DNA of 64,000 nt from IMG/VR virus record IMGVR_UViG_3300042350_004191, positions 146,587-210,586 of that record; one strand, 5' to 3'. A program made the translations under genes and the position numbers. This document shows, in pieces, positions 1-64,000 of this stretch; position 1 is the first letter of the stretch; each line of letters opens with the position of its first letter. The notes under the pieces are model-generated. The model was given only the letters and a program-made list of their open reading frames with translations, was not told where the DNA came from and did not search any database.

Positions 1-4
1 CAGT

Positions 5-199
5 ATGTACGATGAACTATTTGATTCTGCATTAGATGATGCTGGTTCTGCTAAAGTGTTGGAAATTTTAAAAGAAAATACAGAAAAACATCAAGAATCT
101 GTTTATATTATATCTCATAGTTCTTCCATCAATAAAAATGATGTTAATAAAGTTATTGAATTAGAAAAAATTAACGGCCAAACCAAGATAGTTAATTGA
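5..199 (+). CDS. gp46: C-terminal end of SbcC/Rad50-like recombination nuclease ATPase subunit (T4 gp46-like); partial, gene begins before the window
   Basis: ABC-ATPase Walker B/D-loop DELFDSALD and H-loop IISH at the C-terminus; next to the replication module. Confidence 0.85.
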   Translation: MYDELFDSALDDAGSAKVLEILKENTEKHQESVYIISHSSSINKNDVNKVIELEKINGQTKIVN

Positions 200-223
200 T
201 TTTTAGTATTTTAGTGATATAAT
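196..223 (+). promoter_or_regulatory. sigma70-type promoter (TTGATT...TGnTATAAT)
   Basis: TTGATT 196-201, extended -10 TGATATAAT 215-223, ATG at 235. Confidence 0.6.
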
Positions 224-234
224 ATTATACAAAC

Positions 235-1539
235 ATGGCTTTAAAAATTAAACAAAACACCGAACAAAACGACAGAAAAACCGTTTATGAATTTTCATGT
301 GTTAGAAGAGCTATCCCATTCCCACCACTAGGAACAACTACTAATTTACTGAATTTTAATTATATTGCCTTAAATGCAATAAAAATACCGCCACCACTAC
401 CAGTAGAAATGCCTGAAACCTCATTACCGAGAGTTTTAAATTATTATGCAGACTATGGTGGTTGTGGTTTTTGGCGAATGATATGGCCTGAATTTCTTTT
501 AAATTTCTATCAGAAGATGGTTTGTACTGGAATGACACAAATGGTCTTAGATACCCGTTTTTATTCCACTATAAGGGCTATAAGGTTCCAAAGACAAGCT
601 ACAGATCATCAAATGATGTTTATTAAAGAGCTTAATAAGGTTAAGAAAGACCTTAACCTAAGATTATTGTATGAAGTAGATGATGTAGTCTTCAAAGAAG
701 ATATTCCAGAATATAATCGTTGTAGAGATGCATTTAATGATGATAAAATTGTCAAAAATATTTTAGAAATCATAGAAATGATGGATGAAATGACAGTAAC
801 TTGTCAATTCATGAAAGATTATTATATCGAAAAAACTGGAAATAAAAAAATTACAGTTATTCCAAATTATGCCCCCAAATTTTGGCTGGATAGATTTTAT
901 AATCCTGAAAAACTAGAAGAGAATTTTGAAAAAAACAAAAAACGCCCAAGAATATTATATTCTGGTTCTGGAACTCATATAGATGTTCTTAATAGAACGG
1001 GTATGAAAGATGATTTTAGTCATGTAATTGACCAAATTATAAAAGCTAGAAAGAAATTTAAGTTTGTTTGGAAGGGTTGTTATCCATTAGCACTAAGACC
1101 CTTCATTGATAGCGGTGAAATGGAATATGTTGATTGGTCGCCTTTACCTGATTACCCTAAAGGTTTGATGGATACAAATTGCAATGCAACTTTTGCACCT
1201 TTAATTGATAATATTTTCAATAAATCAAAAAGTAACATTAAAATGGTTGAATCTGGTGCATTAGGTATGCCCGGTGCATATCAAAATTTATGCACTTATG
1301 AAATGGCCGAACACAGATTTGATAAAGGTACAGATTTAATTGAAAAACTTGAATACATTACCTCTGATGTCGATAGATATATGAAAGAATCACAAAAAGC
1401 ACGAAAATTCGCAGAAGGTCTTTGGTTAGAAGATCATATAAACGAATATGAGGGTCTATATTTGACTGCATGGGGTTCAAAAGAACGTAATGAGAAATAT
1501 CCGAGCTTGATTTCTCTCAATAAAGATCAGATAATATAG
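235..1539 (+). CDS. GT-B fold glycosyltransferase (GT4-like)
   Basis: GCGFWRM..P near N-terminus, YSGSGTH, and FAPLIDNIFNKSKSNIKMVESGALGMP donor-binding motif typical of phage GT-B enzymes. Confidence 0.75.
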   Translation: MALKIKQNTEQNDRKTVYEFSCVRRAIPFPPLGTTTNLLNFNYIALNAIKIPPPLPVEMPETSLPRVLNYYADYGGCGFWRMIWPEFLLNFYQKMVCTGMTQMVLDTRFYSTIRAIRFQRQATDHQMMFIKELNKVKKDLNLRLLYEVDDVVFKEDIPEYNRCRDAFNDDKIVKNILEIIEMMDEMTVTCQFMKDYYIEKTGNKKITVIPNYAPKFWLDRFYNPEKLEENFEKNKKRPRILYSGSGTHIDVLNRTGMKDDFSHVIDQIIKARKKFKFVWKGCYPLALRPFIDSGEMEYVDWSPLPDYPKGLMDTNCNATFAPLIDNIFNKSKSNIKMVESGALGMPGAYQNLCTYEMAEHRFDKGTDLIEKLEYITSDVDRYMKESQKARKFAEGLWLEDHINEYEGLYLTAWGSKERNEKYPSLISLNKDQII

Positions 1540-1546
1540 GCCAATC

Positions 1547-4120
1547 ATGGCATATCGAAATATCGCATACGACAACAATAACTGTTGTATCCATCTCTGG
1601 ACATGGGACGAGGATGGACAGCGTGTTAAGTTAGAAACCTCCTATGAACCTAGTTTGTATGTAGAAAGCGCATCATCCAATGATGCTTTGTCGATATATA
1701 ATACCAATTTAAAGAAAATATCGTTTAAAAACAATTATTACCGATCAAAGTATGTTAATGAAACTCCGATTAAGCGTATTTTCCAAAATTTATCTGTTGA
1801 ACAAGATTTTTTGTTAAATACCTACCGTGACGATTTAAAAGATCCAGATTTTGGTAAACACCCACTAAAGATTTTTTTCTGGGACATAGAAACATATAGT
1901 CCAAACTCTTTTCCAGAACCCAGTAAAGCAGCAGATCCTATTAATCTGATTACACTTTATGACAGTTTATCCAAAAAATATTATAGTTGGGGATTGAAAG
2001 AATATGTTTCTGATGATGAGAATGTAATTTATACACATTGTAAGAGTGAATATTATATAATAGAAAAGTTTTTAACATTTTGGCAACAAGATCCACCAGA
2101 TATTATGTGTGGTTGGAATACAGAATCCTTCGACGTACCTTATTTGATCAATAGAATAAAAAATTTAAAAGGTGAAGACGAATATAAAAGACTTTCTCCT
2201 ATAGAAAACGTCTATTGTAGAGAAGGTGTTGTTATAAACAAGTACAACAAACCAATAGATAAATGGTACATCAGTGGAATTTCTAACCTCGACTACATGA
2301 TCATCTATAAAGCCTTCTCCAGAGGAGATTCAGAATCATATAGCTTAAACTTTATAGCTGAAAAGGAACTTAAGGAAGGTAAAATTGATTTTGGTGGCAG
2401 TAATTTGGCTATGTTAGCAGATAAAGATTGGGATACCTTTGTAAAGTATAATATTCAAGATGTAAAACTTCTTGTAAAATTGGAAGACACCTTAAAATAT
2501 TTGAAGCTAGTACGCAATTTATCATATAAGGGATTCATTCCTTTTGAAAAGGCTACAGGAAAAGTTTCGATGATTACTGGAGCGGTTGCACACGAAGCCT
2601 TGTTACAAGGCAAAATGATCCCCACATTCAAAACGGACAACAACAAAACAGAATTTACAGGCGGTTATGTCCACGAACCTGAAAGAGGCATTCATAATGC
2701 ATTAGTAAGCTATGATGCTAATAGTCTATATCCAAATACGATTATATCCTTGAACATCTCACCAGAAACAAAGATTGGAAAGATTGTAAACAAAGAAGAA
2801 AATGTTTATTCCCTAAGATTAATAAACGGAAAAGTTGTAACTTTGGATAAGGATAAATTTGAAAAGCTTATACACAAAGAAAAATTATGTATATCAGACT
2901 ATGATGTGTTATATACGCAAAAATTTAAAGGCGTAGTTCCGTGTTTGATTGATAAACTTTATAAAGAACGTGTTGATACCAAAAAAGAAATGCAAAAGTA
3001 TCAAACAATCTTAAACAAGGAAAAAGATTTTAAAGTAAAACAACAGATTGAAGAAAAAATACAAGACTTGGATACACAACAAAACGTTTATAAGCTTGTT
3101 TTAAATTCAATATATGGAACCTTTGCTCAAAGATTTTCTCCTTTGTTTGATATTGACCATTCTGCGAGTGTAACATTAACGGGACAGTCAGTGGTTAAAA
3201 AAGCATCCGATATTGTTTATGAATATGCTGTTCAGAAAGGTTTTGTTGGTGACAAAAAAAATATTTATATATACGGTGATACTGACAGCATTTATATAAC
3301 TATAAATCCTATATTAAAAATAACGGGTAAACAGTTTTTAGTGGACAATAAAATAACCGACGAGGCTTCAAAGGTTGTTGATGAGATAGATAATAAATTA
3401 AATACAGATATAATTGAATGGTCGAAACAGAAACACAATTCAATAGACCCAAGATTTGTTTTTAAACGTGAAACTATTTGTGACAAGGCACTTTTCTTGG
3501 AAAAGAAAATGTACATTCTTCATATTATTGATAAAGAAGGTTATAAACCAAAAGATCCATTTGTTTATAAAGGGATAGAACTAGCTCGTTCAACTTTATC
3601 CAAAGAAGTTAAAGATCTTATTAAAAATGTTGTTGAGTCTGTTATTTTATCAGAAGATAAAACTGAAAGTGATAGAATTTTTTTCGATTCTTATAGCAGA
3701 TTTAAAGATATGGACGTAGTAACCATATCTAAACGAGCAAAAGTTTCTGATATAGAAAAATATCAAAGTAGAAGTGATGGCTTTAAAATCTATAAAGGAA
3801 CGCCCATGCATGTTAAAGGATCGATTTATTACAACAATCTACTTAAAAAGTACAGTGTTGATCATTTGTATGAAAGAATAACAAACGGAACCAAAGTTAA
3901 GATTTTTTATGCAAATAAAAACAAATATAATATACAAGTTTTTTCTTTTTTAGATGAAATGCCTGAAGAAATTATAAAAGATGTAGCACCGGATTACGAT
4001 AAAATGTTTCAAAAGAACGTGTTTCCACCATTAGAAAGAATTTATAAATGTATTGGTTGGGATACACCTTCTCTTGTGCAAAACTATTGCACTGATTTAA
4101 CTGAATTATTTAAAGATTAA
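1547..4120 (+). CDS. gp43: Family B DNA polymerase
   Basis: Exo motifs WDIET, GWNTESFD, YNIQD; polymerase motifs YDANSLYP, KLVLNSIYG, YGDTDS. Confidence 0.98.
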   Translation: MAYRNIAYDNNNCCIHLWTWDEDGQRVKLETSYEPSLYVESASSNDALSIYNTNLKKISFKNNYYRSKYVNETPIKRIFQNLSVEQDFLLNTYRDDLKDPDFGKHPLKIFFWDIETYSPNSFPEPSKAADPINLITLYDSLSKKYYSWGLKEYVSDDENVIYTHCKSEYYIIEKFLTFWQQDPPDIMCGWNTESFDVPYLINRIKNLKGEDEYKRLSPIENVYCREGVVINKYNKPIDKWYISGISNLDYMIIYKAFSRGDSESYSLNFIAEKELKEGKIDFGGSNLAMLADKDWDTFVKYNIQDVKLLVKLEDTLKYLKLVRNLSYKGFIPFEKATGKVSMITGAVAHEALLQGKMIPTFKTDNNKTEFTGGYVHEPERGIHNALVSYDANSLYPNTIISLNISPETKIGKIVNKEENVYSLRLINGKVVTLDKDKFEKLIHKEKLCISDYDVLYTQKFKGVVPCLIDKLYKERVDTKKEMQKYQTILNKEKDFKVKQQIEEKIQDLDTQQNVYKLVLNSIYGTFAQRFSPLFDIDHSASVTLTGQSVVKKASDIVYEYAVQKGFVGDKKNIYIYGDTDSIYITINPILKITGKQFLVDNKITDEASKVVDEIDNKLNTDIIEWSKQKHNSIDPRFVFKRETICDKALFLEKKMYILHIIDKEGYKPKDPFVYKGIELARSTLSKEVKDLIKNVVESVILSEDKTESDRIFFDSYSRFKDMDVVTISKRAKVSDIEKYQSRSDGFKIYKGTPMHVKGSIYYNNLLKKYSVDHLYERITNGTKVKIFYANKNKYNIQVFSFLDEMPEEIIKDVAPDYDKMFQKNVFPPLERIYKCIGWDTPSLVQNYCTDLTELFKD

Positions 4121-4158
4121 TACTTGAAAAAGAAATAGACTGTGATAATATATTAAAT

Positions 4159-4566
4159 ATGAGCGATAAAAATAATAAATTAACCGTGTTTTTAGATTAT
4201 GTTGGTAGAACAATTATTGGAGAAATTGTTGAAGAAAATGATTCACAATTTAAAGTTAAAAATCCAGTTATTCTTTCTACTGTAGCAACTCCTGACAACA
4301 GAATGTCAATTCAACTGTTTCCTTTGTTGTTCAGAGAATTCTTGGCTGACAAAGAAGCTGATGCTATTTTCCCTTTTAATAAGAGTTATATTACTCCTAT
4401 TCATGATAATGAAAATAAATTTATCTCTTTAGATTTTAGATTACAAGCACAATATTCTCAAATCTTTAATAAGAGTAATTTGTATGTTCCTACACAACAA
4501 ACTCCTGATGCACCACAACAAAACGCTGGAGCAGATGCTAATGTTGTTAAATTGTTCGATGAGTAA
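4159..4566 (+). CDS. Hypothetical protein (small beta-rich)
   Basis: 135-aa ORF with its own promoter upstream and a terminator downstream. Confidence 0.7.
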   Translation: MSDKNNKLTVFLDYVGRTIIGEIVEENDSQFKVKNPVILSTVATPDNRMSIQLFPLLFREFLADKEADAIFPFNKSYITPIHDNENKFISLDFRLQAQYSQIFNKSNLYVPTQQTPDAPQQNAGADANVVKLFDE

Positions 4567-4582
4567 ACAAAATTAAAACAAG

Positions 4583-4617
4583 AAAAGCCTGAATCGTAAA
4601 GATTCAGGCTTTTTTAT
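4583..4617 (+). terminator. Rho-independent terminator
   Basis: 13-bp inverted repeat AAAAGCCTGAATC / GATTCAGGCTTTT followed by a T-run. Confidence 0.9.
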
Positions 4618-4650
4618 TGCTTTTTTAAAAAAGTATGTTAGACTAATTCT

Positions 4651-5793
4651 ATGGCTAAAAATAAAAAAGAAAATATAAACGATGAGACTCTTGCGATCAT
4701 TGATGATGCATTTAAGGTATTGGATGATTTAAATCCTGATGCAGCCTATCTTAATGAAAATACATTATCTTCCGTAAAAGAATGGATTGATACAGGTTGT
4801 ATGGCATTAAATGCTATTATTTCAGGCTCTTTATATGGTGGCGTTCCTATGGGGCGAATTACAGGCTTTGTTGGACCACAGGCATGTGGAAAAACTATGA
4901 TTGTTAATAAAATCATGGCAAATGCTCAAAAGAAAGGTATGCATATTGCATATTTTGATACAGAAAATGCATTAGATCCAGATACAGCAACTAATCTTGG
5001 TTGTGATACCAAAAAAATTAAACATTGTCCTATTGAAGTTATTGAAGATTGTAGAAATCAGATTGTTAAATTTTTAAAAAGCGTTATTGAACACAATCTT
5101 CATGGTAAGGTTGTTCTTGTGATCGATTCTTTGGGGAATTTGATCTCCGCGAGAGAAGCAAAAGTAATCGAAGATGGAAAAGATTCAGCAGATATGGGTG
5201 CAAGAGCAGTTTCTTTAAAGAGTATGCTTCGCGCAATCACACATACAGCAGCAAAAGCTAACGTTCCTGTTTTGTTTACTAATCATATATACGATAATCC
5301 TGGTGCAATGTACCCAACATTGGTAAAAAGCCAATCTGGAGGTTCTGGACCACTTTATATGAGTTCTGTCTTGGTTCAAATGGCAACTAAACAAGAAAGA
5401 GTTAGTAGATCAGATAATAAGAACGCTAATGATGACAGTACTCCTCTATCAAAGGATGTGAACGGTTTAACAATTCGCGCATTAACAACTAAAAATCGTT
5501 TTATCCCACCATTTTTAGAGTGTGAAATGTATTTAAATTTCAAACAAGGCTTATCAAAGTATGCTGGTTTGCTTGAAATGGCAGAGGGTTATGGTGTAAT
5601 AACCAAACAGGGTCATAGATACGTCATAGGAGAAGATGTTTTAGGTTTCTATAAAGATTGGAGAGAAGACGAGACTGTTTGGGCTAAAGTTCTACCAGCA
5701 TTAGAGAATAAATTAAAAGAACAATTGAAATTTAATAACGAATCTTTAAAGACTTTTACCCCAAAGTCTGAACAAGTGTTATTAAATGAGTAA
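4651..5793 (+). CDS. uvsX: RecA-like recombinase UvsX
   Basis: Walker A GPQACGKT, FDTENA, Walker B VIDSLGNL, TNHIY, SGGSG. Confidence 0.95.
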   Translation: MAKNKKENINDETLAIIDDAFKVLDDLNPDAAYLNENTLSSVKEWIDTGCMALNAIISGSLYGGVPMGRITGFVGPQACGKTMIVNKIMANAQKKGMHIAYFDTENALDPDTATNLGCDTKKIKHCPIEVIEDCRNQIVKFLKSVIEHNLHGKVVLVIDSLGNLISAREAKVIEDGKDSADMGARAVSLKSMLRAITHTAAKANVPVLFTNHIYDNPGAMYPTLVKSQSGGSGPLYMSSVLVQMATKQERVSRSDNKNANDDSTPLSKDVNGLTIRALTTKNRFIPPFLECEMYLNFKQGLSKYAGLLEMAEGYGVITKQGHRYVIGEDVLGFYKDWREDETVWAKVLPALENKLKEQLKFNNESLKTFTPKSEQVLLNE

Positions 5794-5810
5794 ATTGTTA
5801 TTCATACAAC

Positions 5811-5840
5811 AAGGGGATAGGGCAACCTATCCCCTTTTTT
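5811..5840 (+). terminator. Rho-independent terminator with GCAA tetraloop
   Basis: AAGGGGATAGG-GCAA-CCTATCCCCTT followed by a T-run. Confidence 0.9.
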
Positions 5841-5841
5841 A

Positions 5842-5870
5842 TTGACTTTATAGGTAAAAAAGGATAATAT
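5842..5870 (+). promoter_or_regulatory. sigma70-type promoter, probably leaderless transcript
   Basis: TTGACT-17 nt-TAATAT, ATG only 6 nt after the -10 box. Confidence 0.7.
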
Positions 5871-5876
5871 TTCTAT

Positions 5877-7256
5877 ATGGGAAAATCTCTCGATTTCGAT
5901 TACGAACTTTTTGAAAAAATTATTGTATACAATTATCTGACTGATGCGAATTATTTTGAAACTGTATATGAATATATAAATTCATCATTTTTTACAAACG
6001 AAAATCATAAAACTGTAGTCAAAATTTTAAAAGAATATTATAGAAACAACCAAAAATTTCCAAACCCAACAGAATTAAAATTAAATTTTACTAGTCCAAG
6101 TGATAGACAGGCTCTAAAAGAGGTTTTGTTGAGCTTTAAAGATATTGATAAAAAATATGATAAAGAATTACTTTTAAAAAACACCGAAAGATTTTTTAAA
6201 GAGAAAGCGGTTCATAATACAGTCATTAATACATATGTTAATATTCAAGCTGGTGATATAAACTCGTCAGAAATCTTAAAGTCTTTTGAAAAAGCTTGTT
6301 CTATTTCTTTAGTAGAAAATAAAGGATTTGATTATTTGGAAAAAATTGATGAACATTGCGATGAACTGCAAAAAGTTTTCAAATACATACCTTCTGGTTG
6401 GAAATGGTTAGATGAAAGAATAGGTGGCGGGTTTCTTGCTACAGGAAGAGCTATTTATGTGTTTTATGGTGTAACAAACGTAGGTAAATCGATTTTTCTT
6501 GGTAATATTGCAACAAATATTCTTAGTCAGAATAAAACGGTGGTATTGATTTCAATGGAAATGCCTGAACAAGTGTATGCAAAAAGAATAAGTGCTCAAC
6601 TTACTCAGATTCCTATGGATGATTTATCATCAGAAATTCAATTATTAAAGACTAAATTAAATTCTTACAAATTAAAAAACAAAGAAGCAAAATTAATCAT
6701 TAAGGAATTTCCCCCAAAGACCGTTTCGACTCTCCACATAAAAACATATATTGAAAAATTAAAAAATTCTGGAATAAATCCTGATATAATAATCTTAGAT
6801 TATTTAAACTTAATTGCTCCAGCAGACAAAGGACAATCTTCTTATGATTCGGTGAAACAAATCACTGAGGCGGTAAGGGCCATGTCATACCAGTTTGAAT
6901 GTCCTATAATAACCGCTACACAAGCTAATAGAAGCGCATACAATGAGGCTAATCCGGGTCTTGAGACTACCAGCGAGTCTATGGGCTTGTCTCATACAGC
7001 CGATGCACAATTTTCTATATGGACGGAAAAAGAAGAAATGGATTTAAATTTAATTCATTTAGGTATAACTAAAAACCGCTTCGGTCCTAGAGATTGTCAA
7101 ACTGTATTGGAAATAGATTATCCCACGTTGTCATTAAAAGATCCAGAATCTGATTCAATTGTCTCGACATTTTCTTCATCAAAATCTAGTAAATCAAATT
7201 CAATTAATGATACTGTATCATTATTAGAATCTTTAGGGGATGATGTTGATAATTAA
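5877..7256 (+). CDS. gp41: DnaB-like replicative helicase
   Basis: Walker A GVTNVGKS, ISMEM, IILDYLN, TATQANR, ESMGLSHTAD, KNRFG. Confidence 0.95.
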   Translation: MGKSLDFDYELFEKIIVYNYLTDANYFETVYEYINSSFFTNENHKTVVKILKEYYRNNQKFPNPTELKLNFTSPSDRQALKEVLLSFKDIDKKYDKELLLKNTERFFKEKAVHNTVINTYVNIQAGDINSSEILKSFEKACSISLVENKGFDYLEKIDEHCDELQKVFKYIPSGWKWLDERIGGGFLATGRAIYVFYGVTNVGKSIFLGNIATNILSQNKTVVLISMEMPEQVYAKRISAQLTQIPMDDLSSEIQLLKTKLNSYKLKNKEAKLIIKEFPPKTVSTLHIKTYIEKLKNSGINPDIIILDYLNLIAPADKGQSSYDSVKQITEAVRAMSYQFECPIITATQANRSAYNEANPGLETTSESMGLSHTADAQFSIWTEKEEMDLNLIHLGITKNRFGPRDCQTVLEIDYPTLSLKDPESDSIVSTFSSSKSSKSNSINDTVSLLESLGDDVDN

Positions 7257-7278
7257 AAAATTATATATAAGTACTTGA

Positions 7279-8169
7279 ATGACTAATAAATTATATAAAG
7301 TTTTTACCCATGGCGACTTAGATGGTGCCGTGAGTTTATTATGTTTATTATGGTCGAAACCAGAAGCCACAATAGAATACGAAGAGCTTTATAATAATAC
7401 AATTGAAGAACGATTAATAAGTTATAATCAAAAAACAATTAATAAACCAACAACTATAGTAATGGATTTCTCTTTAAGAGAATCATTTTTAAATTTCGAC
7501 TCAAATGAATATGTTTTTATTGATCATCATAAAACTTCAGAAAAATTTGTAGAAAAATTTAAAAACGCTAAAATAATTTATAAAAATAACAATTCAAATA
7601 CAGGGTTAATATATAGCACATTTAATAAATCTCTTAGTTCAATATCAAAAGAACAAAAATATCTTATAGCATTAGCCGATGACTTCGACTCTTATACTTT
7701 AAGACTCCCCCATTCTTATGATTTGAATATTTTATTCTGGACAGAGTACAGAGGTCAGTTTTCTAAGTTTGTTAAGGATTATTCAAACGGATTTAAACCA
7801 TTTACCGAAAAACAAATAAAATTGATCAATTTTGAAAAGAACAGTGCTTGTGAACAATCTCATAAACTTCAAAAGTATGAAGGATCTGTAACTATTAAAG
7901 GAGAAAAATATAAAACACTAGCAGTTATAGGAGAAAAATATAATAATTTAGTGATCGATTGCTTAATAAGAGAGAATGATCCAGATTTATTTTTTTACAT
8001 AAACACAAAATCGGAAAAAGTTAATCTTAGAAAAAAATCTTCGATAACATCTTTTGATTTAGGAACATTTGCAGAGAAAATATGTGAAGGTGGTGGTAAC
8101 ACCAACTCTGCTGGTGGAAAACTAACACCGTTATTTATGGAGTTGACAAAAAATTTAAAACCTGTATGA
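7279..8169 (+). CDS. DHH-family phosphoesterase / RecJ-like nuclease
   Basis: THGDLDG, FIDHH, C-terminal GGG..SAG (DHHA1-like). Confidence 0.85.
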   Translation: MTNKLYKVFTHGDLDGAVSLLCLLWSKPEATIEYEELYNNTIEERLISYNQKTINKPTTIVMDFSLRESFLNFDSNEYVFIDHHKTSEKFVEKFKNAKIIYKNNNSNTGLIYSTFNKSLSSISKEQKYLIALADDFDSYTLRLPHSYDLNILFWTEYRGQFSKFVKDYSNGFKPFTEKQIKLINFEKNSACEQSHKLQKYEGSVTIKGEKYKTLAVIGEKYNNLVIDCLIRENDPDLFFYINTKSEKVNLRKKSSITSFDLGTFAEKICEGGGNTNSAGGKLTPLFMELTKNLKPV

Positions 8170-8456
8170 TTATAACATCATATCAACAAATCGAAAAATT
8201 GATAAATCCTTCAAACTCGTTGGATGTAAATGAATTTGAAGAAATCACTTTAAAATTTGGTTCTTTTATGTGTATATGTTATAACAAAAAATTTAACTTT
8301 TTAAATCTTTTAAAAATAATTTTAGAGGACAAAAAAGTACAAAAATTGTATTGTGATTTGTTGGGAGAATACAATTTACAATATGTTATCAAGACATACA
8401 TAGATAATATACCAGGTTTTTATAAGAAAATTTTTCGATCAAAATTCAACAGGTAA
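8166..8456 (+). CDS. Hypothetical protein
   Basis: ATGA overlap with upstream gene, 96 aa. Confidence 0.6.
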   Translation: MIITSYQQIEKLINPSNSLDVNEFEEITLKFGSFMCICYNKKFNFLNLLKIILEDKKVQKLYCDLLGEYNLQYVIKTYIDNIPGFYKKIFRSKFNR

Positions 8457-8461
8457 TAAAC

Positions 8462-9112
8462 TTGAATATAACCGAAAAACAAAAACAGATATATAATTGC
8501 TACCTTAAACATTTACGTAAAGGTCAGCCATACAATCCTAGAAAAAATTTTGATGACCTCAATGGTCAAACAAAAATAGATCTGTATAAACTTCAAAACT
8601 TTTTTAATAAATTTAAACAAATTAGAATGGATTTCTTTTTTGAAGCATTTGCATTTGTTTACCCGAATGACGATTATCCTCAATTGTCTTTTTTTTGTAC
8701 CAGAAAAGCATTAAAGTGTTATTCCTTGTATAAGGAGCATAAAGAAAACCAATCACCAGATACGATGTTGGACGATATTAAGAAGAGCGTAATTTTTATT
8801 GGCTCATTTTGTATGAGAAATAACATTCTTATGCAGAAGTATTTGAAACATAAAACATTATGTATTCCTACATGGATTAAACACTATAAAGAAGGAAACA
8901 TAAACATATATGCAGTAATAGCATTGGGATATTCTAATGAATTGAATTCTTTACAAGAAGATGAAAGAGAACTATGGGTCCCAAACCTGTTACAAAATAT
9001 AACATCTTATAAAATAAGATATAGTAATTGTAAATCTAAAGTTAAGATTATCAAATGGTTAGAAACTACTGAAAATTTTGTCAAAAAGAATTTGACTTTC
9101 GTTGCAGACTGA
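8462..9112 (+). CDS. Hypothetical protein, possibly gp59-like helicase loader
   Basis: 216 aa, basic and helical, directly upstream of gp32 as gene 59 is in T4; call rests on synteny and size only. Confidence 0.35.
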   Translation: MNITEKQKQIYNCYLKHLRKGQPYNPRKNFDDLNGQTKIDLYKLQNFFNKFKQIRMDFFFEAFAFVYPNDDYPQLSFFCTRKALKCYSLYKEHKENQSPDTMLDDIKKSVIFIGSFCMRNNILMQKYLKHKTLCIPTWIKHYKEGNINIYAVIALGYSNELNSLQEDERELWVPNLLQNITSYKIRYSNCKSKVKIIKWLETTENFVKKNLTFVAD

Positions 9113-9131
9113 TTTAATATATAACAAAATT

Positions 9132-10019
9132 ATGAACAAATACTCAAACAACCTATTCGAATCCATCAAAGACGCACTCAATAAGAAAACAACTAACACA
9201 GAGAGCAGTTTTAAGGATTTTATGAAGACAGAAATGAACAAAACATATATTGTTCGTTTACTTCCAAATGTGGAATCTCCAGACAGAACATTTTTCCATT
9301 ATTTTCATCATATGTGGAAAAGCGTATTAACAAATAATATGATTTCTTTTCTTTGTCCCACAACCTATGGGGAAAAATGTCCTCTCGAAGAATATAGAGG
9401 AAAGGCATATCGCAGTAAAAATGAAGCAGAGATTGAGAAAACAAGACCAATCAAAAGAAACGAATCTTGGCTTGCCAATGTTTATGTTATTAAAGATCCA
9501 ACAAATCCTGAAAATGAGGGTAAAGTAAAAATCCTCCGTTTCGGTAAGCAACTTAATAAAATTATCACTGATGCTATTTCCGGTGATGAAAGCGAAGAAT
9601 TTGGTCCAAAAATCTTTGATTTATCTGAAAATGGTTGTAATTTTAAGATTAAAGTAGATTCAAATGAAGGCGGTTATCCAACATATGTTAGTTCAAAGTT
9701 TATGACACCTTCAAAACTCGAAGAGATCACTAATCCAGATGAAGTATATGCACAAGTTAAACAACTTGATAAAATCTTCACTCAAAAATCTTATGAAGAG
9801 ATTAAAGAATTGTTGGATGTTCACTTCCTTGGCTTAGAGAAGGAAGAAAAGCCTTCTATTAATCAGCAGAAACCAGTCCATGAAGAAATTCCTGAAATTA
9901 ATTCGATGGTTGAAGTAGAGTCTACTGATAACTCAAATAAATCAGAAGCCAAAGTAGATTCTATAGGAGATATTGATGATGCTGATGCAAAGATTGAAGA
10001 AATTCTTAAAGGTTTGTAA
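9132..10019 (+). CDS. gp32: Single-stranded DNA-binding protein
   Basis: IVRLLP, HYFHH..CP...CP Zn site, LANVYVIKDPTNPENEGKVKI, G.NFKIK, acidic tail; start moved to ATG 9132 behind TTGACT-17-TAATAT (9092-9120). Confidence 0.93.
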   Translation: MNKYSNNLFESIKDALNKKTTNTESSFKDFMKTEMNKTYIVRLLPNVESPDRTFFHYFHHMWKSVLTNNMISFLCPTTYGEKCPLEEYRGKAYRSKNEAEIEKTRPIKRNESWLANVYVIKDPTNPENEGKVKILRFGKQLNKIITDAISGDESEEFGPKIFDLSENGCNFKIKVDSNEGGYPTYVSSKFMTPSKLEEITNPDEVYAQVKQLDKIFTQKSYEEIKELLDVHFLGLEKEEKPSINQQKPVHEEIPEINSMVEVESTDNSNKSEAKVDSIGDIDDADAKIEEILKGL

Positions 10020-10023
10020 GAAT

Positions 10024-10842
10024 ATGCCTGTCAAAAAATCCAAAGAAGACATTCTTTATACTGAAAAGAACGTTTCGAAAAACACACCACATCTTATACA
10101 AATAGGATGTGGTGATGTTCATATACCAATTTCTGTTTTAAGAAAAGACGGTTCTACTAATTTTTCACAGGCTATTGTTAATGTGATGGTAGATTTGAAT
10201 CCATCAGTAAATGGATCTAATATTTCAAAAATTTTAAAGATCCTTAATAAGGACGATCATTATACATTCGAAACATTAATTGATTCTTTATTAAGAAACA
10301 TCGATGAATTTAAAATTTATGATAAACAAATCAAAATCAATCTTGATTTTATGTATTTCTTAAGAAAGAAAGCATTAGTTTCTAAAAAAGAGTCTTGGGT
10401 TGGATTTAAAACTACATTCACAGTCCAAAAAATAGAGGAAAACATCAATTATTTTCTTAAAGTATACGTTCCATATGCATCTGTGTGTCCTACATCTAAA
10501 GAAATATCTGATTATGGAGCACACAATCAAAGATCATTAGCTGAAATTGAAGTTCAATTAACTAACTTGGATGATAAAAAAGAATTTTGGGTCGAGGATA
10601 TTGTATATTTGATAGATCATTGTGTATCTTGTCCTGTTTTTAATGTCATTGAACTTGAGGATGAAGCGTTCCAAACAGAGATGATGTATGAAAACCCAAT
10701 GTTTGTCGAGGAAGTTGCAACAAAAATAGCAAAAAGCCTAGATAAACACAAAGACAAACACATTAAAAGCTATAATTTTGTCTTAAATCATTATGAAAGC
10801 ATAAATGATTATACGGTAAAGGCTATTTTACAAAACAATTAA
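10024..10842 (+). CDS. folE2: GTP cyclohydrolase IB-like protein (divergent)
   Basis: CPTSKEISDYGAHNQRS, YENPMFVEE, YESI motifs; several canonical residues substituted (see findings); start taken as MPVKK after the gp32 stop. Confidence 0.85.
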   Translation: MPVKKSKEDILYTEKNVSKNTPHLIQIGCGDVHIPISVLRKDGSTNFSQAIVNVMVDLNPSVNGSNISKILKILNKDDHYTFETLIDSLLRNIDEFKIYDKQIKINLDFMYFLRKKALVSKKESWVGFKTTFTVQKIEENINYFLKVYVPYASVCPTSKEISDYGAHNQRSLAEIEVQLTNLDDKKEFWVEDIVYLIDHCVSCPVFNVIELEDEAFQTEMMYENPMFVEEVATKIAKSLDKHKDKHIKSYNFVLNHYESINDYTVKAILQNN

Positions 10843-10846
10843 CAAT

Positions 10847-11230
10847 ATGAATACAGAAACAAACGATTTAGCTATGTTAGCAGGTATGGTGAAGGGTAAT
10901 ATGAGAAAAATAGACTCTTTAATGGCCGATAGACCTGATCGACCAGCAGACAATATTGATATTAGAAACTTTATCAATGAACCTAGAGTCGAAACATTAC
11001 CGACAATCACAACAAATTTACCGCAACAACAGGTTTATGTAGAACAATCTGCTATTCACACACCACAACCACAAATATCACAAATTACACACCATAATGA
11101 TGACCAAATTAAGCAAGATATTGAATCTATTAAGTTGACTTTGGAGAAGATTAATGTTAATCTTACAAAACTCACAGGAATGTTTGGAAAAGTGTTTCAG
11201 AGTTTAACCAAGGGCAATAAAAATGGATAA
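10847..11230 (+). CDS. Hypothetical protein with C-terminal coiled coil
   Basis: 127-aa ORF in operon, Q/P-rich linker then heptad repeat. Confidence 0.65.
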   Translation: MNTETNDLAMLAGMVKGNMRKIDSLMADRPDRPADNIDIRNFINEPRVETLPTITTNLPQQQVYVEQSAIHTPQPQISQITHHNDDQIKQDIESIKLTLEKINVNLTKLTGMFGKVFQSLTKGNKNG

Positions 11231-11969
11231 AATATGTTTTGAAAAGGATTTTTTAGTTAAAATACTTAAAACAATCAATAGATTGTGTGATAGTTGTGTT
11301 CTTAAAATAGAGAACAATCGAATATATTCAGTTACATCATCAAGTGACAATGTAATTGTACTGTATATTAATGGTGAATTAGTAGAAAATACTAATTTTA
11401 CTGGTAAAATCAATATCATTGATATTAAAAGATTTTTGTGTGGCTTGGATTGTTTAGATAGTCAAAAAATTGAAATACAATTTAATGATAACTATATTAA
11501 ATGTGTAACAAAAGATAGTAATGATCCAACTCATGTAAAATATCATCTTGTTGATGATAGTGTAATGAGCAAATCTACTTTTAATATTAAGAAAATAACA
11601 CAACTAACGTTTGATACAGAATTTTCTATACCTTTAAGTGTCCAGAAAAAAATTATAACAGCTTACTCTTTCTCTGCTGACTGTCAGAAGGTTTATTTAA
11701 AGGAAAGTGAAGGTAGTATTTACGCAGAAATTAATGATCTAACTCAACACAATAAAGATAGTGTAGAGTTAAAAATTACAGATGAATACAAAGGAGATTT
11801 AATAAAGCAACCAATTCCTATAAACATTGAAATATTCAAAAATTTGATGTACACAAAAAATAGCAATATACAAGTAAAAATAAATAACGAATATAAAGTA
11901 TTAATTTTTAATGTAAAAGAAGATGATACAATAGACGTAAAATATATCATATCAGCACTTGTTAAATAA
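11223..11969 (+). CDS. gp45: Sliding clamp (gp45/PCNA-like)
   Basis: 248 aa with two-fold alpha/beta clamp-like pattern (ILKTINRL..., ending YIISALVK); replication context. Confidence 0.7.
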   Translation: MDKICFEKDFLVKILKTINRLCDSCVLKIENNRIYSVTSSSDNVIVLYINGELVENTNFTGKINIIDIKRFLCGLDCLDSQKIEIQFNDNYIKCVTKDSNDPTHVKYHLVDDSVMSKSTFNIKKITQLTFDTEFSIPLSVQKKIITAYSFSADCQKVYLKESEGSIYAEINDLTQHNKDSVELKITDEYKGDLIKQPIPINIEIFKNLMYTKNSNIQVKINNEYKVLIFNVKEDDTIDVKYIISALVK

Positions 11970-11990
11970 AAAAATTTAATAATTAATATT

Positions 11991-12314
11991 ATGGCTAAAA
12001 CAAAAATTACTACAGTTAGTTATTTCTTAAAAAGACTGAGAGATAGTGGATATGTTGCTGATAAACTTTATACTAAATACAGTGATGTTGATCCTAGAAG
12101 CTGGACTATAATAGTAGATCCAGAAAATACATCAATTTTTATAACTTGTTTTAACAATAAAAATTTTTTTGGTGAAGAATTTTTTGAAATTTATGATGGT
12201 GGACAATACATACCTGAAAACTTTAGAATAAAGACTTCTTCAATTGAAGTTATTGTAGAATATTTAGTAAAGTTTAACATAAATAATAAGGCACACACTT
12301 ATAAAGGAAAATAA
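11991..12314 (+). CDS. Hypothetical protein
   Basis: 107-aa ORF in operon. Confidence 0.65.
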   Translation: MAKTKITTVSYFLKRLRDSGYVADKLYTKYSDVDPRSWTIIVDPENTSIFITCFNNKNFFGEEFFEIYDGGQYIPENFRIKTSSIEVIVEYLVKFNINNKAHTYKGK

Positions 12315-12315
12315 G

Positions 12316-12699
12316 ATGTCAACAAACAAAAAATCAAAAAAGAAAGTTGTTTTAGATGCAACTACGGGTATTAATAGTTTGTCTGCCTCAAATCAAGTTC
12401 AAATAACTGAAGATTTAGAACAAAAATTATTTGATACTTTAAATGCAGCAGAATTAAAAAAAAGCATGGATAAGTGGCTTCGTACCGCTGAAGGAAAAAA
12501 TGCAACAATTTTTAGAGATTTATCTATTTTAAAAAGCATTAACGAAGAATATTTAAATAGTTTTATTACTTTAGGTTATACAATGGATGGTGAACGTGTA
12601 ATTCTTCAAAGTTATTCATGTCCAAAAGATAAGGATGCTTTAATGGAATTCTTAAAAGTCATTTTTATTCAAAATCATCAACATTCTTCTGAGGATTAA
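12316..12699 (+). CDS. Hypothetical protein
   Basis: 127-aa ORF in operon. Confidence 0.6.
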   Translation: MSTNKKSKKKVVLDATTGINSLSASNQVQITEDLEQKLFDTLNAAELKKSMDKWLRTAEGKNATIFRDLSILKSINEEYLNSFITLGYTMDGERVILQSYSCPKDKDALMEFLKVIFIQNHQHSSED

Positions 12700-12706
12700 T
12701 TCGATT

Positions 12707-13504
12707 ATGGATTTTATTAGAAACCCAAGCAATCCAGATATATGTGAATTGCCTAAAGTCTTACCTGATTTTTCTAAGTTTCCAGGTATTACCTCAAATT
12801 TAAATAACTTAAGCGCAAGTATAGAACCTTGGCTTTGCGAAATATTAAAGATTGCAGGAGATGAAAGTAAAGACCCTGTATTAAGACCGGGTAATGAACC
12901 GGATTACAGTCCGTTCTTTGATTCATTAACTGGAATGAAGGGAGTTGGAGATCCTAGAGTTGATTTAGGATTTGTCATGACAAAAACTTTGGAAAAATAT
13001 TTGCCACTATTAGATGTTAAATTGAAAGTTCTCCAAGAGGGTTGTCAAATTATAGAAGAAACCTTGTGCGATAGTGACGGAAAACCTGTATATAAATTAA
13101 AGAGTGACTGTGATTATGGCGAGGAAATAACATTTGATAGCGTTGCACAGTTTACTCAAAATATTTGGGAAGAAGAAACAACTAAAGCAGCCAATTCTTT
13201 TGCTGATTTTATTAAAAGAACATATGTAGACAAAAACTGGAGCGTAGAGCTTTATGCTATGGGTGATGGTAATCTACTAAAAATTGCTAGAGGACAAAGT
13301 ATACCGATCTTTTATGTGAGAGCATCATCAGGTAATCAGATAAAGTTTCACAAATATTATTTTGATGCTAGAGAAAAAGTATCTAAAGCTCTCAATATTA
13401 AATTGAATATAAAAGATTATAATTTGTTTAACAACGTTAACAATTTTCAAGAAAATACACAATTAATGCAAGTTTTAAGTGGCCCTTATTGGCCTGAGAA
13501 CTAA
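12707..13504 (+). CDS. Hypothetical protein
   Basis: 265-aa ORF converging on the baseplate module. Confidence 0.65.
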   Translation: MDFIRNPSNPDICELPKVLPDFSKFPGITSNLNNLSASIEPWLCEILKIAGDESKDPVLRPGNEPDYSPFFDSLTGMKGVGDPRVDLGFVMTKTLEKYLPLLDVKLKVLQEGCQIIEETLCDSDGKPVYKLKSDCDYGEEITFDSVAQFTQNIWEEETTKAANSFADFIKRTYVDKNWSVELYAMGDGNLLKIARGQSIPIFYVRASSGNQIKFHKYYFDAREKVSKALNIKLNIKDYNLFNNVNNFQENTQLMQVLSGPYWPEN

Positions 13505-16500
13505 CATTTTGTATCATCGACTATAATATCAATATTACCATCTGGTAAGCGTTTAAATCTGATATTGCTGCTTTGTAAACGTGTATTTGTAAAACCGGGT
13601 ACTTTATCTCCGATTCCGAAGGAATTCATTTTGTTATAATTGAAACGGCGACCACCAGAACCACCACCCCAACCACCAAATCCACCGCAACCAGCCAATG
13701 TTTTAGGACCACCATCAGGCCCCTGACCATTGCTTCTTGCTTTGGTTGGAATAGGTCCCGGTTCTACCGCAGAATTCCTTACACCCTGAACATCATCATA
13801 ATAATTCCCCTTTGGTTGAGTGTAATCATGATGGTGAGGTTTTGGATCTTCTAATTGATTATGATGCCAGTTCCAGATCCAGCCCCAAGAAACACCCGGT
13901 CCTGCTGCATTACAACAAAAACCCAAATACAATCCAGTAGGCACTGGTTCAATTACTGTATTGATATAAATTGTATTATAAATTTGCATAACAGCTTTAA
14001 CAATGTTTGTGAGGTTTAGCATAGCACCCGGCATTGCATAGTGTGTTAAAGCTGTCCTTACAGTATTTAAAATATCATTAGTCTGTGCAGGGCCAGTTGC
14101 CCAAGTTGTAAAAGGTATTCTTTGATCTGGTGAACTTCCTTGGTCTGATTGGGTTCGTTGTCCAACTGTATTTAAAAACGGCACAGACAACTCTCCATCC
14201 AATCTCATCCCACCAACAACACCTACGTTTCCGGTTGCACTAAATCCTTTGCAAACCATAGTGGGTGAATTTATTTCCACACCACCTTTATTAGTCCTAT
14301 CATTTGCGTCTATGGTAACTACTCTACCTTTTAAAGTAGTATGATTTTTTGATCCGAAAACCATTTCACCGTCTGAAGCTAAAAGTTCAACAGAACCACA
14401 ATTTAATTTTAATCTTCCTTTAGTATTTAATTCTATGCCAGCAGCACCAGCAACTATTTGTACAGAATTTCCGCCACGCAACATAAGATTACCGGGTAAA
14501 TTGATCGGTGGGGTATAAACAACGTTTTTTATTTCAGCAGATTTATGCCTTTGTGCAATGGTTTGTCCATCATTTGATTTTGTTTGTGTACCAACAGAAA
14601 CTGACTTATTAACAGTTTCTGCATAACATGGCGCATCGTTCATTCCTCCGGGTAATCCAGCAGAAATCACAACATCTTTTGATGCTGTAACTGTAAAACT
14701 TCCACCATTTCCTAACTGTTGTTCTGCATCAGCAATTTCTTTTTGTTTACTTGATAACTTTTTAGCCGCTTCTTTATTTGCATTTTCTATGGGTTTTTGT
14801 GGTGAAGGTATTTCGCCTTTATCACAATCAGGATTACCACATTTACCTAAGACATGCCCCGGTACAACCGAAGTAAATGGAACTAATATTAATCCCAATA
14901 AAAATTGGAAAACGTCTATAGCATACGAAAAATAAGGTGGTAATAAATTTCTTAAAAAGTTAAATGCTCTTTTTGCAAAACTTGATGCTCTGTCCACAGC
15001 ATATGATGTGGAACATAAAGGACACGGAACTTTTTCTCCGCTTTTTGCTGTATTTTTTATCTGTTCTACTTTTTCTTTTTGAACAGTTTCGGTTATAGTT
15101 TTTAATTTTTCTATAGCAGCTATTTCTTTATCCGTCATTCTACCAGCATTTATAAAAATATCTGACTCAACATCTGTATGAGATGTTGTGCCTATTCTTG
15201 CATTATAAGAGCCTCCTAATGATGTAAAAGCATCTGCTCTAGATTGAATATTTAAAGTATCTTGAGCTACCAATGACGTACCAGCACCATGAACCATTAA
15301 ACCAGATCCTCTAGCCAACACTTCAAAAGAACTTGTATCTGTTATTAAATTTCCATCTTTTAATTTTGTATCGGTCATTGACATTTTAACTGGGCCTGAT
15401 GCAAAAACGTTACCAACTCTAGCTGAATCTACATCAAGACCAATAACCGAATCAGAACCTGTTTGTATCATTTTTTTCATTGTTTCGGGTTCCAATGAAT
15501 TTGCAAAATATATAGGTTTTTGAATGTCACCAGCTAAAAAGAATACAAATACTTTTGCACCAGGAAATGGTATCGATATCATTCCTGATGCTTGATCACC
15601 AGCAAGACCAGGATCCGTTATCGGAGCATGAAAATTCGGGTTTGGAGAAGTTTGTGATCCTCCTCTAGCAGCAGCATAACCTGTTTTACCCTCTAATACA
15701 TCACCCTTCCCTGCTGCTATTAAATCTTCAGCGGCAGATGCACCGGGTGGCACAGTACCATATTTTGCAAGCTGTGCTTTGACATCTTCAGCACTTTTAC
15801 CTATCGTAGATTCTCTCCCTAAAACTTCAAAATTTACATTACTTACAGTATTATTAACGTTATACGTACTTCGATCAACATACATGTCTATTGTAGATCC
15901 TTGATTTGAATTTCCGTGTACGTCTGAAACTATATATACATAATTTGTTCTAGTATCTCGAATCACAGTTCCTACTGGTAAAAATTTATTATTTTGTGGA
16001 ACTGCAATGATGCCTGGTGTTAGATTTTGTCCTTGAGAAGAATATCCTTTAGAAGTCCAAGAATCTGTTGTTTCATCGCCTACTGTTGTATATTGAAATA
16101 CTTTGTCAGCAACAAAACTTCCTTGAACTTCTGGAGATTCTGTTGTTGTTGCGTCTTTTACTTCCAGACTTCCTTCGGTTGCTGTACTATGTGGATTTAC
16201 TGTTGTTCCAGCAACACTTTCGGATGGTTGCGTTATATCACCTCCATAATTCGGATCGAATTTGCCGTGTAAAATCTCAAATCGTCTACCATCGGGTAAT
16301 TCAAATGTAGCTCTATCTCCTACTTCTCCATTTTTAAATGTCATAGAAGAATTGTCTACCCATCTAGCTCCATTACTAAGAGTTAATGCTGCCTGTCTAT
16401 TACCAAAAGCAAAATCCCATCCACTGTGAGTACGTGTTCCCCCGTCCCTAGATGCATAAAAAGTTCCACCTGATGTAGTGGTTCCAGATGAAAGAGGGCT

Positions 16501-16962
16501 ACCATCTACTTGTACATATTGGTCTAAATCAGTTCTTTCAAAAAATCCTCTACCAACTTGTTTAATATCATAATGGCCTATTTTATTACGGGGTGATCCT
16601 ATTTTTCCTTGTATATAAGCACCTTTTTGTGGATCTGTTACAGGAAAAGTTCTACCAGCATATGTGTCAGTTATACCTGTATTTGGATTATATGTCGCAG
16701 AAGTACCTCCACCAAATATAGGACTAGCACATTCAGCCCAAGGTAAAACAGTTTTTAATTCTTCTACTAATTCAGGAGTTAATGAACCAGAATCATGAAT
16801 ATGTTTGAAATTTTTGTTACTTAAATCTTTATTCCAACCAGCATGTAAAGTATTTGTTAAATAAGGAATCCATATTTGTACACGGCCTCTGAATTCTGGA
16901 TCTTTATTATTAACAACAATTCCTAAATGATTACCATAAATTGGTTCTTTTGAGAGACTCAT
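13501..16962 (-). CDS. gp5: Baseplate central spike (gp5/VgrG-like) with inserted M23-peptidase-like and 3D-like domains
   Basis: OB-fold halves GIVVNNKDPEFRGRVQIWIP...LPWAE and IPFPGAKVFVFFLAGDIQKPIY; RTHSGWD (HxxxD); GIIAVP...VGT...SDVHG...TIDMYV; C-terminal beta-helix-like repeats. Confidence 0.85.
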   Translation of the reverse strand: MSLSKEPIYGNHLGIVVNNKDPEFRGRVQIWIPYLTNTLHAGWNKDLSNKNFKHIHDSGSLTPELVEELKTVLPWAECASPIFGGGTSATYNPNTGITDTYAGRTFPVTDPQKGAYIQGKIGSPRNKIGHYDIKQVGRGFFERTDLDQYVQVDGSPLSSGTTTSGGTFYASRDGGTRTHSGWDFAFGNRQAALTLSNGARWVDNSSMTFKNGEVGDRATFELPDGRRFEILHGKFDPNYGGDITQPSESVAGTTVNPHSTATEGSLEVKDATTTESPEVQGSFVADKVFQYTTVGDETTDSWTSKGYSSQGQNLTPGIIAVPQNNKFLPVGTVIRDTRTNYVYIVSDVHGNSNQGSTIDMYVDRSTYNVNNTVSNVNFEVLGRESTIGKSAEDVKAQLAKYGTVPPGASAAEDLIAAGKGDVLEGKTGYAAARGGSQTSPNPNFHAPITDPGLAGDQASGMISIPFPGAKVFVFFLAGDIQKPIYFANSLEPETMKKMIQTGSDSVIGLDVDSARVGNVFASGPVKMSMTDTKLKDGNLITDTSSFEVLARGSGLMVHGAGTSLVAQDTLNIQSRADAFTSLGGSYNARIGTTSHTDVESDIFINAGRMTDKEIAAIEKLKTITETVQKEKVEQIKNTAKSGEKVPCPLCSTSYAVDRASSFAKRAFNFLRNLLPPYFSYAIDVFQFLLGLILVPFTSVVPGHVLGKCGNPDCDKGEIPSPQKPIENANKEAAKKLSSKQKEIADAEQQLGNGGSFTVTASKDVVISAGLPGGMNDAPCYAETVNKSVSVGTQTKSNDGQTIAQRHKSAEIKNVVYTPPINLPGNLMLRGGNSVQIVAGAAGIELNTKGRLKLNCGSVELLASDGEMVFGSKNHTTLKGRVVTIDANDRTNKGGVEINSPTMVCKGFSATGNVGVVGGMRLDGELSVPFLNTVGQRTQSDQGSSPDQRIPFTTWATGPAQTNDILNTVRTALTHYAMPGAMLNLTNIVKAVMQIYNTIYINTVIEPVPTGLYLGFCCNAAGPGVSWGWIWNWHHNQLEDPKPHHHDYTQPKGNYYDDVQGVRNSAVEPGPIPTKARSNGQGPDGGPKTLAGCGGFGGWGGGSGGRRFNYNKMNSFGIGDKVPGFTNTRLQSSNIRFKRLPDGNIDIIVDDTKC

Positions 16963-16966
16963 AATA

Positions 16967-18673
16967 TTATGTTCCAGTTGTATTGGAATCTAATCCAAAA
17001 TTATTTGTAGGTGTACCAAAATCACTCGGAGAACCAGCTAATGTTTTTGCGACATTATAAACACCTTCATTTATATAATTTTTACCTTTAACTAAATCTC
17101 TACCCATATTATCCAACGATCTTTGAACATTACCTCTAAATTCTGTTAAAAATTCTGGCATTACTACATTTCTGGAGGGGGAATTTGGGTCGAATAATTG
17201 TACTTGTCCAGTTATTCCATATTTTCTAAATACCGCTGCTAAAGGATATAAAACAGGTGCTTGTGAACCAAACTGGTTTAAAAGACCGCCCATAACATCG
17301 CCTTTTAGATAATAAGCCATGTATGTATATCCATACTCCGATAAAACAGAACCCAAATAACCTAAAGGATCATTTCCTACACTGTTAACAATATTCATTA
17401 TATTTTGTACTTCTTCAGGCAAGTAAGATGTCAAACTTCCGACTGGATCTGATAAAAATTCAGTTATTTCTGGGGCAATACCAAATTCTTCCAAAATGTC
17501 TGATATTTTAAGAGAACTTGAAAACCATTGCGTAAACATAGTTAAATCTCCAGCGAAAATAGATATAATATCCAAAATGAAACATATAATTTCCAAAGGT
17601 ATAATTCTATCCAGTAAAGTTAATAACCATTGCATAATAACACCAGCAATTGAATCTAGTGCAGCAACAAATTCTTTCACTAATTTTAATGCTCCTTGAT
17701 AAATTTCATTTATCATTTGAGCTATGTATGCCACCACTCCTGTTATATAGTTAATAGCATATTGAATAGAACCTAATACACCAGCAGGAAGTGCTAAATA
17801 TGCTTTTCCTTTTAAAACATTTATATATTTTTCTAATTCTTCTGTAAATTTTGGATGAATTTTATTTAATGCTTGTTCTAGTAAAGACGGAACTTGTTTT
17901 TCAGAACCAGTCATTGGATTGTTAGGTAAATTATCAGTACTAGAAACAAGAGTGTTTCCTATTGCTCCTATGTCTTCGAAAAATTTATTTTTATATGCTG
18001 GTGTTTTTTTAAAAATAGCTTGTAAGGTTGGATTATAATATCCTTTAGTGATAGCATTACCTCTATACCACATGTACATTAACATGTTACCTTCTATTGA
18101 TACTGGCTGATCTTTTAAATTTCGATTTACACTACTTTGAATTGTTTTACCCGCTGCTGCTGCACCATTTAACAAAAGATAAACCCATGCTGACAATAAA
18201 TTATAATTCGTACCAGTTAATGATGATGCTAATACACAAAGATCGTTTAATGTCAATCCCGCCGCTCTACCTACAGTATCATAATCTATAGATATTATTT
18301 CTCCCGTAGTACCTGTTTTGGTTTCAAATTGTGTTCTTGTTCCTTGATTTAAAGATTTAGCAGTTTCGGGTGTAACTCCCCTAGGAGCATCTGGATCTTC
18401 AGGACCCGGCGCAGACCCCACTGCCAATCTACCACCACCAGATACTGCATCAAAGTCATCTTGTGAGATCAATTCATTAGACCAGTCCATAGGAGATTCA
18501 AAACCACCGCTTGAACTAGATCCTGATGTATCTACAGTAGGCCCTGTTGAGGCCGAAGTTTGGGTTATTCCACGACCATATTGTGATCGATCCCCTGATG
18601 TAACAATAGGACCTCCTTGCGAAGTTACATCTTCAGCAGTAGTTGGTAATGGAATTATTTTATTATCGCCCAT
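16967..18673 (-). CDS. Putative virion structural protein with hydrophobic helical C-terminal half
   Basis: 568 aa inside the tail module, TATAAATA late-promoter box at 18681-18688. Confidence 0.6.
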   Translation of the reverse strand: MGDNKIIPLPTTAEDVTSQGGPIVTSGDRSQYGRGITQTSASTGPTVDTSGSSSSGGFESPMDWSNELISQDDFDAVSGGGRLAVGSAPGPEDPDAPRGVTPETAKSLNQGTRTQFETKTGTTGEIISIDYDTVGRAAGLTLNDLCVLASSLTGTNYNLLSAWVYLLLNGAAAAGKTIQSSVNRNLKDQPVSIEGNMLMYMWYRGNAITKGYYNPTLQAIFKKTPAYKNKFFEDIGAIGNTLVSSTDNLPNNPMTGSEKQVPSLLEQALNKIHPKFTEELEKYINVLKGKAYLALPAGVLGSIQYAINYITGVVAYIAQMINEIYQGALKLVKEFVAALDSIAGVIMQWLLTLLDRIIPLEIICFILDIISIFAGDLTMFTQWFSSSLKISDILEEFGIAPEITEFLSDPVGSLTSYLPEEVQNIMNIVNSVGNDPLGYLGSVLSEYGYTYMAYYLKGDVMGGLLNQFGSQAPVLYPLAAVFRKYGITGQVQLFDPNSPSRNVVMPEFLTEFRGNVQRSLDNMGRDLVKGKNYINEGVYNVAKTLAGSPSDFGTPTNNFGLDSNTTGT

Positions 18674-18702
18674 TTAAGAATATTTATAATATAAAAATGG
18701 GA

Positions 18703-19014
18703 TTACCACTTACCAACAGGACACTTTTCAGCTTTCAAATAAGTTTTAACAGACAAATAACAACCACATTTTTGACATCTTTGTGCTTCAGCAGAAAAAA
18801 ATTCACAACCTTGACAAATTGATAATCTTCTATTAGCCTCTGCTGGATCTATTCTTAAAGCATTTCCTTGAGCAACGCTTGCTGCATTTCTAACAACGCT
18901 TTGAGCAGCATTAGCAGCCATTCTACCTAAAGAAGGCATCTGTGGCTTATTGGAAGACTGTAATTGTCTTAATCTCGTCTGTTCTAATCTTTGTTTTAAA
19001 TAATCAGGATTCAT
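18703..19014 (-). CDS. Small Cys-rich zinc-binding protein
   Basis: CQGC...CQKCGC...CPVGKW. Confidence 0.7.
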   Translation of the reverse strand: MNPDYLKQRLEQTRLRQLQSSNKPQMPSLGRMAANAAQSVVRNAASVAQGNALRIDPAEANRRLSICQGCEFFSAEAQRCQKCGCYLSVKTYLKAEKCPVGKW

Positions 19015-19017
19015 AAA

Positions 19018-20643
19018 TTACCAATTTTTATCGTCTAAAACAGACCAATGGTTATGTAAACCATCGATTTTATTTGCATAAACGTCTGTAATGTATTTAC
19101 TACTATCGAAATAATGTACAACTTTATTAATGAGCCATTGTCCCAAAAACTTATCATCAAATGCATTTTTATCGGATGAGTCTGATCTGTCGATAAACAA
19201 AAATGTACCGGGTTGTCTTAGCGTCAATCCTTCTGTTTGAAAATATAATGCTTGATTTAAAAATATTGCATCTTTTAACATTTTTACCATCATCATGTCA
19301 GGTGGACCTTGTGTGTAAAATGCATTTTCTACACTCAAACCTTCCAATTTAGTTTTGTTTATATTTAACCAAATCTGATTTGGTCCATTTGTATTGTTCA
19401 AGAAAGAATACAATCCTTTTTTTCCTAATGTCTCTAAATTTTCAAATATTTTTTCGGCTTTATTTTCTTCAAAATGAATACTGTATGTTCCCGTATTAAA
19501 ATCCATTGTATGTGTTGGTCTATTAATTAAACGCATATCATCCACAGGAGCCATAGCTGCAAATTTATAGTTTTTCATCACAGATGTTCTTCCAGAAAAA
19601 ATATTTAAAATCTTTTCATTATTATCATCAAATAAAGCAGCCCTAGCAATATAGGCTAATGTTTGTGGTTCCAGTCCGTCTTGAAGAGTCATTCTTTCAA
19701 TTTGTTTGGCTTTTGAAAAAATATCACTTAATGATATTAATGACCATTTTTTATTATATCTATCTAATCTTAAAAACACTGGATCATTATCGAACCCTTT
19801 AGCATAAGACATCATAAATTTTATGTCATCTATTGTTTTTGCGTTTGCTGGTGACGTATAAAACACAAGATTATTAGGGTCGTTAGTATTTGTTATATTC
19901 CAATTATCCTCATCAATATTATCAAAAGGTAAATTTGGGTTGTCAATAGAACCGCCGCTATCAAAACCTACTTTTAATTCACTAGTTTGTTCTTTTCCTA
20001 GAGTAAAATCGTTACATGCGGCAGTTTTTATAATAGATTTAATTGATTCGTTAGGATTCCACTTTCTTTCTATGTCTGTAAGATAAGAAACAGAAACATT
20101 CCTCTGCTTTGCAATATCGTTTGCTGGTCCATGAGTAGACGTTGACCATGGAATATTTCTTTCTGATAAAATTTGATATCTTTCATCTATAAAATAAATT
20201 TTTTTAAGTTTGGCTGTAGCTGAATTAGTTTCAATATCTTCAACATCATATACAACAAAATCATAATCCATTGTCCATGTTTCAGGTTTTATTAAAGGAT
20301 TTCCATTAGATAATGTTTCTATTTTGATATTAATACGGTTTCTACCATCGTGTCTAAAAACAAAAAAAGCATCTGTGCTTGTAGTATTTTGATTTTTCTC
20401 GGTATCTGATACTGTTTTAGCTGTGGTAGATCTTTCTATTACTTCAAAATCGTTTTTTAATATAATCCAACCTTTTGTCCACCAATTTGTTAAACTTTCT
20501 TCTATAACCAAACTATCTACAATCTTGAACGGAAGGCTTAAAGGTTTTTTTGTTACAGTATTGAAAAAAACAATTCTTATGAGATAATATTGGTCTTTTA
20601 TTAAGACAATATCACCTTTATTTTTATTTAATTCTCCAGCCAT
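19018..20643 (-). CDS. Baseplate hub protein (gp27/gpD-like)
   Basis: C-terminal GLTLRQPG...GQWLINKVVHYF..YIT pattern of hub proteins; position near gp5. Confidence 0.65.
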   Translation of the reverse strand: MAGELNKNKGDIVLIKDQYYLIRIVFFNTVTKKPLSLPFKIVDSLVIEESLTNWWTKGWIILKNDFEVIERSTTAKTVSDTEKNQNTTSTDAFFVFRHDGRNRINIKIETLSNGNPLIKPETWTMDYDFVVYDVEDIETNSATAKLKKIYFIDERYQILSERNIPWSTSTHGPANDIAKQRNVSVSYLTDIERKWNPNESIKSIIKTAACNDFTLGKEQTSELKVGFDSGGSIDNPNLPFDNIDEDNWNITNTNDPNNLVFYTSPANAKTIDDIKFMMSYAKGFDNDPVFLRLDRYNKKWSLISLSDIFSKAKQIERMTLQDGLEPQTLAYIARAALFDDNNEKILNIFSGRTSVMKNYKFAAMAPVDDMRLINRPTHTMDFNTGTYSIHFEENKAEKIFENLETLGKKGLYSFLNNTNGPNQIWLNINKTKLEGLSVENAFYTQGPPDMMMVKMLKDAIFLNQALYFQTEGLTLRQPGTFLFIDRSDSSDKNAFDDKFLGQWLINKVVHYFDSSKYITDVYANKIDGLHNHWSVLDDKNW

Positions 20644-20646
20644 ATT

Positions 20647-21252
20647 TTATTTGCATACATTTTCATTCACATTAGACTCCAAGCTAACATTGATTTGATT
20701 ATAACTGAAAGATGCTGTGCTTGTAATTTCGACACCATCTTGATGTGAATAATTAATTCCACCCAAAGAAGTTATAAATGCTCCTTCATATTCAAATCTT
20801 ATAAGTTTTCTATTATATTCATCTAATGTTATAATTGTTAATGTCGTAGTATAATCAGGAAATTGATTTTCTAATTCTAACTCTGGATTTGGTGGGACTT
20901 CGGCTGATCTTAAAATTTCACTAGAAGAATTTCTAGAATCATTAAAAAGATTTAACCAATTCCAAAGAATATAATAATTATGATACCCGTTATCTATAAA
21001 AAATCTAATATCCATTGATGGATAATCTGGTCTTGAGAAAGAACTGGTTTTATAAGTTTGTCCACCGTATCCTAAACTTATAGACGGAATACTAATATCA
21101 GGTACTGACATGTTGTATATACTCAATTGAACTTTATCGTCATTAAAATCAGATTTTAATTTAGGATCATAAAGATTGTCTAATGCTTTGGGTAAAGCAA
21201 AAAGAAATATAAATTTATCGTTTCTAGACTTGTTTAAAATAGATTGGTTCAT
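20647..21252 (-). CDS. Tail completion / tube terminator (gp3-like, tube fold)
   Basis: SVPDISIP...YPSMDIRFFID..Y.N...LWNW, LITLD...FITSLG.I.Y. Confidence 0.65.
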   Translation of the reverse strand: MNQSILNKSRNDKFIFLFALPKALDNLYDPKLKSDFNDDKVQLSIYNMSVPDISIPSISLGYGGQTYKTSSFSRPDYPSMDIRFFIDNGYHNYYILWNWLNLFNDSRNSSSEILRSAEVPPNPELELENQFPDYTTTLTIITLDEYNRKLIRFEYEGAFITSLGGINYSHQDGVEITSTASFSYNQINVSLESNVNENVCK

Positions 21253-21255
21253 ATA

Positions 21256-23091
21256 TTAAAATAAAATAACAGGAGAATTGTTTTCTTCATTTAAAGAATT
21301 TTCCGTTTTTTCTCCATCTTTATTACTTATATTAGGTTTACCGTCCCAAAGGTTACTAATCCAATTAAATAGTTCCATTTGATCATTTGTTGTTGGTCCA
21401 ATTTCATCTTGTCCTATAAAGGATAATGGTCTATAATTGTTTTCTGTTTTTTTATAAAGACTACTTTTACCTAAAAATAAAGAACTCTTTTTTATTAGCT
21501 CAGAATTGTTTACAAATGGTTTAATTTTTAGTGGTCTACCTTGATCATCAACATCATGAATATAAAAATATTTTTCTACTATAGAAGGATCTAAAATGAA
21601 AAGACACCAAATTAAAGCAAAAACTCTGTCATCAAAATCATCATTTGTTCTTTTACTATATGTATAGTTTGGGTGTTGAATAAAGTTATTAATTTCTAAA
21701 AGTGTATCTAAATCATAAAACTCAACAGCATTTAGAGAATTTATCCAATATCTAAGATTTGCAGTTCCTCTATATTTTGTATTAGTATGACTATGTATTC
21801 CTAGTCTATTATCATTTTTATAAAATTTGCTCATACCTTCGCTATAGTATGATACAATATTTTCATAATTATGAATTTTACCTAAAACATCTAAAACCTG
21901 TTGACCACTATTATTGTTTTCAATTAACACAGGAGGTCTTCCCCAATCGTCTAAAATACCCATTAAACGTGTACCGAAATGATATGGACTAATTTCATTA
22001 TTAGCATAAATGGCTGCTTGTTTTATGTTGGTCAAATCCGAAACGTTCATAATCTGGACAACAGTATTTGATCTACCTATACCTTCACCTACGTCTACGC
22101 CCACTACATAAAAATCATTTTCTTTAGGAAAATCGAATATTTTATATGAACCTTCGTCTAAAATTAAAACAGGCTCTTTACATTTAGCTTTTAATTCTTC
22201 TAAAAGTTTTGTATCAATAACAGCTTTACCTTTTGTAAAAAATTGATTTCCAAATTCTTGTTCAAAATCTTGTTCAGAACCTAATTGAGCTATAGTTGAG
22301 CGTTTCCATTCTTCATCTCTACCGGGCACATCCCACCAATCAACTCTTTCTAAATTCCAATCATTATTTTCTTTTAATGATTCTTGATATATTTCGTAAA
22401 ATTTATTATCTGTCCCGTTAGGTGTACTAATAACAATTATTTGTGAGTTTTTAGAAGATGAAATAATAGGTATTGCAGACTTCCACAATTCTTTCATAAC
22501 TTCATTTGGACAATGTGCCATCTCATCGATAAGAAGAAGATTGCTAGTAGATCCGCGAGGTCCAGCACTTGATGTTGTGCTGACTTGTATAGCAGAACCA
22601 TTACCTAAAGCAAATCCGTTTTTTCTCCAAGACTTAACTGGTGGTTTTAAATATAAAGGCAATTCTTCAAATGCCATTTTAATACGTGCAAAAATTTCTT
22701 CAGCAGTATCGGCTTTGTTTGCAACTATAGTAATTCTTTTGTCATCAAAAAAACAAGTAAGCCATAATGCATAAATTGTTATAGTTGTAGTTTTTCCACT
22801 CTGACGGCTTGATAATATAATGTTAAATCTATTAGATTTATAAGATTTTAATAATCTTTTTTGGTATTTATAAAGTTCAATTTTTCTTCTACCCTCATCA
22901 AGAGTTAATATAAAAAAATGATTTTCAGCAAAATGGAGAATACTTTTTCTGCATAAACGCAGATCGTCTTCCATTTCTTTTGTCCACTTTAATGTAGCAT
23001 TTCCTCTTAAAAGGTTTTCATTACCTTTATAAAATGCTGCATCTACCAAAATGTCATCTGGATCTACAGGTTTTACATTTGTTTTTGGCAT
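21256..23091 (-). CDS. gp17: Terminase large subunit
   Basis: SRQSGKTT Walker A, LLIDE Walker B, ISTPNG, FEQEF, GVDVGEG, DDRVFAL. Confidence 0.97.
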   Translation of the reverse strand: MPKTNVKPVDPDDILVDAAFYKGNENLLRGNATLKWTKEMEDDLRLCRKSILHFAENHFFILTLDEGRRKIELYKYQKRLLKSYKSNRFNIILSSRQSGKTTTITIYALWLTCFFDDKRITIVANKADTAEEIFARIKMAFEELPLYLKPPVKSWRKNGFALGNGSAIQVSTTSSAGPRGSTSNLLLIDEMAHCPNEVMKELWKSAIPIISSSKNSQIIVISTPNGTDNKFYEIYQESLKENNDWNLERVDWWDVPGRDEEWKRSTIAQLGSEQDFEQEFGNQFFTKGKAVIDTKLLEELKAKCKEPVLILDEGSYKIFDFPKENDFYVVGVDVGEGIGRSNTVVQIMNVSDLTNIKQAAIYANNEISPYHFGTRLMGILDDWGRPPVLIENNNSGQQVLDVLGKIHNYENIVSYYSEGMSKFYKNDNRLGIHSHTNTKYRGTANLRYWINSLNAVEFYDLDTLLEINNFIQHPNYTYSKRTNDDFDDRVFALIWCLFILDPSIVEKYFYIHDVDDQGRPLKIKPFVNNSELIKKSSLFLGKSSLYKKTENNYRPLSFIGQDEIGPTTNDQMELFNWISNLWDGKPNISNKDGEKTENSLNEENNSPVILF

Positions 23092-23096
23092 GATTT

Positions 23097-23450
23097 TTAT
23101 TTATTAATTTGTTTTGATATTTCAGCCAGAACTACCCCAACGTAATTGGGTCTTAAATATTTTATAAGCGTTTTTGATTTTATTTTCTCAAAGGGGTCTA
23201 AAACACTATTATATAAACATATTAACCACCACAAATTCATATTACCATAAATTCTATGAGATATGGAGTACCATGTATCAGTGTAGTCTGATATATATTC
23301 TCCTTCCAATTCACTGTTATTTGACGGGAAAATTGATATATTTTTTAATAAATTAAAAAAACGAAACCCTTGGTCATTTTCGTATATATTAAAAAAATTT
23401 TCGTAACTAAAAGAACTACTATTAATTTCTGGTATATCTGTTTTTCTCAT
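23097..23450 (-). CDS. Baseplate wedge protein (gp53-like, LysM-like)
   Basis: DTWYSISHRIYGNMNLWWLICLYNSVLDPF. Confidence 0.75.
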   Translation of the reverse strand: MRKTDIPEINSSSFSYENFFNIYENDQGFRFFNLLKNISIFPSNNSELEGEYISDYTDTWYSISHRIYGNMNLWWLICLYNSVLDPFEKIKSKTLIKYLRPNYVGVVLAEISKQINK

Positions 23451-23464
23451 TTTAATTATTAACC

Positions 23465-24523
23465 TTATTCAGGTCCACCTCTTGTATTTGGTCCACCCCC
23501 AAAAGGATTAGTTCCAACTACTTCCACTTTAGCACCACCAACAGCCCCTTGGAAAATATTGGTACTTTGTGGTAACATTTCCTGTAATGTTATATTAACA
23601 TCATATGCCTCTGGTACTAGTACGGTTTTACCGGGTATTATATCATCGGTGATTTGTCTAACAGTTCCTATATTATTAATTTTTAATTCTCTCATATATG
23701 CTATAGGCATATATACACCATTCATACCTTCACAAGATACTGTATATACTGATGGTGGAACATATGTAACAAGGGATGTTCTGTTTTTTAGATTTTGATA
23801 AGTCAATAGTATGGTAAAGTAAAAATTATCTATTGTAGATTGAATATTAAAAGTATTATATAAAGGAAATCTTATATTAAGTGTCATACAATTGGTAGTA
23901 GAAAAGGTATAGATGGGATCTACTTCTATACCTGGTGTTAGAAAACCAGCCGCACCACCTATTGCTCCACCAAAAAATTGAGAAAGTTTAGAATTAGGTG
24001 CTCCGGTACTACTGCTACTACTTCTCGGTGAAAACCCCTTATTATCATTCCAAGTATTTGTTATACTTCTCAAATTACTACCGCTATTTAACAACCATGG
24101 TATTCTGTATTTGAATGGACTGTTATTTTGTTCTATAACATACAATTGAGCATATGGCTCAGACATAGCTGCTTCAAAAGATTCGTTTTGTGCAGTGTCG
24201 ATAACATTTCTAAAAGTATTAATAACATTAGATATTGTTGCAGCTATTCCTCTCATGGCTAAAGTTTTTTCTTCTAAAATCAAGGACGGAACTTCATTTA
24301 GTACGGAATCATCTTGTGCTTCTGAAGAATTTCTCCATTTAAAACCATTTCTAATGTCTACCATGTTACCATTAGATCTTAGTCTAATTCTTTTTAAAAA
24401 ATTAGTTACTGCTGTATCACCTGATCCAGCAAGTGTTTCTGAATATTTTTCTAAAGTAAACAAATTATTTTGTTGACTTACAGCACTTTCAAACAAGGAA
24501 TAATCTTTATCAAAATCTGCCAT
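23465..24523 (-). CDS. Baseplate tail-tube cap (gp48-like)
   Basis: Tube-like beta pattern (LNIRFPL, P.VYTV, I..LKI, Y.V.ITL.E); position next to gp53. Confidence 0.45.
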   Translation of the reverse strand: MADFDKDYSLFESAVSQQNNLFTLEKYSETLAGSGDTAVTNFLKRIRLRSNGNMVDIRNGFKWRNSSEAQDDSVLNEVPSLILEEKTLAMRGIAATISNVINTFRNVIDTAQNESFEAAMSEPYAQLYVIEQNNSPFKYRIPWLLNSGSNLRSITNTWNDNKGFSPRSSSSSTGAPNSKLSQFFGGAIGGAAGFLTPGIEVDPIYTFSTTNCMTLNIRFPLYNTFNIQSTIDNFYFTILLTYQNLKNRTSLVTYVPPSVYTVSCEGMNGVYMPIAYMRELKINNIGTVRQITDDIIPGKTVLVPEAYDVNITLQEMLPQSTNIFQGAVGGAKVEVVGTNPFGGGPNTRGGPE

Positions 24524-27500
24524 ATGTATTACTCCTTAGAAACTCTGTTCTTGATAAATATATTTCGTCTCTGCCACCGCTTATTTTTACTTTTTCTGAA
24601 GCATTTTCCATACTACCGTTATTATTATTTATAATAATAGGTTCTGTTGGGGTGTTATCTATTTCTGGATTTCTTCTTTGATTTAACATATCGATCTCTT
24701 TAGACATTAATAGTCTTTCCATTTTTTTAGATAAATTTTCTACACTATTGGTTAAATTAATAAATGTTTTGTCTACAGCATCTCCTTTTTTAGATGCAAA
24801 AATAGTGTCATCAGAAGACAGTTGAATAGCATTACCACTTCTGTCTAATATTATTTTTCCGTCTTTTGAATCAAATCTTTTTTCTATAAATGAAGATTTT
24901 GAAGGACCTTCAAAAGCAGTGTCTTCTAATAACATATTTGAAAGTTTTTTATCATCGGTATAAAAATTAGCTTTTTCTGGTTCAATAACTTCTTTGTTTT
25001 TTTTATCCATCAATTCTTGAAGCTCTTGTCTCAACAAGTTTAATTTTTGTCCTTTGGTTCTGTCCCTAGATTGACTGATTTTTTCAATTTTTTCTTCTAT
25101 CAATGAAATTTGTTTGTCTAATTCAGTCTCTGGCAATACCCCTAAATCTTCAGCAGTCGTAACTTGTTTACCTTCCTTCAGTTCTTCATATCTTTTGAGT
25201 TTGTAATTTAATGCTTTTTGAGATTCTAATATATTCTCTCTTTGTCTTTCTAACATTTCTATTTTTCTATCATCTCTTGATATAAAATTTTTGTTTTTTT
25301 CTTCTTCAATAGAAGCTTCTAATTCTTTTCGGTTGGAGATTAATCCTTTTGCATTATCTTTTAATTCAGTCTCATCTTTTTCATTGTATTCGGTTGGAAG
25401 ATTTCTTATAACATTCTTTTCAACTCCAGACATTTTTGGTTGTTTAATCTCAGATATTGGAGCATTATTTTCTACAAGTTCTTTTGTCTTTTCATCGTAT
25501 GTATATCCAAACATACTAGCAAACCAAGATTTTATACCGAATCCTTCTGGGAAAAAATTTACTAAATTTTTATACAAGTTCTTTTTTAAATTGTCTGCTA
25601 ATTTAGTAAATGAAAATTTTGTAGTAGTTACGCCTGTTTTTGAATCGGTTGTGGTTTCAAATGCATCTAATATTGATAAAAATGTTCCTGCTACAGAACC
25701 GAAAAATGGTAATTCATTGATCAATTCTAAACCCTCACGTATATTGCCTGTAAACAAAGAATATAGACCTTCACCAGCTTTGATTAAGGTTCCTACCAAA
25801 TAACTTTCTCTGAGATATTTGTAAAAAGAACCAAACCAGTTTCCCATAATAGAAGCTTTACCAGTAGATGTATCTGAACCTTGTTGGTAATCTAAAACGC
25901 TGTTTAATATATCTATACCTATAGCCAACGTTGTACCTACACCGGGAACAAACGCAGCAATGCCTGATACTATATCCAAAACACCGCCTAAGATATCGTT
26001 TTGTTGAAACCTTCCCCATGCTAAACCAAAACTTAAAAGAGAACCAATAACAGGTATAAATTTTAATTTACTTCCTATTTTAGCTACCCAACCTACGGCT
26101 TTCATTAGCATCGCTGTTATGCTCAATCCTGTCTCGGCCTTTTGTTCTTTTTCTTCACCGCCCTTTAAGTCGATAAAGGTATTTAAAAGGCTTAAACCTA
26201 TAGACAGAGCAGTTCCTACACCGGGAACCAAACCAGTGACTCCAGCGGCTATGTCTATCAAACCTTGCATATATTCACCTTCACGAAACCTTGCCCAAGC
26301 CTGACCAAAGCTAATAACTGTGCCTATTAATGGAATGGCTTTTAATGCGGTCAAAGATACACCTTTCAAAAGTAAACCAGCACCTCTAGCTAAAAGACCT
26401 TTTAAATTACGTCCCACAGTAGATCCAGCCACTTTTCCACCAACTTCAGCACTTTCACCTATGATATTATCAAACACACCAGAAAACATTTGAGTAGCAT
26501 ATGTTGCCAGCTTTTCACTAATACTACCAAAGAATGTACCAACGGTCTTAAAAGCATTCCCAAAGGTCATTTGGAGTCCACCCATAGTAAAAAATTTACT
26601 CATGGCATTCACTACTCCTTGAAATTTATCAAAAGTTTCAGCAGCCTTATCGCCAAATTTCTCACTAATGTAATTTTTAATTTCAGGCCAATAAAAGGAT
26701 GTAATAGCTCCTATGCCACCTATAGCCGCCATAGCACCTCCAATCAAACCAGCAACGCCACCTAGACCATTTAATAAACCACCAAACAAACCACCAAACA
26801 AACCACCACCTTGTTGTATTGTAACATTCGATGTTTCTTCGGATTTTTCTTTTAAAATTTTATCTACTAATTTAGATAAAAAATCACTTGTCTGAGTAGA
26901 AAAAGTTATAATTGTTTCTGTTGGTTTGTTTTCAAATAATTTTTGTTCTTCTGAAGTTGTTTGTGTGTTATTTGTTGGATTTTCGTTATTGGCTTTAATG
27001 AATTCTAGCGTGTTATTTTTTTGTAAATCTAAAACATTTACTAAATTACCAATCAGATTATTGTTGTTTTCGTTGTTTAAATTGAAAATATTTTTAATAT
27101 CAAAAATAAAACTTTTAAGAGTATCACTTAAATCGAATTTTTGATTTTTTAAAATATTTTTGTTATTGAGTGTTTCAACATCTGTCGTTTCTTCCGTATT
27201 TTTTTTCTGATAAGCTTCTTTTATTTTAGAAAAAATATCTGAAAATATATTTTGATAGTCGGTTAAGAAATTAAAATCTGTTTGAACATTTGTATCTTTT
27301 ACGGGTTGTTTAGGCTGTTCAACTAATCTCGGAGACTCTTTGGATGATTTAGCTTGAATGTCGGTTACTTCTTTGTCTTTGGTTTGAACTTTTTGAATTA
27401 ATGTGTTCAGCTTTTCATATATCTCAGTAGCCCTTTCAGAAGAATTTTCAACATTATCTGTTAAAGTTTTCCATTTTTTGACCAACTTTTCTAATATATT

Positions 27501-27638
27501 CCGTTTAAAATCTCTTCGAATTAACTGTAAATCTTGATCGTTGACAAATATCTTTACAAGAACATCTAAAGGATTTTCCTTTAATCCCTTTTCTGTAAAT
27601 TCTTTTATAAAGCTTTCTATGTCAGGATTCGCTACCAT
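24510..27638 (-). CDS. Tape measure-like protein (gp29-like)
   Basis: 1042 aa, mostly helical/coiled coil, Gly-rich hydrophobic segments, internal repeats, located between hub chaperones and tube cap. Confidence 0.7.
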   Translation of the reverse strand: MVANPDIESFIKEFTEKGLKENPLDVLVKIFVNDQDLQLIRRDFKRNILEKLVKKWKTLTDNVENSSERATEIYEKLNTLIQKVQTKDKEVTDIQAKSSKESPRLVEQPKQPVKDTNVQTDFNFLTDYQNIFSDIFSKIKEAYQKKNTEETTDVETLNNKNILKNQKFDLSDTLKSFIFDIKNIFNLNNENNNNLIGNLVNVLDLQKNNTLEFIKANNENPTNNTQTTSEEQKLFENKPTETIITFSTQTSDFLSKLVDKILKEKSEETSNVTIQQGGGLFGGLFGGLLNGLGGVAGLIGGAMAAIGGIGAITSFYWPEIKNYISEKFGDKAAETFDKFQGVVNAMSKFFTMGGLQMTFGNAFKTVGTFFGSISEKLATYATQMFSGVFDNIIGESAEVGGKVAGSTVGRNLKGLLARGAGLLLKGVSLTALKAIPLIGTVISFGQAWARFREGEYMQGLIDIAAGVTGLVPGVGTALSIGLSLLNTFIDLKGGEEKEQKAETGLSITAMLMKAVGWVAKIGSKLKFIPVIGSLLSFGLAWGRFQQNDILGGVLDIVSGIAAFVPGVGTTLAIGIDILNSVLDYQQGSDTSTGKASIMGNWFGSFYKYLRESYLVGTLIKAGEGLYSLFTGNIREGLELINELPFFGSVAGTFLSILDAFETTTDSKTGVTTTKFSFTKLADNLKKNLYKNLVNFFPEGFGIKSWFASMFGYTYDEKTKELVENNAPISEIKQPKMSGVEKNVIRNLPTEYNEKDETELKDNAKGLISNRKELEASIEEEKNKNFISRDDRKIEMLERQRENILESQKALNYKLKRYEELKEGKQVTTAEDLGVLPETELDKQISLIEEKIEKISQSRDRTKGQKLNLLRQELQELMDKKNKEVIEPEKANFYTDDKKLSNMLLEDTAFEGPSKSSFIEKRFDSKDGKIILDRSGNAIQLSSDDTIFASKKGDAVDKTFINLTNSVENLSKKMERLLMSKEIDMLNQRRNPEIDNTPTEPIIINNNNGSMENASEKVKISGGRDEIYLSRTEFLRSNTYGRF

Positions 27639-27670
27639 AATAATATTTATGGCCGATTACTGTTATAGTG

Positions 27671-28483
27671 CTACATTAGGAACAAAAGATTATCTAATGT
27701 TAGAGTCTTTTTATACTCTCCATTCTTAGAAGAAACTGTTAAAAAAGAATCTAATTCGGTTTTCCAGTCTGCAATTTTTTGTAGTACTTTTTGAGTCAAA
27801 TCAGCAGTCAAAAGTTCTGTTAATTTTATTCTCTGGTTTATAGTAAGTCCTTCTAAACTAATGACTTTATCATCGAATGCTATTTTACTTATAAATTTAG
27901 ATACTTCACCAATAAATGCATCTGACAAAAGTGTTCCCATGTCATTTACATTTTTAACATCATCTATTTTTTTATAAGTTTTTGATAATTCTAATTCATA
28001 TTTCGATTCCAAAGTTATTGTCGGGATTAAAACTTCGACGTTTATAGATACTCCATCTTTTACAATATTGATACTTTCAGTAGAAGGGTGATTATACTTT
28101 AAGCTGTTATCAATTATTGGCTGCAATTCTACAGATTCAGAGTAAACGGGATTTTCATTAAAAACCACATTTAAGTTATTAGATATTTTTGATCTTAAAA
28201 ATAAACCTATATAAACTTTATCGTAGATTGTTAGTTTTTCTACTTCTACACCTTCGGTAATTAAATTCTCTTTAATAATTTTTAAAAAATTTTGGGTGAA
28301 TTTACTTTTATATATTGATGTATCAGTTACCGTTTCCAATAAATCTTTTTGTTGTTTTGTATTAAGTTCTTTAAACTCAACGTTTTTCTTAAGAGAAGGT
28401 ATATATACAGATAAACTAAAAGTATTTGATATATCTGTTAATGATTTTAAAATATCATTAAAATTTTGTGTATTATCGCTCAT
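27671..28483 (-). CDS. Baseplate hub assembly protein (gp26-like)
   Basis: VYIPSLKKNVEFKELNTKQQKDLL...DKVYIGLFLRSK, matching the gp26 N-terminal pattern. Confidence 0.6.
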   Translation of the reverse strand: MSDNTQNFNDILKSLTDISNTFSLSVYIPSLKKNVEFKELNTKQQKDLLETVTDTSIYKSKFTQNFLKIIKENLITEGVEVEKLTIYDKVYIGLFLRSKISNNLNVVFNENPVYSESVELQPIIDNSLKYNHPSTESINIVKDGVSINVEVLIPTITLESKYELELSKTYKKIDDVKNVNDMGTLLSDAFIGEVSKFISKIAFDDKVISLEGLTINQRIKLTELLTADLTQKVLQKIADWKTELDSFLTVSSKNGEYKKTLTLDNLLFLM

Positions 28484-28495
28484 TTATTAAAATAA

Positions 28496-29401
28496 TTATA
28501 AATTCACGTTAGAATTCAAGTCAGAATTTTGATTAGACTTGGTTATTTGCTCAACATATTCATGAATATAGTCAGCCTTCTCTAATGGTGTTAAATTATT
28601 AATTTCTTCCAATGAAAAATTATATTTTTTCAAAAAAATATTTTCTTGTAAAATAGATCTTTCATCACCAGAAAATATAAATCTAATTAAATCTTGCATT
28701 GTTGCATTAAAAAATTCTAATTTATATTCATTAAATTCTTTTATTTCAAAAAGAGGTATAACAGAAATTTCTTTGAGTAAAGAAAGAACATTTGTTTGAA
28801 TAATTTGTTTTATTGATAACGGTATAGATTCTAACAAAGTATTTTTTTGTTTTGCATCAAATTTTTTAAATTCAAAGTTTTTATCTTTGATAATTATTTT
28901 TTCAATAAACAACGGTAAAGATTTTAAAAATTTATCTAATTGATCATTTGTTAAATTTTCTAAAAAGAACTCTTCGTCTTTTAACATCGGCCAATTTAAG
29001 TGTATTTCTATATTTTCGTCTTTTATAATTTTATATTTTTTGATATTTTCAGCTATATCATAAACAGATTTTAATAAATCAAAAAAGTTTATAATAATTT
29101 TAGTATTTTTTGTTTCTTCGTTTTTTATGGAAAGTTCTACTGTATGTCCAACAGATATTGTTCTTAGACGAATACAAAACATTAAAAATTCTACAATATT
29201 TAAATCAAAAATTTTTTCTTTATCCTTTAAACATTCAGATAAAATATTTATAATGGTATAATGATAATCTATTCTGTAGTCTGCTTCTGGTGGTAAATTA
29301 GTATTACTCTTTATTAGATTATGATATTGCTTATTATTAAATTCTTTAAAATGTAAAACTGTATTAGTATATGGAAACTGTAATGCGTGTGTATAAAACA
29401 T
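28496..29401 (-). CDS. Baseplate hub assembly protein (gp26/gp51-like paralog)
   Basis: EFLMFCIRLRTISVG motif; C-terminal LEEINNLTPLEK..YI of gp51-like chaperones. Confidence 0.55.
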   Translation of the reverse strand: MFYTHALQFPYTNTVLHFKEFNNKQYHNLIKSNTNLPPEADYRIDYHYTIINILSECLKDKEKIFDLNIVEFLMFCIRLRTISVGHTVELSIKNEETKNTKIIINFFDLLKSVYDIAENIKKYKIIKDENIEIHLNWPMLKDEEFFLENLTNDQLDKFLKSLPLFIEKIIIKDKNFEFKKFDAKQKNTLLESIPLSIKQIIQTNVLSLLKEISVIPLFEIKEFNEYKLEFFNATMQDLIRFIFSGDERSILQENIFLKKYNFSLEEINNLTPLEKADYIHEYVEQITKSNQNSDLNSNVNL

Positions 29402-29449
29402 TATATTATAGCTTATTCTACAAAGCTTGAAAATAAAGGCTTTTGTTTA

Positions 29450-30163
29450 CTATCTTGTTAAATTTAATAAATTTGGTGTGTTTTGATCTCTTACGTAATA
29501 TTGATCATATACAAAATCTACAGAGGTATATTTCATATCATCGGCCATATATGAATATTGTTCTCCATCAATACCCACCGGAACAATATTGTTAAATCTA
29601 TAAGTTTTTCGTATGGCTTGTTTATTACCACTACCTACTCTTGCCATTAAGTTAACATCACAGTATGAACACTTTACGTTTCTTGTGCTATCAAAATCTC
29701 TAGATATTAAACCATAATACGAAGACAATACCATCCAAGGTCTTATTACTAGATCAACAAAAGACGCATTTGTTTCCAAGAAAGTTATTCTTAATTTTGA
29801 ATATTTTGTTCTAGTATTAGATGTTGCTGGTGGTAAAAATCCACCATATTCTAATCCAGTATTTCCAGCATCAATACCATCATTTGGAAGATTTACTTGT
29901 CTTGCAAATACACAGCCAACGCCATATTGTGTATTATATTCCCAATCAGTTAATTTAGTAATACTGTCTTGTTTAACATGCCAACCAGCCTGACCAAAAT
30001 TTGACTCAATTGCATTTAATCTCTTAGTTACGTCTCCTTGCAAAGCAGGTACACTGTCTATATCGAATATTAGCCACCATTGACTAGCAGACGCAAGAGC
30101 AGTAGGCCACGCAGCTAAAGACTTGAAATAATTTTCATAAGGATAAGGATCTTCACTAGCCAT
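29450..30163 (-). CDS. Tail-tube-fold protein (gp54-like tube initiator)
   Basis: RQVNLP...LRITFLET...IRPW, Y.F..IVP..I, V.F.YD; directly downstream of the tube gene. Confidence 0.55.
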   Translation of the reverse strand: MASEDPYPYENYFKSLAAWPTALASASQWWLIFDIDSVPALQGDVTKRLNAIESNFGQAGWHVKQDSITKLTDWEYNTQYGVGCVFARQVNLPNDGIDAGNTGLEYGGFLPPATSNTRTKYSKLRITFLETNASFVDLVIRPWMVLSSYYGLISRDFDSTRNVKCSYCDVNLMARVGSGNKQAIRKTYRFNNIVPVGIDGEQYSYMADDMKYTSVDFVYDQYYVRDQNTPNLLNLTR

Positions 30164-30195
30164 ATGCTATATGAATTACTTATCCTTAAGTAAAA

Positions 30196-30735
30196 TTATT
30201 CTACTCTCCAGTATTGGTAAGCAATAGTAGCTGGAACTGTGACAATATCACCAGCAGTGCCAACATTCAGTGTCATTTCTCCCAAATTAGTAATATAGCA
30301 ACCATAGAGATGATATCTTCTAAGTCTGTTACCATTTTTACCAATCAAGTCGAGAGTTGTAACACCTTCATCACCAGCGGGAATAGAATATTCTCCGGTG
30401 CTGGTTTCATCATCAAAGATGCTCTTCATCCAATCTTCAAGTTTGTCACGGACATCAAGCTCTGCATCCATTCTCATAGTAACCTGCCATGCGTTACTAT
30501 TTGGATACTGAACCGTACCGGGAACATTGAATTGAAGTCCCATATAAGGAACTTGAATGTTGTTTATTGTCTTGCTAGGGAGTGTTGTTGATTCGATGTA
30601 AAGCAAATCATCATCGTTGAAGAAGTTTGCTCCACCGAATGCAATTACTCTAAAAAGATTTTGTCTGAAGAAATCTTTTCTACCAGCAACTTCGTGGAAG
30701 TTTCTAATGCCTTGTTGATCTAATATTCCTGCCAT
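30196..30735 (-). CDS. gp19: Tail tube protein
   Basis: RQNLFRV, TTLPS..I..I.VPY.G....PG, W.VT.R.D, L.DWM; follows the sheath gene. Confidence 0.9.
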   Translation of the reverse strand: MAGILDQQGIRNFHEVAGRKDFFRQNLFRVIAFGGANFFNDDDLLYIESTTLPSKTINNIQVPYMGLQFNVPGTVQYPNSNAWQVTMRMDAELDVRDKLEDWMKSIFDDETSTGEYSIPAGDEGVTTLDLIGKNGNRLRRYHLYGCYITNLGEMTLNVGTAGDIVTVPATIAYQYWRVE

Positions 30736-30762
30736 AATTTTATTTATCCTTTTATTCTATAA

Positions 30763-33459
30763 TTAGTTGATTAATGCATCTAAGTCTGTACCAGTTCTGG
30801 TAGCAACGAAGTCAGCCAAGATAAATTCAGCGGCTCTAACAGGTTGAATATATATTGCAACTCTGAGTTCGTTTCTATCGATTGTGTCTGGTGTGTTATT
30901 TCTTTCATCACAGATAATTCTGTAATCATAGATGCCTTCTCTTGTCTTTGCTCTTTCGAATAAAGGTGTTAATCTAAGAACAACTCTGTTTCTTGTTGTG
31001 ATTGTATTTGGTTCAAATACAAATCTATTTAAGATAGTTGTTGTGCTCTTTTCTAACCATAAGAAGAGGTTTCTTACATTCAATCTATCGAATGCTGTTT
31101 GATAATTTATGAATGTTTTTTGACCATAAACTACCATACCTTCTCTTGGGAAGTTAACGATAGGATTGTAGGAATGTCTATAAAGAAGATCTCTTTGTCT
31201 TTGATTTGGGTTGAGTGCTAGATCTACAACGCCAGTCAATCTTCCATAATTAAATCCTGCTGGAGCTAACCATGGTGCTCTTCTTCTGGTATTGAGGAGA
31301 ACTCTACCAGCAAAGCCTGATGGTGGCAACCAAACAAATTCGTCTGAGGCTGCATCATAACGTCTCATCCAGTTTGCATATGTTGCCATGTATGTTGAGC
31401 GACCAATTTTTGCATAAAGCACATTCAGAGGTCTTAAAACATCATCAACGAAGTTGAATGTTCTTGAATCGGCTATTTTAGCGTTTTTGCCTTTGACAAA
31501 AACATACCTCAATGGATCAGAAATAAATACGTGATTTTTTCTATTTTGTGCATAATTTCTGAATTTTCTCTGAACATCAACGTAAGCTTCTCTTACGACA
31601 TCAAACTCTTGGTAATAAGCTCTCCAGTTCTTAGGAATGACTTTAAGATTGTTGACATCGACATCTCTTGTGTCATCAAAGTGACCCGCGAGATCTGAAC
31701 CAACATATGGGTTAAATCTTGCAGCACTTAATGCTACGTTTATTGTGCCTAAACCAGCTTCACAAACAATGTCTATGAATGTACTTTCATTTTCAGTTAA
31801 TTCATATGTTTGGAAAACTCTGTCTAATTTAAGACTGAGATCACCAATATTTTTGTTTTTATTATCAACTGATGTAGGTGAGAACAGACTGTGACACCAA
31901 ATAGCTTTGGTTCCTTCAGCAACTCTTACCTTCTTGACAGGTCTACCAAATTGATCGATCCATACGCCTGTTTCAGATATGTTAGGATTAGTTACAAATT
32001 TAATTCTAGAATTGAGATTATTTTCAATTCTATTTTCGATGTTGAAGCTAACTAATCTTCCACCGCGAGGGTCATTTTGCTTTCTCTTGGCATACAATGA
32101 ACCAGCATATGCTTCCACTGTGCTATAATCTAAAGTTATAGCATCCTGAAGGAAAGGTGAAGTGTTTAATCTGTATACAAACAGTTTCAAGGAATCATTG
32201 AATGCATCATCTGAGAAATCATAAGCAGGGAATCTTGACATTCTTTCAGAAACACTTTGGAATGTTACACTTGAATAAGACTCTGTTAATGTGAAGTTTA
32301 ATCTTTCATCAGGAATTCTATAGAAAGACTGACCGACATTATTTCCAGAATTAACTGCGAAAATTGATGTTACAGAACTAAAATCTGTATAAGGAGTATC
32401 ATCTGAATTATCTGCAAGGGCAATGTAAAACCCTTCAAACATATCATTAACCCCTAATTTATCACTGTTGATGATAACAATACCAGCCTTACTTAAATCT
32501 TCTGGGCCATTGATTGTTAATGCGTTTAATGATCTCTTATCATGATAGTTAAGATCATATGATATTACAGTTCCTACACCATTACTGTTACTTGAAACAT
32601 AATTTGTCCAAGAACTTAATGTGTTTAAATCTGTGTTTACTGTTGCCCAAGCAATAGGAGCACCGCCAACCAAGTTTTTATCTAACTTGTTGGCATCATT
32701 TATAAGCCCATTGTCAGCAGCAACAATTCCATCAATATAATCTTGAACTCTTTGATTAAAGTATGCTTGGATATTGAATGCTGTTAAAGGTCTTTGTACT
32801 ACTTGTTGGTTTGGTAAAACAGCAGGACCTTGATATGCATTAGGAGCATATGGGAAATATTTATTGACTTCAGAAACATCACTAACTCTTAAATCATTAA
32901 CTACGTCTAAGAATAAAGCACTAGCTACTGTTCTGTTTAAAGTGAAGGTTTGGTTTGCTACTGTTGATACAGAACTTACTTGTGTACTCCATGTTACACT
33001 TCCTTCTCTGATGTATTTATCGTATTGATTTTGGTCAAATTTAACAGATTTAGGAGGAAGAATGTAATATGCTTCTGCATCAGAATAAGTTTTACCGTGT
33101 GGTAAAACTGGAAATACTAAGGCACTATAATGATTCTGAGGATCTTCTTCTCCTCCATTGGCACCATAGGGCATTCTTGTTACATGAACATCAGAACCAG
33201 TACTAACCAATTGTTCTACAGTATGGGAGAGATAACGCTCTGCGGCTGTTTCAGGTAAGCCGAAAACGGTATTAAATTGAGCCATGCTTGTGATTCTAAC
33301 AACTTGTTCAGTAGGACCCTGTGAAGCGAAACCAGTAACAACTGCGGCTGGTCTAATTGCTGCACCTCCTCCACTAGGTAGTCTTGTTAAGTCAGTTTCA
33401 GTAATTTGAACTCCGGGTGATTCAATTCTTCTTGGTGTTTGTATAATTCTTGTTGCCAT
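30763..33459 (-). CDS. gp18: Contractile tail sheath protein
   Basis: SPGVQITETDLT N-terminus; W.PPSG, WLAPAGFNYG, NPIVNFP..G....GQKT, FDRLNVRNLF, LFEPN, AEFI. Confidence 0.96.
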   Translation of the reverse strand: MATRIIQTPRRIESPGVQITETDLTRLPSGGGAAIRPAAVVTGFASQGPTEQVVRITSMAQFNTVFGLPETAAERYLSHTVEQLVSTGSDVHVTRMPYGANGGEEDPQNHYSALVFPVLPHGKTYSDAEAYYILPPKSVKFDQNQYDKYIREGSVTWSTQVSSVSTVANQTFTLNRTVASALFLDVVNDLRVSDVSEVNKYFPYAPNAYQGPAVLPNQQVVQRPLTAFNIQAYFNQRVQDYIDGIVAADNGLINDANKLDKNLVGGAPIAWATVNTDLNTLSSWTNYVSSNSNGVGTVISYDLNYHDKRSLNALTINGPEDLSKAGIVIINSDKLGVNDMFEGFYIALADNSDDTPYTDFSSVTSIFAVNSGNNVGQSFYRIPDERLNFTLTESYSSVTFQSVSERMSRFPAYDFSDDAFNDSLKLFVYRLNTSPFLQDAITLDYSTVEAYAGSLYAKRKQNDPRGGRLVSFNIENRIENNLNSRIKFVTNPNISETGVWIDQFGRPVKKVRVAEGTKAIWCHSLFSPTSVDNKNKNIGDLSLKLDRVFQTYELTENESTFIDIVCEAGLGTINVALSAARFNPYVGSDLAGHFDDTRDVDVNNLKVIPKNWRAYYQEFDVVREAYVDVQRKFRNYAQNRKNHVFISDPLRYVFVKGKNAKIADSRTFNFVDDVLRPLNVLYAKIGRSTYMATYANWMRRYDAASDEFVWLPPSGFAGRVLLNTRRRAPWLAPAGFNYGRLTGVVDLALNPNQRQRDLLYRHSYNPIVNFPREGMVVYGQKTFINYQTAFDRLNVRNLFLWLEKSTTTILNRFVFEPNTITTRNRVVLRLTPLFERAKTREGIYDYRIICDERNNTPDTIDRNELRVAIYIQPVRAAEFILADFVATRTGTDLDALIN

Positions 33460-33531
33460 ATGTTATGAAAATATTTATCTTATTTAAGTACCAATTTACG
33501 TAAAATTATAAAAAAATGTAAATAGTAGTAT

Positions 33532-33855
33532 ATGAAATCATATAATGAACTTTATACACAGTTACTTAGTGAATATCAAAATACAAATACGGATGTCCAA
33601 AATCCCAATTTTTTAAAATTACAAAATTATTTTAAGCAACTTGGCCAAAATATCGATCCTAAAACTATAGAAGGAATTCTAAAAACATTGGAAGATAAAT
33701 CTGAAAATGTTACGCAAAATACAAATGCAACAGAAAACGAAGAAGACCAAAATCAACCAGAAGTTCCAAAAGAAAAACAAACTTCCCCTAATGTTAGTCC
33801 AGTAATGAATAACCCATTGAACCCTTTCAATAAAAATCAACAAGCAACAGTATAA
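33532..33855 (+). CDS. Hypothetical late protein
   Basis: GTAAATA box upstream; N-terminal LLSE. Confidence 0.65.
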   Translation: MKSYNELYTQLLSEYQNTNTDVQNPNFLKLQNYFKQLGQNIDPKTIEGILKTLEDKSENVTQNTNATENEEDQNQPEVPKEKQTSPNVSPVMNNPLNPFNKNQQATV

Positions 33856-33858
33856 ATA
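33851..33858 (+). promoter_or_regulatory. T4-type late promoter TATAAATA
   Basis: Exact T4 late -10 consensus 6 nt before ATG 33865; also exact at 18681-18688 (-) and 37247-37254 (-). Confidence 0.75.
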
Positions 33859-33864
33859 TAATAT

Positions 33865-34149
33865 ATGTTACCAGAAAATTTCGATAATTTAGTAACTGAG
33901 CTTTTGGAAGAAGCCAAATGCACAGGACCAACGAAAAAAGCTTCATCTACAGCCAAGGGTAAAAAGTGGATGAAGTGTGTAAAAAACCCAAGTGGTGGTG
34001 GATATAAAAGAATACATTGGGGTCAAAAAGGTGTTCGTGTAACTGGTAAATCCGGTAACACAAAACGTAAAAAATCATTTCGTGCAAGACATAAATGCTC
34101 TGGAGCAAAGGCTGGCACACCACGTTACCAAGCGTGTAAAGATTGGTAA
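33865..34149 (+). CDS. Small basic Cys-containing protein, probably head-associated
   Basis: LLEEAK propeptide-like start then K/R-rich body with KKSFRARHKC...RYQACKDW. Confidence 0.75.
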   Translation: MLPENFDNLVTELLEEAKCTGPTKKASSTAKGKKWMKCVKNPSGGGYKRIHWGQKGVRVTGKSGNTKRKKSFRARHKCSGAKAGTPRYQACKDW

Positions 34150-34958
34150 CTTCTTCAATGAAGTCAAAAAAAAGTAAAAAGAAACAGACAGACTCTGTTC
34201 AAAAAAGCCATTCTCAAAACCGTGAGGATACTTCTCCTTATGTATACCAAAGAGAAAAAATTAATTTTGAATTTGGTATTAGGGAACTACCGTGGACAAA
34301 TAAACAAAAAGAACTAATTGAAGCTATTTTAGATAAACATACAAGATGTGTTTTTATTGAAGGGCCAGCAGGTACATCAAAGACATTAACTGCTGTTTAT
34401 GCCGCACTGAACCTTTTGAAAAATAAAAAAATTTCTGACATAATCTTTGTAAGAAGTGCTGTTGAAAGTGCTGATTCTAAAATAGGTTATTTACCCGGTT
34501 CTATTGATGAAAAATTTGAAGCGTATATGGTTCCCTTTATGGAAAAACTTGAAGAACTTTTAGATAAAGGTGCATTGAATAGATTAAGACATGACGAAAG
34601 ATTTAGTGCAACGCCTGTGAATTATATCCGAGGTTTACATTGGGCAGCAAAAACGATCATCGTTGACGAAGCACAAAACATCACATTCAGAGAATTGGTA
34701 ACAACTATTACTAGAATGGGTGAATTTTCAAAAATTATTTTTTGTGGAGATCCTATGCAATCAGATTTACCAGAAGCAAAAGCTGGTGGTTTTTCTAAAA
34801 TGTGTGATTTATTTTCAGATGATGAATGTAAAAAATACGGTATTCATCATTTTAGATTTACAAATGAAGACGTTGTACGATCTGAGTTTGTGAAATTTAT
34901 TGTTAATCGCCTTGAAAATGAAAAAGACACTTGGAAACCAAAAAATGTAAGTAAATAA
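34143..34958 (+). CDS. phoH: PhoH-like ATPase
   Basis: GPAGTSKT, RSAVE, IGYLPG, YIRG, IVDEAQN, TRMG..SK...GD..QSD. Confidence 0.95.
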   Translation: MVTSSMKSKKSKKKQTDSVQKSHSQNREDTSPYVYQREKINFEFGIRELPWTNKQKELIEAILDKHTRCVFIEGPAGTSKTLTAVYAALNLLKNKKISDIIFVRSAVESADSKIGYLPGSIDEKFEAYMVPFMEKLEELLDKGALNRLRHDERFSATPVNYIRGLHWAAKTIIVDEAQNITFRELVTTITRMGEFSKIIFCGDPMQSDLPEAKAGGFSKMCDLFSDDECKKYGIHHFRFTNEDVVRSEFVKFIVNRLENEKDTWKPKNVSK

Positions 34959-34962
34959 TAGA

Positions 34963-35133
34963 ATGGATCAAAATCAACAAAAAGTAGATTATAACAAAGT
35001 ATCAAACAGACCAGTTACATGTATTTATTGTGGTGCTACAGTTGTAGGAAGAGTTCAAAAAACACCACAAGGAGAACAAATAAAGTGGATTTGTGATAGA
35101 TGTAATCAACTAGTAAAAGTAGGAAATGTATGA
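34963..35133 (+). CDS. 56-aa zinc-ribbon protein (not in ORF track)
   Basis: MDQNQQ...CIYC...CDRC; TAAATA box upstream; ATGA overlap with next gene. Confidence 0.75.
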   Translation: MDQNQQKVDYNKVSNRPVTCIYCGATVVGRVQKTPQGEQIKWICDRCNQLVKVGNV

Positions 35134-35534
35134 ATTTAAAGGATATTATTGAAGAAACTATTACGAATGCGGGTAGCATGAAAGCATATTCTGCTTATGA
35201 ACAACCTGCTCGTAAAGACTTCATTCCTTTAAATCAATCAGATTATAATTTTCAATACAATCAAAATGTAAGACCCGGTGGAGAAAGACTTCCAGAACCA
35301 CCTATACAAGGAGCCGTTCCTTGGCCTTTAGAGGGTGTTGTAGACGATTTTACTAGTAGTTATGTAAATCTCTACACCGCTGGTCAAAAAATCAATGCTT
35401 CAATAAAAGCTAATAAGGCATTATCTGATAATCAAAAAGAAGAATTAAAAAAGTTTTTAAAAGATATTAAAACTATTTTAAATCATATAAAAACACTTGG
35501 GTCTAAAATAGTAGACGTTTCCAAGATCAATTAA
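35130..35534 (+). CDS. Hypothetical protein
   Basis: 134 aa, N-terminal IIEE. Confidence 0.65.
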   Translation: MNLKDIIEETITNAGSMKAYSAYEQPARKDFIPLNQSDYNFQYNQNVRPGGERLPEPPIQGAVPWPLEGVVDDFTSSYVNLYTAGQKINASIKANKALSDNQKEELKKFLKDIKTILNHIKTLGSKIVDVSKIN

Positions 35535-35579
35535 AAATTTTCTTGACCTTACAAGAAAATTCTAGTAATCTCGTTATAG

Positions 35580-35981
35580 ATGAAAAATCTTATAAGATCT
35601 ATCTCTATTAATTTAATAGTTTCTGCTTTATTCGGATTGGCCAATGTACTGTTTGGTGGTAATTTTCTTTACGTATTTGCGTTTGCTTTTTTAATTCAAT
35701 ACGTACTTTACTCTGTAATAGCAACTATCATAATAAACTATTATAGAGAAAAAACAAAACAAATAGAATTAAATAAATTAGAAAATTTATCGACTATTCT
35801 TGAGTGTGCTTATTGTAAGCAAAAAAATTTATTAACATTTATACCTGAACAAAATGAAAGAACAGAGTTTATCTGTACTTCTTGTAATAAAGAAAACGCT
35901 GTGATTATTAATTTTACAGTTGCCAGAATCACAGATTCTTTGCCAATCAATTCACTTTTAACTGATGAAGACAAAAAATAA
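35580..35981 (+). CDS. Membrane protein with zinc ribbon
   Basis: Two hydrophobic helices then CAYC...CTSC; TTGACC-17-TAATCT promoter at 35543-35571. Confidence 0.7.
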   Translation: MKNLIRSISINLIVSALFGLANVLFGGNFLYVFAFAFLIQYVLYSVIATIIINYYREKTKQIELNKLENLSTILECAYCKQKNLLTFIPEQNERTEFICTSCNKENAVIINFTVARITDSLPINSLLTDEDKK

Positions 35982-36258
35982 AACTAAACAAACTAACATT
36001 GACCTGTCCGGTAAAAATATATACGAAGAAACTATGTATTATGCTAGATGGATAGCTTTATACGAAGCAATCAACATGATTGCTGAAGAAGCAAAACAGA
36101 GAAAAAAAGAGTTTGATGTTCTCAAACTTAGTCCAGTTAAGATTAAAAAATACATTTCTAGTGTAGAAGATCATATTCAAAAAAGACTTTTACAAGAAAA
36201 ATTAGGTGTTGATTTTTATATTAAAGACAAAGATAAAGAAAAGACCTATTCTGTCTAA
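35965..36258 (+). CDS. Hypothetical protein
   Basis: 97-aa ORF overlapping the upstream gene. Confidence 0.6.
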   Translation: MKTKNKTKQTNIDLSGKNIYEETMYYARWIALYEAINMIAEEAKQRKKEFDVLKLSPVKIKKYISSVEDHIQKRLLQEKLGVDFYIKDKDKEKTYSV

Positions 36259-36884
36259 TAATCACCATAGACATTATCATTACTACAGGGGTTCTGTAGG
36301 TATGAAAAATTTTCTTGGGAGTCTTGTTCGATAGTATCATTGTCACTGACATTGGTATTATTTCCAACACCAGCACCGGGACCACCTGTTTCGTGGCTGT
36401 AATCATACCTACGACCCTTGAAGAACCAAAGATAATGTCCAGCTATAGGATTTATTTGAAACTCGTCTATAACCTCTGTTAATTCAAATACATTAGCACC
36501 ACGTTTCGGAAAGTGTATTCTATCAGCACCAAATTCTGTCAATTCAATAACATCACCAGCTTTGGGTTCACTACCGACACCAAATAATGCTTCAAACATT
36601 TCAGGATGAATAACACCATTTATATCACTATCGGCTACAATACCAAATTTAGAAAGAAGATATGAATCATTGTTAAGATTTAATAGAACAACAAGTTCTT
36701 TCCCTTCACCAAAACCCGAAACCGTATCTTCACCATATAAATCGTCAGCAGAAGATAAAGAAGTTAAATTAGAAAAAAACTTAACTTCTTGACCAAACAT
36801 TTCAATTTGTTCTTTGTTCCAACGATTGAAGTTTGACCTTTCGTTAGCATTAATTTTTTTATTTAAAAATCTAACCTTTTCCAT
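36255..36884 (-). CDS. gp14: Neck / head completion protein (gp14-like)
   Basis: QIEMFGQEV, LYGED, LSKFG, PKAGDVI, FELTEV, YDYSHE. Confidence 0.8.
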   Translation of the reverse strand: MEKVRFLNKKINANERSNFNRWNKEQIEMFGQEVKFFSNLTSLSSADDLYGEDTVSGFGEGKELVVLLNLNNDSYLLSKFGIVADSDINGVIHPEMFEALFGVGSEPKAGDVIELTEFGADRIHFPKRGANVFELTEVIDEFQINPIAGHYLWFFKGRRYDYSHETGGPGAGVGNNTNVSDNDTIEQDSQENFSYLQNPCSNDNVYGDY

Positions 36885-36887
36885 ATT

Positions 36888-37241
36888 TTATTTTTTACGT
36901 ACAACAAAATATTTTGTACCCTTTCTTACTAAAAATAAATCTGTTCTTCCTAGAGATTTTTTAAAATCACCAGTTTCTTTTTCTATATTTCGTCTAAAAA
37001 TTTTTGCTAACTCTTTTGCTACTGTAAGTGGAATTTTATCAAATTTTAAATTTTTATTCATTTTAAATCTTTTGATAATATAATGTGATCGTTTAATATT
37101 ATCAGAATCAGGAACAAAATTTAAACCTTTTTTACGGTCTATCGTATTTCTATTTAAAGACTGTGTGTGTTTTCTAGAATTTTTTGTAGGTTTTACAATA
37201 TCAGATTTTTGGTTATAAAAATTTTTAAAGCTAGAAATCAT
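36888..37241 (-). CDS. Basic hypothetical late protein
   Basis: TATAAATA at 37247-37254 (-). Confidence 0.65.
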   Translation of the reverse strand: MISSFKNFYNQKSDIVKPTKNSRKHTQSLNRNTIDRKKGLNFVPDSDNIKRSHYIIKRFKMNKNLKFDKIPLTVAKELAKIFRRNIEKETGDFKKSLGRTDLFLVRKGTKYFVVRKK

Positions 37242-37253
37242 ATATCTATTTAT

Positions 37254-37284
37254 AAAAAAACTCCATCTTTTCAGATGGAGTTTT
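37254..37284 (-). terminator. Rho-independent terminator (GAAA loop on - strand)
   Basis: AAAACTCCATCT-GAAA-AGATGGAGTTTT followed by a T-run. Confidence 0.8.
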
Positions 37285-37307
37285 CTTTTTTAATTTTTAT
37301 TAATTAA

Positions 37308-38156
37308 TTATTTGTTGTCAATTATTCCTTTGCCAACATTTACTGCTGCTACTTTGTTATTTTTGTTTTGTAAAGATTTTCCAGCAGAATCACTTTGTTT
37401 TGTTAATTCGCCTTTGAATCCTTTACCAGTAGAAGGAACTTGAGCTTTCTTTTTATGAGCCTTGATTGTGCTCTTAACAACGTTATTAGAAGGTTTGTTC
37501 ATTCCTTTAAGAAGTTTTTCTTGGTCAACCAATGCATGACCAACGACTTCTGCATCAACCTCTTCTTTAACGGTTTCTTCTTCGTCTTCAGATTCTTCAT
37601 TTTCTTCGTCAGAAGCACCGAAATCAAATTCTTCATCTTCAGATTCTTCATTTTCAGATTCTTCGTCTTCAGATTCACCGCCAATAGCAGTTTGAAGAAC
37701 GTCGATAAGTTTTTGGGCAGTTTCTTTATCAAGGGTAAGAGTTACTTCTTCAGATTCTTCTTCTTCTTCTTCAGATTCTTCTTCAGACTCATCAGAATTT
37801 TCGAGTGAAGGAACTTCATTGTCGATTTCTCCCATACCATTATCACTACCATTTTCAATTTCCCATCCAAAAGCGTCTTCTTGAAGAATTTTGTTATACA
37901 AATCTTCAAAAGGATTAGCAGCTTCTTTATAGGTAGGAGCTTTTTCTAAAGCACCGTCTTTTTCACCTTTTTCGTCACTAGAATTTCTTTTATCTTCGAC
38001 AGGTTTATCAAGATCAACATTTACATCAGCTTCATCAGCTTTGTTAAGTTTTTCAGTGCCTTCAAACGAATTTCCTGTTTTTAAAGTTGTTTTAACAACA
38101 CCAGTATCATTGCCTTCGTTTAAAACTTCTAAGTATTTTTCGGTTAATGGGTCCAT
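37308..38156 (-). CDS. Highly acidic protein, possible prohead core/scaffold
   Basis: E/S/D-rich low-complexity centre, VLNE near N-terminus, GTAAATA box upstream. Confidence 0.5.
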   Translation of the reverse strand: MDPLTEKYLEVLNEGNDTGVVKTTLKTGNSFEGTEKLNKADEADVNVDLDKPVEDKRNSSDEKGEKDGALEKAPTYKEAANPFEDLYNKILQEDAFGWEIENGSDNGMGEIDNEVPSLENSDESEEESEEEEEESEEVTLTLDKETAQKLIDVLQTAIGGESEDEESENEESEDEEFDFGASDEENEESEDEEETVKEEVDAEVVGHALVDQEKLLKGMNKPSNNVVKSTIKAHKKKAQVPSTGKGFKGELTKQSDSAGKSLQNKNNKVAAVNVGKGIIDNK

Positions 38157-38182
38157 AATTTTTGTTTGTAATAATATTTACT

Positions 38183-39028
38183 CTATTTAGGTACATTTTC
38201 ATCAAAAAATGACTCTTTGTTTAAAATAAACTCTGCTTCCTTTTCCAAATCCAACGGTTTGATTATTTGATAATCTTTATTTTCAGGAAACCATACGATG
38301 TATAAGTCATCTACTTTATAACCAGAATTTTTTTCGACTATTTTTTTATAAATGTGTAATTGTAAAGAATATTTACTCAACTCACAATCTTGTAAATGAG
38401 ACAAACCATTTAGCATAGTTTTTCCGTTGAATCCTTCAGTTTTGATCGATTGGTTGGTTTTATAATCAAAAATAGATAAGTTTTTTGTTTTTCTATTATA
38501 TGAAAGATTATCAATTGTACCACAAATTTTACTACCAACATCACCTACAACAAATTCTGATCTTATACAATAATATGATTCATCATACCATTTATAAAAA
38601 TTTAAAAAGTTTTTAACCATGAAACGCATCGTTTCTCGATACTGTTCTTTCTTTTTTTCAGCATCCAATTCTTGCCCTTCTTGAAAAAGCATATAATGAA
38701 ACCCGTCCATATCTAAAGACACAAATTTTTTATTTAAAAAGTTTTCAACATATTTGTGAAAATCAGTTCCTTTAAAACAAGCATATTCTTTTTTGAAATT
38801 CCATTCTTTTAAAATATCTTCTACAGGTCTTCCTTGTTTAAAGGCTACATTTTTAGCCACACCCGCAGAATCAAATTCTTCTGCATAATTTTTGAGAAGT
38901 GTCGTAACCGAATATTTGCAAAGTTCTCCATTTATTTTATATTTGTGATCTTTCTCGTAAAATTTTACTTTTTTAAAAGTCTCTTCGAGAAGTAAAAGGT
39001 CATCAAAAGTTTTTATTGCTTTTAGCAT
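38183..39028 (-). CDS. PD-(D/E)XK exonuclease (Cas4/RecB-like)
   Basis: GTDFHKY.E, ICGTIDNL, IFDYKTN, YSLQLHIY. Confidence 0.85.
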   Translation of the reverse strand: MLKAIKTFDDLLLLEETFKKVKFYEKDHKYKINGELCKYSVTTLLKNYAEEFDSAGVAKNVAFKQGRPVEDILKEWNFKKEYACFKGTDFHKYVENFLNKKFVSLDMDGFHYMLFQEGQELDAEKKKEQYRETMRFMVKNFLNFYKWYDESYYCIRSEFVVGDVGSKICGTIDNLSYNRKTKNLSIFDYKTNQSIKTEGFNGKTMLNGLSHLQDCELSKYSLQLHIYKKIVEKNSGYKVDDLYIVWFPENKDYQIIKPLDLEKEAEFILNKESFFDENVPK

Positions 39029-39057
39029 CCAAAGAGTCTATCATAATTCGTCAACCA

Positions 39058-40143
39058 ATGCAAATATATTCACAAGAAAAATGGTCTGAAATTTTAACAA
39101 AATATCCTAAACCAGAAGATCTTATAAAAGAAGATATTTGGATTAAAACCAGAGGATTAGATCTTAAAAAAGAGATAACATTAGACCAAGCTAAAGATGA
39201 TTTTAATTTATTAAAGTCGTTAGAAACAAATAATTTAATCAAAGAAAGAAATATCTTTTCAAGATATGATTATAAATGGGAATTGGGAAGCAAATATATA
39301 GACTCTTGTAATATTGGTAACAAATCTTCGAATTATTTTCATCAAGCTACTCGTTGGAAGTGTGATTCGATTAACTCACCGTCACCAGAAAGAAATTGGA
39401 ATGAAAAGAAGTTCTTTTTTACTTTATTAAACTCTCTGTGGTCATTAAAGGTTAAAGAAGTTTCTTTGGATACATTAAGAACATGTATGTCCATGAGAAA
39501 ATATGTAGCAAGCCAATTTAGACCATCTGCTGCAAAATGTTTATATGATCATTTTAAAGCTAAAAGAGTTTTAGATTTTAGTTCGGGTTGGGGTGATCGT
39601 TTATCAGCAGCAATGAGTTCTGAAACTGTAGAACAATATGTGGGTATTGATCCAAACGAAGAGCTTTTTGAGAATTATAAAAGACAAATTAATTATTTTA
39701 ATACAAATAAAAATATTCAACTTATAACTGCACCAGCAGAAGAAGTGTTTCAAAATTCACTAATAACAAAAGAAGATATCGAACCTGATCTTGTATTCAC
39801 TTCACCACCATATTTTATAGTTGAAAGGTATTCAAAGAGCGATACTCAATCATGGGTTAGATATAAAAAAATAGATAAATGGTTAACGGGATTTTTGTTT
39901 CCTGTTATAGCTGGAAGCTTAAATATATTAAAGACCAATGGTATTTTGGCAATAAACATAAGTGATGTTTATTGTAATCATACTGTTAATCAAATTTGCG
40001 ATCCTATGAATGATTATATTCAAAGTCTAGGTCTAGCTGACAAGATTGAAAATATTAATTATAGAATGGCAAAGAGAACAAATAGTAAATCGAACAAACA
40101 AGGAATATTTGTAGAACCTATTTGGATATGGAGAAAAAAATGA
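39058..40143 (+). CDS. DNA amino-methyltransferase (N4-C or N6-A)
   Basis: SAM-binding LDFSSGWG and catalytic FTSPPY; start moved to ATG 39058 behind TTGCTT-17-TATCAT. Confidence 0.85.
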   Translation: MQIYSQEKWSEILTKYPKPEDLIKEDIWIKTRGLDLKKEITLDQAKDDFNLLKSLETNNLIKERNIFSRYDYKWELGSKYIDSCNIGNKSSNYFHQATRWKCDSINSPSPERNWNEKKFFFTLLNSLWSLKVKEVSLDTLRTCMSMRKYVASQFRPSAAKCLYDHFKAKRVLDFSSGWGDRLSAAMSSETVEQYVGIDPNEELFENYKRQINYFNTNKNIQLITAPAEEVFQNSLITKEDIEPDLVFTSPPYFIVERYSKSDTQSWVRYKKIDKWLTGFLFPVIAGSLNILKTNGILAINISDVYCNHTVNQICDPMNDYIQSLGLADKIENINYRMAKRTNSKSNKQGIFVEPIWIWRKK

Positions 40144-40478
40144 AATTTACAACCAGACAATTAAACAAACTTTATTCTGATTGCTTGAATTTATTAAAAA
40201 AGCAAAAACCAGATTTTTTTCATTTAAGAAAAATGAGAGGTATATGGGGTCTGTGTTATGATGATAAATTAGAATTCGATTACAGATACTCAATAATTCC
40301 AACAATGTTTCATGAGTGTATTCATTTTTTATACCCCAACTGGTCTGAAACAAAGGTTTTACAAGCAGAATCTAGACTTATGAATTTTATTACACCATTA
40401 CAAGTCGCGGAGTGTTTAAAAATTTTTGCTAACAAACTTTATCGAAGTGAGCTTAAAAAGTCATTTTTTAATGAGTGA
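40122..40478 (+). CDS. Small HExxH protein
   Basis: MFHECIH motif. Confidence 0.55.
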   Translation: MDMEKKMKFTTRQLNKLYSDCLNLLKKQKPDFFHLRKMRGIWGLCYDDKLEFDYRYSIIPTMFHECIHFLYPNWSETKVLQAESRLMNFITPLQVAECLKIFANKLYRSELKKSFFNE

Positions 40479-41216
40479 ATGGAATGGACATTTTTCTATT
40501 GAGTAAGACTTCTTTGCTCTAAAGTTATTTTTATAGATATTAAAAAACGAAGCACTTGCTTTGTACCAACGATAAAGCAAACTGTTATCATACTTTTTAA
40601 ATCTCAATTTAAAATTTTCGCGTTTAAATGGAATTATTTGAGCAATAGGTGTTCCTTTTGGAATTAAACCAACGAAATCTTTTTTCAAAAAGAATGGAAA
40701 ATTTACCGACAAAGGAAAATTATCAGTATCTACTAAACCTCCTAATGTTCTAAAAGGTAAGTCTTCATAATAAGAAGGATGTGTGAAGATACAAGACCAA
40801 TTCGGCGGGGTTTCTATAATCCAAAAATTATTAAATTTAAATGGCATTTTTTCAAATTCTTTATGTATAGGATAGCCTTTAGATTGAATTTCCATATGAG
40901 GCTCGATCAATGGTAAATTATCCAAGGCCCACCGAAAATTTACACTCTGATTACCGCCATCATCAAATGTTCTTTCAACCCAAACATCACAAGGTAATGG
41001 AATATGATAACCACACGATATTAAATCTCTTACAGGCATACAATTTTTAATTGTAGCTGTGGGCATATTAAATTGATCTAAACTTTTTTCTTTTGTGTAA
41101 TATAAAGAGATATTTTTTATCCAATCCGGCAATTTTGAATTTGCTGGATATGGTTTTTCTAAAAACTCAGCATATTCGTTTCTAACAGGATAAATTTTTA
41201 ATCTGATACTAGACAT
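40461..41216 (-). CDS. Conserved phage protein of dUTPase-like/jelly-roll type (DUF6065-like)
   Basis: LPDW, TIKNCMP..D....GY, ETPP.WS.IFTHP, GLVDTD, IPKGTPIAQIIPFKRE. Confidence 0.55.
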   Translation of the reverse strand: MSSIRLKIYPVRNEYAEFLEKPYPANSKLPDWIKNISLYYTKEKSLDQFNMPTATIKNCMPVRDLISCGYHIPLPCDVWVERTFDDGGNQSVNFRWALDNLPLIEPHMEIQSKGYPIHKEFEKMPFKFNNFWIIETPPNWSCIFTHPSYYEDLPFRTLGGLVDTDNFPLSVNFPFFLKKDFVGLIPKGTPIAQIIPFKRENFKLRFKKYDNSLLYRWYKASASFFNIYKNNFRAKKSYSIEKCPFHSLIKK

Positions 41217-41291
41217 GTGTGTAATATTAAAACATTTTTATGTAAATGTCAAATACTTGCTTTCTTAAAAAAAGAAATAATTAAAAACACA

Positions 41292-41489
41292 ATGGAATAC
41301 GTCTATTTTATTTTAGCTTATTTCTTTTTTCTTTTAGGTGATATTTGTAGCAAAATTCCAACCCAAACTTTTTTTATTTTATATCAAAGATTTATGAATA
41401 TTTCGTTAACCCTTGATTCTAAGAGTGGTTACAAAATCTGGAAATTACCAAAGAAAAAACATTGCAAAAAAGCTAAAAAGGTGCAATAA
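41292..41489 (+). CDS. Small membrane protein
   Basis: Hydrophobic N-terminus MEYVYFILAYFFFLLG, basic tail. Confidence 0.5.
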   Translation: MEYVYFILAYFFFLLGDICSKIPTQTFFILYQRFMNISLTLDSKSGYKIWKLPKKKHCKKAKKVQ

Positions 41490-41503
41490 TTATAGAACAA
41501 TTT

Positions 41504-43483
41504 ATGGAAAAAATCATCACTGACGAGTTTATCAAAAAATATGAAAATAAAACTACCAATTGGGGTTTTAATGGCTTGGGTTATATCGTTTATAAAAGAA
41601 CTTATTCTAGAGTCAAAGAAAACGGTCAGAAAGAAGAGTGGTATGAAACAATTCAACGTTGTATCAACGGCGCACAGAAATTAGGAGCACAATATACTCA
41701 AGAAGAAGCCGAGAGACTTTTTGATCACATTTTCAATCTTCGCTGTAACTATGCAGGAAGAATGCTTTGGCAATTAGGGACAAACACCGTCGATAGATTT
41801 GGTGCAAATTCTCTTCTTAATTGCTGGAATGTTTCCATGAATGAACCAAAAGCGTTTTTGTTTTTATTTGAAAACTTAATGCTTGGTGGTGGTGTTGGGT
41901 TTTCTATTCGCAGAGAAGATATTCACGAACTTCCCAAAATTAAAAAAGGAGTAACTGTAATTCATGAATGCACAAAAGATGCAAAGTTTATTGTTCCCGA
42001 TAGCCGTGAAGGTTGGATTGAACTCCTTGATCGTGTTCTTCATGCTTACTACGTAAGTGGAAAATCTTTCAACTATTCTACAATTCTCATTCGTGGTGCA
42101 GGAGAAAAAATTCAAGGTTTCGGTGGTCAGGCTAGTGGTGCTGGTATCTTGATTGAAGGTATTGATAAGATTTCAAAAATCTTTCAACAAAGAGAAGGTA
42201 AAAAACTTCGCTCAATTGATGTGTTGGATATTTGTAATATTATCGGCAGTATTGTTGTTTCTGGTAACGTAAGACGATCTGCACAGATTGCTCTTGGTGA
42301 TCCTGATGATTACCTCTATCTTAGAGCTAAGAATTGGTCTTTAGGAAATATTCCTAACTGGAGAGCAATGTCTAACAATACAATCTATGCTGATGATTTC
42401 TCTCATATTTCAAACGAGATTTGGCAAAATGGTTATACCACAGATAAAGAAACTGGATTCGCCAAAGGTGAACCATATGGTTTTTTCAATCTTCCTCTTT
42501 CACAAAAGTATGGAAGAATTAAAGATGGTCTAATGAAAGATTCTAGTCTTTATCCAACAGACGAAGATAACGTTGTCGGAACAAACCCATGTGGGGAAAT
42601 TAGTCTTGCATCATATGAGTGTTGTAATCTTTCAGAATTATATCTTAACAACATTTCCTCTAAAGAAGAATTAATTGACTGTGCTAAATTGCTTTATAAA
42701 ACACAAAAAGCAATTGCAGCACTTCCGTTCATTCATGAAGAAACAAATAAGATCGTTCATAAGAACATGCGTCTTGGTCTTGGAGTAACAGGTGTTTGTC
42801 AATCACTTGATAAAGTTGATTGGCTAGATGAATGTTATAAAGAGCTTCGTAAATTTGATAAAGAATGGAGCAAACAAAAAGGATTTCCTCGTAGTATTAA
42901 ACTTACTACAATCAAGCCTAGCGGAACCTTGAGTCTTCTTGGTGGGGCAACGCCGGGTGTCCATCCAGCATACTCAAAATATTATATTCGCCGTGTCCGT
43001 ATGGCAAGCAATGATTCTTTGGTTCAATATTGTAGAGATATTGGATATCATACCGAATATGTAATCAATTTTGATGGATCAGAAAATCATGATACTGTTG
43101 TAGTTGAATTTCCGTGTGAAACACCAGATGGTGCAATTTTTGCAGCAGACATGGGTGTTATCAAACAACTTGAGACTGTAAAGAAATTGCAAACAGTTTG
43201 GTCTGATAATGCCGTCAGTGTTACAGCATATTATGCTGAAGAGGAACTTCCAGAACTTAAAAAATGGTTGGAAGAAAATTATCAAAATTCAATTAAGTCG
43301 GTTAGTTTCTTGTTAAGACAAAATCATGGTTTTAAACAAGCACCTTACGAAGAGATTGATAAAGAAACTTACGAAAGACTTAAATCAAAAGTAAAACAAC
43401 CTAAAGCCGTGGAATTCGACGGTATTGGTGATACTGCTCTTGAAGGCTTGGAGTGTGAAGGTGGTGCATGTCCTATTAAATAA
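41504..43483 (+). CDS. nrdJ: Class II (adenosylcobalamin-dependent) ribonucleotide reductase, monomeric RTPR type
   Basis: YKRTYSR, LLNCW, LMLGGGVG, GNVRRSA, TNPCGEISL, CNLSE, TIKPSGT, C-terminal CEGGACPIK. Confidence 0.95.
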   Translation: MEKIITDEFIKKYENKTTNWGFNGLGYIVYKRTYSRVKENGQKEEWYETIQRCINGAQKLGAQYTQEEAERLFDHIFNLRCNYAGRMLWQLGTNTVDRFGANSLLNCWNVSMNEPKAFLFLFENLMLGGGVGFSIRREDIHELPKIKKGVTVIHECTKDAKFIVPDSREGWIELLDRVLHAYYVSGKSFNYSTILIRGAGEKIQGFGGQASGAGILIEGIDKISKIFQQREGKKLRSIDVLDICNIIGSIVVSGNVRRSAQIALGDPDDYLYLRAKNWSLGNIPNWRAMSNNTIYADDFSHISNEIWQNGYTTDKETGFAKGEPYGFFNLPLSQKYGRIKDGLMKDSSLYPTDEDNVVGTNPCGEISLASYECCNLSELYLNNISSKEELIDCAKLLYKTQKAIAALPFIHEETNKIVHKNMRLGLGVTGVCQSLDKVDWLDECYKELRKFDKEWSKQKGFPRSIKLTTIKPSGTLSLLGGATPGVHPAYSKYYIRRVRMASNDSLVQYCRDIGYHTEYVINFDGSENHDTVVVEFPCETPDGAIFAADMGVIKQLETVKKLQTVWSDNAVSVTAYYAEEELPELKKWLEENYQNSIKSVSFLLRQNHGFKQAPYEEIDKETYERLKSKVKQPKAVEFDGIGDTALEGLECEGGACPIK

Positions 43484-43510
43484 TCTTTTAATAGGATAAG
43501 TACTATAATC

Positions 43511-43945
43511 ATGAATGATTTTGAACAAAAGAAACTCGCAGAGGTATACCAAAAAGTATACAATAAAACAAATTTAAAAGAGGCTATAGATGTTTCTTTT
43601 GGTTCAGACTTCTTAACACAAGTTGTTCCTGCTTGGACAGCCGTAGGTTCTAGTGTTATGGCACTTGTTTTAGGTAACAAATATGCTGAAAATATTAAAA
43701 ATTTCTTAAACAAATTTGTTACAAAATATGCTATTAAAGAATTAGAAAATAATTCAGAGTTTAAAAGTTTAATTGAGCAAAGAACTAAAAGCCAAGACAA
43801 CCAAGAAAGAAGTCAGTTAACGACTAAAATTTATGAAATGATGTTGGATACTTTTGCAAACAGTTCTTTATTATCCAAGCTCAGAATTAGTCCTCAACAA
43901 AAACAACAAATAATTAATACTTTTAGAGAAAAAATAGTGAAATAA
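43511..43945 (+). CDS. Hypothetical late protein with one hydrophobic segment
   Basis: GATAAGTA box upstream; LKEA motif. Confidence 0.6.
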   Translation: MNDFEQKKLAEVYQKVYNKTNLKEAIDVSFGSDFLTQVVPAWTAVGSSVMALVLGNKYAENIKNFLNKFVTKYAIKELENNSEFKSLIEQRTKSQDNQERSQLTTKIYEMMLDTFANSSLLSKLRISPQQKQQIINTFREKIVK

Positions 43946-43984
43946 GTTCTTGCATTATTCCACCTTTTATTATAGAATAAAAGG

Positions 43985-44404
43985 GTGAAAGTTAAACTCT
44001 TAAATATAAATGCAGAGATACCTACTAAAGGTTCACAAAATGCTGCTGGATATGATCTTTATTCAACAGAAGCTGGTGTAATCAAACCCAAGGAAAGAAG
44101 ATTAATTAAGACGGGTTTGGTATTAGAAATACCATCTGGCTATTATGGTAGAATAGCACCAAGATCAGGTTTAGCATTTAAAAGTGGCATAGATGTTATG
44201 GCTGGTGTGATTGATTCTGATTATAGAGGAGAAATTGGAGTGATTCTTTATAATAGTGATAGCTATAGTGATTTTATTTTCGGTATGGGAGATAAAATTG
44301 CACAAATAATTTTTGAAAAACACTATGACTTCGATATGAGTCTTATAAATGATTTAAGTGAAACTAAAAGAGGAGATGGTGGTTTTGGTTCAACTGGAAT
44401 TTAA
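43985..44404 (+). CDS. dut: Trimeric dUTPase
   Basis: AGYDL, PRSGLA, GVIDSDYRGE, KIAQ, RGDGGFGSTG. Confidence 0.97.
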   Translation: MKVKLLNINAEIPTKGSQNAAGYDLYSTEAGVIKPKERRLIKTGLVLEIPSGYYGRIAPRSGLAFKSGIDVMAGVIDSDYRGEIGVILYNSDSYSDFIFGMGDKIAQIIFEKHYDFDMSLINDLSETKRGDGGFGSTGI

Positions 44405-44407
44405 AAA

Positions 44408-45343
44408 ATGAAAAACAAAGCATTATCATATGATGAGGTATATCTAGTTCCGCAATATTCGGAATTAGAAACACGAAAAGAAGCAAACACAAGTATTACA
44501 TTAGGTAAACATACGTTTAAACTACCAGTATTTCCATCAAACATGAAAACTGTTATTGATGAAAAGTGGTCTGAACAGTTTTCCTATAATGGCTATTTTT
44601 ATGCTATGCATAGATTCGATAGTGTGACAGTACCTTTTGTTCAAAAAGCTAACGAAAAAGACTTTAAGGTTATTAGTATTAGCACTGGTGTAAATGACGA
44701 TTCTTATCAAGAATTGTTAGACATTTATTACAAAAACTGGAGAGTAGATTATATCACAATTGACGTAGCTCATGGACATCATTTGAAAGTAAAAAATAGA
44801 ATTGAAGAAATTAGAAAATTATTTCCTAATGTTTTTATTATTGCTGGAAATGTAACCACACCAGAAGGTGTTGAGTTTTTAGAGGCATCTGGTGCAGATG
44901 CTACACGGATCGGTATAGGACCCGGTAAAGCCTGTACGACCAAATACCAAACAGGCTTTCATGTTCCGATGTTCAGTGCATTATTGGAATGCTCACAGGT
45001 AGCCAAAAAGCCAATGATTGCTGATGGTGGTGTAAACTATTATGGAGACGTAGCCAAAGCATTAACTGCTGGAGCAAGTCTTGTAATGGCTGGATCTATG
45101 TTTGCATCATGTTCAGATTCTCCAGCACCTACAATTAACGGAAGAAAGATATATTATGGTTCAGCTAGTTCACACAATAAAGGACATAACAATCATATTG
45201 AAGGAACTTTATTAGAATTAGAAACTCAAATTTCTTTGGAAGAAAGAATTAAAGAAATTACTCAAGCATTGCAAAGTTCAATTAGCTATGCTGGAGGTAA
45301 AGACTTGTCTTGTTTTCAAGGAATAAAATATGTTACAATTTAA
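44408..45343 (+). CDS. guaC: GMP reductase (IMPDH/GMPR barrel)
   Basis: PSNMKT, IDVAHGH, AGNV, GIGPGKACTTK, IADGG, YYGSAS, no CBS domain, 311 aa. Confidence 0.88.
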   Translation: MKNKALSYDEVYLVPQYSELETRKEANTSITLGKHTFKLPVFPSNMKTVIDEKWSEQFSYNGYFYAMHRFDSVTVPFVQKANEKDFKVISISTGVNDDSYQELLDIYYKNWRVDYITIDVAHGHHLKVKNRIEEIRKLFPNVFIIAGNVTTPEGVEFLEASGADATRIGIGPGKACTTKYQTGFHVPMFSALLECSQVAKKPMIADGGVNYYGDVAKALTAGASLVMAGSMFASCSDSPAPTINGRKIYYGSASSHNKGHNNHIEGTLLELETQISLEERIKEITQALQSSISYAGGKDLSCFQGIKYVTI

Positions 45344-45383
45344 CTTGAGATTTTTAAAAATTTCAGGATAAATCATTAATATA

Positions 45384-45395
45384 GATCTTTGACAA
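45384..45395 (+). promoter_or_regulatory. boxA-like antitermination element
   Basis: GATCTTTGACAA just 5' of the structured RNA and tRNA-Ser. Confidence 0.55.
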
Positions 45396-45403
45396 AAAAA
45401 ATC

Positions 45404-45735
45404 ACGATTCGGTAGCAGTTCATTACCGAATCAGGATAACAATCTTTTCTTGTTGGTGCGTTGGGAAAGTTATCCGAGCTAGGGGAGCCAAGCTGCGTTA
45501 AGCTATGATCCTATGCATTGATACAACACAAGATATGGACGAAGTTGTGTTCTGCGTATCGCGGAGCCTTCGTTGAGTGATAGGACAAATTCTAGGATAA
45601 AACCTATCAAAACCAACATTTGGGTTAATTCTGTAAATGGAGCCGACATGAGTATAAGGGTGATCTTAAGCAGTCTTATATCTCCACATACGAGTGGTTG
45701 GAATTAGTCCTGAATCGTCGCGGGTAAACGATTCA
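45404..45735 (+). ncRNA. Unidentified structured non-coding RNA (~330 nt)
   Basis: No long ORF, GC-richer than flanks, many complementary pairs (GATTCGGTA/TACCGAATC, GGATAAC/GTTATCC, TGTTGGT/ACCAACA, TGATAGG/CCTATCA, GAATCGT/ACGATTC). Confidence 0.75.
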
Positions 45736-45743
45736 ATTTTTTA

Positions 45744-45828
45744 GGAAGCGTACTCAAGCGGCTTAAGAGAACTGTCTACTAAACAGTCGAACAGAAATGT
45801 TCCGTGAGTTCGAATCTCACCGCTTCCG
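45744..45828 (+). tRNA. tRNA-Ser (anticodon ACT)
   Basis: Acceptor GGAAGCG/CGCTTCC, anticodon arm ACTGT-CTACTAA-ACAGT, long variable arm GAACA-GAAA-TGTTC, T-loop TTCGAAT, discriminator G. Confidence 0.92.
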
Positions 45829-45860
45829 TATATTAATACCATTGATTTTTTATAACAACC

Positions 45861-46094
45861 TTGTTAATTATTAATGTGAAAAAATACGCAATTAATATTA
45901 AATTCAAAAATCGTAATTTTAAATTAAATATTCTACCAAAAGGACATGATTCTTTTGATTTAGAAATGGAAGTTAAAGGAGTTTTAACAGGTCAAGATTT
46001 TCAAGAACTAAGAAAGTATCTTATTGATGAAGGTTATGTTGATGCAGCGAAAAGTTGGATTAAAGGTGAGAGCTATTTAGCTGAAGAATTATAG
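45861..46094 (+). CDS. Hypothetical protein between tRNAs
   Basis: ORF with plausible composition; true start may be GTG about 15 nt downstream. Confidence 0.55.
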   Translation: MLIINVKKYAINIKFKNRNFKLNILPKGHDSFDLEMEVKGVLTGQDFQELRKYLIDEGYVDAAKSWIKGESYLAEEL

Positions 46095-46168
46095 GGAGTT
46101 ATAGCTCAATTGGTTAGAGTGTCGCCCTGTCACGGCGAAGGTTGCGAGTTCGAGCCTCGTTGACTCCG
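46095..46168 (+). tRNA. tRNA-Asp (GTC)
   Basis: Cloverleaf GGAGTTA/TGACTCC, anticodon arm TCGCC-CTGTCAC-GGCGA, TTCGAGC T-loop. Confidence 0.95.
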
Positions 46169-46315
46169 TTTTAACGATAGGTAAATACTGTTAATGGAGC
46201 TAAAAAAATACAATTTAAAAGAATTGTATGAAATTGCAGAATGGGCTGCTAATATAGGTTTTTATTTCTTAACGAAAGAAATTATCAAGGAAATAAAAAA
46301 CAGGAAAGATAAAAA

Positions 46316-46903
46316 TTAAGCTACATATCTCGTTATGTAGTATTGGATTTTTTGAATAAAACCCGAAAACTTGTAAAGTAATTTTGCTACGATATTCCAA
46401 AACTTTTCCCAACCAATTTTTCTTAAGACTTTTTTGATTCGATTCCATAATTTTTTTTGTTCTTCGTTATGTTCTTTTTGCCATTCTTCAATAGAAAATT
46501 TGTTAGATTCTGTTCTTTTAAATTCTAACAATTCAATTTTATCTAACTTTCCATAGATAAAATATGCAGCGAAATCTACCCAAAAATCTTCTTTATCGTT
46601 AAGCTCTTCGTAAGCATAGAACTTTAACACACCGTGAAAGTCTATTTTTTTATTATAACGCTTTTTCTCTTCAAAATCTGCAACATGCCAAGGAACATCC
46701 CTTTGATCTTCTGGTACAGGGATCCAATCTCCTTCGACTACTTCTTCAAAAAGATAACCTCTTTTATCAATAAAATAATGTCCCATATAGTTTTCCAAAG
46801 CTTTTGTTTGGAAGCTGACCTTATCCCAATTAATATTAAGATCTTTGAGTTCCTTACTTAAAGGAAGCTTTCTTTTAATTTTTATTGAATCAAACATTCC
46901 CAT
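46316..46903 (-). CDS. Hypothetical protein (MGMFD-type)
   Basis: 195-aa ORF starting MGMFDSI with FQTK.L motif. Confidence 0.7.
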   Translation of the reverse strand: MGMFDSIKIKRKLPLSKELKDLNINWDKVSFQTKALENYMGHYFIDKRGYLFEEVVEGDWIPVPEDQRDVPWHVADFEEKKRYNKKIDFHGVLKFYAYEELNDKEDFWVDFAAYFIYGKLDKIELLEFKRTESNKFSIEEWQKEHNEEQKKLWNRIKKVLRKIGWEKFWNIVAKLLYKFSGFIQKIQYYITRYVA

Positions 46904-46904
46904 T

Positions 46905-47069
46905 TTATTGTTCCTCCCACTTTGGTAATTCTACATCGTTAATTGGTGCGAAATATTCATCTATCTTTTTTTCAATTCTAGAAAAACGATATTCGCTAGA
47001 AATTAAAAATCCTAGTTGGATTATTAAAATAGACATTATAGCAAATGTTACAGTATTAAAGTTTTTCAT
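46905..47069 (-). CDS. 54-aa membrane-anchored protein (not in ORF track)
   Basis: MKNFNTVTFAIMSILIIQLGFLISSEY...; fills the gap between flanking - strand genes. Confidence 0.55.
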   Translation of the reverse strand: MKNFNTVTFAIMSILIIQLGFLISSEYRFSRIEKKIDEYFAPINDVELPKWEEQ

Positions 47070-47085
47070 ATCTTATATAGTATCA

Positions 47086-47937
47086 TTACTTGTTATAGTT
47101 TTCAATAGCCTTTTTCATAGCTGTTTTGATATCAGATAAACCTAATCCCAAATCATTGATTTTTTTGGTACTTAAAACACAGTTACTTCTAGCAACTCTA
47201 AAATTGGCATCTTGCAATGAAACAAAGTTCCAGTTGGGATTTTCAAGATTGTTTTCTTTAAGAAGATCAACCACTTCTTGTGCATTGATTGTACCACTAT
47301 TCACAACATTATACACACCAGTTGGTGGTCTTTCTTTAAAGCAGCAGCAAGAAATAAACTTATAAGTGAAATTAACAAGTTCATCAATATTTGTTAAAGA
47401 ATTTTTCATATTGATGAGATTGTTATAATTCAACAATTTCCACAGGTAATTTTTAGGCTCTGCAACCGAATTAAAAGGAATTCTGATTCTGAAAATATAA
47501 CGATCCATGTGTGCTGTTAATTTCTCGAAGATATCTTTTGTTTTAGAATAAAAAGAACTATAGTATTGTTCAATACCAAAATTTGAAGGATCTTCTTCAG
47601 TAAATTCTTTATCATAACCATTATAGATACAGCCAGAACCTATATGAATAATAGGTATTCTCATTTTATTAGCAGCCTTGGTTAATAGTATAGGGACTTC
47701 TACATTATATTTGAAACACTCTGCTTTTTGATCTTCACAAGCGTCTACATTTGGCTTTCCGGTAAAACCAGAAGTATTAACAATATATTCTGGTTTTTCA
47801 CTTACTAAAAATTCTTTAAACGCCGAAAAGTTTGAATAGTCTAAACTTCTTTTTGAGTGATGAATAATTTCGTGGTTTGTATTGGCTTTTGCTAAATAGT
47901 TTCCAATATATCCTTTTCCTAAGATTGCAATTTTCAT
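47086..47937 (-). CDS. NDP-4-keto-6-deoxyglucose 3,5-epimerase/4-reductase-like SDR (RmlD-like)
   Basis: GKGYIG, NTSGFTGKPNVDACE, SGCIY, FYSKTK. Confidence 0.85.
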   Translation of the reverse strand: MKIAILGKGYIGNYLAKANTNHEIIHHSKRSLDYSNFSAFKEFLVSEKPEYIVNTSGFTGKPNVDACEDQKAECFKYNVEVPILLTKAANKMRIPIIHIGSGCIYNGYDKEFTEEDPSNFGIEQYYSSFYSKTKDIFEKLTAHMDRYIFRIRIPFNSVAEPKNYLWKLLNYNNLINMKNSLTNIDELVNFTYKFISCCCFKERPPTGVYNVVNSGTINAQEVVDLLKENNLENPNWNFVSLQDANFRVARSNCVLSTKKINDLGLGLSDIKTAMKKAIENYNK

Positions 47938-48176
47938 ATAAAATTTAATTTTTCTTTTTTAGATTCTTCTAAGAGTTTATCTTTTAAAAAATCTAGTATA
48001 AGTTTAACATCATCATCGTCTAAGTCAAGTTCTAGTTTTGATTCATCATATTTCGAACCATAATTAAATTCCAAAATTAATTTCACAGGAGGTTCTACCC
48101 AATTTAAAAGTTTTCCTGAAAAGTCCGAATAGTATACAGCTTCTTCGTTTTCGGAAGGTTTTGTAACTTTTTTCAT
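47934..48176 (-). CDS. Hypothetical protein
   Basis: 80 aa, YYSDFSGK...FNYGSKYD. Confidence 0.6.
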   Translation of the reverse strand: MKKVTKPSENEEAVYYSDFSGKLLNWVEPPVKLILEFNYGSKYDESKLELDLDDDDVKLILDFLKDKLLEESKKEKLNFI

Positions 48177-48199
48177 TAAAATACTTTACATTATTAAAA

Positions 48200-48475
48200 T
48201 TAATATTCAATACCTAATACTGTAAAAACGTTGGACTTCAATTCTCCACCAAAATGATTATAATCAAATGTAATCTTTCCGCCTAAATAGAATATCCACT
48301 TTTTATGTAGTGGTTCGTATAGATTTAATCGATATTCTGGACCAAATCTATGTGTAAGTTTTTCTTCATCTCCTTGTTTAGTATATGTAGTATCACCTTT
48401 AAACTTAACATCTAAATCTACGGCATAACTAATGTTAGCCATAACTATCAATATTAATAAAGTTTTTATACCCAT
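48200..48475 (-). CDS. Small secreted beta-strand protein (possible mini outer-membrane protein)
   Basis: Signal-peptide-like N-terminus ending SYA, alternating amphipathic strands, C-terminal VLGIEY. Confidence 0.55.
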   Translation of the reverse strand: MGIKTLLILIVMANISYAVDLDVKFKGDTTYTKQGDEEKLTHRFGPEYRLNLYEPLHKKWIFYLGGKITFDYNHFGGELKSNVFTVLGIEY

Positions 48476-49113
48476 GATAATGCTTTTGATGTGTTGGGAA
48501 AATTATTTATAAAAATATCTTTAATTTTAAAAGCGATTTCTCTGTGCTCTTTCTGTGTATCTTCGTTAGCTCTTAAGTCTATGTAATGAATCCAAGAACG
48601 AATAGAACCAGACATATACATAGTTGTACTAGTGTTTAACGGTAAAACCATTCTTGCACATTCTTTAGCAATTCCTTTACTAATTAATTTATTATATAAA
48701 TCTAAACTTTGGTGTTGTAAACGATCTATATCTTCAAATACTTCCAAATGTTCTGAAATATTAATAGGCTCATCACCAACTTGTCTATTTGTTTTACCTT
48801 GTTTTCGTAATTCAATCCTTTCTAGTTCTGTTGCGGTTGAATAACGTTGACTAAATTCTTGAAATGAAAAACTGCGATGTCTTAAAATTTGTGCAGCAAT
48901 AGCTCTACTTGTTTGTATTTCCATACACATAGAAACCATTTCAAAAGGACTCCAGTGTTTATGTTTAATAAGATAGCTCAAAAGCTTTGGAGCAGTTTCT
49001 GTGTTAAGTTGGTTAGAAGGATTACTAACCCTTGCACAGTAAGCTATTAATTCTTCAGGACTGCTCATACCAGTTGTTACTGGGTTTGATAAGGATATAA
49101 GTTTAACGTTCAT
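48466..49113 (-). CDS. thyX: Flavin-dependent thymidylate synthase
   Basis: HWSPFE, QILRHRSFSFQEFSQRY, ECAR.VLP, R.....QKEHR. Confidence 0.97.
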   Translation of the reverse strand: MNVKLISLSNPVTTGMSSPEELIAYCARVSNPSNQLNTETAPKLLSYLIKHKHWSPFEMVSMCMEIQTSRAIAAQILRHRSFSFQEFSQRYSTATELERIELRKQGKTNRQVGDEPINISEHLEVFEDIDRLQHQSLDLYNKLISKGIAKECARMVLPLNTSTTMYMSGSIRSWIHYIDLRANEDTQKEHREIAFKIKDIFINNFPNTSKALSWV

Positions 49114-49325
49114 GATTTTCTAGGTAACAAAATAGCATATTCATCAGAATCATCTAAATTAACTTCTCTATATTCCCCCATCCAAGGCTTATGATCCTTG
49201 TTATATTCAATAGGAACATATTCAATATGCGTAACTTCATCAAAATCTCCCTCATAGCCATCTACGACAACTTTTAAGTCTTGATCTTGTTGTTTTAAAA
49301 TCTCAATAAGTTTTCTTACTGTCAT
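49110..49325 (-). CDS. Hypothetical protein
   Basis: 71 aa, MTVRKLIEILK...VVVDGYEG. Confidence 0.65.
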   Translation of the reverse strand: MTVRKLIEILKQQDQDLKVVVDGYEGDFDEVTHIEYVPIEYNKDHKPWMGEYREVNLDDSDEYAILLPRKS

Positions 49326-49623
49326 TTTCTTTTAAAATTCTAATCTCTTCTAATGTTTCTTGTTTGAATTTTTCAAAATCTTCTTTGAAAAAGAGATCAA
49401 TAAAAATGTTAGTTAATACATACGCTAACACAGGTATACATAAAAAAGTTATAATCAATATTTTTTTCATATACAAACTAATGCTTTTTTATCTTTTGGT
49501 TCTATAGGTTTTGGTGTCTGATCATTTTGATCAGAACCAAAACACTCTATTAAAAAAACTATTAATATCAGCAAGCCAAAAGCAAACCAAAATTTCCATG
49601 TATTCTTAAAATAAGAATTCATA

Positions 49624-50385
49624 TTATGTCCAGAAAAACTCTCTGTTTTTAACAAACCAATTAATAGTTTTTGTGTCTGTATCAAACAATTCTTTTTCGA
49701 GTTTGTTATGTTTACTATATGTTGCTTCGTAATTAAAAACGCCTTTTTTCTCTACAGGTTTTTTTGTTGCTTCATCTAAAGCTATCTCAATTTTTTGTAG
49801 ATGTTTTGGTCTATTAATCTCGATCCATTCAATAACTTGTTTAAGTTCTTTATAAAACTTTTTATGAGTTTTATCGGACTCCCAATTAACATGTCCCTGT
49901 GAAACTTCTTCATGAAAGAAATCTGAAATAAGAGCGAAATTTGAAGTTACGACTAAATCAGTAATATCGCCCCACTCATGCCTCGGTAAAACTTTTCTCC
50001 AACGAGGGTGACATGGTTTAATGTAATTTCTTACAGCCCATTTTAAATCACGCAACGGCCAGTAGAGTTTAGTCTTAACGAGTGCATAAGCAGGGTTAGA
50101 GTAGCTAAAAATCCAATAACGAAAAAAATATTGAATAGGGTATTCTTGTTTAATTTGTTTATAGAAATCTGCCCATCCTTTTTCTTTTGTTTCTTTTCTT
50201 CCAAAAAAATCAAAAGGTAAAGAAATAGGAGGTTTGTATAAACCATACCATTCTCTTTCTTTTTTAGACTTAGAGAAATATTCATCAACAGTTTTTACAT
50301 TGATACTCGGAATTCTTAAAAGATTAAATCTTTTTTTTCTCATATCAGGTAAGTTTATACTTTTAGTAAGTGTGTCTTTATTCAT
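49624..50385 (-). CDS. Hypothetical protein
   Basis: 253-aa ORF. Confidence 0.7.
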   Translation of the reverse strand: MNKDTLTKSINLPDMRKKRFNLLRIPSINVKTVDEYFSKSKKEREWYGLYKPPISLPFDFFGRKETKEKGWADFYKQIKQEYPIQYFFRYWIFSYSNPAYALVKTKLYWPLRDLKWAVRNYIKPCHPRWRKVLPRHEWGDITDLVVTSNFALISDFFHEEVSQGHVNWESDKTHKKFYKELKQVIEWIEINRPKHLQKIEIALDEATKKPVEKKGVFNYEATYSKHNKLEKELFDTDTKTINWFVKNREFFWT

Positions 50386-50406
50386 AGTTAAAATGTATAT
50401 ATGCTT

Positions 50407-50682
50407 TTAAAGTTCCCAAGCATCCGCATCACAGTCCCAATGTCTATTATCATAAAAATTTAATGTAAATTCTAGTCCTAAGAAACAAATCTCAAAACGA
50501 ATACCCGCATGATCTTTGCCTGTGAAGCTCATATCTAATTCTAATTTAAATAAAAAATAATTAGAATATAAAATTTCAAGTTCTAATGATTTATTTTTTG
50601 TTAAAGGTCTGTAAAAAGATAATAGAGTTTTAAATTTGTTTTTCTTTTGGAAGAAATTATAAACATGTATTAAAACTAGCAT
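50407..50682 (-). CDS. Hypothetical protein
   Basis: 91 aa; TTGACT-17-TATTAT promoter with ATG 6 nt after the -10 box. Confidence 0.6.
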   Translation of the reverse strand: MLVLIHVYNFFQKKNKFKTLLSFYRPLTKNKSLELEILYSNYFLFKLELDMSFTGKDHAGIRFEICFLGLEFTLNFYDNRHWDCDADAWEL

Positions 50683-50739
50683 TGTGTTATAATAATATAA
50701 CTGGCAATAAAAGTCAAGAAATTTGGGTAAATATTTTAT

Positions 50740-50910
50740 ATGAATAAATCATTCGAAACTTTCTTTGGAGAAATTATTGAAGAAGAAAAAGCAAAAAGAG
50801 ATCGCTGTTTAAAAAAAGCTGATCAAGTCTATGGTAAAAAAACAAGTGCATACAAATCTGGTGCTGTAGTAAAATGTCGCCAAGGTAAAATATGGAAAAA
50901 GAAAAAATAA
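50740..50910 (+). CDS. 56-aa basic protein (not in ORF track)
   Basis: MNKSFETFFGEIIEEEKAKRDRC...SAYKSGAVVKCRQGKIWKKKK; GGTAAATA box at 50726-50733. Confidence 0.75.
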   Translation: MNKSFETFFGEIIEEEKAKRDRCLKKADQVYGKKTSAYKSGAVVKCRQGKIWKKKK

Positions 50911-51167
50911 ACCTAAAAGAAATCTTATTTGAAGTTTTAGAAGAAGGTTTTGAAAAAGAAGAGAAGCAAGGTCTTCATGGTTGGTTTTCTAGAAATAAGG
51001 GTAAGGGTTGGGTAGATTGTAAAACTGGAAAGCCTTGTGGTAGACAGAAAGGTGAAAAAAGAAGAAGTTATCCTGCTTGCCGCCCAACCAAATCTATGTG
51101 CAATTCTAGAAAAAGACATAAAAAAGGATCTAAAAGAATTTCTTGGAAAAAAGGAGATAAAGCATGA
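50892..51167 (+). CDS. Small basic Cys-containing protein
   Basis: VLEEG start then GLHGWF...WVDC...CGR...YPACRP. Confidence 0.7.
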   Translation: MEKEKINLKEILFEVLEEGFEKEEKQGLHGWFSRNKGKGWVDCKTGKPCGRQKGEKRRSYPACRPTKSMCNSRKRHKKGSKRISWKKGDKA

Positions 51168-51391
51168 ATTTAATAAAAATTATAGAAGAGGAGTTATCTG
51201 AGAAAAAAACTTATGTTGTTTCTAGTTATAAATTTGGATATAAAAAAGAGACACAAGCTTCTTCTGAAAGAGAAGCAAAAAGTAATGTAGCTTTTAATTT
51301 TGCTGAAGAGTTTTCTAAAAAAACTGGAAAACCTGAAGGAGTTCTTAGAAAAGATTTTTTTAATTCTGCTACAGTTAGAATTAAAAAGTAG
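51164..51391 (+). CDS. Hypothetical protein
   Basis: ATGA overlap; IIEEELSE start. Confidence 0.6.
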   Translation: MNLIKIIEEELSEKKTYVVSSYKFGYKKETQASSEREAKSNVAFNFAEEFSKKTGKPEGVLRKDFFNSATVRIKK

Positions 51392-51461
51392 CGGGAGAGG
51401 GAATCGAACCCCCGACCTTCTGGTTATGAGCCAGACTATCTACCACTGATAATATCCCGCA
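51389..51461 (-). tRNA. tRNA-Met (CAT), initiator-like
   Basis: TGCGGGA/TCCCGCT with 1:72 mismatch, TCTGG-CTCATAA-CCAGA, variable loop AGGTC, TTCGATT. Confidence 0.85.
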
Positions 51462-51468
51462 ATTTAAA

Positions 51469-51540
51469 AGCCCCTGTAGAGATTTGCGCTCTACTCTCCC
51501 GATTACAAATCGGGTGCATCGCTATCTATGCTTCAAGGGC
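51469..51540 (-). tRNA. tRNA-Thr (TGT) with non-canonical T-loop
   Basis: GCCCTTG/CAGGGGC, CCCGA-TTTGTAA-TCGGG, T-arm TAGAG-CGCAAAT-CTCTA. Confidence 0.8.
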
Positions 51541-51546
51541 GATATT

Positions 51547-51795
51547 TTACTTACTTTTCTTTTTTGTTTTCTTTTTTAAAGCTGACAATTCTTTACTTAA
51601 TTGTTTAGATGTTGTGCGAATATATGAATTTGTATCTTTTTTAGGTCCACTAAATTCTATTAAATATCTAAACCAACGAAAACCGATTTTAAAATAAGAA
51701 CCACCATTAAAGTATGATAATTTAGGAATGGGTTTTGAATCAAAAACAGGAATTTTACCAGACCACACCGAATACTTAGAAAAATTTAAAATCAT
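51547..51795 (-). CDS. Hypothetical protein
   Basis: 82-aa ORF. Confidence 0.5.
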   Translation of the reverse strand: MILNFSKYSVWSGKIPVFDSKPIPKLSYFNGGSYFKIGFRWFRYLIEFSGPKKDTNSYIRTTSKQLSKELSALKKKTKKKSK

Positions 51796-51796
51796 A

Positions 51797-52381
51797 TTAT
51801 TTGTATAAATTTAGATACTTCTCGTAATTTTTCAAGTATTCATTTTTAGGTAAAAAAACTTTTGGCATTTTTCCATAAATTTTTTTATTTTGATACGGAA
51901 ACGGATACCATTTTTTATCTCTATAAGTTGCCCAATACGACAAAATATACGCATTCGCTTTTTGAATGTATGTTTCTTTATCAAATGGAATTTTATATTT
52001 TATATATTTTTTAACAGTTCTTATTTCACAATCAAGTTCCAATAAAATTGCGCTATTAATAGATTTTAATAGGTTTTTTTCTTTTATATTTTCACCCTTT
52101 AACCATTTATCTAAAGAATCTATCGGGTCTGAATTTTTAACCCATAAAGATTTTTTATCTAAAAATTGGTCCATGTGACAAGATTCATGAATAAGAATAG
52201 AAATCCATTCAGATTCTTTTTTGTTTACCGATGCAGCCAAAGTTGTTTCATCAAAAAAACCACTACATTCGATCTGTTCATTAAGTCGAATGGTTTTTTC
52301 AGCAACCAAACTAAGATTAATTTTGTTTTTGATACAAGTGACAGCTATATCACCTAATAAGTTTTTAAGATTGTTTTTCAT
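51797..52381 (-). CDS. Zincin-like HExxH protein
   Basis: LIHESCH...Q followed by distal ELDCE. Confidence 0.6.
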   Translation of the reverse strand: MKNNLKNLLGDIAVTCIKNKINLSLVAEKTIRLNEQIECSGFFDETTLAASVNKKESEWISILIHESCHMDQFLDKKSLWVKNSDPIDSLDKWLKGENIKEKNLLKSINSAILLELDCEIRTVKKYIKYKIPFDKETYIQKANAYILSYWATYRDKKWYPFPYQNKKIYGKMPKVFLPKNEYLKNYEKYLNLYK

Positions 52382-52829
52382 TTAAGGAGTCCCAATATTT
52401 GGCTACGTCTGGATTAGTTGGTGCATAATCTACTTTATCGGCTTCTTCTTTTGAAAGAATTTTTATATATCCTTGTGTTGATTGGCATTTGTAACCAGCT
52501 TTACCTGTATTTTCACAGATATGTGCGCTTTGTTTTTCTGCATCTTGAATTATAGCCGAAAAAATACGATTAATAGTATCAGTATAAGTTTCTACTCTAT
52601 AGTAGAATCGAAGCGTTCCAAATTTTTCTTTAATTTGTTCTGCAACTAATTGCACATGTGTAATGTCACACATATACTGAATTTTATGCATAGTTTCATC
52701 AAGAAGTTCATACCAACCATCATTACATTCCATACCCCAATGCATACAAGTTTTTTTCTTGTCACCACCATATTCTTTTAGAATTTTAGGATATTTCTCA
52801 ACAAGCTTGAGTTCTAATTCTTTAGTCAT
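52365..52829 (-). CDS. Conserved phage hypothetical protein
   Basis: CNDGWY.L, QIKEKFGTLRFY, ICE.TG. Confidence 0.7.
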   Translation of the reverse strand: MTKELELKLVEKYPKILKEYGGDKKKTCMHWGMECNDGWYELLDETMHKIQYMCDITHVQLVAEQIKEKFGTLRFYYRVETYTDTINRIFSAIIQDAEKQSAHICENTGKAGYKCQSTQGYIKILSKEEADKVDYAPTNPDVAKYWDSLNEKQS

Positions 52830-52843
52830 TTCCGTTAATATTA

Positions 52844-53941
52844 CTATAATTTGTCAGAAATGTCAAAGTATTCTTTTATCAAAGTTATATATTGTTTTTT
52901 ATTCGGTTCTTTATTATCCAATAAATTAAAAACTAAAGAAGAATATTCTGATTTGTAATTTTGTAAAATAGCTTCGGCTTGTTCTTTTCTGGTTTCATAT
53001 TTTTGAATGACCAAAACAAATCTTTTCATTTTATCAATCGCTGTTTTAACCTTTTCACTCGCTTCCACCAATTTAAGGATTTGTGAGGATAACTGTTCGG
53101 CAATTTCATAATCAAAATTTTTCTCTATAATATCATAAAAATCTTGATAATTTGGCATGTTGTTATCAACATAATATTCAATCAAATTATTTTCAGAACT
53201 TAATTGAGACTTTATTTTATGGAGAAAACAGTACCAGTCTGATTTAATTTTAATTTTATTTTGATTATTGTTATAGCTTACTACTATTCCCTCTTTACCT
53301 TTCCAGTCTTTTATAAGTTTAGAAATTTCCAAGAGACTTTGGTTGTCCTCGAATTTGTAATGTTTAGGTGTTGGAGGGTTTCCAATAGCTTGTTTAATTT
53401 CTTCTAATGCTGCTAAAGGTAACATTTTTAATGTATCTTTATCTACCGCACCTAAAAAACAAAAATCAACATCTTGGGGTCTTATAACAATAACATTATT
53501 AGGAGTTACAATTTCAAACAATAAAGAAAGTTTGGAATCGAAAGGAAAATATTCTAAAATTTTAGGATATTTTTCTGGTAAAAGTTCAAAGTCTTTCCAG
53601 TTTTCTTGGGTCAGATAAGAAGCAGTTCCTCTGGTTCTCATGTTAAATCGACCATTTACATAATCACATATTACAAGAGAACCATCTATTTTTTCTTCGA
53701 CATACCAAGTAAATTTTTCTGGATCTGGATAACAATCTGGTTTTTCCCCTAAATTAAAAAATTTAGGAAAACCTGAAGATAATACATAACCTTCTTTATC
53801 TACGATTAAAGAGCGATAAATTAAATTTTCTGCATTCCATTCAGCATCTATTTTTGGGATTATTAAATACGAAGAAATGCCACAAAATTCGTGTTCATAT
53901 AAACCAAAACCCTTATCTGGATCTGGTAATTTAACTTTCAT
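52844..53941 (-). CDS. rnlA: RNA ligase 1 (T4 RnlA-like)
   Basis: YRSLIVD, FPKFFN, motif I EEKIDGSL, LLFEI, KEGIVV, KIKIKS..Y. Confidence 0.9.
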   Translation of the reverse strand: MKVKLPDPDKGFGLYEHEFCGISSYLIIPKIDAEWNAENLIYRSLIVDKEGYVLSSGFPKFFNLGEKPDCYPDPEKFTWYVEEKIDGSLVICDYVNGRFNMRTRGTASYLTQENWKDFELLPEKYPKILEYFPFDSKLSLLFEIVTPNNVIVIRPQDVDFCFLGAVDKDTLKMLPLAALEEIKQAIGNPPTPKHYKFEDNQSLLEISKLIKDWKGKEGIVVSYNNNQNKIKIKSDWYCFLHKIKSQLSSENNLIEYYVDNNMPNYQDFYDIIEKNFDYEIAEQLSSQILKLVEASEKVKTAIDKMKRFVLVIQKYETRKEQAEAILQNYKSEYSSLVFNLLDNKEPNKKQYITLIKEYFDISDKL

Positions 53942-53943
53942 AA

Positions 53944-54354
53944 TTAAAAGTCTTCAACTCTAAAAAACTCTCTTCTATTTTTCATTTTTTCCACAACTTC
54001 TTGAGGAACATCGTGAATATTTTTATATTCAGTTGTTAAGTGTTCGATTATGATGTTATATCCATGTTTTTTGGCTAATTCAATATAAGGCTTTGCTTCT
54101 TTTTTGGTTGTCATAGTATTAGAAACAATAACAGCCTCACCTAATTCCATGGCCTTTTCTGTTGCTTTTCTGCACCAAGAATGACATTCGCCTAATTTTT
54201 TAGGAGAAAACCAGTAATCACCATTACGATTGATCATCAACATATCAGCTTCATAATGATGCCTAATACCTTTTTCGTGCATTAATTTTTTAGCGCGAGT
54301 AGTTTTACCTGCGCCAGAATGTCCAGTTATCAAATATAATAATTTTTGTTTCAT
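53944..54354 (-). CDS. P-loop polynucleotide kinase-like (AAA_33)
   Basis: GHSGAGKTT, EAD, IVSNT, N.HDVP.E...KM. Confidence 0.85.
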   Translation of the reverse strand: MKQKLLYLITGHSGAGKTTRAKKLMHEKGIRHHYEADMLMINRNGDYWFSPKKLGECHSWCRKATEKAMELGEAVIVSNTMTTKKEAKPYIELAKKHGYNIIIEHLTTEYKNIHDVPQEVVEKMKNRREFFRVEDF

Positions 54355-55049
54355 ATTCTATACTCCCATATTTCGTTAATATTTAAAAGTTTGTGAAAAC
54401 AGTCATTTATTTCCTCTGACCAACTGCTATGAAAATGCCCATAACAATGTATCTTGGGTCTGCAAATAGCAAACAATTGATCCATTTTGCTTCTTTCTTC
54501 TAATAAATCAGAGATTAAATTTTTATCTTCCTTGGACCAACCATAAACTATTTCATTAAACTTTTGAGGAAAACAATATGAAGGTGCTGTGTGAGTAATT
54601 AAAAAATCTACCTTTTCACATTTATCAGGCTGATAGTCAACTTTTTCCCCAGACCAATATGATACACCTTCTCTGCGAGCCAGTCTATCAATAGAAGTTG
54701 CACCGCCTATAAATTGAATTTTTTTATCACCATATTGAGCTACTGTATAATCTTCTATTAATTCAAAATTACTCAGAACAACTCTGTTATCGCCTTTAAA
54801 GTAAGAAGGGTCTGAATGGTTTCCTCTTATACTCAGATAATTTATATTTTTTTCTTTAAACTTATCATTTAAAGATTCAAATTGTTTCATCTGTTGATCT
54901 TTTGGAGAAAACCCTTCACCACCATCACCGACATGAATTAAATAACAATCTCTTATATCGTAGTTATTGATATAAAAAAATACTTCATACCAATTACCAT
55001 GGGTATCGCCTAAAACGTAGATAGGAAGAAATGAATCTAAAATTTTCAC
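54351..55049 (-). CDS. Calcineurin-like metallophosphoesterase
   Basis: GDTHG, VGD, RGNHS, ITHTAP, YGHFH. Confidence 0.9.
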   Translation of the reverse strand: MKILDSFLPIYVLGDTHGNWYEVFFYINNYDIRDCYLIHVGDGGEGFSPKDQQMKQFESLNDKFKEKNINYLSIRGNHSDPSYFKGDNRVVLSNFELIEDYTVAQYGDKKIQFIGGATSIDRLARREGVSYWSGEKVDYQPDKCEKVDFLITHTAPSYCFPQKFNEIVYGWSKEDKNLISDLLEERSKMDQLFAICRPKIHCYGHFHSSWSEEINDCFHKLLNINEIWEYRI

Positions 55050-55087
55050 CCATCATTTATATCAGATAATTGGTAGCGTGTCAAGTA

Positions 55088-55294
55088 TTAAAGACCGTCT
55101 TTCTTTTTTATATCGAATGTAAAGTTTTGATACATTTTAATATGATCAGATCTAAAATGTAAAATACTACCACCATCTTCCATAACAACAGTCCATATAT
55201 CATTTTCAAACGTCCCTCCGTTTGTAACATATATAGCATATGCATTACCCACAGGAGTAACTACTGGTATAGGTGTTCTAAATTCTAACATCAT
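55088..55294 (-). CDS. Hypothetical protein
   Basis: 68-aa ORF in operon. Confidence 0.6.
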   Translation of the reverse strand: MMLEFRTPIPVVTPVGNAYAIYVTNGGTFENDIWTVVMEDGGSILHFRSDHIKMYQNFTFDIKKKDGL

Positions 55295-55551
55295 TTTATG
55301 ATATTTAAAAACACTGGGGTTTGTTCTCCTACATAGGCTCCCTGAACATTAAACTCGAAATATTCTTCAGCTTCCTCTTCGGACATGTCTTTCATTAATT
55401 CTTTGATACAAAGTGACCTATCATAGATTGCTATAGGTGTTCTAAACTGCCAACCTATACCAACAAAAGCTTTTTCAAAACCATCAGCCAATAATACTGT
55501 TTCATCTTCAGATAAAACATTTTTAATTTGATTTTTAATTTTTTTATTCAT
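55291..55551 (-). CDS. Conserved phage hypothetical protein
   Basis: LADGFEKAFVG...EEA.EYFEFNVQGAYVGEQTP. Confidence 0.7.
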   Translation of the reverse strand: MNKKIKNQIKNVLSEDETVLLADGFEKAFVGIGWQFRTPIAIYDRSLCIKELMKDMSEEEAEEYFEFNVQGAYVGEQTPVFLNIIK

Positions 55552-56234
55552 TTGCTAAAAGGAGTTGAAGCATTACCATCATGATGATCAGTTTTAAATT
55601 TTGATTTATTACGCATAATAGTTGCTATTTCACCATAGGTTAGTGGGTATGGATTGACCTCTACGGATACTTCCAAGTTAGTTCCACCGTTATTGACATA
55701 CATACGTCCTAGTTCGCTGTTTGTAAGAGAACCGTGGACATGACTAAAAAGCATCCAAGAACCCTTTCCTGCACCATTCCAAGACAAAACCGGATAGTGG
55801 CACATGACAATAGGTTGACCATTAATATATGCTTCCAAATAGTTTGGAACAAATATTACTTCTTTATGATAACCATCAATATAAAGTGTATTATCTTTGA
55901 TACTTTCAAATGCTTGTTTCCAACCCGCTGTGTGATTTCCAGACATGATAAACAAACGCTGAAACTTTAAACGGCGCATGAGCTTTGTAAATTCTTCTAG
56001 TCCACCATAACCAAACATGGTGTCACCAAGAAGAAATCCAATAGTTTTATCTGATGCTTTACTATTCCAGTTTAAAACAATAGCTTCATCATGCTCCTGT
56101 ACAGAATCAAAACCTCTGCGTTTCCAAATAGGGATATCCCACTTTGGATCGTGATGCCAGTGCAAGCAACCCCAAAAAAGAATTTCGTGGTTCTTTGCTT
56201 CTTGGCGTACATAATTATAAAATAGACCCTTCAT
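55548..56234 (-). CDS. Calcineurin-like phosphoesterase (variant first motif)
   Basis: GCLHWHH, LLGD, GNH, CHYP..SW, SHVH. Confidence 0.8.
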   Translation of the reverse strand: MKGLFYNYVRQEAKNHEILFWGCLHWHHDPKWDIPIWKRRGFDSVQEHDEAIVLNWNSKASDKTIGFLLGDTMFGYGGLEEFTKLMRRLKFQRLFIMSGNHTAGWKQAFESIKDNTLYIDGYHKEVIFVPNYLEAYINGQPIVMCHYPVLSWNGAGKGSWMLFSHVHGSLTNSELGRMYVNNGGTNLEVSVEVNPYPLTYGEIATIMRNKSKFKTDHHDGNASTPFSK

Positions 56235-56517
56235 CTTCGTCCTTATGATCTTCGCAGAATTTGGTCAAAGAGTCAACAACAAAATCTTCAAAAGTCATAT
56301 CTGCTTTATTTGCAGCAACAATAATATTGATTAATTCTTCTTTGGAAAACTCATTCAAATCAATTTCAAGTTCTTCGTGAGGAGTTAATTTCAAACCACT
56401 TTTGTCTTCGCTTAATTCAATAGTAAATTTTGTATTAGGTTTAAATCCAAGTTGATCCATTTCTTCATCTGTAAATTGGATAAAGTATTCTTCTTTTTTC
56501 TGTACAGTTTTGATCAT
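56215..56517 (-). CDS. AbrB/MazE-like small regulator
   Basis: YFIQFTDEEMDQLGFKPNTKFTIEL swapped-hairpin pattern. Confidence 0.5.
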   Translation of the reverse strand: MIKTVQKKEEYFIQFTDEEMDQLGFKPNTKFTIELSEDKSGLKLTPHEELEIDLNEFSKEELINIIVAANKADMTFEDFVVDSLTKFCEDHKDEDEGSIL

Positions 56518-56555
56518 AGTATTTAAAATATAACAGGAAAAAAATTAAATGCAAA

Positions 56556-56954
56556 TTAAATCTTTGGTAAAAATTTAGCAGTAGTATTGTTTTTATCTTG
56601 ACCCCAATCTACTAATAAAACATCAATCTTTGCCATTATACAAAGAGTGCAAACTTCAACACTGTCATCAATATGAAGTTCACTTTTGAGTTGTTTTAAA
56701 AATGGAACTTTATTTGTTCCTTCTGTGCATACAATTGATTTAATAGGAATTTTATATCCTTTACAGAAATCATTTACTTGTTCTTTGTTTGACCAATTTC
56801 TAAAAGTTACTATATGAATCTCAGATCCTTTTTTGTGTTGATCCATAAGATAGTTAATCACCCTTGGAACAGGCGTTAATGTTTCACCACCCCAAGCACC
56901 GTTTGAAGTAGCGGCAATCGTATCATCAAAATCGCAAGTGATTACCTTTTTCAT
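56556..56954 (-). CDS. HAD-superfamily phosphatase
   Basis: DFDDT motif I, IVTFR, K, HIDDS. Confidence 0.8.
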   Translation of the reverse strand: MKKVITCDFDDTIAATSNGAWGGETLTPVPRVINYLMDQHKKGSEIHIVTFRNWSNKEQVNDFCKGYKIPIKSIVCTEGTNKVPFLKQLKSELHIDDSVEVCTLCIMAKIDVLLVDWGQDKNNTTAKFLPKI

Positions 56955-57463
56955 AACAATTCTAAATCTTTCATTCCTACGATATAATTGACTGGATAGT
57001 TTGGTTTATATTGTTTAATTCTTTTATGTTTATCAAATTTCTCGCGGGTAATCTCACCTAAAACGTCTATTGTCCTGAAAGCATCTTCGTTTATTCTGAC
57101 CAATACATATTTTTTTGGAAACTTGGTTTCAAAGTGTTTTTTCTCAACCTTTAATTCAATATCATCAGATAGTCTTGTGGAAGCTTTAACTTCCACATCG
57201 TCCACATCAGAACCTGTATCTCTTACTTTATAGATGTTTTCGTCTATTTGCTTATCTGTTATTTTAGCATAAGCCATTTCACCTAATATTCCTAGAAAAT
57301 GTGCTTTGTGTGTTGGGTGTTTAACAAACAAATCTACTTTGGTTTTTTTGGTAAAATCACCTAGCCTTCTTTTATTTTTAAAAGACGAATGTTTTGCTTC
57401 GTGTCTTTTTTCTGCTAAGTCTCTAGCAAATAACAATTCTTGATCTGTGAATTTAACTTTCAT
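56951..57463 (-). CDS. PD-(D/E)XK nuclease-like protein
   Basis: GILGEMAY...DTGSDVDDVEVKAS. Confidence 0.55.
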   Translation of the reverse strand: MKVKFTDQELLFARDLAEKRHEAKHSSFKNKRRLGDFTKKTKVDLFVKHPTHKAHFLGILGEMAYAKITDKQIDENIYKVRDTGSDVDDVEVKASTRLSDDIELKVEKKHFETKFPKKYVLVRINEDAFRTIDVLGEITREKFDKHKRIKQYKPNYPVNYIVGMKDLELL

Positions 57464-57472
57464 ATTAAAAAG

Positions 57473-57556
57473 TGGGTAAGATAGGATTCGAACCTATTCA
57501 GCCGACAGGCAAAAGATTTACAGTCTTTCGTAACTCTCCAACTTTACCGCTTACCC
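57473..57556 (-). tRNA. tRNA-Tyr (GTA)
   Basis: GGGTAAG/CTTACCC, AAAGA-CTGTAAA-TCTTT, long variable arm, TTCGAAT. Confidence 0.93.
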
Positions 57557-57560
57557 AAAA

Positions 57561-57631
57561 CTGGCTCGCATAGACTCGAACTATGAATAAGAGATCCAAA
57601 TTCTCTGGTGTTACCATTACACTACGAGCCA
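57561..57631 (-). tRNA. tRNA-Gln (TTG)
   Basis: TGGCTCG/CGAGCCA, AGAGA-ATTTGGA-TCTCT, TTCGAGT. Confidence 0.9.
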
Positions 57632-57667
57632 TCATCTTTACTAATTTATCATTTAATCAGTAAAATA

Positions 57668-57856
57668 TCAATTTTTCTTTTTTCTGCTTTTAAGCCATGG
57701 TGTTTTAAACTTCATTGTCCAATCAATTACTGCTCTTGCAAAACCAATATCATATCCCGCTTTTTCGGATTCGTACCACTTATGTTTCATGATTTCTTCT
57801 TTCATTGCTATGAATTCTTTGTATAAAGAAGTATTTGCCACGTTCACTATATTCAT
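57668..57856 (-). CDS. Small DUF4032-like protein
   Basis: EEIMKHKWYESEKAGYDIGF..A..DW motif; start moved to MNIVNV. Confidence 0.7.
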   Translation of the reverse strand: MNIVNVANTSLYKEFIAMKEEIMKHKWYESEKAGYDIGFARAVIDWTMKFKTPWLKSRKKKN

Positions 57857-57866
57857 ATTTATCTTT

Positions 57867-58880
57867 TTAAATGTTTGTCTGATCACCAGAAAAAATAATA
57901 TCATTTGGTTTTAATCCATTAATATTTTGATTAACCAAATCTTTTTTAATAATATCTTTTAATTGATCAAAGGAACCTGCTTCCAATGATGTTTCATAAA
58001 AATTATTAATTCGAAATATTCCTACTTTTTCAAATACATCACATTTGTTGATGATTACTTTGGTCGCACCTGAAAGATTTACAGCCTTATTTAATCTTCC
58101 AAAGTTTAACCAATTCACAAGTCTTTTTCTACCTGTGGTAGAACCAAACTCTTGACCAAGTTCAATTAATTGGTTGAGTTTTTCATCATTCCAAAGACAT
58201 TCTGGAAACAATGGATCGACACCACTTTTGGTATCATAAATTTTTGCTACACCGATAATGTCACGAATTTTCTTCGGTGAAAATCCAAGTGAACACGCAT
58301 TATGGGGAAATGTTTCAGAACTTGTTACATAAGGATAATTTCCATAGTTAACATCCAACCATATGCTTTGAGCACCTTCACAAAGAATTTTTCCTTCTAG
58401 TTTTCCATCCCAAAGAAAGTCTTTTAATGGATTAAAATTTGCTTTGCTAATCTGAATGCCAACACGATTTGCTTTGTCTGCATAACAAGGGGCAATACCC
58501 TGACCAGTAGTTCCAAGTTTAGGTTTCAGATGTTTCAGATCATATTCGATATGTGCATCTGTGATCACATGAACATTTGGATGAACTTTTACCAAAGACG
58601 TATCAAAACCATTTTGTTTTAAGTATTCAATTTCTTTGAGAAATTTATCGACATTCAAAACACAGTTTGGACCGATAACAGATTTTTTTCCGTGAAAAAC
58701 ACCAGAAGGAATCAGATGAGTTTTATATTTTTTCCCATCAAGATAAACAGTATGACCAGCATTTGGTCCACCATTCCAGCGACAGACCATATCATAGTCT
58801 TTCGCCATTGCGCTTGAAATTTTACCCTTGCCTTCATCCCCCCAAGCAAGACCGACAATTACATCAACATGTTTAATCAT
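57867..58880 (-). CDS. purA: Adenylosuccinate synthetase (short form)
   Basis: WGDEGKGKI, GGPNAGHT, GTTGQGI.P, EGAQ..LDV..G.YPYVTSS, TTGRKR. Confidence 0.95.
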   Translation of the reverse strand: MIKHVDVIVGLAWGDEGKGKISSAMAKDYDMVCRWNGGPNAGHTVYLDGKKYKTHLIPSGVFHGKKSVIGPNCVLNVDKFLKEIEYLKQNGFDTSLVKVHPNVHVITDAHIEYDLKHLKPKLGTTGQGIAPCYADKANRVGIQISKANFNPLKDFLWDGKLEGKILCEGAQSIWLDVNYGNYPYVTSSETFPHNACSLGFSPKKIRDIIGVAKIYDTKSGVDPLFPECLWNDEKLNQLIELGQEFGSTTGRKRLVNWLNFGRLNKAVNLSGATKVIINKCDVFEKVGIFRINNFYETSLEAGSFDQLKDIIKKDLVNQNINGLKPNDIIFSGDQTNI

Positions 58881-59145
58881 ATTCATTAAATTTAAACCAA
58901 GCATACACCAAAATACTGCACATAATCAAACCTACAGTATAATTTAAAAACCACCAAAGACCAAAAGTGGTCAAGAACATATAAACCATTCCTGAAATAT
59001 AGCCACCAATAGACATTAAAATTAACATTAAAGAAACATCTTTAGATGATTTATTTTTGAATATTTTTACGATTTGTGGAATATAACAAAGCATAAAAAA
59101 CAGCATCATCAATATTCCGAAGAATTCTGCTAAAATAGTTTTCAT
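58873..59145 (-). CDS. SemiSWEET / PQ-loop family transporter
   Basis: 90 aa, three hydrophobic helices, YIPQIVKIFKNKSSKDVS. Confidence 0.85.
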   Translation of the reverse strand: MKTILAEFFGILMMLFFMLCYIPQIVKIFKNKSSKDVSLMLILMSIGGYISGMVYMFLTTFGLWWFLNYTVGLIMCSILVYAWFKFNEYD

Positions 59146-59416
59146 TCTTGAGTTATAAAATCATTAGGAACCCAAAGAGTTTGTGGAATATTATCACAAT
59201 AGTAACAGATATAACTCTGGGATTCTGCTACATCTAAAATAGAATGAAGTTGAATTTTAGTTCCATCTGGAAAATTACAAAACTTATTAATTACTGTATT
59301 CATACATTACCATAATACATTAAAAATATAAGATGTAAAGAAAATTTTTACAACTTAATTAACTAATGTCACTAAAATTTGACGATTGACATTAGTTAAT
59401 CTTTGCCAAAAATTTA

Positions 59417-59980
59417 TTATTTTTGGCGTTGGTTAATAGGTTGATAAATTTTTAATTTTTTTAATCTTTTTATAACTGCAACATCAGAAGCACCAACTAT
59501 TTTTCCTATTTTAAGATTACTTAATTTTTGAATTACGTGTAAATCATATAAATCAAAATTATCCCATTCGATTTGAGATTTTCTTTTTGCGGCACAAGTT
59601 TTTGAACAAGTTATAAGATAATTTGCTTTTTGCTTATTACAAATTGGACAATATGTTTTTCTTTTTCTTTTTTCTTTTAAATCTACAAATTTTGGAATAT
59701 TTTTTGGGATATTAGTTTTACCCGCATGATATTCTCTGTGACAGTTAGCACACAATAAAACACAATTTTCTAACTCTTTTAATAATAATTTCCATTGTTT
59801 AGGATTGGCTCTTATTCCACCAAAAGATAATGTTTTTTGTGAAGGATCAATATGATGTATATCAAAAGCTTCTTCACATTTATCATAACCACATATACAA
59901 CACTTTCCACCAAATCCCTCAACAATTAAATTTTTAGTATCTTTTCTCCAAGCCTTAACACGATCTGCATTTATACTCAT
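59417..59980 (-). mobile_element. Free-standing HNH endonuclease with zinc fingers
   Basis: CCIC, HHIDP...NCVLLCANCHREYH, CPIC...CSKTC, C-terminal HTH-like end; directly downstream of tRNA-Asn. Confidence 0.85.
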
Positions 59981-60039
59981 ATATAATACTTACATATTAT
60001 ATGTAACATTTTATATAAAGGTTTAGATATTCGTAAAAG

Positions 60040-60113
60040 CTCCTTGGGCTGGATTCGAACCAGCATGATGAACAAATTAACAGTTTGTTGGCTTACCGTT
60101 AGCCCACCAAGGA
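60040..60113 (-). tRNA. tRNA-Asn (GTT)
   Basis: TCCTTGG/CCAAGGA, ACAAA-CTGTTAA-TTTGT, TTCGAAT. Confidence 0.93.
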
Positions 60114-60119
60114 ATTAAA

Positions 60120-60815
60120 TTTTCGGCTGTTTTTATCCGCCATCATTTTCTTATCCAGAATCAAGCGGGACTCCCTATCTTTTCAGACGAGTCAACTGAC
60201 GCACACCGTATGCGAGTCATGGCAACTATCCCCCTTATTGCTGTAACGAACAGCTTCTATTCATCAGTGGGTTCTGACTAGAATCTCGTTAGGATTCTCG
60301 GATTAATTATGAGACGGAAGATCGTGAGGAAGTGGCACTTTAGGCTATGTGCCTAACGCCGAACCAACAGCCGAAGCACCGCATCTTCACCCTTTCGGTT
60401 AACACGGTTTGTATTTCTACAACGTCTCAAAAATTGGTGTTTTTGTCGCAAACGGGACCAGACTGATGATTAAGTTGCGCCTTAATCGGCTGGCTTCTGG
60501 TTGGCAATATGCCAACATCAGAAAAACACAGAACCCTTATACAAGGGTTTTAGGTACTATCGACCTTTGGCTTTTTCCTTACCCAGAACCTACACTCTTC
60601 TTTTTTGACTCTCATTAGTAGTCTTATTCACTGTGGAACTCTATATGTCTGCCAGAACACGGACACGTATCCGTTACATAGAGAGGTAGAGTTGCATACC
60701 TTTTTATAAACCAATCCATTTATTACAGAGTTGTTAATTGGTTAGATCTTTCTCTGACCTGACGGGTTTCTCGGCAGGGTTTGTTTGATGTCGGCTAATC
60801 ACCCCGACACCAAAG
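60120..60815 (-). ncRNA. Large (~700 nt) ornate structured ncRNA, GOLLD/ROOL-class candidate
   Basis: GC-richer, no credible ORF, many hairpins and long-range complementary pairs, promoter plus boxA upstream, tRNA 6 nt downstream. Confidence 0.8.
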
Positions 60816-60822
60816 ATTAAAA

Positions 60823-60868
60823 TTTTCAAAGAACTAATATATCTTATCAGAAACTGAAAAAGAGTCAA
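60823..60868 (-). promoter_or_regulatory. sigma70-type promoter plus boxA-like element for the ncRNA-tRNA transcript
   Basis: TTGACT (60863-60868), TGnTAAGAT (-10 at 60841-60846), GTTCTTTGAAAA (60823-60834). Confidence 0.7.
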
Positions 60869-60916
60869 TAAATATTATCGGTGAAATATTATTTTTTAGC
60901 TTTTTTCTTTTGGTAT

Positions 60917-61141
60917 TTATTGTTTAGACTTTTCTTTTAACTTTTGATATTCTTCGTAATACCAATCTCTCTGATCTACTAGTTCCCAAAAATCTTTCAT
61001 ATTTAACTCTACAAGCTTTTCACACATTGTAAGTTCTTTTCTTAAATCAAGGTTAACCTTCTTGTACAATTCTAAATCCTCTTTAAGACGTTCATAGTCT
61101 TTAAGAATAAAGTCTTTATATTGTTCATCGATCATACCCAT
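60917..61141 (-). CDS. Coiled-coil hypothetical protein
   Basis: 74 aa, heptad pattern. Confidence 0.6.
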   Translation of the reverse strand: MGMIDEQYKDFILKDYERLKEDLELYKKVNLDLRKELTMCEKLVELNMKDFWELVDQRDWYYEEYQKLKEKSKQ

Positions 61142-61142
61142 A

Positions 61143-61472
61143 CTATTCTTTAATTAATTCTGATCCAATATCTTTTAGACAAAGACGAGCTTTGTGTGCA
61201 GATGCATAAAACCCATCTTCGTCGGACATATAAAGTTCATTTTTAATTTCAAAACATTGCCAAATATTATAAAGAGTTTCTTCCATTTTTTTAACCATTA
61301 TCGCTAAATCTTCATTAGCTACCTTTAAAACGTGATTGTGAAGTTTTAAAGAATCAGAATTATCCAATTCTTTATATGGTTCATTAAGAGCCGTATTTAA
61401 AGGAACAACCCTACCAACAACTAAATCATTCATCGCATTTTCAAAAGATTCTGGAATATTATTTTCTTTCAT
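61143..61472 (-). CDS. Hypothetical protein
   Basis: Probable start MKENNIP overlapping the upstream stop. Confidence 0.55.
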   Translation of the reverse strand: MKENNIPESFENAMNDLVVGRVVPLNTALNEPYKELDNSDSLKLHNHVLKVANEDLAIMVKKMEETLYNIWQCFEIKNELYMSDEDGFYASAHKARLCLKDIGSELIKE

Positions 61473-61713
61473 AATTTGCAGGATATTGTGCGGGTAAACC
61501 AGCAATTTCAAACATTTTGGCACATGCAATTTGTGAGTCGTATCGGTTTTTAGTTTTGTAGAATTTTTTAATAGCTTCGATTAAAAGTTTATTTTCTTGC
61601 TCAAGAAGACGCAATCTGTCTTCGAGATTAGCCATCTCATCAAAGATATTGATTTTTCCTTGTTGCCATCTTTCAACAGCTTCTTGTGTAATTGGATTTT
61701 TTTCAGATTTCAT
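61459..61713 (-). CDS. Hypothetical protein
   Basis: 84-aa ORF, coiled coil. Confidence 0.6.
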   Translation of the reverse strand: MKSEKNPITQEAVERWQQGKINIFDEMANLEDRLRLLEQENKLLIEAIKKFYKTKNRYDSQIACAKMFEIAGLPAQYPANYERK

Positions 61714-62092
61714 TTTTATCGACCTTTTCTAATAACATTCTATCTGCAATTTTATAAACTTCAAAAAAATCTTTTTTCTCATCTTCTTCAATATAAAGCA
61801 ATCTATCTCCTACTGATTCGAGGTTTGTGCAATTTTCTTTAGAACAATATTTCAAAAATGCTATAACATAATGAGTTTCTTTGTTTTCAAAACAATTTTT
61901 ACTAATAGAACAATTATTATGATAGATAGCATCGCCCCGATCTTCCCAACCATCTTTAAGATAATTTTCTAGCTCTCCATAATATCTGTTAGGATGATAC
62001 TTTACAATAGAGCATTCATACTTCGCAACCTTGGAAGTTTTGCCAATATATGCTACAGACTCTGTACCAATGTTATTGATTCGAACTTTCAT
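61703..62092 (-). CDS. Hypothetical protein
   Basis: 129-aa ORF. Confidence 0.65.
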   Translation of the reverse strand: MKVRINNIGTESVAYIGKTSKVAKYECSIVKYHPNRYYGELENYLKDGWEDRGDAIYHNNCSISKNCFENKETHYVIAFLKYCSKENCTNLESVGDRLLYIEEDEKKDFFEVYKIADRMLLEKVDKNEI

Positions 62093-62204
62093 CTTTTTTA
62101 TCTTCTGGTGTAAAAATAGGTTCTAAACTTTTGATAAGTTCATTAAGTTCAGTAATTGTTAGTTTACTGATTTCTTCCATAATTTGTTTTAATTTATCGC
62201 TCAT
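62073..62204 (-). CDS. 43-aa protein resembling only the N-terminal dimerisation domain of ribosomal protein bL12 (not in ORF track)
   Basis: MSDKLKQIMEEISKLTITELNELIKSLEPIFTPEDKKDESSNQ; ATGA overlap with the upstream gene. Confidence 0.7.
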   Translation of the reverse strand: MSDKLKQIMEEISKLTITELNELIKSLEPIFTPEDKKDESSNQ

Positions 62205-62500
62205 GTTGTTATTTCATTATACAAAGATTCTATGTTGTGGCAAATTTCTTTTCCTTCTTTGTCCCAAGCTTTCATATCTTCTCTACCGTCTTTTTCGTAG
62301 ATATACCAATTAATCCATTCTACTCCTTCTTTACCAAACGCTTCGACCATCAAAGGATGCACTACTTTTCTGTAATAATCCTCATTAAAGGATAACAAAT
62401 CCACTCCATGTTTATAAATTTCATGAGTCTTGTTATTTTGATTCTGAATACCTTCAATCAAAGTTTTAAATTTGTCTAGAGTCATAATCAAATTTCCCAA
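62201..62500 (-). CDS. Hypothetical protein
   Basis: 99 aa, EWINWYIYE motif. Confidence 0.65.
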   Translation of the reverse strand: MGNLIMTLDKFKTLIEGIQNQNNKTHEIYKHGVDLLSFNEDYYRKVVHPLMVEAFGKEGVEWINWYIYEKDGREDMKAWDKEGKEICHNIESLYNEITT

Positions 62501-62748
62501 ATTGTCCAGCTTACACTATCTCCACATTGATCGCAAGGTTCTTTTTCATATTTGTAATCATTATATTCAAACATTTCAACCACATCCAGTAATTGAATTT
62601 CACGATTATCAAACATCTCCCTTATTCTTTCAATAAGATAATCAAAGATTGCATATTCTTTTTCTCTTGGAATATCAGCAACGGATTCACCATCAACAGT
62701 GAAATCATAAGCCGTACAACCTTCTGTTTTTAAAAACTTATGTTTCAT
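62488..62748 (-). CDS. Hypothetical protein with C-terminal CxxC
   Basis: EPCDQCGD. Confidence 0.65.
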   Translation of the reverse strand: MKHKFLKTEGCTAYDFTVDGESVADIPREKEYAIFDYLIERIREMFDNREIQLLDVVEMFEYNDYKYEKEPCDQCGDSVSWTIWEI

Positions 62749-62935
62749 GAATTATAGTTTTAACTTTATCATTATGTTGCAATCTTGCTACATGTTTGGA
62801 CGCTTCTTCGAATGTATTAAAGTCGGCAGGGAAATAATGACAACCAGCATCAACCCAAAACAGTCCAAACATCTTCCATTGAACTTGGAATCTCGACCCA
62901 TCGTAATATTGATATTCTTTAATTCTGTATTTCAT
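62738..62935 (-). CDS. MKYRIKE-family small protein, copy 3
   Basis: Paralog of 63316-63516 and 62936-63160. Confidence 0.75.
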   Translation of the reverse strand: MKYRIKEYQYYDGSRFQVQWKMFGLFWVDAGCHYFPADFNTFEEASKHVARLQHNDKVKTIIHET

Positions 62936-63160
62936 TTATGATATATGGGAATGATACAATATCTGTTTAGAGCTATCAAGCTTTTTCTTGTTTAGTGCAT
63001 CTTTAAAGATTTCAATATGATCTCTGGCTCCTTTTAAATGAGGATATACTACTGGATCACTTTTTATTGTGGTCATATTTCTCCAGAAAAGGATTTTTTT
63101 ATACTGAGGGTAAAAGTAATGTTTACCCATCTTTATTTCTTCTTTAATTCTGTATTTCAT
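62936..63160 (-). CDS. MKYRIKE-family small protein, copy 2
   Basis: MKYRIKE...YPQYKKILFW. Confidence 0.7.
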   Translation of the reverse strand: MKYRIKEEIKMGKHYFYPQYKKILFWRNMTTIKSDPVVYPHLKGARDHIEIFKDALNKKKLDSSKQILYHSHIS

Positions 63161-63326
63161 TTGCTCCTAATTGTGCTAGTTCTGAAAGCTCATCCCATTT
63201 ACTGTTCTGTGACAGGTAGTCAATGAATTCACTTGTGCTGATCCATTTATTGTCTACAAGAATTTCTCTAGGGCGAACTTTGTAAATAGTATCTTTAATC
63301 TTTATAAAGGTATTATCAGATTTCAT
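63144..63326 (-). CDS. Hypothetical protein
   Basis: 60-aa ORF overlapping both neighbours. Confidence 0.55.
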   Translation of the reverse strand: MKSDNTFIKIKDTIYKVRPREILVDNKWISTSEFIDYLSQNSKWDELSELAQLGANEIQN

Positions 63327-63516
63327 GAACTATGGGTTTGGCATTTTTGTTATGTATAAGCATAGCAGCAAATTCAGATGCTTCAGTTAAAGTGTTAAAT
63401 TCTGGAACATATCCACCTAAAGATTCATAATCAACCCAAAAAAGACCAAATATCTTTTGTTGCACATAGTATTTTGGACCATTATACCAATTGTATTCTT
63501 TAATTCTGTATTTCAT
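63316..63516 (-). CDS. MKYRIKE-family small protein, copy 1
   Basis: MKYRIKEY...YVQQKIFGLFWVD...FNT..EAS. Confidence 0.75.
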   Translation of the reverse strand: MKYRIKEYNWYNGPKYYVQQKIFGLFWVDYESLGGYVPEFNTLTEASEFAAMLIHNKNAKPIVHEI

Positions 63517-63731
63517 TTTTTTCTTATTTTTTTCTTTAATGCTTTATCTAACCTCTCTTGTAATATTTTAGCTATTTTTAAATCTACAACTCTGATATAT
63601 CTTTCTCCTCTTCCCCAAGGTTCAATGCCATTAAAAGTATCATGAAGAAAACTTATTTTATCTAAATCAAATTTGTTCATTCTTCTAAGTATATCGGAAC
63701 CTTAAGGGCAAAGCAAGAATTAAATTAATTG

Positions 63732-63962
63732 TCATTCTTCGTTCTCTTCCACTACAATCGGCACATCAGTCCAATGCGGCTTTCCACATTCAAGGCATCG
63801 CACCCCTTGCTGAAGTGTGTCTTGATAGTATACTCCACCGCTATTGAGTTTACCCCCAACCGCCTTGCGAACCCAACGCAAACCAGCGAATACGCCGCCT
63901 GTGACGCAATAATGCTTACCCATGGTTACTGTATCTCCTGTAACAATGTAATCTTGACTCAT
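63732..63962 (-). CDS. Small zinc-ribbon-like hypothetical protein
   Basis: HYC...CLECG. Confidence 0.55.
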   Translation of the reverse strand: MSQDYIVTGDTVTMGKHYCVTGGVFAGLRWVRKAVGGKLNSGGVYYQDTLQQGVRCLECGKPHWTDVPIVVEENEE

Positions 63963-64000
63963 ATTATTTTATCCTCTTCCATCTAAATCCAAAGAATAAG

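Follow-up and report, generated by a model that had tools for sequence, protein, structure and literature searches.

A large freshwater phage is predicted, from profile searches and a modelled fold, to encode a headless form of the ribosomal stalk protein bL12: a 43-residue microprotein that has the anchor domain of bL12 and lacks both the hinge and the factor-binding domain. The coding sequence (62073..62204, minus strand, stop codon included) is documented by the list of open reading frames (ORFs), by a match to the Pfam family PF16320, by 40+ homologues and by pN/pS. It lies in the final 64 kb of an IMG/VR viral record of 210,586 bp that CheckV rates as 99% complete; this stretch of 64,000 nucleotides is referred to below as the window.

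Homology to the bL12 N-terminal domain

What is the evidence that the microprotein is a bL12 N-terminal domain (NTD)? First, it matches the Pfam profile for this domain (PF16320, Ribosomal_L12_N) with 28.1 bits and an E-value of 1.7e-6, against a curated gathering cut-off of 25 bits, and its residues 4-28 fall on positions 1-25 of the 48 in the profile. When the 210,586-bp genome is scanned in six frames, the microprotein is the sole PF16320 match (26.3 bits), and most of its homologues carry a precomputed PF16320 assignment. Second, a profile of the phage family leads back to bL12. Among PDB sequences, its best matches are the NTD chains of Thermotoga maritima L7/L12 (1dd3 and 1zav; E-value ~1e-5, 13 of 26 residues identical), and in whole bacterial genomes translated in six frames, it matches the first ~30 codons of a frame of 125-130 residues, rplL, in register. 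Detecting the homology requires profiles, because a single-sequence phmmer search of 1.84 billion representatives recovered only four short relatives, none of them a cellular bL12. Third, AlphaFold2, run on the family alignment, predicts a helix at residues 3-13, a three-residue loop and a second helix at residues 17-31, with pLDDT above 90 for residues 1-30 and a disordered tail. The two helices are antiparallel in the prediction, as in the solved L7/L12 NTDs. A Foldseek search of the PDB with this model gave a single match, 1zav_U, which is the L12 NTD bound to L10 (TM-score 0.81 by target, rmsd 2.3 Å, 48% identity), and the best 30 of 30 matches in the Swiss-Prot AlphaFold library were bL12, aligned at residues 1-31; the E-values of these matches are ~1 and not significant, the model being tiny, so the weight of the comparison rests on the exclusivity of the matches. 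The family has one distinctive feature at the end of helix 2, which reads LEPIF-TP versus LEEKFGV in the cellular consensus, with Pro29 nearly invariant. Judged by profile and predicted structure, the microprotein is a genuine bL12 NTD and a member of the L12_N domain family.

Absence of the hinge and C-terminal domain

The other half of bL12 is missing. The C-terminal domain, PF00542, has no match in any frame of the 99%-complete genome and none in five related records, two of which are 100% and 92% complete, and the microprotein ORF ends 12 residues past helix 2. There is no match in the genome to PF00466 (uL10) either, and the gene is without the rplJ adjacency of bL12 genes. The NCBIfam equivalog model for bL12, TIGR00855, gives 19 bits against a cut-off of 84.4, and the match spans only positions 5-32 of the 125 in that profile. 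Because the hinge, the C-terminal domain, the operon context and the equivalog score are all lacking, the microprotein is not bL12 proper. Neither the PADLOC families nor, at E-values up to 1, the PHROG families contain a match to it.

Comparison with cellular bL12 (L7/L12, the rplL product, recognized by TIGR00855 and by PF16320 plus PF00542) makes the same point. The two have in common the two-helix hairpin, the hydrophobic pattern LT[IV]xELxEL[IV]KxLE and an acidic protein, and residues 1-31 show an identity of 50% over 26 residues with the T. maritima NTD and 61-65% with some Patescibacteria-type bL12 proteins, the best among those listed. However, cellular bL12 has ~120-130 residues, an Ala/Pro-rich hinge and a C-terminal domain, and its gene follows rplJ, whereas the microprotein has 43 residues and none of these. 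A closer counterpart in length is the crystallized L10-(L12 NTD)6 fragment in 1zav, in which 30 residues of the same segment suffice to dimerise and to bind L10. That fragment is a laboratory construct, whereas the microprotein is a natural gene product with an acidic tail, for which binding is predicted only.

Pieces of bL12 have been found in phages before. Mizuno et al. (2019) defined virus-encoded bL12 by PF00542, and the L12_N model is not in their Pfam list (PMC6375957). The microprotein and the L7/L12 proteins of that study and of huge phages have in common that a piece of bL12 is carried by a phage, is under purifying selection and has been proposed to act at the stalk. But the Mizuno proteins consist of the C-terminal, factor-binding head, often inside larger proteins, and the genomes of the cultivated phages concerned are below 80 kb; the microprotein is the opposite half, an anchor without a head. 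In proteins as defined by Mizuno et al., contacts with uL11, EF-G and EF-Tu are made by residues of PF00542, a domain absent from this genome. Al-Shayeb et al. (2020) listed L7/L12 among the genes of huge phages and left it undissected (PMC7162821). The sequence-only reading that preceded this analysis had taken the microprotein for a bL12 NTD without a C-terminal domain, had suggested a search with the Ribosomal_L12_N profile and had stated that reported phage bL12 homologs generally include the C-terminal domain. These points hold up: the profile score lies above the curated cut-off and the fold matches are to bL12 only, making the likeness more than chance; neither a hinge nor PF00542 occurs in the genome or its complete relatives; and the statement agrees with the PF00542-based definition used in 2019 (PMC6375957).

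Relatives of the microprotein are not new to sequence databases. In the ESM Atlas, 97 of the 100 nearest clusters are proteins of 37-41 residues that consist of L12_N only. Within the literature searched, PF16320 and Ribosomal_L12_N go unmentioned. Hence the sequences are already in databases, and we could not find the headless architecture described in the literature searched.

Gene layout and neighborhood

The microprotein ORF has 43 codons, an ATG start and a TAA stop. Its ATG (62204-62202) shares three bases with the TGA (62203-62201) of an upstream 99-residue ORF in an ATGA arrangement, and at its 3′ end 20 nt are common to the next ORF (61703..62092), which is read in another frame. The two-helix core, a homologue of the dimerisation and uL10-binding domain of bL12 as far as sequence and model indicate, occupies codons 1-31 (62112..62204, minus strand). 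Codons 32-43 and the stop codon (62073..62111, minus strand) make up a short, variable, net-acidic tail that is predicted to be disordered (pLDDT 41-63). The tail, TPEDKKDESSNQ, has 12 residues and a net charge of −2, and the whole protein has a net charge of −4. Tails across the 33 family members range from 5 to 29 residues, with a median of 9, and are net negative in all. The acidic tail stands where the hinge and C-terminal domain of bL12 would be. The sequence-only reading gave no strand for the 43-residue ORF, which is on the minus strand, but was correct in its position, its translation, its ATGA coupling to the upstream gene and its short acidic tail. In related phages, the JGI annotation names the protein either “ribosomal protein L7/L12” or “hypothetical protein”.

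A sigma-70-like site, TTGCCA-16-TATAAT (62216..62243, minus strand), ends 12 nt 5′ of the ATG and agrees with the consensus at 11 of 12 positions. Such sites are not more numerous in the region than in shuffled sequence, and the sequence upstream of the gene is unconserved among relatives, so the site is a weak lead to a putative microprotein promoter.

The genes around it are small, overlap, are tightly packed and run on the same strand, and YopX and PQ-loop genes are close by; this block looks like an early or host-takeover region and may be one. The upstream ORF (62201..62500, minus strand; 99 residues, or 94 from its first ATG at 62485) has no family match and is not the 5′ neighbor in most relatives. 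The downstream 129-residue ORF (61703..62092, minus strand) has no assigned function, and its homologue is placed elsewhere in the block at the related loci L007 and L008. About 1 kb downstream of the microprotein gene is a 74-residue coiled-coil-like ORF (60917..61141, minus strand), a homologue of which lies directly downstream of the microprotein gene at locus L003. The small gene families around the microprotein gene are drawn from the same pool in the relatives, but their order is shuffled and the immediate neighbors differ. A frameshift fusion of the microprotein to the downstream 129-residue ORF was considered and rejected, the downstream gene being different between relatives.

Other features of this part of the window are of interest in their own right. 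Three paralogous ORFs of 65-74 residues, all starting MKYRIKE, lie at 62738..62935, 62936..63160 and 63316..63516 (minus strand), and their families recur, shuffled, in the relatives. A 187-residue ORF (59417..59980, minus strand) with CxxC, HH and CANCH motifs resembles an HNH homing endonuclease by its translation and adjoins a tRNA-Asn gene (60039-60113). The ~800 bp that follow (60114..60916) contain neither an ORF longer than 44 residues, whichever the strand, nor a match to Rfam at E-values up to 0.01, in a genome that is otherwise densely coding. Finally, an adenylosuccinate synthetase-like gene with a GDEGKGK motif is found at 57867..58904 (minus strand), with tRNA-Tyr and tRNA-Gln genes just downstream.

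Conservation and selection

Short homologues of the microprotein number 32 in a word-indexed search of 5.8 billion proteins and 41 in a profile search, and nearly all have 29-44 residues. They come from lake metagenomes, several of them on phage contigs of 150-225 kb. A scan of other IMG/VR clades for the core motif showed it to be confined to this clade; the one extra match is not bL12-like. An alignment of 33 sequences has 15 invariant columns among the first 31 and another 11 with at least 90% conservation, whereas the tail is variable in both sequence and length. Codon differences in the core among eight related loci are overwhelmingly synonymous, with a pooled pN/pS of 0.14. For example, the window and L007 differ in the core by 6 synonymous and 0 non-synonymous changes, and the comparison of the window with L010 gives a pS of 0.66 and a pN of 0.013. 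Synonymous sites are near saturation while residues 1-31 are almost invariant. Within pairs of genomes, the microprotein is 69-94% identical, versus 32-82% for neighboring small proteins, and in several pairs, the 31-residue core is identical; in the same pairs, it tops every neighboring small gene in conservation.

A pseudogene or a chance ORF is rejected on account of the near-invariant core and the mostly synonymous differences. More broadly, it is extremely improbable that the gene has no function of its own, whether as the decaying remnant of a full-length phage bL12 or as an amphipathic ORF that arose by chance in AT-rich DNA. The protein is very short, helices rich in Lys, Glu, Ile and Leu are common in AT-rich genomes, and the Foldseek E-values are not significant owing to length. 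Against this stand strong purifying selection at a locus where synonymous sites are close to saturated, a short length that is kept in 40+ clusters, the lack of a C-terminal-domain remnant in any frame, a Pfam score above the curated cut-off, fold matches that are bL12 in 30 of 30 cases, and reciprocal profile matches that fall only on bL12 N-termini, in register.

The gene is not present in every relative. In contigs from the lake run X6, the microprotein gene is kept and the sequence diverges right at the gene borders. In one X6 contig, from a relative that is ~82% identical, position 62092 is joined to 62490, such that both the microprotein gene and the upstream 99-residue gene are absent. 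Since at least one related lake phage is without it, the microprotein gene is accessory, and together with the upstream gene, it acts like an insertion/deletion cassette within the population of phages. The conservation of the microprotein, its shuffled neighbors and its absence from one relative therefore describe an autonomous, accessory and strongly selected module. A run labelled as RNA, which probably consists of DNA, covers only the neighboring 86-residue gene in a relative.

The phage and its bS21 gene

Genes in the window encode a tail sheath, a baseplate spike, a T4-type large terminase, a family-B DNA polymerase, a DnaB helicase and a class II ribonucleotide reductase. There are six tRNA genes, and the GC content is 31-32%. 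DNA of this phage is present in lake-water and freshwater metagenomes of many studies. The best match of its large terminase (TerL) to a cultured phage is ~34% identical, and searches of 50,697 GenBank phage records with the locus (blastn) and the protein (tblastn) found nothing meaningful. The phage belongs to a clade of freshwater myoviruses of ~150-225 kb.

The phage also encodes a 70-residue homologue of ribosomal protein bS21. The gene lies outside the window (G000:C1:9618-9755; 1480..1692 of locus L009, minus strand), and its scores of 29.8 bits with Pfam and 30.4 bits with TIGR00030 are both above cut-off. All five related viral records have bS21, 6-7 kb from the microprotein gene; that is, the microprotein gene travels with the phage bS21 gene. 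Phage bS21, known from the pelagiphage HTVC008M and from freshwater Bacteroidetes phages (PMC9723584), is likewise a small, exchangeable ribosomal protein of large aquatic phages with ~31-33% GC. However, bS21 is a complete protein able to replace the host copy, whereas the microprotein is a truncated domain that would be unable to recruit factors. L12 is not mentioned in the paper on the freshwater bS21 phages (PMC9723584).

Possible functions

What might a headless bL12 do in an infected cell? In bL12, the NTD forms a two-helix hairpin, and two NTDs make an antiparallel four-helix bundle on a ten-residue segment of the C-terminal helix of uL10; bL12 makes no contact with rRNA, and recruitment of IF2, EF-Tu, EF-G and RF3 falls to its hinge and C-terminal domain (PMC3299993, PMC4592705). 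The NTD is thus the dimerisation and uL10-binding module of bL12 (PMC3299993). Given these domain roles, a protein made of the NTD only would keep both anchoring functions and lack the working head. With one rather than two L12 dimers per ribosome, IF2-dependent subunit joining is 2-fold slower and EF-G steps are 1.6-fold slower (PMC3299993).

After infection, the microprotein may enter the host stalk through the ancestral bL12 interface, either as homodimers at the uL10 sites (helix alpha-8) or as heterodimers with host bL12. Stalk positions would then carry fewer C-terminal domains or none, altering the recruitment of IF2, EF-Tu, EF-G and RF3. Candidate benefits to the phage would be a dampening of host translation, a bias in initiation or a docking tag for a phage factor, and the microprotein and phage bS21 could be parts of one ribosome-remodelling programme. 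On balance, docking in the host stalk, with a lowered or changed complement of C-terminal domains, seems probable by a modest measure, judging from the domain that is kept and the domain that is missing. That the core is exceptionally well conserved by comparison with the phage genes around it would fit a slowly evolving host target. It is also plausible that the microprotein acts as a decoy, displacing host bL12 and throttling translation or blocking stalk-dependent toxins. No bacterial toxin or defence that depends on the stalk is known to us. Several considerations count against a role in the stalk. Helix 2 ends in LEPIF-TP with its nearly invariant proline, and the interface could differ from that of bL12. 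A dominant-negative stalk protein would slow translation of the phage as well. The closest cellular NTDs among the matches listed are only 61-65% identical and belong to Patescibacteria MAGs, an unlikely host, and the microprotein gene is accessory. Oleinikov et al. are said to have reported in 1998 that single-headed L7/L12 dimers still support translation; because such dimers stay active, mixed dimers might have mild effects.

A metagenomic relative suggests an extension of the stalk-docking model. P0057 (2523-2804 of locus L156, plus strand) is a 93-residue protein in which the bL12-NTD core (~residues 1-30, 26 bits with Pfam L12_N) is followed by the C-terminal ~55 residues of the 74-residue family; the fusion is known from a single JGI metagenome contig and may be an assembly artefact. 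Such a fusion is as expected if the NTD serves as an anchor. The broader proposal is that the bL12 NTD is a ribosome-stalk docking tag in this clade of large freshwater phages, that headless or mixed dimers on uL10 retune the GTPase-associated center together with bS21, and that in some relatives the tag delivers a phage domain, as in P0057. It is a tentative proposal, and we hold it to be possible rather than probable. The fusion is open to both readings: it may link the domain to a phage partner, or it may tether a payload to the stalk.

The first of these readings of P0057 leads to an alternative in which the hairpin was captured from bL12 and is now an adaptor for a phage partner, such as a uL10-alpha-8-like helix or the 74-residue coiled-coil family, with no role on the ribosome. 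Besides the fusion in P0057, the position of the 74-residue family directly downstream in L003 and 1 kb downstream here is consistent with this alternative. So is the altered surface suggested by the derived, nearly invariant Pro29 and by the missing FGV motif, which is otherwise universal, and so is the divergence of the family, which is evident from the failure of the single-sequence search to find cellular bL12 among the 1.84 billion representatives. However, no neighbor is fixed across relatives, meaning that there is no conserved adjacent partner gene; the fusion is one contig; both helices have the hydrophobic pattern of bL12; and conservation of the core far exceeds that of the phage proteins around it, which is a better fit to a slow host target than to a co-evolving partner. 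An adaptor that has left the ribosome is unlikely.

The microprotein might instead act away from assembled ribosomes. By pairing with free host bL12 or uL10 in the cytoplasm, it could disturb assembly of the stalk on new 50S subunits or strengthen the autorepression of rplJL, reducing ribosome production while existing ribosomes remain at work. In E. coli, the uL10-(bL12)4 complex represses translation of rplJL. The evidence from homology and conservation serves this explanation as well as it does docking in the stalk, and so does the role of the NTD as the dimerisation and uL10-binding module (PMC3299993). On the other hand, most documentation of rplJL autoregulation comes from E. coli and related bacteria, and ribosomes turn over slowly compared with the length of a lytic cycle. 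Sequestration of this kind is quite unlikely.

What are the implications if the stalk-docking model is correct? Phage-encoded ribosomal proteins are known, but how they act is almost wholly obscure. The microprotein is a minimal case, 43 residues long and chemically synthesizable, with a definite prediction: binding to uL10 or bL12 would remove factor-binding heads. If so, the microprotein would represent a natural ligand that remodels the GTPase-associated center or acts on it as a dominant negative. It would also provide a tool for titrating the copy number of bL12, and would bear on the question of why ribosomes carry 4-8 copies. In addition, surveys based only on the C-terminal domain would have overlooked a class of stalk proteins in phages. 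If the docking-tag reading is true, the two halves of bL12 would have been captured separately by phages and put to opposite uses.

Origin and host

Where did the domain come from? A degenerate motif, LT[IV]xELN[DE]L[IV]K, was scanned across 185,579 species genomes, and the matches listed are full-length bL12 genes only. Among them, the closest NTDs are those of two Patescibacteria MAGs (19 of 31 residues identical), followed by Clostridia (13-17 of 31) and then Betaproteobacteria (12 of 31). Scores with the phage-family profile are 43.7 and 42.3 bits for the two Patescibacteria, 33.2 for the best Clostridia of the motif set, 22.1 for Dechloromonas and 17.6 for Bacteroides; in a further 400 sampled Patescibacteria, the best score is 39 bits and the bulk lie at 18-25. 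Of 401 genomes sampled each from Pseudomonadota and Bacteroidota, the profile matches 0 and 2, respectively, at an E-value of 1e-5. In ~1,200 sampled bacterial genomes, every strong match is in a full-length frame and 0 are in a short frame, and a scan of species-genome contigs with family peptides found no cellular relative. With 31 residues and an AT-biased composition, the similarity ranking names no donor. As a host, the ultra-small cell of a Patescibacteria member is unlikely for a myovirus of 210 kb.

Other clues to the host come from the rest of the genome. Upstream of its 208 ORFs of at least 100 residues, there is no enrichment for Shine-Dalgarno sequences: GGAG occurs in 3%, G makes up 7-18% at each position from −25 to −1, and the sequence is A/T-rich. 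The absence of Shine-Dalgarno sequences recalls Bacteroidota and their freshwater bS21 phages (PMC9723584), which by analogy would be a hint to the host. The Bacteroidota −7 promoter motif TAnnTTTG occurs 106 times in the window versus 109 expected, showing no enrichment. A comparison of the phage purA with 302 Bacteroidota and Pseudomonadota genomes gave no match at an E-value of 1e-60, a threshold that was too strict.

A cell-type bL12 from a metagenome bears a close resemblance to the phage protein. P0058 (2248-2634 of locus L155, plus strand) has an NTD in which 20 of 31 residues are identical to those of the phage protein, followed by an in-frame TAA beyond which the C-terminal domain continues. 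It was considered as an intermediate form of 63 residues and rejected, being a cell-type bL12 broken by the in-frame TAA, which is either a sequencing error or a sign that the metagenomic organism uses an unusual genetic code. A 53-residue ORF upstream of P0058 resembles the C-terminus of uL10.
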